NCBI GenBank assembly: GCA_963718915.1
Contig: CAVRAI010000003.1
Coordinates: 510,001-542,000, forward strand
DNA from: an uncultured Chloroflexia bacterium
GTDB lineage: Bacteria > Chloroflexota > Ktedonobacteria > Ktedonobacterales > JADMIN01
Direction: 5' to 3'
DNA length: 32,000 nucleotides
Shown: one piece after another, positions 1-32,000 of the stretch
Layout of the letters: the number at the start of each line of letters is the position of its first letter
Numbering within the stretch: position 1 is the first letter of the stretch
The notes under the pieces: generated by a model
What the model saw: the letters and a program-made list of their open reading frames with translations, nothing else
Database searches by the model: none
What the model was told of the DNA's origin: nothing
Translations under genes and position numbers: made by a program

Positions 1-123
1 CGCTCGATGTCACCATCCTAAGCACGACGCTCGCGTTTCCGCGTGATAGATGCACTATACTCCGGAAAGGAGGCGGCCATTTCTCCCTGGGATAGAAGTC
101 CGGGGTCTTCTGGTCAAAGAAAG

Positions 124-660
124 ATGAACTGCTCACAATATGCGGACTGGCTCCAACTTTCGGTGGATGGGCGGCTAGATGCCAACCGACAACGTAGCCT
201 GGAGGCTCATCTGGCGGTGTGCGCGGCGTGCCGACATGACTATGTGTTGCTCGAAGAGGTACGCGATGCGCTGGCTATGCCCGTCGTCGTAGATGTTGAC
301 TTGAGTGACGCCATTCGCCAGCGTGTCGCCCAGTATGAGCAGGTGATGGTTGCTCGCCGCGAGCGGCTCCGTGCGTTTCGCCGCGATCTCATGAGGAACA
401 GCGCGATCGTCGTGGTCCTCCTGATGCTGATGGTGGCGTTCCTGCAGCCAGGGCTCTGGCATTCGGCGACCGATTCGGTGCAGCGCACCTGGCCGCAGGT
501 GCTGACACTGGCTATGTCGCCTGGCCCATATTCCATCGCCTGGGCCATCTGGGCGGCGGCGGGGCTGGTGGCGCTGGGCCTGTTCATCTGGCTGCGGCGC
601 ACCGAGACGCTGACGACCTGGCGGCGCGCGCTGGAAGAGCGGATCTCGCAAATCCGTTAG
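124..660 (+). CDS. zf-HC2 type anti-sigma factor, membrane anchored
   Basis: ORF 43..660. N-terminal CSQYADWL..DGRL..EAHLAVCAACRH carries the H-x3-C-x2-C zinc motif typical of anti-sigma factors. Two hydrophobic helices (SAIVVVLLMLMVAFL, IAWAIWAAAGLVALGLFIWL). ATG 124 puts the motif at the usual distance from the N-terminus; GTG 43 is the alternative start. Confidence 0.6.
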   Translation: MNCSQYADWLQLSVDGRLDANRQRSLEAHLAVCAACRHDYVLLEEVRDALAMPVVVDVDLSDAIRQRVAQYEQVMVARRERLRAFRRDLMRNSAIVVVLLMLMVAFLQPGLWHSATDSVQRTWPQVLTLAMSPGPYSIAWAIWAAAGLVALGLFIWLRRTETLTTWRRALEERISQIR

Positions 661-876
661 CCACGCCTGGTGGTAGCGTTCTGGCAACGGAGGTCGCACA
701 GCGGTTGAGGCGGTCGCACGGAGGCGTGGAGGCGTGGAGGCGTGATTCATCCCTGGGCAGCCACGTCCTCCCGCCGCCACCGAGCCGGAACTTCGGATGT
801 CGTACTCGGATGTCGTACATAGAATGCTGAAGACTTGTAATGCTGGAATGCTTGTGACCGCAAGAGGAGAAAACGT

Positions 877-2583
877 TTGAGATCCGAGCCAGCACCGTCG
901 GGAGGAAGCGCGGGACCAGTACGCCTGCCATCGTGGGCCTATGCCGCTGTGACGGTGGCCTCGCTGCTGATTGGCGTTACGGCGGTGGTTCGCGGGACGA
1001 GCGCCATTGTGGTTGCCGAGGATAGTGACCTTACGAACTTCTTCTTCAAATCCGCGAACTACATCCTTCAGGGCGAGCCCTGGCAAATCTATGCCGCGCG
1101 TGGCAGTGGTCTCACCTCAACCTATCCCAACTTTAACCCGCCACTGAGCATGTTCCTGATCGCGCCGCTGCTCTCGCTCGCCCATGCGCTCCATGCGGTC
1201 AGCTATGGCGCGCAGATAACGGTTGTCTCGCTCCCCTTCGTCGTACTGGTACCGCTGCTGGCCTATATCACCGCGCGTGTCCTTCGCTGGCTCTACCCGG
1301 AAATCCCCGAGACACAGCTATTCTTGGCATATATGCTCATCGCGCTCTCGCCGCTGGCGTGGCAATCGCTGACACCGTGGTACCATCTGGAACAGCCGTT
1401 GATGCTCTGCCTGCTGGTGCTGGCGATTGCATCTCTACAGGGGCGGCGTGAGGGACTGGCTGGTCTGCTGGCGGGGCTGGCGTTCCTGACACGCACGACG
1501 GCGCTGATGCCGCTGGTCGCGCTGGGGGTATTATTGCTGGTGGCGCGCGAGTGGCGCGGACTCTTACGCTTCGGTGGTGTTGCCGCGACGGTGAGTTTTG
1601 TCGGCCTGCTGCCATTCTTTCTCTTCGATCCGCATGACACCCTCTATTCGCTCGTCAGCTGGCGCGGTAGCTCGCAGATTGGTGGCAACTCCATCTGGAG
1701 CATCTTCGCCTATTCAGGCGACGACAGCTCAATTCGCTACCTAATCAACGGGGTCGCCGAGCGGCTCGATATGTATAGTGTGCTGCTGTTCATTGTTATT
1801 GTGGCGTTCGTGGCGGCGCGACGGCGTGGCATCTCCGCCTATGGAACGGATGCCTGGGCGGTGGTCGCGATTGCCTGCCTCGCGACGCCGATGCTCTCCA
1901 AGACGGTCTGGCCGTACTATTATCTGGAACCATTTGTGCCGCTGCTGATCTGGGAATACGCGACGATGTACAACCGGCGTGGCGGTGTCTGGCGCTGGCC
2001 GGTCCTCTCGATTGGCTTCCTCTGTGTCGCCGCGACCCTTTCGCAATTCATCGGTCTGCGTAGCGTCGGCTACCTCGACCGTGTCAGTGTGGGACTGCTG
2101 GGGTTCGGCGCGATGCTGGCCTTCGCGTACTTCATCTGGATGCGACTGGGCGCGCGCAAACTCGATGCATCCGCCGCGGCAGGCAGTGAGCCAGCCCGCA
2201 AGCAGTGGCGCCTTGGGCAGGGGAGTCTGTTCGAGCCAACCGCCGCGCCCGTCTCGCCCGTCTCGCCCGTCTCGCCAGCATCCATCGCTCCGCAGCCCAC
2301 GCCAGGTGGATCAGCGTATGCGCCGCCAATGGTTGCGCCCGCGAACCCGATTCCACCGATCCCGCCAGCGCAGCGCGCGCCAGCGCCAGCGCCAAAGCCC
2401 CAGCAGCAACCGCCATCGCCATCGCAATCGCAATCGCCCCAGCAATCGCCCCAGCAGCAACGTCCGCCCGCGGCGCCGCTCTGGCCGCCTGATCCGGTGG
2501 AGCGGCCAACGCCGTCGGCCAATGGTGGAGAAGGCGCCTGGCCTGATCTGTGGGCCGATGACAAGCGCCCACCTAGGCAGTAA
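877..2583 (+). CDS. polytopic membrane protein, GT-C fold glycosyltransferase-like (DUF2029/GT87-like), with a ~130 aa Pro/Gln/Ser-rich C-terminal tail
   Basis: TTG start at 877 preceded by AAGAGGAGA (863-871). More than 10 hydrophobic segments. Early loop motif DLTNFFFKSANYILQGEPWQIY resembles the D..Y...G..pY loop of GT87/DUF2029 mannosyltransferases (from memory, not searched). The tail contains in-frame 6-12 bp repeats. Confidence 0.6.
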   Translation: MRSEPAPSGGSAGPVRLPSWAYAAVTVASLLIGVTAVVRGTSAIVVAEDSDLTNFFFKSANYILQGEPWQIYAARGSGLTSTYPNFNPPLSMFLIAPLLSLAHALHAVSYGAQITVVSLPFVVLVPLLAYITARVLRWLYPEIPETQLFLAYMLIALSPLAWQSLTPWYHLEQPLMLCLLVLAIASLQGRREGLAGLLAGLAFLTRTTALMPLVALGVLLLVAREWRGLLRFGGVAATVSFVGLLPFFLFDPHDTLYSLVSWRGSSQIGGNSIWSIFAYSGDDSSIRYLINGVAERLDMYSVLLFIVIVAFVAARRRGISAYGTDAWAVVAIACLATPMLSKTVWPYYYLEPFVPLLIWEYATMYNRRGGVWRWPVLSIGFLCVAATLSQFIGLRSVGYLDRVSVGLLGFGAMLAFAYFIWMRLGARKLDASAAAGSEPARKQWRLGQGSLFEPTAAPVSPVSPVSPASIAPQPTPGGSAYAPPMVAPANPIPPIPPAQRAPAPAPKPQQQPPSPSQSQSPQQSPQQQRPPAAPLWPPDPVERPTPSANGGEGAWPDLWADDKRPPRQ

Positions 2584-2626
2584 CCCAGGCAGTAACCGCG
2601 ATGCGCGCGGCGGAGGTGAAGGCAGC

Positions 2627-4279
2627 GTGAGCAACGTGAGCGAGACGACTCGCGCGCGGGAGGAGGGCACGCGGCCAGCGATCACACAACGATGGAGAGC
2701 GTTCTGGCGAACGCCGGGGGTGCGCGGGTTGCTCGGCGCTGGCGTGGCGCTCGAAGCATTTCTGCTGGCGCTCTGGGCGGTTATCCCGGCGGCAAGCGTC
2801 TCGCTGAGTGTCTCGCCGCTTGCGCGCGTCTGGCCCTGGCTGCTGGCCCCGGCTCACCTGATCCTCGGCGAGACGCTCGCCGCCACAAGCCTGCCTCCGG
2901 GGCGCGGGTTACTGGCGCTCTTCGCGCTCGGACTCTTGCTGGTCGGGGCGAGCTGCGCATCGGTCTATGCGATTCGCGTCGCGCCGGAGGTGCAGCTGAG
3001 CCGACGGGCAATGTTCGCACTGGCGCTGGGCGGCGCCGTCGTCTTCGGGCTGACGCTGGTTCTGCTGCCGTCGCTGCCGTCTGATGATATCTTCAGCTAC
3101 ATCCTCTATGGCCGTATCAGCGCGGTGCATGGCGCCAACCCGCTGATCTCCACACCGGCTGATTTCGCGAACGACCCTTTTCTCTCGCTGGTCTTCTGGC
3201 GCGATGTGCGCTCGGTCTATGGCCCCGTCTGGCTGCTCCTCTCCGCGGGAATCTCATGGCTGGCGCAGGGTTTGGGGGGCAGCCTGGCGCTCTATGTCGC
3301 GCTCTTCAAACTGCTCGGCTTCGCGGCGCACCTGACCAATGCCTGGCTCATCTGGCGAATTCTGGGCCGCCTCGCGCCCGACCGCCAGCTTCAGGGCACG
3401 CTGCTCTATGCCTGGAATCCCCTCTGCCTCCTGGAGTTTTGCGCCAGCGGCCATAACGACGCCGTCATGCTCACACTGCTCCTGCTGGCGGTCTACTGGC
3501 TGCTGATCGACTGGGAGCTGGCGGCGCTGGTGGCGTTCGGCCTCTCGATCTCGGTCAAATACGTGCCGGTGGTGTTAGTCCCGTTCTATCTGGCGCTGGT
3601 CGTGCGGCGGATGCGCGGTGGGGGAGCATCCTGGCGGCAGGTGGGTCTGGGCGTGGCGTGGCGTGGCGGTGTCGTCGCGCTGGTGATCGCGCTGACCGCG
3701 CTGCCATTCTGGGCGGGACCGGCCACGCTGGGTTCCTTGCTGCTCTCGCCTCCGGCCCAGCAGCTTGGCAACTCCCCCATCGAGGCGATCTCGTGGCCGC
3801 TGCGGGCGCTGGCGCAGGCAGTGGGCTTCTCACCTGATGCCGCCAGAAACCTCGTGGATACTGGCCTGAAGGCAGCGGGATTGCTGATCTTCGCCGTGCT
3901 CTGGCTCTGGGAGTTCCGCCGCGTGCGCGACCTGGCGGGCATGCTCGACGCCTGGGGCTGGACGCTGCTCTGGTATGTGCTGATTGCCAGCGGCTGGTTC
4001 TGGCCGTGGTATGTGACGTGGGGCGTGGCGGTCGTCGCGCTGACGCCATGGCGGCTGCTGGCGCGCGTGACGGTTCTGCTCTCGGCGGGCGTGCTGACGC
4101 TCTACACCTTTCAGTCGCTCTATGCGCTTGGTATCTATGGCTATCGCTCGCTGGTCGCGTTTGGCCCAGCGCTGGTGGCGCTGGCGCTGGTATTTGCCCG
4201 GCGCGTGGGCTGGCTGCGCTGGCCGCGTGAGGACAGGCGCGAGGACAGGCAGGAGAAGAAAACCCAGGCGGGAGATTGA
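2627..4279 (+). CDS. polytopic membrane protein, GT-C fold glycosyltransferase-like (DUF2029/GT87-like), paralog of the upstream gene
   Basis: The long ORF 1979..4279 overlaps the previous gene. The in-frame GTG at 2627 follows GGAGGTGA (2611-2618). Motif SDDIFSYILYGRISAVHGANPL sits in the first loop; many TM segments follow. Confidence 0.6.
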   Translation: MSNVSETTRAREEGTRPAITQRWRAFWRTPGVRGLLGAGVALEAFLLALWAVIPAASVSLSVSPLARVWPWLLAPAHLILGETLAATSLPPGRGLLALFALGLLLVGASCASVYAIRVAPEVQLSRRAMFALALGGAVVFGLTLVLLPSLPSDDIFSYILYGRISAVHGANPLISTPADFANDPFLSLVFWRDVRSVYGPVWLLLSAGISWLAQGLGGSLALYVALFKLLGFAAHLTNAWLIWRILGRLAPDRQLQGTLLYAWNPLCLLEFCASGHNDAVMLTLLLLAVYWLLIDWELAALVAFGLSISVKYVPVVLVPFYLALVVRRMRGGGASWRQVGLGVAWRGGVVALVIALTALPFWAGPATLGSLLLSPPAQQLGNSPIEAISWPLRALAQAVGFSPDAARNLVDTGLKAAGLLIFAVLWLWEFRRVRDLAGMLDAWGWTLLWYVLIASGWFWPWYVTWGVAVVALTPWRLLARVTVLLSAGVLTLYTFQSLYALGIYGYRSLVAFGPALVALALVFARRVGWLRWPREDRREDRQEKKTQAGD

Positions 4280-4349
4280 CAGAATACTGCCAGAAACAGT
4301 ACCTTCCGGCGGAATTGCGCCAGAGACGGAAAATTGGATGCAAAAACCG

Positions 4350-4378
4350 TTGACATCCCCTTCCGGTTGTGGCATACT
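4350..4378 (+). promoter_or_regulatory. rRNA operon promoter P1 (sigma-70 type)
   Basis: TTGACA (4350-4355), 17 bp spacer, CATACT (4373-4378), about 530 bp upstream of the 16S. Confidence 0.5.
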
Positions 4379-4585
4379 CACTTTTGCCGCTTCGAGCGAG
4401 GCGTCGCTGCACGCGCAGGCGTGAGACGTTTTTCATTCGAGTAGTACTTCGGAACCGGTTGTCATGTATGAGTGACGGATGTCTTCGACAAGCCGTTTGA
4501 GCATGAGGAACCGACCGCTCCCCAGAGACACAAACACTTCAAGTGAATGAACATTGCCTTCTGGGTTGTCGCGTGAATTACCCTC

Positions 4586-4613
4586 TTGACAGTACCATAC
4601 GGTCTGTGATAAT
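4586..4613 (+). promoter_or_regulatory. rRNA operon promoter P2 (sigma-70 type, extended -10)
   Basis: TTGACA (4586-4591), 16 bp spacer, TGTGATAAT with GATAAT at 4608-4613. Confidence 0.55.
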
Positions 4614-4686
4614 CTAAGGGGGTGTCGCGCGAAAGGTGCGGCGATGCACTGATGAGTAGCGATTAGGGATCGTTACTGGCCAGGCA

Positions 4687-4714
4687 CCTTGACAACTGAA
4701 GAGTGAGAAGCAGC
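4687..4714 (+). promoter_or_regulatory. boxA-like antitermination motif plus the 5' half of the 16S processing stem
   Basis: CCTTGACAAC (4687-4696) recurs as ACTTTGACAAC in the ITS (6624-6634). CTGAAGAGTGAGAAGCAGC (4696-4714) is complementary (18/19) to 6564-6582 downstream of the 16S. Confidence 0.45.
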
Positions 4715-4908
4715 AGCACAATGAGGTTGTTTCTGGTTCGGTGGTGAGAGCCATTGGGCTGGAGAGAGCGTCACTTTGTGAGCGTAGCGTCATGTCATAA
4801 CTTTGAGTCGTGCAAACGACGCATATACCGGTAGGGTGCGTGAGTGAGGAAAAGGCGGCGGAGGCCCGAGTGGTTTCTGTCGTGGAATAGCACAAGCGAA
4901 CTTTTACT

Positions 4909-9973
<5,065 letters not shown>

Positions 9974-10048
9974 CCTTTGTTTCGCCGTCAACATATCACC
10001 TGGGAGCCGCGGCAAATTCGCGCGTCTTCTCATCGGCAAATTTGAGTG

Positions 10049-10092
10049 CTTGTGGTCAAACTCGTAAAAATACTCTTTGGTGTGGTGTCATT
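10049..10092 (+). other. 3' half of the 23S precursor processing stem
   Basis: CTTGTGGTCAAACTC...TACTCTTTGGTGTGGTGTCA is complementary in two blocks to ITS 6626-6662 (TTTGACAACCACACAAAGAGTAGAGTTTGACCACGAG). Confidence 0.6.
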
Positions 10093-10112
10093 GGATACGA
10101 TCACCTGAAGCG

Positions 10113-10146
10113 GGCGGGAAGGGATGATACCCCTTTCCGCCTTTTT
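10113..10146 (+). terminator. rho-independent terminator of the rRNA operon
   Basis: 11-bp stem GGCGGGAAGGG (10113-10123) / CCCTTTCCGCC (10131-10141) with one G-U pair, 7-nt loop, then TTTTTGCGTTTT. Confidence 0.7.
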
Positions 10147-10236
10147 GCGTTTTCTGACGTATAGTTCAAAAGAATCTCATGGATCCGATACCGGTCTGGC
10201 ATTCTGGCTCCCCATGAAGAGGTGAGATAGCGCACT

Positions 10237-11913
10237 ATGACCGACAAAACATATCACGGTGATACGCTGGATTCCGAGGATGCTGGAGCCACACAACCTC
10301 CCCGCCGACAGACGGATGAGGTCGTCGTGACCGACGACCTCAGCCTGCTCATGGCTGCGCTGCCTCCACGTGTGCGTGTGGCCATTGAGGAGCGTGGCGT
10401 CGACCAACTGCTCGAAGTCGTGCTCGACCTGGGACGCCTCCCTGAGGCGCGCTACCCTCACGCGGCGTATGATCTCGGCGCCGACCCCGTCACAGCTGAA
10501 GACATCGCCTATGTCGTCAAGCGCGTTGGGCAGTTTGGAGGAGACAACCGGGCAGGGATCGAACGGACACTGCACCGCATCAGCGCCATCCGCAACCGCC
10601 GCGGCGAGGTCATCGGCCTCACCTGCCGCGTCGGGCGCGCCGTCCGCGGCACCGTCGCCTTGATTCGCGATGTCATCGAGCAGGGCCAATCCCTGCTCAT
10701 CCTGGGGCGACCCGGCGTCGGCAAGACGACGCTGCTGCGAGAGGCGGCGCGGGTCTTGGCCGATGAGCTGGGCAAGCGGGTGGTGGTGGTGGACACCTCC
10801 AACGAGATCGCGGGCGACGGCGACATTCCGCATCCCGGCATTGGGCGCGCGCGGCGGATGCAGGTGACGCGGCCGGCGGAGCAGCATCAGGTGATGATCG
10901 AGGCGGTGGAGAACCACATGCCGGAGGTGATCATCATCGACGAGATTGGGACGGAGCTGGAGGCGGCGGCGGCGCGCACGATTGCCGAGCGGGGGGTGCA
11001 GTTGGTGGGGACGGCGCATGGGCGGACGCTGGACAACCTGGTGGTGAACCCGACGCTCGCCGACCTGGTGGGGGGGACGCAGACGGTGACGCTGGGGGAT
11101 GAGGAGGCGCGGCGGCGGGGGACGCAGAAGACGGTGGTCGAGCGCAAAGCCCCACCCACCTTCGATGTCCTCGTCGAGCAGGAGGAGCGCAATCTGGTGG
11201 GCGTTCACCGCGATGTGGCCACTGCGGTCGATGACATCCTGCGCGGGGAATCGCCCCAGCGTGAGATGCGCGAGCGTCTGCCCGATGGCTCACTGCGCAC
11301 CTGGACGGAACATGCGCCACGCGCCGCACGTAATGACGCGGTGGGGCTTCCCCTGCGTGAGGCGCCGATGGCGCGCGAAGATGTCGGCGCCCGGAGGCGG
11401 CCACGTGGCCCCTTGGCGGGTGTCGCCCCACGCGCGCCCTGGTGGGAAGAGCGCCAGGATCGCGGCGCGCGCGCGGGCCAGCCACAGGAAGACAATGAGG
11501 ATGTGGCGACGGCCGAGGATGGTTCTGGTTGGCTCGATCCCGAACTGGCGCGCTCGGCGGCGCTTTTCCACGATGGAACGAGCGGCGTGCCTTTGGTGAC
11601 GCCTGATCCGGCGATATTCCGCAAGCGGCGCATCTATCCCTTCGGCGTCAGCCGTGTCCGGCTGGAGCAGGCGATCCGCGAGATGGGCCTGCCCGCGGTC
11701 ATCAGCCGCAGCGAGCAGGAGGCCGACGCGCTGCTAGTGCTGAAGAACATGTATCGCAAGCAGCCCGACCGCATCGACGCTGCCCAGCAGGCGGGCGTTC
11801 CCGTCTATATGCTGCGTTCGGCGGGACTGGATCGCATCCGCGAGGCGCTGCTCGACCTCTTCGGGCCAGATCTGGCGCGCGCCCGGGCAACGGTTCGTCC
11901 GCCAGAGGCGTAG
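10237..11913 (+). CDS. Ycf45/SpoIIIAA-like AAA ATPase with an R3H-type C-terminal region
   Basis: 558 aa. Walker A GRPGVGKTT and Walker B VIIIDEIG. N-terminal LLEVVLDLGRLPEARY and TCRVGRAV blocks are typical of SpoIIIAA/Ycf45 family ATPases. The C-terminal RIYPFGVSRVRLEQAI block recalls cyanobacterial Ycf45 (from memory). Confidence 0.75.
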   Translation: MTDKTYHGDTLDSEDAGATQPPRRQTDEVVVTDDLSLLMAALPPRVRVAIEERGVDQLLEVVLDLGRLPEARYPHAAYDLGADPVTAEDIAYVVKRVGQFGGDNRAGIERTLHRISAIRNRRGEVIGLTCRVGRAVRGTVALIRDVIEQGQSLLILGRPGVGKTTLLREAARVLADELGKRVVVVDTSNEIAGDGDIPHPGIGRARRMQVTRPAEQHQVMIEAVENHMPEVIIIDEIGTELEAAAARTIAERGVQLVGTAHGRTLDNLVVNPTLADLVGGTQTVTLGDEEARRRGTQKTVVERKAPPTFDVLVEQEERNLVGVHRDVATAVDDILRGESPQREMRERLPDGSLRTWTEHAPRAARNDAVGLPLREAPMAREDVGARRRPRGPLAGVAPRAPWWEERQDRGARAGQPQEDNEDVATAEDGSGWLDPELARSAALFHDGTSGVPLVTPDPAIFRKRRIYPFGVSRVRLEQAIREMGLPAVISRSEQEADALLVLKNMYRKQPDRIDAAQQAGVPVYMLRSAGLDRIREALLDLFGPDLARARATVRPPEA

Positions 11914-11972
11914 GGCGCCCCACCACCCATCGGGGGAGTGGGGGGAACGAGAACGCACGCGGAAACGTGAAT

Positions 11973-12028
11973 GGCGCGGTTTTAACCGCCCGCGCTCCCC
12001 AGCCTGTCTCCGTCGCACATGCTAAAAC
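11973..12028. repeat. family-A REP-like module, copy 1
   Basis: GGCGCGGTTTTAACCGCC hairpin core plus CGCGCTCCCCAGCCTGTCTCCGTCGCACATGCTAAAAC; 54/56 identical to 13668-13723. Confidence 0.8.
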
Positions 12029-12029
12029 C

Positions 12030-13141
12030 ACGTGAGTTCGGGATAAGCGAAATGCCTTCAACAGAGATATGATGCGGTTTACGACACCCCGTCAGTCCCT
12101 GAATGGAGGCATGTCATGAGTATACTCGACCTGGACGCCTTGTACTGCTCCGTGGATGCGTTCTGGCAGGTCTTTGAGCCGTGGTGGGAGCGCGAGTTGC
12201 TCGTCTCGGGGACGCGCCGTCGTCGACGCGCGACCCGGCTGCATCCCAGTGAAATTATGACCATCGCGATCCTCTTGCAGCAGTCGGGCTACCGCACCTT
12301 CAAAGCGTTCTATACAAAGCGTTCTATACTGAGTATGTGCAGGTGCATCTGCGCCGGGAGTTTCCGCACCTCGTGAGCTACAATCGCTGCATCGAATCGC
12401 TGCATCGAATTGCTGCATCGAATTGCTGCCGCGAGTCCTCCTTCCGCTCGCCGTCTACCTGCGCACGCAATGTGGAACCTGCACCGGTGTCAGCTTCGTG
12501 TCAGCTTCATTGACTCGACGGCCCTCGCGGTCTGTCACCCGGCGCGCATCCACCAGCATCGGGTCTTTCGCGTGGATGCCCGGCGGGGCAAGACCTCGGT
12601 GGGCTGGTTCTTCGGCTTCAAACTGCATCTGGTGGTCAACGACCGCGGCGAACTGCTGGCGTTTTGTCTTCCCCCCGGCAACGTCGATGACCGTCAGCCT
12701 GTGCCACGCTTGGTGCGTGGCACGCATCGCCTCTTCGGCCGCCTCTTCGGTCGCCTCTTCGGCCGCCTCTTCGCCGACAAAGGCTACCAAAGGCTACATC
12801 TCGGCGGCGCTCGCTGAGCAGCGCTCGCTGAGCAGCTCTCGCTGGCTCTTGCTCACTCAGCGCCTGCGCCTCATTACCAAACTGCGCAAAAATATGCGCC
12901 ATGTGCTCATGCCCCTGGCCGACAAACTCCTGCTCCGCAAACGGGCGATCATTGAGAGCATCAACGACCAACTCAAGAACATCTGCCAGATTGAGCATAC
13001 CCGCCACCGCAGCCCGCTCAACTTCCTCGTCCATCTCTTCGCCGGATTGGTCGCCTACTGCCGCCAACCCAAGAAACCCTCCCTCGTCCAAGAGCACGAG
13101 ATGCCCGTTCATGTTACCCTGTAGTTATCCCGAACTCACGT
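12030..13141 (+). mobile_element. IS982-family insertion sequence (inactive copy)
   Basis: Perfect 17-bp terminal inverted repeats ACGTGAGTTCGGGATAA (12030-12046) and TTATCCCGAACTCACGT (13125-13141) enclose a single transposase gene. Confidence 0.85.
12116..13124 (+). pseudogene. IS982-family DDE transposase, disrupted by multiple short tandem duplications
   Basis: Pieces lie in three frames (ORFs 12116..12376, 12410..12817, 12423..13124). Family hallmarks present: [98 protein letters not shown]. Confidence 0.85.
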
Positions 13142-13266
13142 TAAAATATATCGTTGAGGGGGCGCTACAATCGCCAGATGGCAGGAATCCGCAGGTGCGC
13201 TCGGTGTGGATGATTGACGGCGGAAGAAGCTCTCCACGGCTGATCTCCGCCTACGCGCTCGACTAA
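13141..13266 (+). pseudogene. 3' fragment of a DUF6883-like gene, truncated at the IS982 right end
   Basis: LKYIVEGALQSPDGRNPQVRSVWMIDGGRSSPRLISAYALD* resembles the conserved C-terminus of DUF6883 proteins (..P.GR...V.tVW.i......PRl.tAYP, from memory). The reading frame begins exactly at the IS boundary and there is no N-terminal part left of the IS. Confidence 0.45.
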
Positions 13267-13298
13267 TGCGATCTGATCGGGGTGAAAGGGAAACCGCA

Positions 13299-13547
13299 AT
13301 GATTCAGGAATTTGACCCAGTGGTCTTTACAGTGGATTTGCCGCAGTATGGCCTGCTGGCCGGTGACGTGGGTACGATCGCGGATATTCACCCATCGGGC
13401 AAAGCGTATGAGGTGGAAGTCTTCCTGGCGGATGGTTCGACGTATGATGTCGTCACCGTTCAGGAGGGCCAGATTCGCCCAGCGACCAAGAACGATGTGA
13501 CGCATGCGCGCGCCATCACGCCAGCAAAAGCGACCACACAGAGTTAG
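13299..13547 (+). CDS. DUF4926 domain protein
   Basis: MIQEFDPVVFTVDLPQYGLLAGDVGTIADIHPSGKAYEVEVFLADGSTYDVVTV matches the DUF4926 pattern (D.V.L..DLP..GL..G..GTIV......YEVEF.d..G.T). ATG 13299 follows AAAGGGA. Confidence 0.65.
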   Translation: MIQEFDPVVFTVDLPQYGLLAGDVGTIADIHPSGKAYEVEVFLADGSTYDVVTVQEGQIRPATKNDVTHARAITPAKATTQS

Positions 13548-13723
13548 CGACGCCGAAGGGCGCCAGCTCTGCAACCCATGCAGGGCAGCTACGCAAACCG
13601 AGCAGCGCCAGGCGCTCACGCTCTGCTCCGAACCCGCGCGGCGGGTTTCGTGGCCGTAGGCCATTCAGGCGCGGTTTTAACCGCCCGCGCTCCCTAGCCC
13701 GTCTCCGTCGCACATGCTAAAAC
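13548..13723. repeat. family-A REP-like composite, copy 2
   Basis: Hairpins CTGCAACCCATGCAG, AACCCGCGCGGCGGGTT, GTGGCCGTAGGCCAT and GGCGCGGTTTTAACCGCC (13668-13685), plus the 38-bp tail shared with copy 1. Lies between convergent genes. Confidence 0.75.
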
Positions 13724-13775
13724 GACATGAACTGCCCGCGCTCCTCCACCCGCATCACCATCCACCCGCGCCATC

Positions 13776-15740
13776 TCACCCCTGCGTCAGCAGCTGCCCC
13801 ACCGCCTTGCAGACATGCCGAGTGATGTTCCAGGCGCTGTCGTAGTCGCTCTGATGCGCCGTGTAGACCACGATGATATAGGTCTCGCTGCCCGCCGTCA
13901 CAATGCCTGAGGTGTTGATCGCCCAGAGACCATCGGGCGCGGGCACCCAGCCATCCTTCATCGCGACCGTCGCCCCCGGCGGCAGCGTCTCGCCCACGCC
14001 CATATGCTGGTCAGCCTCGATATGGTTCATCAGGTTGAGCGCATAGGCACGGTCATGCGCGGTGAGAACCTTGCCCTCCTGCAGCAGCGTCAGCACCTGC
14101 ATCTGCCCCAGTGGTGGCAGGCTTGCCCAGCCCCAGCCGTAAGGGTTCGCAACGTAGCCCGTCACGCCAATTTTCTTGTAGAAGGCCGCCTGCCCGTTGG
14201 AGCCGCCCAGGCGGTCAAAGATGAGCTGCGCCGCGTTATTATCCGAATGCTCGATCATATTCGTCAGCGTGACATTCTCCGAAGCGTTGGGGCCGCGCCC
14301 CTGCGACTCCAGCCAGAGCAGATAGGAGACCATGAGCGAGACCTTGGACGAGCTGGCGAGGACGAACGGCGTCGTCTCGTTGTAGCTGTAGTACTGGTTG
14401 CGCGTCATGTCATAGACCACCGAGCCAACGTTCTTGCCAAAGCTGGCCAGATATTTGGCGACGTCTGGCGAGAGCGCGTCGAATGACGCCCAGGCCGCCG
14501 CGCCCTTGGTGGGGGTGGTCAACGTGACCAGGCTGGCTGGCGCCCAGCCGCTGCCACTCTGCTGGAGCGACTTCCACGACGTCTGATACCACAGCGCGCC
14601 ATTGAGCCACTGCGCCTGGCCGCTGAGGGCCAGCGGGAAGTTCTGGCCCAGGTGGACGCTGGCGACGCTGCCTCCGGGTGTATTGACAATCGCGGCGTTG
14701 CCGGTCAGCCAGACATTCGTTCCCGTCGGCACGACGACCGCTGGCGGCCCAAGCGTTTCCAGATAGTCGCGACCGAGCGGCTGCACGCTGCCCGTAGGCT
14801 GGCCATTGTCGTTATCGTCATCCAGATCGACGACGACGGTGGCCAGCGCGAACGCCTGCACTAGCAGGCGGTGCGTCGTATTGTTGATCGTGGCCGTGGT
14901 CGGCAGCGCCTCGGTCAGCGGGTTGCCAAAAGTCTCCTGCCAGCCATCGGGGGCAATCGCGCTGCTGGTGATGTACGTCCAGACGGAGAGTGGAATGATG
15001 TGGCCCGCAGCGACACCCTTGGTATTCGTGCTCTCGGTGACGAAGACATCGCCCCCCGGCTCGGTCGTCCGTGTAGGCAGCGCGCCCTGAAGATGAACCA
15101 GGTGGCTGGGATCCGTCGCAGTGCGGATCGAGACATAGGTGATCGTGCTCCCGTCGCCGCCCACCGGAATCGTGCTGCCAAAGGTGAGCAGGACATCAAG
15201 CAGGGGTAGCCGGACGATGCCAGTCGCGCTATCAAACTGCCCGCTGTGCAGCAGGCTGGGATCGAGGCCATCCGCCGCCGTCTGCGATGAGCTAGCGCTG
15301 CTCTGCGTCGGAGCCACCAGCGCGCCATTGGCGAAAATCTGCGTCCAGCCAAGCTGTGTGAGGTATGCGGGGGTCAGCGCCTCGCCAAGAAGGGCCGCGC
15401 CATTCACGCGGGTATAGTAGGCCTGAAACGCCGGATCAACCGGATTGTTCTGCTGAGCGAAGACGGCATACTGCGGCGACGGCGCGGTCGTGCGTGTCAC
15501 GTTGGACCACGGGAACGCCCCGCTTTGAGGGGTGCGGTGGACGACGACAAGCGTTGCCGGCACGTTCTTCACGCGCCACCAGACGCCACCGGCCAGCGCC
15601 GAGACGAGCAGCGCCACGATGACAATCGCACTGATGAACACTGTCCGCCTGTTTCCGGGCGTCTCAGGCGGCGGCGGCGTGAGGATTGCTTCTGGGTCAG
15701 CTTGTAGCCTGGTCGGCTGTGTGGCGTTGTCGCTTGACAT
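13776..15740 (-). CDS. membrane-anchored serine hydrolase: class A beta-lactamase-like C-terminal domain with a ~400 aa uncharacterised N-terminal ectodomain
   Basis: 654 aa. N-terminal TM helix VFISAIVIVALLVSALAGGVWW. The C-terminal domain has S-x-x-K (ASSSKV), SDN (EHSDNNAAQ) and a KTG-like triad (MKDGW). Confidence 0.7.
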   Translation of the reverse strand: MSSDNATQPTRLQADPEAILTPPPPETPGNRRTVFISAIVIVALLVSALAGGVWWRVKNVPATLVVVHRTPQSGAFPWSNVTRTTAPSPQYAVFAQQNNPVDPAFQAYYTRVNGAALLGEALTPAYLTQLGWTQIFANGALVAPTQSSASSSQTAADGLDPSLLHSGQFDSATGIVRLPLLDVLLTFGSTIPVGGDGSTITYVSIRTATDPSHLVHLQGALPTRTTEPGGDVFVTESTNTKGVAAGHIIPLSVWTYITSSAIAPDGWQETFGNPLTEALPTTATINNTTHRLLVQAFALATVVVDLDDDNDNGQPTGSVQPLGRDYLETLGPPAVVVPTGTNVWLTGNAAIVNTPGGSVASVHLGQNFPLALSGQAQWLNGALWYQTSWKSLQQSGSGWAPASLVTLTTPTKGAAAWASFDALSPDVAKYLASFGKNVGSVVYDMTRNQYYSYNETTPFVLASSSKVSLMVSYLLWLESQGRGPNASENVTLTNMIEHSDNNAAQLIFDRLGGSNGQAAFYKKIGVTGYVANPYGWGWASLPPLGQMQVLTLLQEGKVLTAHDRAYALNLMNHIEADQHMGVGETLPPGATVAMKDGWVPAPDGLWAINTSGIVTAGSETYIIVVYTAHQSDYDSAWNITRHVCKAVGQLLTQG

Positions 15741-15895
15741 CCATCCTCTCCTTCGGAGATGCTCATCCTGCCAAAGTGCTATGCAGTCTGTCTATGGCTG
15801 TATGTGGCGCGATGAAACGGCTAGAGCATGCTTGCCCATGGTACCAGATTATGCGCAGCGTGTCACCATATGTGGCGCCATACAGGGCGTCATAC

Positions 15896-16105
15896 AGTCT
15901 TTTGGGCCAGATCGCGGGCGGTTAAAACCGCGCCTCTTTGGCCTCTCTTTGGCCTCGCTGACGCTCCGCCACGAAACCCGCCTGCGCGGGTTGCAGAGAC
16001 GTACCCCAACGGCGCATATCGTTGGAATACGGTCTGGAAAGTCCGCGACGGCGGACTTCGTGGCCGCAGGCCATTGAGGCGCGGTTTTAACCGCCAGCCG
16101 CGTGT
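15896..16105. mobile_element. MITE-like family-A element with 20-bp inverted repeats, flanked by a 25-bp direct repeat
   Basis: GGCGGTTAAAACCGCGCCTC (15917-15936) is inverted relative to GAGGCGCGGTTTTAACCGCC (16076-16095). Internal modules are shared with 13548-13685. The flanks TGTGGCGCCATACAGGGCGTCATAC at 15871-15895 and 16106-16130 are identical. Confidence 0.6.
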
Positions 16106-16306
16106 TGTGGCGCCATACAGGGCGTCATACCACTGCTTCTACAGGTACAAACGGAGCAGACGCCAGAATGGACTGCGCAATTTCGCCGAGTGACGAGATA
16201 CCGCTCTGCGCGTAGAGTACTATAGGCAGCTTTGTAGGTAACTTTAGGCCGAAAATTGCTATAACTGCCCACTGCGCCACACTCATCATGCGGAAAGGCA
16301 TCGTTC

Positions 16307-17089
16307 ATGAATCTGCCGTTTGACCTCTCGTATTGGGCTACCGCGGGCGGTATCGTGCTCATTGACCTGGTGCTCAGCGGCGATAACGCCCTGGTCATCG
16401 GTGCGGCGGCCAGCCGGTTGCCGCGTGGGCAGCGCCTCATAGCCATCATCTGGGGAGGTGTGCTGGCGGTTGTCTTTCGCATGTTGCTGGCCATCGTCGC
16501 CACGGAGTTGCTCTTCATCCCCTATCTGCGCACCATTGGCGGCGTCATCCTGCTCATCATCGCCATCCGCTTGCTCATACCCGAAAATCCCGAACAGGGA
16601 TCACGCCGAGCCTCCGCAAGTCTCATACCCGCGATTTTGACGATACTGGCCGCCGACGCGACGATGAGCCTGGATAATGTGCTCGCCGTTGGCGCTCTGG
16701 CGCATGGGCAAATCGAACTGCTGGTGGCCGGTCTGCTGCTGAGCATGCTGCTGTTGTTTGTCGCCAGCGCCCTGATCGCGCGCATTATCGAGCGCGCGCC
16801 GCTGCTGATGGATGTCGCGGCGGTCGTTCTTGCCTGGACTGCGGCGAGTCTGGTGGTCGAAGATACCCCTGTGGTCAAGTTCGTCGGCGCGCGGATGACA
16901 CTGCCCAATCAGTGGGAACTGTATCTCCACCTGATCTTCATCGCGCTGATCCTGCTGGCCGACCTCTTCATTCGCCTGGTGATCGCGCCGCGCCGCCGTG
17001 CCAGGCATGCCGCGCAGATGAACGCGTCCGACGCGAGCGCCGCCACCGCGTCACTGGGCGAAAAGGTGGATGACAAGTCGGCGGGTTGA
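16307..17089 (+). CDS. TerC/YjbE family integral membrane protein
   Basis: 260 aa. The LVLSGDNALVIGAAA and ADATMSLDNVLAVGALA paired motifs are characteristic of the TerC family. Multiple TM segments. Confidence 0.8.
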   Translation: MNLPFDLSYWATAGGIVLIDLVLSGDNALVIGAAASRLPRGQRLIAIIWGGVLAVVFRMLLAIVATELLFIPYLRTIGGVILLIIAIRLLIPENPEQGSRRASASLIPAILTILAADATMSLDNVLAVGALAHGQIELLVAGLLLSMLLLFVASALIARIIERAPLLMDVAAVVLAWTAASLVVEDTPVVKFVGARMTLPNQWELYLHLIFIALILLADLFIRLVIAPRRRARHAAQMNASDASAATASLGEKVDDKSAG

Positions 17090-17146
17090 CGCGCCGCGCC
17101 ACGTACCCCGTTGCCGCTCGTGGATGCCGCGCGCTAGCATAGAGGC

Positions 17147-18208
17147 ATGACGGATCTACCCTACCTTGATCCCCTGGCTGAGATTGCTGCTGATCCGGTG
17201 ATCGCATCGCTGCCAAAGGCCGACATCCATCTGCACCAGGAGTGGTCACCCCGGCTCGACCGCGTACTCTCGCGGCGCGCGGGCCTGCCCTCGTATGACT
17301 GGCGGCGGTGGGCGCGCGACTTGATGGCCGGGACGCCGCCCGGCATGCCACGTCTGGATCGGCTCGCCAAGGTCTTCCCGGCGTCGCTGGAGGATGATGC
17401 CGACCCGGAGAACTTCACCGCGCGGATAGAAGACCTGCTGGAGGAAGGCGCCGCCGATGGCGCGGTGCTGGTCGAGATGCGCTTTGGCGGCGAGACAGCG
17501 GTGCAACATCCCGATTTCATGGCGCTCTTCCACGAGGCCGAGCGTCGCGCGCGCGCGCGCCACCCGGACCTGCGAGTATCAGCGATCTACACGCTGCTGT
17601 TCCAGTACGATGAAGACCGGCTGGAGCGCGTGGTCAGGGCGTGTCTGGTGGCGGCGGATGAGGGACTCGCGGGCGTCGATCTACTCTATACCCCGTATGC
17701 GAGCGAGGCTGACTGGCGGCCCATGTATCGTGTGGCCGGGCGCGCCGCGGCAGGTGGGCTAGGTGTGACGGCGCATGTCGGCGAGTTTTCGACAGCCAAT
17801 ATCATGGCGGCGTTACGCACGCCAGGCCTGACCCGCCTTGGCCACGCGGTCTATGCCGCCAGCGATCCGCGTCTGCTGGATGCCGTCGCCGAGAGCGGCG
17901 CCACCGTCGAGTGTTCGCTCAGTTGCAATGTGGCGCTGGGTGCGGCGACATCCTATGCCGAACACCCGATTCGGCGGTTTATGGAGCGCGGCGTTCCCAT
18001 CGCGCTCTGCACCGATAATCCCGTCCAGATATGCACGACGATTGGCCGCGAATACGCGCTGGCGCACGCGCTCGGCTTCACCCCTGAAGAACTGCTGGGC
18101 TTCACGACCAATGCGATTCGCGCGTCGTTTCTGCCGCCCGAATCCAAACAGCAGGTGTTGGCGCTGGCGCGGGCGTGGCCAGCCGTGGGCAGTGACTTCG
18201 GCGGCTGA
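17147..18208 (+). CDS. adenosine/adenine deaminase family amidohydrolase
   Basis: LPKADIHLHQE (H-x-H metal site), HVGEF (HAGE-like) and CTDNP (TDDP-like, second Asp replaced by Asn). Confidence 0.7.
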   Translation: MTDLPYLDPLAEIAADPVIASLPKADIHLHQEWSPRLDRVLSRRAGLPSYDWRRWARDLMAGTPPGMPRLDRLAKVFPASLEDDADPENFTARIEDLLEEGAADGAVLVEMRFGGETAVQHPDFMALFHEAERRARARHPDLRVSAIYTLLFQYDEDRLERVVRACLVAADEGLAGVDLLYTPYASEADWRPMYRVAGRAAAGGLGVTAHVGEFSTANIMAALRTPGLTRLGHAVYAASDPRLLDAVAESGATVECSLSCNVALGAATSYAEHPIRRFMERGVPIALCTDNPVQICTTIGREYALAHALGFTPEELLGFTTNAIRASFLPPESKQQVLALARAWPAVGSDFGG

Positions 18209-18233
18209 GTCGTCGTTGTATTGGGGCTAGCGC

Positions 18234-18467
18234 ACCGTGGCCTTCATGCCACGGCGAATGGGTACGGAAATTCGCTGCGGCATGATGTAGTTTCACTTTG
18301 TATTCTGAAACACCGCGCGTTGTAGTGGGCGAGGCAGGCCGTAGCGTGAACGCTACGGCGAATGGAGGAGTGATTTGGAGGGGGAAATTCGCCGGGGCAT
18401 TTATGCTCCGGCACGCCCACCCCAGCACGCTGTTCGGAGGTCATTCTTAAATGCCATCATGCCGCAG
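18234..18467. repeat. family-B REP/BIME-like palindromic cluster, copy 1
   Basis: Units CCGTGGCcttcatGCCACGGCGAAT, GCCGTAGCGtgaaCGCTACGGCGAAT and GAAATTCGCCGGGGCATttATGCTCCGG. Outer inverted repeat CTGCGGCATGATG (18273-18285) / CATCATGCCGCAG (18455-18467). The core 18309-18421 is homologous to 26404-26530. Confidence 0.8.
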
Positions 18468-18508
18468 GTAGCATGATGCGTCGCCCGCGAAAAAACGGTG
18501 AGGCGCAA

Positions 18509-18976
18509 TTAGCCCAGGTCGGCCTCGGCGGCGGCGATCCGCACGCGCTGGCGCTCGCTGCGCAGGGCAGCCGCCAGTTTGCGCAGGCAAGCTTCCGCCT
18601 CTGGCGTAAGCGATACCTTGACGATGCGGCGGTCGGGGTGCTCGGGGTCGTGCTCGCGTTGCACCAGACCGCGTTGCACAGCGCGACTGACCAGCCCGAT
18701 GACGGCGTTGTGGCGAATTTGCAGGCGCTCCGCCAGCTCGGTGATGCTCACCCAGTCACGCCCTGGGAATCCTTTGATGGCCAGCAAGAGCTGATATTGC
18801 TGGGGAGTCAGATTGACCTTGCGCGCCTCCAGCTCGGTGAGTCGGGCAAAGCGCCGGAGCACATAGCGAAGATTCGCTAGCCGCTCATACTCCGCCTTGG
18901 TCAGATGTCCCTCTGGAGCGCTGATAGACGATGTCGCATCCGTGCTCTGGCCGCCGCTGGTGGACTTCGTATGCAT
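18509..18976 (-). CDS. MarR family transcriptional regulator
   Basis: 155 aa. Winged-helix block LTPQQYQLLLAIKGFPGRDWVSITELAERLQIRHNAVIGLVSRAVQRGLV..DRRIVKVSLT. SD GGGGAG lies 8 nt upstream. Confidence 0.8.
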   Translation of the reverse strand: MHTKSTSGGQSTDATSSISAPEGHLTKAEYERLANLRYVLRRFARLTELEARKVNLTPQQYQLLLAIKGFPGRDWVSITELAERLQIRHNAVIGLVSRAVQRGLVQREHDPEHPDRRIVKVSLTPEAEACLRKLAAALRSERQRVRIAAAEADLG

Positions 18977-19163
18977 CGGTCAGACTCCCCACACTGCCTA
19001 CTGACGACAAACCAACACATGCGCCCGCGCCGCTAGTCGCGCACTTCGATGGATCTATCAACATCAGGCGCTCTCTGGCGCGCTGAGCATCGTCACTGTC
19101 TATCGTTGCGCCAGAGATTCCTGGAGACTGTTGTGTTTTCGCCGGTTTGGCGACGGCTTGAAA

Positions 19164-19334
19164 TTAGTGGCTGGCGTGCGTGTGCGTGTCAGCCTCGTGC
19201 GCCTCCACAGCATGCGCCTCTTCATACTCGATGGGCGCACGGAGCGCGCGTGCAGTGAACCACCAGGCAAACACAAAGGCTACTAGCCAGAACAAGACTA
19301 CCAAAACAACGGGAAGGACTTCGCTAATGCTCAT
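19164..19334 (-). CDS. small hypothetical membrane protein (56 aa), below the ORF-track cutoff
   Basis: My translation: MSISEVLPVVLVVLFWLVAFVFAWWFTARALRAPIEYEEAHAVEAHEADTHTHASH*. GAGGAG sits ~11 nt upstream of the ATG. One TM helix and a His/Glu-rich tail. Confidence 0.4.
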   Translation of the reverse strand: MSISEVLPVVLVVLFWLVAFVFAWWFTARALRAPIEYEEAHAVEAHEADTHTHASH

Positions 19335-19644
19335 ACTGTTCGATACTCCTCACAAACCGCGATACTGTATCCATCCATCCATCAATCAATCTCTACTGAA
19401 TTGCCACCCTTATGGTTGCGCCTTGTGGGAAAGTGTATTTCGCACCGGTATACAACGATTCGATTGATCGAATTTGGTGTATGGGGCATGCAGCATTGAC
19501 TGACTACAAGGACTCTACTGCCTCAGTATAATTCTATCATATTCCCAGGACGAGACTATAGCCAGATAGCGCCGCATGCGACCAATGCTGTACGCATCCT
19601 CCGCCGAAATACGGATGCCACCCCACCGTATGAGGAAATTGTGT

Positions 19645-19929
19645 CTATCGGGCGCTCAGGCGGTGATGGACATAGTTAGCGATGTTGCTGATGCTGTCCA
19701 GATTCTCCGGGGTCAGGTCAGATTCTGGCACCGCGAAGCTGTAGGTGTCTTCGAGGAAGAGCACCAGCTCAAGCACTCCCGTCTGGTCGAGGATGCCGTT
19801 TTCCAGCAACGAAGCGTTCTCGCCCAGGTCGAGCATGTTGCCATCGTAGAGGAAGTTTGTGCCGATGAATTCGACGATCTGCTGTTTGATGAAGTCCAGG
19901 CTCAACGCGCTGGCGATGTCGTCTGCCAT
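19645..19929 (-). CDS. acyl/peptidyl carrier protein-like protein lacking the phosphopantetheine-attachment serine
   Basis: The four-helix ACP pattern ..FLYDGNMLDLGENASLLENGILDQTGVLELVLFLEDTY.. has DQT where carrier proteins have DS(L/T). GAAGGAG lies 6 nt before ATG 19929; ATG 19935 is the alternative start. Confidence 0.6.
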   Translation of the reverse strand: MADDIASALSLDFIKQQIVEFIGTNFLYDGNMLDLGENASLLENGILDQTGVLELVLFLEDTYSFAVPESDLTPENLDSISNIANYVHHRLSAR

Positions 19930-20190
19930 CTGCATCTCCTTCTCTGCATATAGGGAAGTAGCGCATCTTGGGCGATATTTCGACGGTCTGGCCGCTCTGG
20001 CTGCTGAATGATGAACCGAGCGTTGGACTGGGTATCGCTATTGTAGCACTCCCGCAAAGCAGCACAAGAGGCGGGTTTGCTCCGTCCCCGCCCGATCCGC
20101 AACGACCAGGCAGGGAACTATTGTCGCCGATGGTAGACTAATGCGAGAAAACGGCTATCACAAGGCAGCAGCAGGAAGCGGATAAAGCCG

Positions 20191-20997
20191 GTGGGATGTA
20201 ACCAGCCCGGCGAACTCATTGCCCTGGCACGCGCGCGACGCGCCTTCGAGCTGGGTCGTCTCCCCGGCTGGGGCGCGGCGCTTACCTCGCTCGCCTGGCA
20301 GCGGCTCCGCGCGCGCGAAAACGGCGTCTCGTCGGGAACGCTCGTGGCGATCTTGCGCCATGCGATGCGCCAGCGCCAGATGGCGGTGACGCGCGAGGTC
20401 TTTGTGCTGCTCCTGGCGCGGATCGAGGCGGCGAATGGCTTCTGGGCGCGGCAGACCGCGAGACGCCTTGCGGGTATCGCGCCAGAGGCCGTGCGGATGG
20501 CGGAAGAGGATCTGGTGCAGGAACTCACGCTGCATCTATGGGAAGAGCTGGCGCTGCGTGAGGGTGAAGGGTGGGAACTGTTCTTCCGCCGGGCAATAAC
20601 ATTTGCGCGCGCGCATGTGGCCCGGCGCTATCTGGAGCGACATGGATACCGGCCCGGTCAGCGTCTGGTACTCTTCTTCTCGGAAATCGCGACGAGCGAC
20701 GACGATGCCACCGCCGATGATCCACCGTTGCCGGAGCCTCGCGATCCGTTCGCCGCGGCTGATCTGGCGGATTTGCGCGGGTACGTCGAACAGTTGCCGC
20801 CACGCGAGCGGGCAGTGGTGGTGATGCGCTACTGGCAGCGCGCCCGCGAGCACGAGATCGCCGCTGCGCTCGGTGTGACGTCGCGCACAGTGCGGAATCT
20901 GCTCCGCAAGGCCCATACGCGGCTCTATGCGCTCTATATGCATGCGCAGGTTGATGTGCTCGCTGGCCAGCAGGAGGAGGTGGTGAATGGTGAGTAA
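20191..20997 (+). CDS. sigma-70 family (ECF-like) RNA polymerase sigma factor
   Basis: Region 2-like AEEDLVQELTLHLWEEL...FFRRAITFARAHVARRYL and region 4 HTH LPPRERAVVVMRYWQRAREHEIAAALGVTSRTVRNLLRKAHTRL. Start uncertain (GTG 20191; ATG 20365 and 20380 are in frame). Confidence 0.7.
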   Translation: MGCNQPGELIALARARRAFELGRLPGWGAALTSLAWQRLRARENGVSSGTLVAILRHAMRQRQMAVTREVFVLLLARIEAANGFWARQTARRLAGIAPEAVRMAEEDLVQELTLHLWEELALREGEGWELFFRRAITFARAHVARRYLERHGYRPGQRLVLFFSEIATSDDDATADDPPLPEPRDPFAAADLADLRGYVEQLPPRERAVVVMRYWQRAREHEIAAALGVTSRTVRNLLRKAHTRLYALYMHAQVDVLAGQQEEVVNGE

Positions 20998-21739
20998 CTC
21001 GCGAAACAATACGCCACCACAGCCATCGGGCGATCCCTCGCTCGATACGCTGGCGCTGGCGGAGTGGCTGGCCGAGCTACGCGCCGCTGGCGACGTTCCA
21101 CAACTGAGCGCGCTGATCGCCGCTCTGCCGGATGCCGCTGGCGACCTGGCCGACGCGACGATGCTCGATGCGCTCGTGGCGGAGGCGGAAGCCGCTGATC
21201 TTCAGAGGGGAGAGAGGCAGCCAGATGTCGAAGGCATGCCCGAAGAAGCCACGTCGGTAGCGCTCTCACCTGGGACACAACGGGCCGTCGCCGATATCTT
21301 TGGCGTCTTTGGCGCGGGAGATGCGGCGGATACGCTCGCCATGGTCGCCGAGACTCCGGCCTCGTATGACGTAACAATGGAGACGGAAGCAGACGAGTCG
21401 GTCGGCTTGCTGGCGCTGGCGTATGGGCAGGGGATTGACGCGGAGACGCTTGCGGCGCGGATCATGCTCTCGCCTGACGTGTTGCGCTGGCTAGATCGCG
21501 TAGCGCTGCCGCTCGATCACCAGCCGGATGCGCTGGTCTTCCATCTGGTGGGCGCGCTGGGTGTGCCGCGCGAGCGTGTGCGGGAGGCACTGACCCTTGG
21601 AAATGGAGCCACGGCCGCCGACATAGATATAGATATAGACACAGGCGCGGGCGACCTCGCGGACGTGCTCACCACGAGCGCGTCGCTTACCACGGTCCAG
21701 CGCGCCTATTGGGCCGCGCAGCTTGCCGGGCATCGGTAG
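20987..21739 (+). CDS. acidic hypothetical protein translationally coupled to the sigma factor
   Basis: The ATG overlaps the sigma stop by 11 nt and is preceded by GGAGGAGG. 250 aa, Asp/Glu/Ala rich, no hydrophobic segment, and no motif I recognise. Confidence 0.55.
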   Translation: MVSNSRNNTPPQPSGDPSLDTLALAEWLAELRAAGDVPQLSALIAALPDAAGDLADATMLDALVAEAEAADLQRGERQPDVEGMPEEATSVALSPGTQRAVADIFGVFGAGDAADTLAMVAETPASYDVTMETEADESVGLLALAYGQGIDAETLAARIMLSPDVLRWLDRVALPLDHQPDALVFHLVGALGVPRERVREALTLGNGATAADIDIDIDTGAGDLADVLTTSASLTTVQRAYWAAQLAGHR

Positions 21740-21850
21740 GCGTCACCCAGAGAATCATCCCCGCGAAGAACTCCATGCTCGCTGGCGCAACCGTCGAAGC
21801 ATGGGAATCTCGCGGGGAATGAGATGATTGGTCGGACGCCCGGCGCACTA

Positions 21851-22213
21851 CTACTTGCTGGCGCTCTTCCCGGTCGCTGGCGTCAGATCGTCGCTCTCTT
21901 TGCGATGATGCGCTCGCTTGCCGCCGATGCGCCCAATCCGCGAATAGTGTTCGACTCCTTTATTCCGCTTGGTGCTTTCGCCACCTTTGCGTCCGATGTC
22001 AGTATAGAACTCTGAACCATGTCGCTCGCGGACTGTACTCCCGCCCTTTGTTCCAATACGAGAGTAGAAGGCGCTGCCGTACTTGTCGCGTGCCGCTGTC
22101 CCGCCACGCCTGGCTGCTTCTGTTCCAGGTTTGGGGCCTGGCTTGCGTCGCGGGCGTTTCTCACCGGTCACCTGGTCAAACACGAGGTCAGATGGAGAAA
22201 GATTCTCCGGCAT
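21851..22213 (-). CDS. KGG-repeat general stress protein (YciG/GsiB-like)
   Basis: Three repeats: FYSRIGTKGG, FYTDIGRKGG, HYSRIGRIGG. Basic and low complexity. SD AGAGGAGA lies 5 nt upstream. Confidence 0.7.
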   Translation of the reverse strand: MPENLSPSDLVFDQVTGEKRPRRKPGPKPGTEAARRGGTAARDKYGSAFYSRIGTKGGSTVRERHGSEFYTDIGRKGGESTKRNKGVEHYSRIGRIGGKRAHHRKESDDLTPATGKSASK

Positions 22214-22581
22214 CAGACGTCTCCTCTACATGAAGTCGTGGCGCGCGCGAACCGGGGCAGCCAGATATGGACGTCGTGTCCAACCAGCCAGCGCGTGTTA
22301 TCCATGGGGACCTGGGTCATCGTTCCACCGCATTCGTAATCTGTGATGCCAAAAGTCATGTGCGCATCATATTTTTGGCTGCTAAAGTTACTTTACAGTT
22401 GATTCTTTTTGAAGTCACTGTCAGCGCGCGCCCCAAACGTCGCATATGGAGCAAATCCGCTCCGTTCGTCTCTAAATGTGACTAAATGACGCATATGTTG
22501 CAGTCTGATTTCTTGCTCGCGAAAGCGATTGCGGCCACTTGGGTCGCGGATACCGGAGTCAACCAGGGGGAGTCATCTTCG

Positions 22582-23841
22582 ATGTACGAACTGGGCAAGG
22601 ACGCTGCGGATGAACACTGGTACGGGGTGCAAGAGGCAGCGAGTTATCTGGGAGTCCATCGAGCAACACTTTTCCGTGCGCTTCGCAGTGGGCTTATCAT
22701 TGCCGACCGCACGACCCCGAAAGGACGCGCCCGCTTTCGGTTAGCAACCCTTATGGCCTTTCGCGATCAGTTACGCCATCAGGCGGCTACGAGCCGGGAG
22801 CACGCCTATGCGCCAATGCTCGTGCTGGCGAAGCTGGCTGGTCTGGGCAGGTCCCTTGCCCCAACCGAGCGCAGTATCGCCGTGATGGAAGAAACGGTGC
22901 GGCTGCTCTGTTCATCGAATGGCAACTACGATATCGCCTGTGTCGCCGTCCTTGCCCCATCTGAGGCCGACCCCTATGCGCTCAAGACGCTGGCCGAGTG
23001 TGGTCTGCCTGAGCGCCTGAAGGCGTCCTACACCTGCCTGCGCCCGTATATTCAATTTCCGGTCAATGTTGTCTCGCATACAGGTGACGCAGCGATCTGC
23101 GAAGATATCAGCACCCAGACGACTCCCCATGTGACCGCGCAGCGTGTCATGATGCAGAGCAATATTGCCTCCTATGCGGTCTACCCGATTGTCGCTGGCA
23201 GCGGCGAATCAAACGCGATTCTGGGCGTGCTGGTCGTGTGTGGGCACGCGCCGCACAAATACTCCGAGCAGGAACAGACATTTCTTGCCGGAGTCGCCGA
23301 TGCGCTGAGCACCTGTATCACGCAGGGATCACGGCTTATGGGTCTCGACCTGAATGGCGAGATCAACCGACTGACGCCAGCGACGACGCTCGATATTGTC
23401 TCACACCTGCTGGAAACCGCCTATGCGCGGACACGGTGTCCCGATACGGCGCGTTCGCCGATGCTGCCAGTCGAGGCGCTCTGTAATCTCGTGGTGGAGC
23501 AGTCGCATGCGCTGGCGACCTGGGTCTGTGGCTTCCCTCCGCGGGCCTGCGGCAACACAGTCGATACTACCCTGGAGGATGACGTCCTTCGCCAGTATCG
23601 GAGCAATCTCCAGTCATTGGTGCTGCGCACACGCACGGCAGATAGCCTGAAACGCGAGCAATGGCAGAACAAAGTCACGGCCATCGCGTTCCCTGTGCCG
23701 CTGCCCTACGGGAGGTCTGGCGCGGTCGGCGCGGTGTGGCCCGGCGTGCGGATGGCGGTTGAGGCGGAGGGAGTCGTGCTATCCACCCTGGCGAGCGCGT
23801 GTTCTCTGGTGTCACAATATGCATCAGGTGGATGCGATTGA
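22582..23841 (+). CDS. excisionase/MerR-type HTH plus GAF-like domain regulator
   Basis: WYGVQEAASYLGVHRATLFRALRSG is an HTH_17-like motif, followed by a GAF-like region (..YDIACVAVL...ASYAVYPIVAGSGESNAILGVLVVCG). GGGGGAG lies 9 nt before ATG 22582; ATG 22486 is the longest-ORF alternative. Confidence 0.6.
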   Translation: MYELGKDAADEHWYGVQEAASYLGVHRATLFRALRSGLIIADRTTPKGRARFRLATLMAFRDQLRHQAATSREHAYAPMLVLAKLAGLGRSLAPTERSIAVMEETVRLLCSSNGNYDIACVAVLAPSEADPYALKTLAECGLPERLKASYTCLRPYIQFPVNVVSHTGDAAICEDISTQTTPHVTAQRVMMQSNIASYAVYPIVAGSGESNAILGVLVVCGHAPHKYSEQEQTFLAGVADALSTCITQGSRLMGLDLNGEINRLTPATTLDIVSHLLETAYARTRCPDTARSPMLPVEALCNLVVEQSHALATWVCGFPPRACGNTVDTTLEDDVLRQYRSNLQSLVLRTRTADSLKREQWQNKVTAIAFPVPLPYGRSGAVGAVWPGVRMAVEAEGVVLSTLASACSLVSQYASGGCD

Positions 23842-23902
23842 GCGCAAGAGAGCGCACAGGAAACGCCACGGCGAGCATGGTAAACAGGGCAGGGAGAATA
23901 GC

Positions 23903-25164
23903 ATGGCAGGCGGCGGCGCGCTGATATCGTCAGTGGGTATCGTCGGCGCGAATATCGCCGGGGTAAGCGCCGCCGAGATGTTGCGGCGGCTGGGATATGA
24001 TGGCCGGATTGTGCTCATTGGCGCTGAAACGGCGCTCCCCTATGAGCGTCCCCCACTTTCCAAAGAATATCTGGCGGGCCAGTTCGACGAGGAGCGATTG
24101 ACGCTCCGGCCACGTGCGTTCTATGACGAGCAGCGCATCGAGTTGTGGCTGGGGCGGCGCGCCACCGCACTCGACGCCGCGACACGCACGATCACCCTGG
24201 CCAGCGGCGAGCGCCACCGCTTTGATCGTCTCGTGCTGGCCACTGGCTGCGAATTGTTGCCGTTCCCGGTACCCGGAGCCGACCTGCCCGGCGTCTATGC
24301 ACTACGCACGCTGGCGGATGCCCAGGTGTTGCGTGCGGCGCTACGTGCGGGGGCAAGCCAGCGCGGGCGGGCGGTTGTGATTGGCGCGGGTTTCATCGGC
24401 TCAGAGGTGGCGGCGGCGTGCCGGATGGCGGGGATGGATGTCACGCTGATCGAGATGCTCCCAGTTCCGCTGGAGCGCGCGCTTGGCCCGGAGATGGGCG
24501 CGCTGCTTGCCGAGGCGCATCGCGCGCGGGGCGTCGAGGTGCTCACTGGCGAGACCGTGGCTGCCATCCGTGGCGCGGAGCGGGCCGAAGAGGTCGTGAC
24601 GGGCAGTGGCGCGCGTATCCCCTGCGCCTTTGTCGTAGTGGGAACGGGAGTGCGCCCGGCGCTAGGCTGGCTCGCCGATTCGGGGCTGGCGCTCGAGAAC
24701 GGTGTGATGGTTGACGCCACCTGCGAGAGCAGCGCGCCCGGCATCTTCGCGGCGGGCGACATCGCCAACTGGCCCTACCAGCCAGCCGCGACCGCGCCAG
24801 CGCTCCGGGTGCGCCTGGAACACTGGGATAACGCGCTCCGCCAGGGCGAGACCGTGGCGCGCAATCTGCTCGGCGAAGGCGCCGTCTACCATCATATCCC
24901 CTATTTCTGGTCTGACCAGTACGACCTGAAGCTGCAATTTGTGGGCTATACGCCTGAGTGGGATGAAATCGTCGTGCGCGGCGCCCCCCGGAATCGTTCG
25001 TCGCCTTCTATCTGCGGGATGGCCGGGTGCGCGCGGCGTTTTCGAACAACCGGCAGCGCGATCTGGTCACGCTGAAGAAGCTGGTTGCCGCCGACCCAGT
25101 GCTGCCCGCGGCGCTGTTAGCCGACGATCAGCAGCCACTGAAAGAGCTGCTCAAGCTGGTGTGA
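23903..25164 (+). pseudogene. ferredoxin/rubredoxin-NAD(P)+ reductase family flavoprotein, frameshifted near the 3' end (or a sequencing error)
   Basis: GGGAGA precedes ATG 23903. FAD site VGIVGANIAGVSAA and NAD site AVVIGAGFIGSEVAA, plus FAAGDIA. After the C6 run at 24984-24989 the family-typical C-terminus ESFVAFYLRDGRVRAAFSNNRQRDLVTLKKLV...* continues in another frame to 25164. The called ORF ends at 25075 in non-homologous sequence. Confidence 0.7.
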
Positions 25165-25182
25165 CCGCGCTCCGTCAGGCCG

Positions 25183-26121
25183 TCAGGGCTTGCAGGCCCA
25201 TTCCCGCCAGCTATTGCCGTCGCGGTGGAAGATTTCGTAGGCGGCATGGATGTTCTTGTCGTAGTCGAACGGCGAATAGGCGGCATAGGATGTCGTATTC
25301 CAGGTGCTTGGGTAGAGAATCTGGAAGACCCCTGAGGCGTGGCTGTTGCCAATGGGATACGAATTGACGGCGTTGGGATCGTAGCCAGACTCACACCGGG
25401 CGATATTGAGCGCCCCCGCCGCGTATTGCCCGAAGACGGCGTTGATCTCGTTGATGATGACCTGCTGGCCAGGGTTGGCGCCTTTGACCGGCCCGGTATA
25501 GCTGGGCTTCGGTTTCGGCGTGGCCGTCGGGGTTGGCACGAAGAGGAACCCGCCCGCGGATGTGGCGAACTGGCCACTGGTGGCCGCCGCCATGCTCTGG
25601 CCGAGCGGCGTGGTGGCAGCAAGCGTGCTGGCCAACGCGACCGTTGCGATCAGTGCGACGAGAAACTGCATCAGGAATGAGCGCGGCCCGTTGCGCCGGG
25701 GAACCACCCTGGCCGCCGGGCGAGGCGGTCTGGCCGCGCCGCGAATCAGCAGCGCGGTTGACTCGTGATTGCCGACGGCAGGCGCCAGCGTGCGGTGGGC
25801 CGCGACCGGGGCGAGCGCCATCGACCGCACCTCCGCGTCGGCTGAGCGTATCTCGTCTTCCAGCCCCGGCAGCGTCTGCGGACGTATCGGCATGGTGGGT
25901 CGGGCGGCGCGGCGCATCGGTGGGCGTGTGAGCCGGGGGGACTGTGCTGGCGAGCCGGTCGGTGGGCGCGCTGCTGTGACCGTCGGCGCATCATCCAGCG
26001 CATGCGCGTCGGATAGTGGCGGCAGCGGCGGCAGATCAGACGCGGGCGATGACGCGACGGTTGGCGTCTCATCAGGCGAGCTATCGTTCTGCTGGGGGAA
26101 GTGAGGCTCCTGCGGGTGCAT
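25183..26121 (-). CDS. membrane-anchored lytic transglycosylase (SLT/GH23-like domain) with a Pro-rich N-terminal region
   Basis: AAGGAGGAG lies 5 nt before ATG 26121; the longer ORF to 26490 runs into the repeat cluster. TM helix FLMQFLVALIATVALASTLAA. C-terminal CESGYDPNAVN...ASGVFQILYPSTW matches the ES..(n)P.A.S..GA.GLMQ SLT signature. Confidence 0.65.
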   Translation of the reverse strand: MHPQEPHFPQQNDSSPDETPTVASSPASDLPPLPPLSDAHALDDAPTVTAARPPTGSPAQSPRLTRPPMRRAARPTMPIRPQTLPGLEDEIRSADAEVRSMALAPVAAHRTLAPAVGNHESTALLIRGAARPPRPAARVVPRRNGPRSFLMQFLVALIATVALASTLAATTPLGQSMAAATSGQFATSAGGFLFVPTPTATPKPKPSYTGPVKGANPGQQVIINEINAVFGQYAAGALNIARCESGYDPNAVNSYPIGNSHASGVFQILYPSTWNTTSYAAYSPFDYDKNIHAAYEIFHRDGNSWREWACKP

Positions 26122-26341
26122 CGCATCTCCTCCTTTGCCGCGATGAATCAGTCTACCTGCGCCTAGGCATGCGCCAATCAGCGCGCCGGGCAAGCATGGC
26201 ATCCTGGTTTTCCACAAGGCTGAGTATGCCATGTCATCGCGCGCGAGGCTACTGGATAGGCACATCGTACCCGGCCAGACGAGATGCGGCGGATCGGAGT
26301 CGCACGGAGGCTGTATAGCGATACTCATACGAAATCCGTCT

Positions 26342-26648
26342 GGGTTGTTGGTGGTTTCGAGGGCAGGCAAGTCGTAGCGTATTGTCGTTTTCGCATGTGC
26401 GACGGACACGCGCGTTGCGGTGGGGTGAGCAAGCCGTAGCGTGAACGCTACGGCGAATAGGCCTGGGAGGTGGGAAATTCGCCGTAGCATTTATGCTACG
26501 GTCTGCCTCGCCCGCCACAACGCGCGGTGTTCGGCGTACATAGTAAAACGACAATACGCTACAGCGAGTGGGTGGACGAGGCTGCGGCCGAGGAAATTCG
26601 CCGTGGCCTTCAGGCTACGGTGGGCGCCTGAACCACAACAACTCACCC
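26342..26648. repeat. family-B REP/BIME-like cluster, copy 2: ~307 bp nested imperfect palindrome
   Basis: Concentric inverted repeats 26342-26361/26628-26648, 26371-26394/26543-26565 and 26407-26440/26495-26529, around the core GCCGTAGCGtgaaCGCTACGGCGAAT...GAAATTCGCCGTAGCATttATGCTACGG. An extra unit GAAATTCGCCGTGGCcttcagGCTACGG lies at 26593-26620. Confidence 0.8.
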
Positions 26649-26686
26649 GAAATCAGTATCAGAGGATGCCGTAAAACCGCGAGCTG

Positions 26687-27082
26687 TTATGCGGGCGGCA
26701 GTTTGCGGCTGGCGATGATCTCCAGCAGCTTGTCCAAGTCGAAGGGCTTATGGACGACTGGCACCGAGAGGTCAGAGAGCAGGTGCACAAACGCCAGGCT
26801 GAGCGTCTGATGGCTTGCGGTCATCAAAATGTACCTGTGGCGCTGTAGTCGCCGGGTGTCGCCCGCGACGGTCCCCAACAGCCCGGCTCCATCGATCCGG
26901 GGCATCATCAAATCGAGCAGAACGATCATTGGGCTGGGCGTTTTGCGCAGATACTCCAGCGCCTGAAGGCCATCGTGCGCCTCGAAGACAGCGTAGCCAG
27001 CATCTTCCAGCAGGGAGCGGAGGTTCTCACGAATAGCGATTTCGTCATCGACAATGAGGATGCTCGTTTTGATGGCGCTCAA
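26687..27082 (-). CDS. stand-alone response regulator receiver (CheY-like)
   Basis: 131 aa. ILIVDDE, the phospho-acceptor context VLLDLMMPRIDG and a conserved K in HKPF. TTG start preceded by AAGGGGAG. Confidence 0.8.
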   Translation of the reverse strand: MSAIKTSILIVDDEIAIRENLRSLLEDAGYAVFEAHDGLQALEYLRKTPSPMIVLLDLMMPRIDGAGLLGTVAGDTRRLQRHRYILMTASHQTLSLAFVHLLSDLSVPVVHKPFDLDKLLEIIASRKLPPA

Positions 27083-27310
27083 ACCGTCTCCCCTTTATGT
27101 GGCGCTCTGCGGTTGATATTGCCGCTTCGTATGACTGCATGCTATGATAGCACGGCACATCGCTGGGTTGATCTGGTGAATTGGCCGTGTGCGAGTGCCA
27201 TGAACGCAGGGTGTCAACCGCTGCAAGAGCGTTGCGATGCTCCTCGAAACCCCGCTCGCGGTGTGATATATAGCATGACTCGTGCCAGCTCTGCCTGCCT
27301 GTCTTAAATA

Positions 27311-27928
27311 TCACGGAATCTGCTCCGGATCGGTAACTACACCTCGCAGCAGGAGACGGGTTGAGGTCTCGACCTGTTCGTGCCAGTTTGTCGCCTGCGG
27401 ATCAATCATCCAGAGCAACCCAAGGCCTTCATACAGCCCGGTGACTGCGATAGCCACCTCGGTTGGGTTGATGTCTGGACGAAACTCGCCTTGCGCGATT
27501 CCCCGCTGGATCAACTCTTCCATAATCACTCGATATTCGGCGAAGTAGGTGCGCAGGTGCTGGCGAATAACGGCATGGCGCGCAGCCACCGCATAGAGCT
27601 GGAGACTTACGGGCTGCAAGCTGATCATGCGGTCCATTTCGCGCACCATCTGGCGTGTCAGCGTCATCAGGTGTGTTGTCACTGAACCCTCACTGGCCGC
27701 CAGCGAGCGGATCTGTTTGAGCGCCTGGTCGAAGAATACCTGGAGCAAACGCCCGATGATAGCGTCTTTGCTTTTGTAATAGAGATAGAGCGCCCCTTTA
27801 CTGACGCCAGCCTCTTTGGCGATATCGTCCATGCTGGCGCGCTCGAATCCCAGCCGCGAAAAGACCGCAAACGCGGCGTCCATGATTTGATGGCGACGCT
27901 GCTCGCTGACATCCTGCCGTGGGGCCAT
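27311..27928 (-). CDS. TetR/AcrR family transcriptional regulator
   Basis: RRHQIMDAAFAVFSRLGFERASMDDIAKEAGVSKGALYLYYKSKDAI is a canonical TetR N-terminal HTH. SD GGGAGG is upstream. Last gene of the ABC operon. Confidence 0.85.
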   Translation of the reverse strand: MAPRQDVSEQRRHQIMDAAFAVFSRLGFERASMDDIAKEAGVSKGALYLYYKSKDAIIGRLLQVFFDQALKQIRSLAASEGSVTTHLMTLTRQMVREMDRMISLQPVSLQLYAVAARHAVIRQHLRTYFAEYRVIMEELIQRGIAQGEFRPDINPTEVAIAVTGLYEGLGLLWMIDPQATNWHEQVETSTRLLLRGVVTDPEQIP

Positions 27929-28010
27929 CTCTTACCTGCCTCCCTGTCGCCACGAAGCTCCCCCGCCGCCGGCCGGACGAGGGAGCAGGGAGCACTAGCT
28001 GTGTCTCCTC

Positions 28011-28842
28011 CTATTGTAGCGTGTCGCGCCCGGCTGTGGATAGCGCCTGGGCGGACTGTGTCGCCGGGCGCGAAGGCGCCGCCTGAATGCTCCAGATGCG
28101 CGTCTTCCACCAGAAGATGACCAGGCCCACGAGCGCGAAGCCGACGAACCACGCCAGGGCTAACAGGATGCTCCCGCCCGGTACGCCATGGCCAAATCCA
28201 CCGCTGACAGCCACCTGCATCGGCCCAAAGCTCGGAAACGCGGCCAGGAAATCCTTGTTCGCCAGCGGATTCTCGACGGGCGCCTGCAAGAGCGTATCCA
28301 TGAGGCTCACCATGATGATGAGAAAGAAGCCTGCCAGCTCGCTGGAAACCAGGACACCCAGCAGCAGACCCAGCGCCCCATAAATCAAAGTGTCCAGCAG
28401 GTAGCCCAGCCAGATCGCGCCGAACCCGGCGGAGTGCCAGAAGAAGAGCAGCACCAGCGTCGCGTAGAGTGAGACGAGCGCCGCGACGACAATGATCGCC
28501 GTCGTTTTGGCAGCGATGGCCACCGGTCGCGGTAGCCCCGCCAGCGCCAGTCGCCGGTCGAACGCGGTGTTGCGCCGGGCCGCGGCGAAGATCATGAAGG
28601 CCACGATGAGCGTGATGGCATTGAATCCCGAGGTCGACCACGGTCAGGTCGTGGCCGTTGACCTGGAGAAAGGCGCCTGTGCTCTGCAACTTGAACGCCA
28701 CAGGATCATTGGAAATGAGCGCGCCAAAGAGCCAGTCCCATATCGGCACGAAGATCAGCAGCAGCCCCAGCGCAAAGCGGTTGCGCGCCTGCTCGATCAG
28801 CGCGAAACGCGCGGCGGTGACAAAACGCTTCCAGGATGACAC
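28011..28842 (-). pseudogene. ABC-2 type transporter permease, frameshifted (or a sequencing error)
   Basis: The N-terminal ~72 codons are in the frame of ORF 27679..28842 (MSSWKRFVTAARFALIEQARNRFALGLLLIFVPIW...VNGHDLTVVDLG). The rest, ..FNAITLIVAFMIFAAARRN... with 5 more TM helices, is in the frame of ORF 28011..28604. The switch is at the CCC run 28627-28629. Total length is 832 nt (3n+1). Confidence 0.7.
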
Positions 28843-28844
28843 GG

Positions 28845-29492
28845 CTAGACCCCCTTCATCTCACGATACGGACCGGAATGCTCAATCGGCAGTTTCGTCA
28901 GTTGGCCGTTTTCTAGTTGGTAGAGCGCGTCGAAGCGCTGCTGATCGAAGAGCAGGTGCGAGATGACCAGCACCGCGCGGCCTTCATCGCGTAGCTGCTC
29001 GGCCAACTCCCAGAAGTGGAGATAGGTTTCCCAGTCGAATCCCTGGTATGGCTCGTCCAGCAGCAACACATCCGGCTGGTGCATCAGCGCCAGCGTGAGG
29101 TTGACCTTCTGCTTCGTGCCGCCAGAGAGGGCGCTGACAGCCATCGTCCGGTACTGCTGGTAGCCGAGGCTGGCGATCAATGTCTCGGCGTACGAGAGGT
29201 CGGCGAGATTGTACGCGGCGCCGAAGTAGGCGAGATGCTGGTTCACCGTCAGTGTCTCGTTCAGCGCCGCCGCCTGCGGGCAGTATCCCAGCGCGCCGCT
29301 CCGGGTGATGGCGCCGTGGTGGGGGCGAAGCTCGCCCGCAAGGATGCGCAGCAAGGTGGACTTGCCCGCGCCGTTCTCGCCGACGATGCCCACCAGCGTA
29401 CCCGGCGCGACGGCCAGAGTGACGCCGCGCAGAATCTTGTGCCGACCGAACGAGCGCGTAATGTGTTCGGCGCGTAACAGCGGTTCAGACAT
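28845..29492 (-). CDS. ABC transporter ATP-binding protein
   Basis: Walker A GENGAGKST, signature LSGGTKQK, Walker B VLLLDEP. AGGAGAG lies ~7 nt before ATG 29492. The stop is 2 nt from the permease GTG at 28842. Confidence 0.85.
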   Translation of the reverse strand: MSEPLLRAEHITRSFGRHKILRGVTLAVAPGTLVGIVGENGAGKSTLLRILAGELRPHHGAITRSGALGYCPQAAALNETLTVNQHLAYFGAAYNLADLSYAETLIASLGYQQYRTMAVSALSGGTKQKVNLTLALMHQPDVLLLDEPYQGFDWETYLHFWELAEQLRDEGRAVLVISHLLFDQQRFDALYQLENGQLTKLPIEHSGPYREMKGV

Positions 29493-29598
29493 ACATACTC
29501 TCTCCTGATGTGAAGGGTGCAGGATCCGATGCACGGGAATCGCGCGCAAATGCTCCGCGATGCGGTGTCGCGTCTCCTCGATGTACAGTGTTGCAACA

Positions 29599-29647
29599 TG
29601 ACTGACCGGTCAGTCACAATAATATATCGTATTGTGATGGGTGTCAA
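29599..29647 (-). promoter_or_regulatory. promoter of the ABC/TetR operon with an overlapping palindromic operator
   Basis: On the minus strand: TTGACA (29647-29642), 17 bp spacer, TATTAT (29624-29619), followed immediately by the perfect 18-bp palindrome TGACTGACCGGTCAGTCA (29599-29616). A second inverted repeat CACAAT..ATTGTG (29615-29636) spans the -10. Confidence 0.5.
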
Positions 29648-29761
29648 CCCTATAATCTGGCATGGTTGAATGCTACCGACTTTTCAGGGCAGGTGTGGTG
29701 GGAGGCGTAGGTGTAATGGCAGTGGCGCGTGGCACAGCGAACGTGAACGGGAGGGCATGAT

Positions 29762-30604
29762 ATGCGGGTCTTTGTTGTTGGGGCAACCGGCGTTTTAGGA
29801 CGATATACGCTGCCGCGGCTGGTGGAGCGCGGCCATAGCGTTGCCGTGGTGGCGCGGCATTCTGAGGATGTTGCGCGGCTGCGGCGGCTGGGATTCGATG
29901 CATGGAGCGGCGATATTCTGGATGTGGAGAGTCTGCGCGAGCCGCTGCGAGGCTGTGATGTGGCGCTCCACCTGGCCACGGCGATTCCGATACACCGCCC
30001 CGGGATGGGCTGGAGCCTCAACGACCGCATCCGCCGCGAGGGCACGCGCAATCTGCTGGCGGCGTCGCGGGAAGAGGGCGTGCGTCGCTATGTGCAGCAA
30101 AGTATCACGCTGCTCTACGGTGACGGCGGCGACCAGCTGGTGAGTGAGGATCATCCCCTGTCGCCCTATCCACGGATTGCCTCGGCGTTCGAGATGGAGG
30201 AGGCGGTACGCGCGTCGTCGCTGGAATGGGTGATGCTGCGCGGCGGATCATTTTACGGGCGGGGGACTGGCCGTGAAGATGTCTGGCGTCGCGAGGCGGA
30301 AGCGGGGACGCTCACTGTGCCAGGCGATGGATCGGCGCTGATCTCACTGATTCGGGTTGAGGATATGGCGCGGGCTGTCGTGCTGGCGGCGGAGGCTGCG
30401 CCAGCGGGCGCTGTCTATAACGTGGTGGACGATGCGCCCGTGAGCTACCGGGAGCTGTATAACCATCTGGCCGCGCGGACGATGGCGTCTGAGCCGCCTG
30501 CTGGTGGGCCGCCAGTCATCTCACTCGGCTGCTCCAACGCGGCTATCCGGCGCGCGCTCGGCTGGGAGCCAATGTGGCCATCCTACCGCTCTGGCCTGGC
30601 GTGA
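29762..30604 (+). CDS. NAD(P)-dependent epimerase/dehydratase family (atypical SDR) protein
   Basis: MRVFVVGATGVLGRYTLPRLVERGH is a Rossmann GxxGxxG motif. 280 aa. SD GGGAGGG lies 6 nt upstream. Confidence 0.75.
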   Translation: MRVFVVGATGVLGRYTLPRLVERGHSVAVVARHSEDVARLRRLGFDAWSGDILDVESLREPLRGCDVALHLATAIPIHRPGMGWSLNDRIRREGTRNLLAASREEGVRRYVQQSITLLYGDGGDQLVSEDHPLSPYPRIASAFEMEEAVRASSLEWVMLRGGSFYGRGTGREDVWRREAEAGTLTVPGDGSALISLIRVEDMARAVVLAAEAAPAGAVYNVVDDAPVSYRELYNHLAARTMASEPPAGGPPVISLGCSNAAIRRALGWEPMWPSYRSGLA

Positions 30605-30610
30605 GCGAGG

Positions 30611-31015
30611 CTATTGGACAAGAGTGAAGCCATACTGCGCAAAATGCTGATCAAGGCTGAACGCTTCATGAATATGGAGTCTGCTCATGATTGCGAAACT
30701 GGTTGCGTCCGTATAGGAATATTCCTTGTCCGCCAAGCGCCTGATGATATCGCGGGCCACTGTCTCATCAACTTCCCGGACTCGGATAATTTGGGACGCG
30801 CCCGCAAAAATAGCGTCTAGAAACCGTGTTGCGGCGGTATGGCTCACGCGCGTTAGAAGGAGGGCGTGTGTCCCAGCGACGACGAAGTTGCTCGTCAGCA
30901 ATGCCGCATGTGCATCCGCCAGTCTTGTCATGATGTGTTGCGTTGCGCCGTGCGATGCGTCTTTGGGGTTGATATAGGAAAAGTATGCGGATGTGTCAAC
31001 AAATATGCGGCTCAT
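30611..31015 (-). CDS. vapC: PIN-domain type II toxin (VapC family)
   Basis: IFVDTSAYFSY (first acidic residue), ..TSNFVVAGTHALL.. and ..SYTDATSFAIMSRL... 134 aa. There is a 4-nt ATGA overlap with the upstream antitoxin gene. Confidence 0.8.
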   Translation of the reverse strand: MSRIFVDTSAYFSYINPKDASHGATQHIMTRLADAHAALLTSNFVVAGTHALLLTRVSHTAATRFLDAIFAGASQIIRVREVDETVARDIIRRLADKEYSYTDATSFAIMSRLHIHEAFSLDQHFAQYGFTLVQ

Positions 31016-31293
31016 GCGCGGTGGGGATCTTCGTAGGCTAATGCAATCGCCTCATGTTTGTCGTTCGCGATATCTGTTTCATCCGCGCTGGCAAAAGCGC
31101 CACCAAGGGCAAACAGGGGATCTTGTCGGTCGAATCGCTTGCGACGACGAGAGCTATGCTTCGGCACAATACGGAAAATTCGGCCTTGATCCTCGATCAG
31201 GATTTCTGAACCTGTTGCCTGGAGTTCGTCAAGGATTTGGGATGCGTCCCTGACGAACTCGCTTAACGGTATGGAGTGTTTTTGATCGGTCAT
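31012..31293 (-). CDS. type II antitoxin partner of VapC (Phd/YefM-like N-terminus)
   Basis: 93 aa. IPLSEFVRDASQILDELQATGSEILIEDQGRIFRIVP resembles the Phd/YefM antitoxin fold. Translationally coupled to the PIN gene. Confidence 0.65.
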   Translation of the reverse strand: MTDQKHSIPLSEFVRDASQILDELQATGSEILIEDQGRIFRIVPKHSSRRRKRFDRQDPLFALGGAFASADETDIANDKHEAIALAYEDPHRA

Positions 31294-31332
31294 CGCAGGT
31301 GTCCTCCTGTGTGACGATCATATCACACAATG

Positions 31333-31491
31333 CTAAATGCTCTTGGGCGAGTGGTGGTGCACCCACTCGGGCACATCGCCCGACTCGCGGCTATCTTTGC
31401 CCCACCGCATCGCAGCGAAGTCCACCAGCGCCAGGAATCCGGTTACGCCAAGTGTTACGAGAAGCGCTTCCATGGTAATAAACCCTTTCAT
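31333..31491 (-). CDS. possible small membrane protein (52 aa), below the ORF-track cutoff
   Basis: My translation: MKGFITMEALLVTLGVTGFLALVDFAAMRWGKDSRESGDVPEWVHHHSPKSI*. One TM helix and no convincing SD. Lies 14 nt downstream of the DinB stop on the same strand. Confidence 0.25.
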   Translation of the reverse strand: MKGFITMEALLVTLGVTGFLALVDFAAMRWGKDSRESGDVPEWVHHHSPKSI

Positions 31492-31504
31492 CACATCTGT
31501 CACA

Positions 31505-31999
31505 TCAGTTGGTTGATGTTTGTTGTTGCTGTTGATAGGCGAGCAGTGTCTGCTCGATCTGATTCAGGTGAACGGCATCGTGGTCGGCCCAGTGTTCGAG
31601 CCAGCCTTCGGCGGTGAACTCGCCGTATTCCGGCTGGAAGCCCACTCGCTGCCAGTCGGCGGGTGAGAGCAATCGCGCGACGCCGAGGCTCGCGGTGCGC
31701 TGCGCCTGAAAGTCGGCCAGCAGTTCGTCGCGTGCGTCGCGGGCGATGTTGCGGCTGGCATACCAGCGTTTCTCGTCGTGCGGCGCAAGTTCCGGCCGAT
31801 CCTCTTTGACGATGCGCGCCAACCGCTGTCGCATGATGAACGCTTCGTCGTCTACCAGATGCGCCAGCGCGTCGCGAATGCTCCAGGCGTCAGGCGTTGA
31901 ATGGAAGTCCAGCGCGGCGTCATCCAGCTCGCCAGTCAGCCGACGGAGCGCAGGCTCGGTAGCTTCAAGGATGACCAGAGAGTCGTCACGTGTTGCCAT
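31505..31999 (-). CDS. DinB family (DinB_2-like) protein
   Basis: 164 aa. WSIRDALAHLVDDE ... H..EKRW ... EHWADHDAVHLNQI gives the His triad spacing of DinB-fold four-helix bundles. Confidence 0.7.
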   Translation of the reverse strand: MATRDDSLVILEATEPALRRLTGELDDAALDFHSTPDAWSIRDALAHLVDDEAFIMRQRLARIVKEDRPELAPHDEKRWYASRNIARDARDELLADFQAQRTASLGVARLLSPADWQRVGFQPEYGEFTAEGWLEHWADHDAVHLNQIEQTLLAYQQQQQTSTN

Positions 32000-32000
32000 A

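Follow-up and report, generated by a model that had tools for sequence, protein, structure and literature searches.

A recently inactivated IS982 insertion sequence with eight short tandem duplications in its transposase gene

The locus and its neighbourhood

The window analysed here, a stretch of 32,000 nt from an uncultured Chloroflexia bacterium, contains an insertion sequence of the IS982 family that is 1112 bp long as found and 1003 bp long without its duplications (Table 1). A complete rRNA operon lies ~2 kb 5′ of the element on the same strand; for 5S, no match attained the gathering score. In the three relatives examined, the ATPase gene is directly beside the beta-lactamase-like gene and the insertion is absent, so that the element, the small DUF4926 gene that follows it and two intergenic repeats make up a lineage-specific insertion of ~1.9 kb. 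The DUF4926 gene, which is missing at the same position in the three relatives, thus arrived in the same inserted block. The two intergenic repeats, 94% identical over 63 nt, flank the insertion sequence together with this gene and have further copies in the window, which also holds a MITE-like element and a second, hairpin-forming intergenic repeat family.

The terminal inverted repeats of the insertion sequence are perfect, as the initial sequence-only reading of this DNA had stated, and 17 bp long. They begin with ACGTGAG, the same end sequence is found in related IS982 copies, and the 17-mer of the left end was located just 5′ of the transposase match in 7 of 80 loci examined. According to ISfinder, IS982 elements have inverted repeats of 18–35 bp that start with AC. 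The target-site duplications of the family are short (3–9 bp). Like the rest of the family, the element has one DDE transposase ORF of ~300 aa, a length of ~1 kb and inverted repeats starting with AC. Unlike intact members, it has a transposase gene that is broken in seven places, and its candidate target duplication is imperfect, matching at only 5 of 7 positions (TAAAACC at 12023–12029, TAAAATA at 13142–13148). At two loci with related copies (L162 and L172), the flanks compared by eye suggest clean target duplications of 6–7 bp. The element is thus a member of IS982 by descent, non-autonomous and dead; with both ends intact, it could at most be moved by a related transposase supplied in trans.

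Table 1. Positions of the features discussed in the text (window coordinates; TRF, Tandem Repeats Finder).
Feature	Position	Strand	Remarks
Perfect duplication, 8 × 3.1	720–744		Intergenic, 216-bp region 5′ of GT87-like membrane protein gene
Perfect duplication, 13 × 2.0	793–818		Intergenic, same 216-bp region
Low-complexity linker of GT87-like protein	2246–2456		Proline-, serine-, glutamine-rich; in-frame 6-, 9-, 12- and 18-bp repeats
Duplication, 12 × 2.2	2571–2597		Straddles stop codon; copies the gene's last codons and stop
rRNA operon, complete	4909–9973	+	16S 4909–6447; 23S 6757–9973
Repeated intergenic element, copy (GGCGCGGTTTTAACCGCC...GCTAAAAC)	11973–12029	+	Ends at left boundary of insertion sequence
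Other copies of this family (GGCGCGGTTTTAACCGCC ... GTCTCCGTCGCACATGCTAAAAC)	13639–13730; 15910–15944; 16049–16098; 26383–26413		15910–15944 and 26383–26413 reverse
IS982-family insertion sequence, dead but complete	12030–13141	+	Perfect inverted repeats; alignable with related copies from one end to the other
Left terminal inverted repeat ACGTGAGTTCGGGATAA	12030–12046	+	Right end matches 17/17
Broken transposase reading frame	12116–13124	+	Deleting 109 bp restores 299 codons
E1: CAAAGCGTTCTATA × 2, +14 bp	12301–12328	+	1 bp junction microhomology; frameshift; TRF 12301–12329, 14 × 2.1, 100%
E2 and E3: three 13-bp units, +26 bp	12384–12422	+	Native reading NRCIELL; TRF 12382–12429, 13 × 3.7
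E4: GTGTCAGCTTC × 2, +11 bp	12487–12508	+	No microhomology; TRF 12487–12508, 11 × 2.0
Catalytic codons D, D, E	12512–12514; 12776–12778; 12954–12956	+	D116, D196, E244 of repaired protein
In-frame +9 bp (GTH) relative to most relatives	12719–12727	+	Natural polymorphic site of family; not counted as lesion
E5: 24-bp unit × 2, +24 bp, in frame	12727–12774	+	Spans native RLFGRLFG motif; no microhomology; TRF 12727–12773, 24 × 2.0, alternatively 12 × 3.8
E6: CAAAGGCTAC × 2, +10 bp	12778–12797	+	No microhomology; splits ADKGY catalytic motif; TRF 12778–12797, 10 × 2.0
E7: GCGCTCGCTGAGCA × 2, +14 bp	12807–12834	+	2 bp microhomology; TRF 12807–12844, 14 × 2.7
E8: extra 10 bp GCTCTCGCTG, +10 bp	12835–12854	+	Hybrid of two flanking native motifs; microhomology not scored
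In-frame +6 bp (EH) relative to relatives	13092–13097	+	Maybe an older 6-bp duplication (CAAGAG/CACGAG); not inactivating
Right terminal inverted repeat	13125–13141	−	Adjoins TAG stop (13122–13124) directly
DUF4926 gene	13266–13547		Immediately 3′ of insertion sequence
Direct repeat TGTGGCGCCATACAGGGCGTCATAC, perfect, 25 nt	15871–15895; 16106–16130		Flanks the MITE-like element
MITE-like element, 210 bp	15896–16105		31-nt inverted ends (GCGGGCGGTTAAAACCGCGCC...)
Duplication, 11 × 2	15934–15956		Inside the MITE-like element
Second intergenic repeat family (GCCGTAGCGTGAACGCTACGGCGAAT and partner)	18210–18430; 26374–26625		Hairpin-forming; direct and inverted copies 8 kb apart
Duplication, 8 × 2	25172–25187		Straddles stop codon; copies the gene's last codons and stop

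Repair of the reading frame

The sequence-only reading had proposed that the transposase was inactivated only by tandem duplications and that deleting 109 bp would restore it. Cutting out one copy per array, or two in the case of the 13-mer, together with the 10 bp added at 12835–12844 removed 14+26+11+24+10+14+10 = 109 bp and left a 900-nt ORF that runs from the ATG at 12116 to the TAG at 13124 and encodes 299 aa with no internal stop. The repaired ORF scored 239.1 bits (E=5e-71, cut-off 130) against the NCBIfam IS982 model (NF033520) and matched Pfam DDE_Tnp_1_3 at E=2e-68, which agrees with the family assignment made at first sight. The three proposed DDE residues occupy positions that do not vary when the protein is aligned with 13 or with 59 intact relatives. 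Among the matches listed from 5.8 billion protein clusters, the best relatives are intact proteins of 291–299 aa with 80–90% identity, and the few named ones are Ktedonobacterales IS982 transposases. The repaired protein aligns with the intact relatives over its full length, the sole length differences being the in-frame GTH and EH.

A nucleotide alignment with five related copies placed window-specific insertions of +14, +26, +11, +34 (24+10) and +24 (14+10) bp exactly at the repeats, and no window-specific deletion was seen inside the ORF. The lesions in the element thus comprise 8 insertions, 0 deletions and 0 stop-creating substitutions, and the frame-breakers are all tandem duplications, as claimed. 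The frame is broken by E1–E4 and by E6–E8, E5 being in frame. The earlier picture of an N-terminal and a C-terminal piece lying one frame apart could be refined, since the frame of 12116 is regained after the fourth event and the catalytic middle of the protein is read in the N-terminal frame. Reversible on/off cycling by compensating frameshifts was considered (the sums 14+13, 13+11 and 10+14 regain the frame) and rejected, in part because the pattern is statistically ordinary and in part because a stop at 12374–12376 is met in the shifted frame after E1, ahead of the next duplication. With this stop inside the first shifted stretch, the gene is truly dead.

Anatomy of the duplications

All of the repeats first described by inspection were recovered in place by Tandem Repeats Finder and by an exact-repeat scan, the two being concordant on all six arrays in the element. 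Their number, eight, holds; the sizes given at first (10–14 bp) do not, the range being 10–24 bp. The array that had been described as four units of 12 bp, cgcctcttcgg(c/t), does add 24 bp in total but is better read as a single 24-bp duplication (E5) whose unit has as its first base the T of the CAT codon just before the array; a later G-to-C substitution at 12774 makes the conserved Gly195 read Ala (G195A). Similarly, the last event (E8) does add 10 bp, not as a clean copy but as a hybrid unit, and it sits within the strongest local hairpin of the element. The later substitution in E5 and the imperfection of E8 suggest more than one event in time. The eight events are confined to the central 554 bp (12301–12854), where they form two clusters; the outer ~270 bp at each end are free of them.

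Short tandem duplications with or without junction microhomology (MTD/NMTD) are a described class of mutation (PMC8639346; preprint 10.64898/2026.02.28.708716), and microhomology of at least 1 bp is expected by chance at 25% of junctions (preprint 10.64898/2026.02.28.708716). For the seven simple events of the element, E1 to E7, it amounts to 1, 3, 5, 0, 0, 0 and 2 bp, i.e., at least 1 bp in 4/7 and none in 3/7; the 13-bp slips E2 and E3 both draw on homology native to the sequence, AAT (3 bp) and GCTGC (5 bp) respectively. The events resemble the MTD/NMTD class in going from one to two copies, head to tail, with units of at least 8 bp, and in a microhomology mix (4/7 against 3/7) similar to that of the reference genomes. 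The difference lies in their distribution: MTD/NMTD are scattered single events that often revert (PMC8639346; 10.64898/2026.02.28.708716), whereas here eight are fixed within 554 bp with no other lesion type. The element itself is an ordinary member of the family; what sets it apart is the way it decayed, an unusual variant within a known mutation class.

The junctions were also searched for traces of an enzyme. Taken at any fixed distance from the borders of the duplications, no k-mer was more frequent than at random positions, and a sequence-specific nuclease was rejected in the absence of a shared border motif beyond that frequency; the CAAAG with which both E1 and E6 begin is at most a faint hint. 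Hairpin-driven slippage was likewise rejected, unusually stable single-strand structure being found only at the second cluster (E5–E8). A less specific version of the enzymatic idea would have repeated staggered double-strand breaks, the 5′ overhangs being filled in and the ends joined, with each duplication as long as its overhang; the agent could be a defence or guide-directed nuclease, or the aborted strand transfer of another transposase. Such a mechanism would call for Ku/LigD and for an enzyme that leaves 5′ overhangs of 10–14 nt. It would account for the three or four junctions without microhomology, which are poorly explained by replicative slippage, for sizes of 10–14 bp, close to one helical turn, and for duplications as the only lesion type. 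It is nevertheless very improbable given the random-level border motifs, the 6–7 bp rather than 10–14 bp target duplications that the close relatives seem (by eye) to make, and the lack of a second, guide-supplying copy among the top protein-cluster matches.

The same sites in intact relatives

If intact paralogs carried the same repeats natively, the duplications would be ancestral features of the protein. A pattern search covering two of the sites in the 120 closest intact proteins gave no extra copies apart from in-frame variants where the family has natural hot spots, of which there are two: 2 proteins (P0037 and P0091) have a third (K/R)LFG unit, and 6 have 3 aa inserted ahead of RLFG. 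As a further in-frame duplication at the hot spots, PRLTRLARRLFG occurs in five proteins. At the other five sites, no insertions were present in 13 fully aligned intact proteins or in five related DNA copies. The RLFG motif, where E5 lies, is thus a natural hot spot of in-frame expansion, and since in-frame duplications arise at the same hot spots in relatives, part of the pattern is intrinsic to the sequence. A soil-metagenome IS982 copy (L149) has a perfect in-frame array of 12 bp × 4.2 at its ITNLR motif (1872–1921); its frame is broken elsewhere too, two tblastn segments switching frame near 1862–1864.

Recency of the inactivation

The repaired ORF gives dN/dS values of 0.08–0.16 against intact copies, the same range as intact copies among themselves. 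At otherwise invariant columns, the repaired protein has 6 private amino-acid changes and the intact copies 6–7. Of the 192 columns that are at least 90% conserved among 60 aligned sequences, 4 differ in the repaired protein and a mean of 3.2 (sd 2.0) in living copies. No period of relaxed constraint is detectable by any of these measures, and conservation equal to that of intact copies indicates a recent inactivation. By a rough arithmetic of our own, less than ~1% of the sites have changed since then, yet eight duplications were fixed.

The element also appears to be solitary. No intact protein with more than 90% identity was found among the top matches from the 5.8 billion clusters, which include the proteins of the source assembly, and among the matches listed in genome and metagenome scans relatives appear only at 84% identity or less. 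RIP-like repeat-targeted mutagenesis, which calls for several copies in one genome and a bias towards transitions, was set aside, as neither a paralog above 90% identity among those top matches nor an excess of substitutions was seen.

Density of duplications in the element and beyond it

Among 178 other IS982 elements, 177 kb in all, just 4 contain perfect tandem duplications with units of at least 8 bp, or ~0.023 per kb. This element has 6–8 of them in 1.1 kb, a density ~300 times as high (Poisson P ~4e-13). A second measure, the number of Tandem Repeats Finder arrays with a period of 10, 11, 13 or 14, gave 0.78 per 10 kb in 1.5 Mb of assorted loci, 0.97 per 10 kb in the window outside the element and 45 per 10 kb within it. 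The excess over other IS982 copies is accompanied by a one-sidedness of the lesions. Mira, Ochman and Moran are said to have described in 2001 a deletional bias in the decay of bacterial pseudogenes, which are expected to decay chiefly via deletions and point mutations. If insertions made up 30% of indels, 8 insertions and 0 deletions would have a probability of 0.3^8 = 7e-5. The gene is like an ordinary decaying pseudogene in being non-functional and gathering neutral lesions, but differs in its 8 insertions against 0 deletions, in having no nonsense substitution and in showing no detectable relaxation of constraint. The view that the mutational signature is unusual was thus borne out, and literature searches yielded no account of a pseudogene inactivated through several tandem duplications.

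Duplications of the same kind occur elsewhere in the window (Table 1), with sizes and microhomologies at its other neutral sites that match those in the element. For their density the gene boundaries of the window were set manually, and an ORF-based coding mask was dropped as a baseline, because at 62% GC spurious ORFs cover intergenic DNA and make such a mask too crude; ORF-free DNA from 1.3 Mb gave a baseline of 0.24 duplications per kb. The non-coding DNA of the window has ~4 perfect duplications in ~4.2 kb, compared with a single one in the 10.4 kb of non-coding DNA among 39 kb from three related genomes (L173–L175; P ~0.03). With that single duplication in the relatives, a lineage-wide proneness to duplication was rejected. 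As judged from 32 kb only, the genome itself appears duplication-rich and deletion-poor in its short indels. Most tandem-repeat rows at the start of the window have another source, the low-complexity linker of the GT87-like protein.

Selection on these duplications can be read from their lengths. In coding DNA of the window, the units of perfect duplications are multiples of 3 in 4/4 cases, and at neutral sites (the dead element, intergenic DNA, the repeat element and positions just past stop codons) in 0/10 (Fisher P=0.001), i.e., duplications in genes have passed a selection filter. Two of the neutral duplications straddle stop codons, so that the first stop is kept and the extra copy lies just beyond it.

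The same contrast bears on whether the duplications are an artefact of assembly or polishing in a long contig and absent from the organism, which the sequence-only reading had allowed for. An assembler would not produce a contrast that respects reading frames, which makes an artefact less likely than it first seemed. Furthermore, 0 of the 10 ORFs scanned against Pfam are frameshifted, both rRNA genes are full-length matches to their models, no close paralog (above 90% identity) that could confuse a polisher was seen among the top protein-cluster matches, and several units are hybrids of native near-repeats, as in real slippage. The source contig was seen in one assembly only, and the 26-mer at the E1 junction was not found in metagenome contigs or in any independent assembly, as an artefact would have it. 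On balance, an artefact is highly unlikely and the duplications look like real mutations.

Origin of the duplications

The explanation preferred here, if tentatively, is that the genome is rich in duplications and that the element, being solitary, dead and neutral, recorded independent ones of the template-switch or flap type. Some eight short tandem duplications, independent of one another, would have destroyed the transposase gene, each arising when a growing DNA strand re-primed 10–24 nt upstream, by template switching, flap misprocessing or end filling. Some of the switches may have been aided by 1–5 bp of microhomology or by native near-repeats, others having occurred without homology. 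The first duplication would have killed the gene and made the element neutral, whereupon further events could be recorded, and selection would have purged frameshifting duplications from the neighbouring genes. Duplications would then outnumber every other lesion because the short-indel spectrum of the genome appears rich in duplications and poor in deletions.

Several observations count against this explanation: the clustering in the centre of the element, which has a probability of ~1% under uniform placement (by our own arithmetic); a density of duplications ~6 times that of the other non-coding DNA of the window (P=0.0016 for at least 6 at 1.1 per kb); the absence of deletions and point lesions; and the three related genomes, which show no excess and in one of which (L173) a non-mobile short-chain dehydrogenase pseudogene has decayed in the usual manner, its sole lesions being a 1-nt frameshift and a stop. 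At that locus of L173, a TnpB pseudogene of the IS605 type is frameshifted by a near-perfect 11-nt tandem duplication (11815–11836, minus strand), the removal of which rejoins the frames, a second break being a 1-nt shift. The contrast, a single case, is suggestive, and is cited in favour of a different idea, namely that microduplication actively kills transposons by a process restricted to the element or the strain, rather than recording passive decay. This could take the form of error-prone synthesis coupled to transposition, yielding copies dead on arrival, or of nuclease attack with fill-in joining. Such killing is distinctly unlikely.

The main rival is one bout of error-prone DNA synthesis, limited to the element and linked to its transposition, during which a poorly processive polymerase would have switched template backward by 10–24 nt repeatedly in one tract. 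This could have been gap repair where the element had left its donor site, or DNA replication in a copy-out transposition, and the copy would have been dead on arrival. It would fit the same clustering and sixfold density, the confinement of the lesions to the element with both ends left intact, the backward slips only (8 insertions/0 deletions), the 100% identity that most duplicate copies still have and the lack of any apparent time under relaxed constraint. The insertion is, moreover, missing at the same site in three relatives, hence a lineage-specific arrival. Such an episode is nonetheless rather unlikely. The transposition chemistry of IS982 is uncharacterised, accidents of this kind would have to be rare with perfect internal duplications in only 4/178 other copies, comparable duplications lie outside the element in the same window, and E5 and E8 look somewhat older than the rest.

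Two known systems offer partial parallels. Abortive gap repair, which such an episode would resemble, creates defective Ac/Ds and P elements in eukaryotes, and there, as here, the damage is limited to the interior of the transposon; it is ascribed to slippage in repair synthesis. Those elements are eukaryotic and mainly show internal deletions with filler DNA, whereas the present case is bacterial and consists of duplications. Bacterial Pol I 5′-nuclease mutants have a duplication mutator phenotype from defective flap processing, and the spectra of these and of yeast rad27 mutants involve longer flanking repeats than those found here. The element is like such flap-processing mutators (yeast rad27 deletion, bacterial Pol I 5′-nuclease mutants) in a spectrum dominated by short duplications. 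In yeast, deletion of rad27 raises the frequency of short tandem duplications (preprint 10.64898/2026.02.28.708716).

Significance

A gene hit eight times by one rare type of lesion, and by no other, preserves a natural record of the mutational process behind it, which is a distinctive one. Were the bias to extend over the genome, replication or repair would seem to be in an unusual state in this little-studied Chloroflexota lineage, with flap processing, single-strand exonucleases and end joining as candidates, and the case would illustrate the way in which short tandem repeats first arise. Were the process instead peculiar to the element, there would be a new way for transposons to be born dead or to be silenced.
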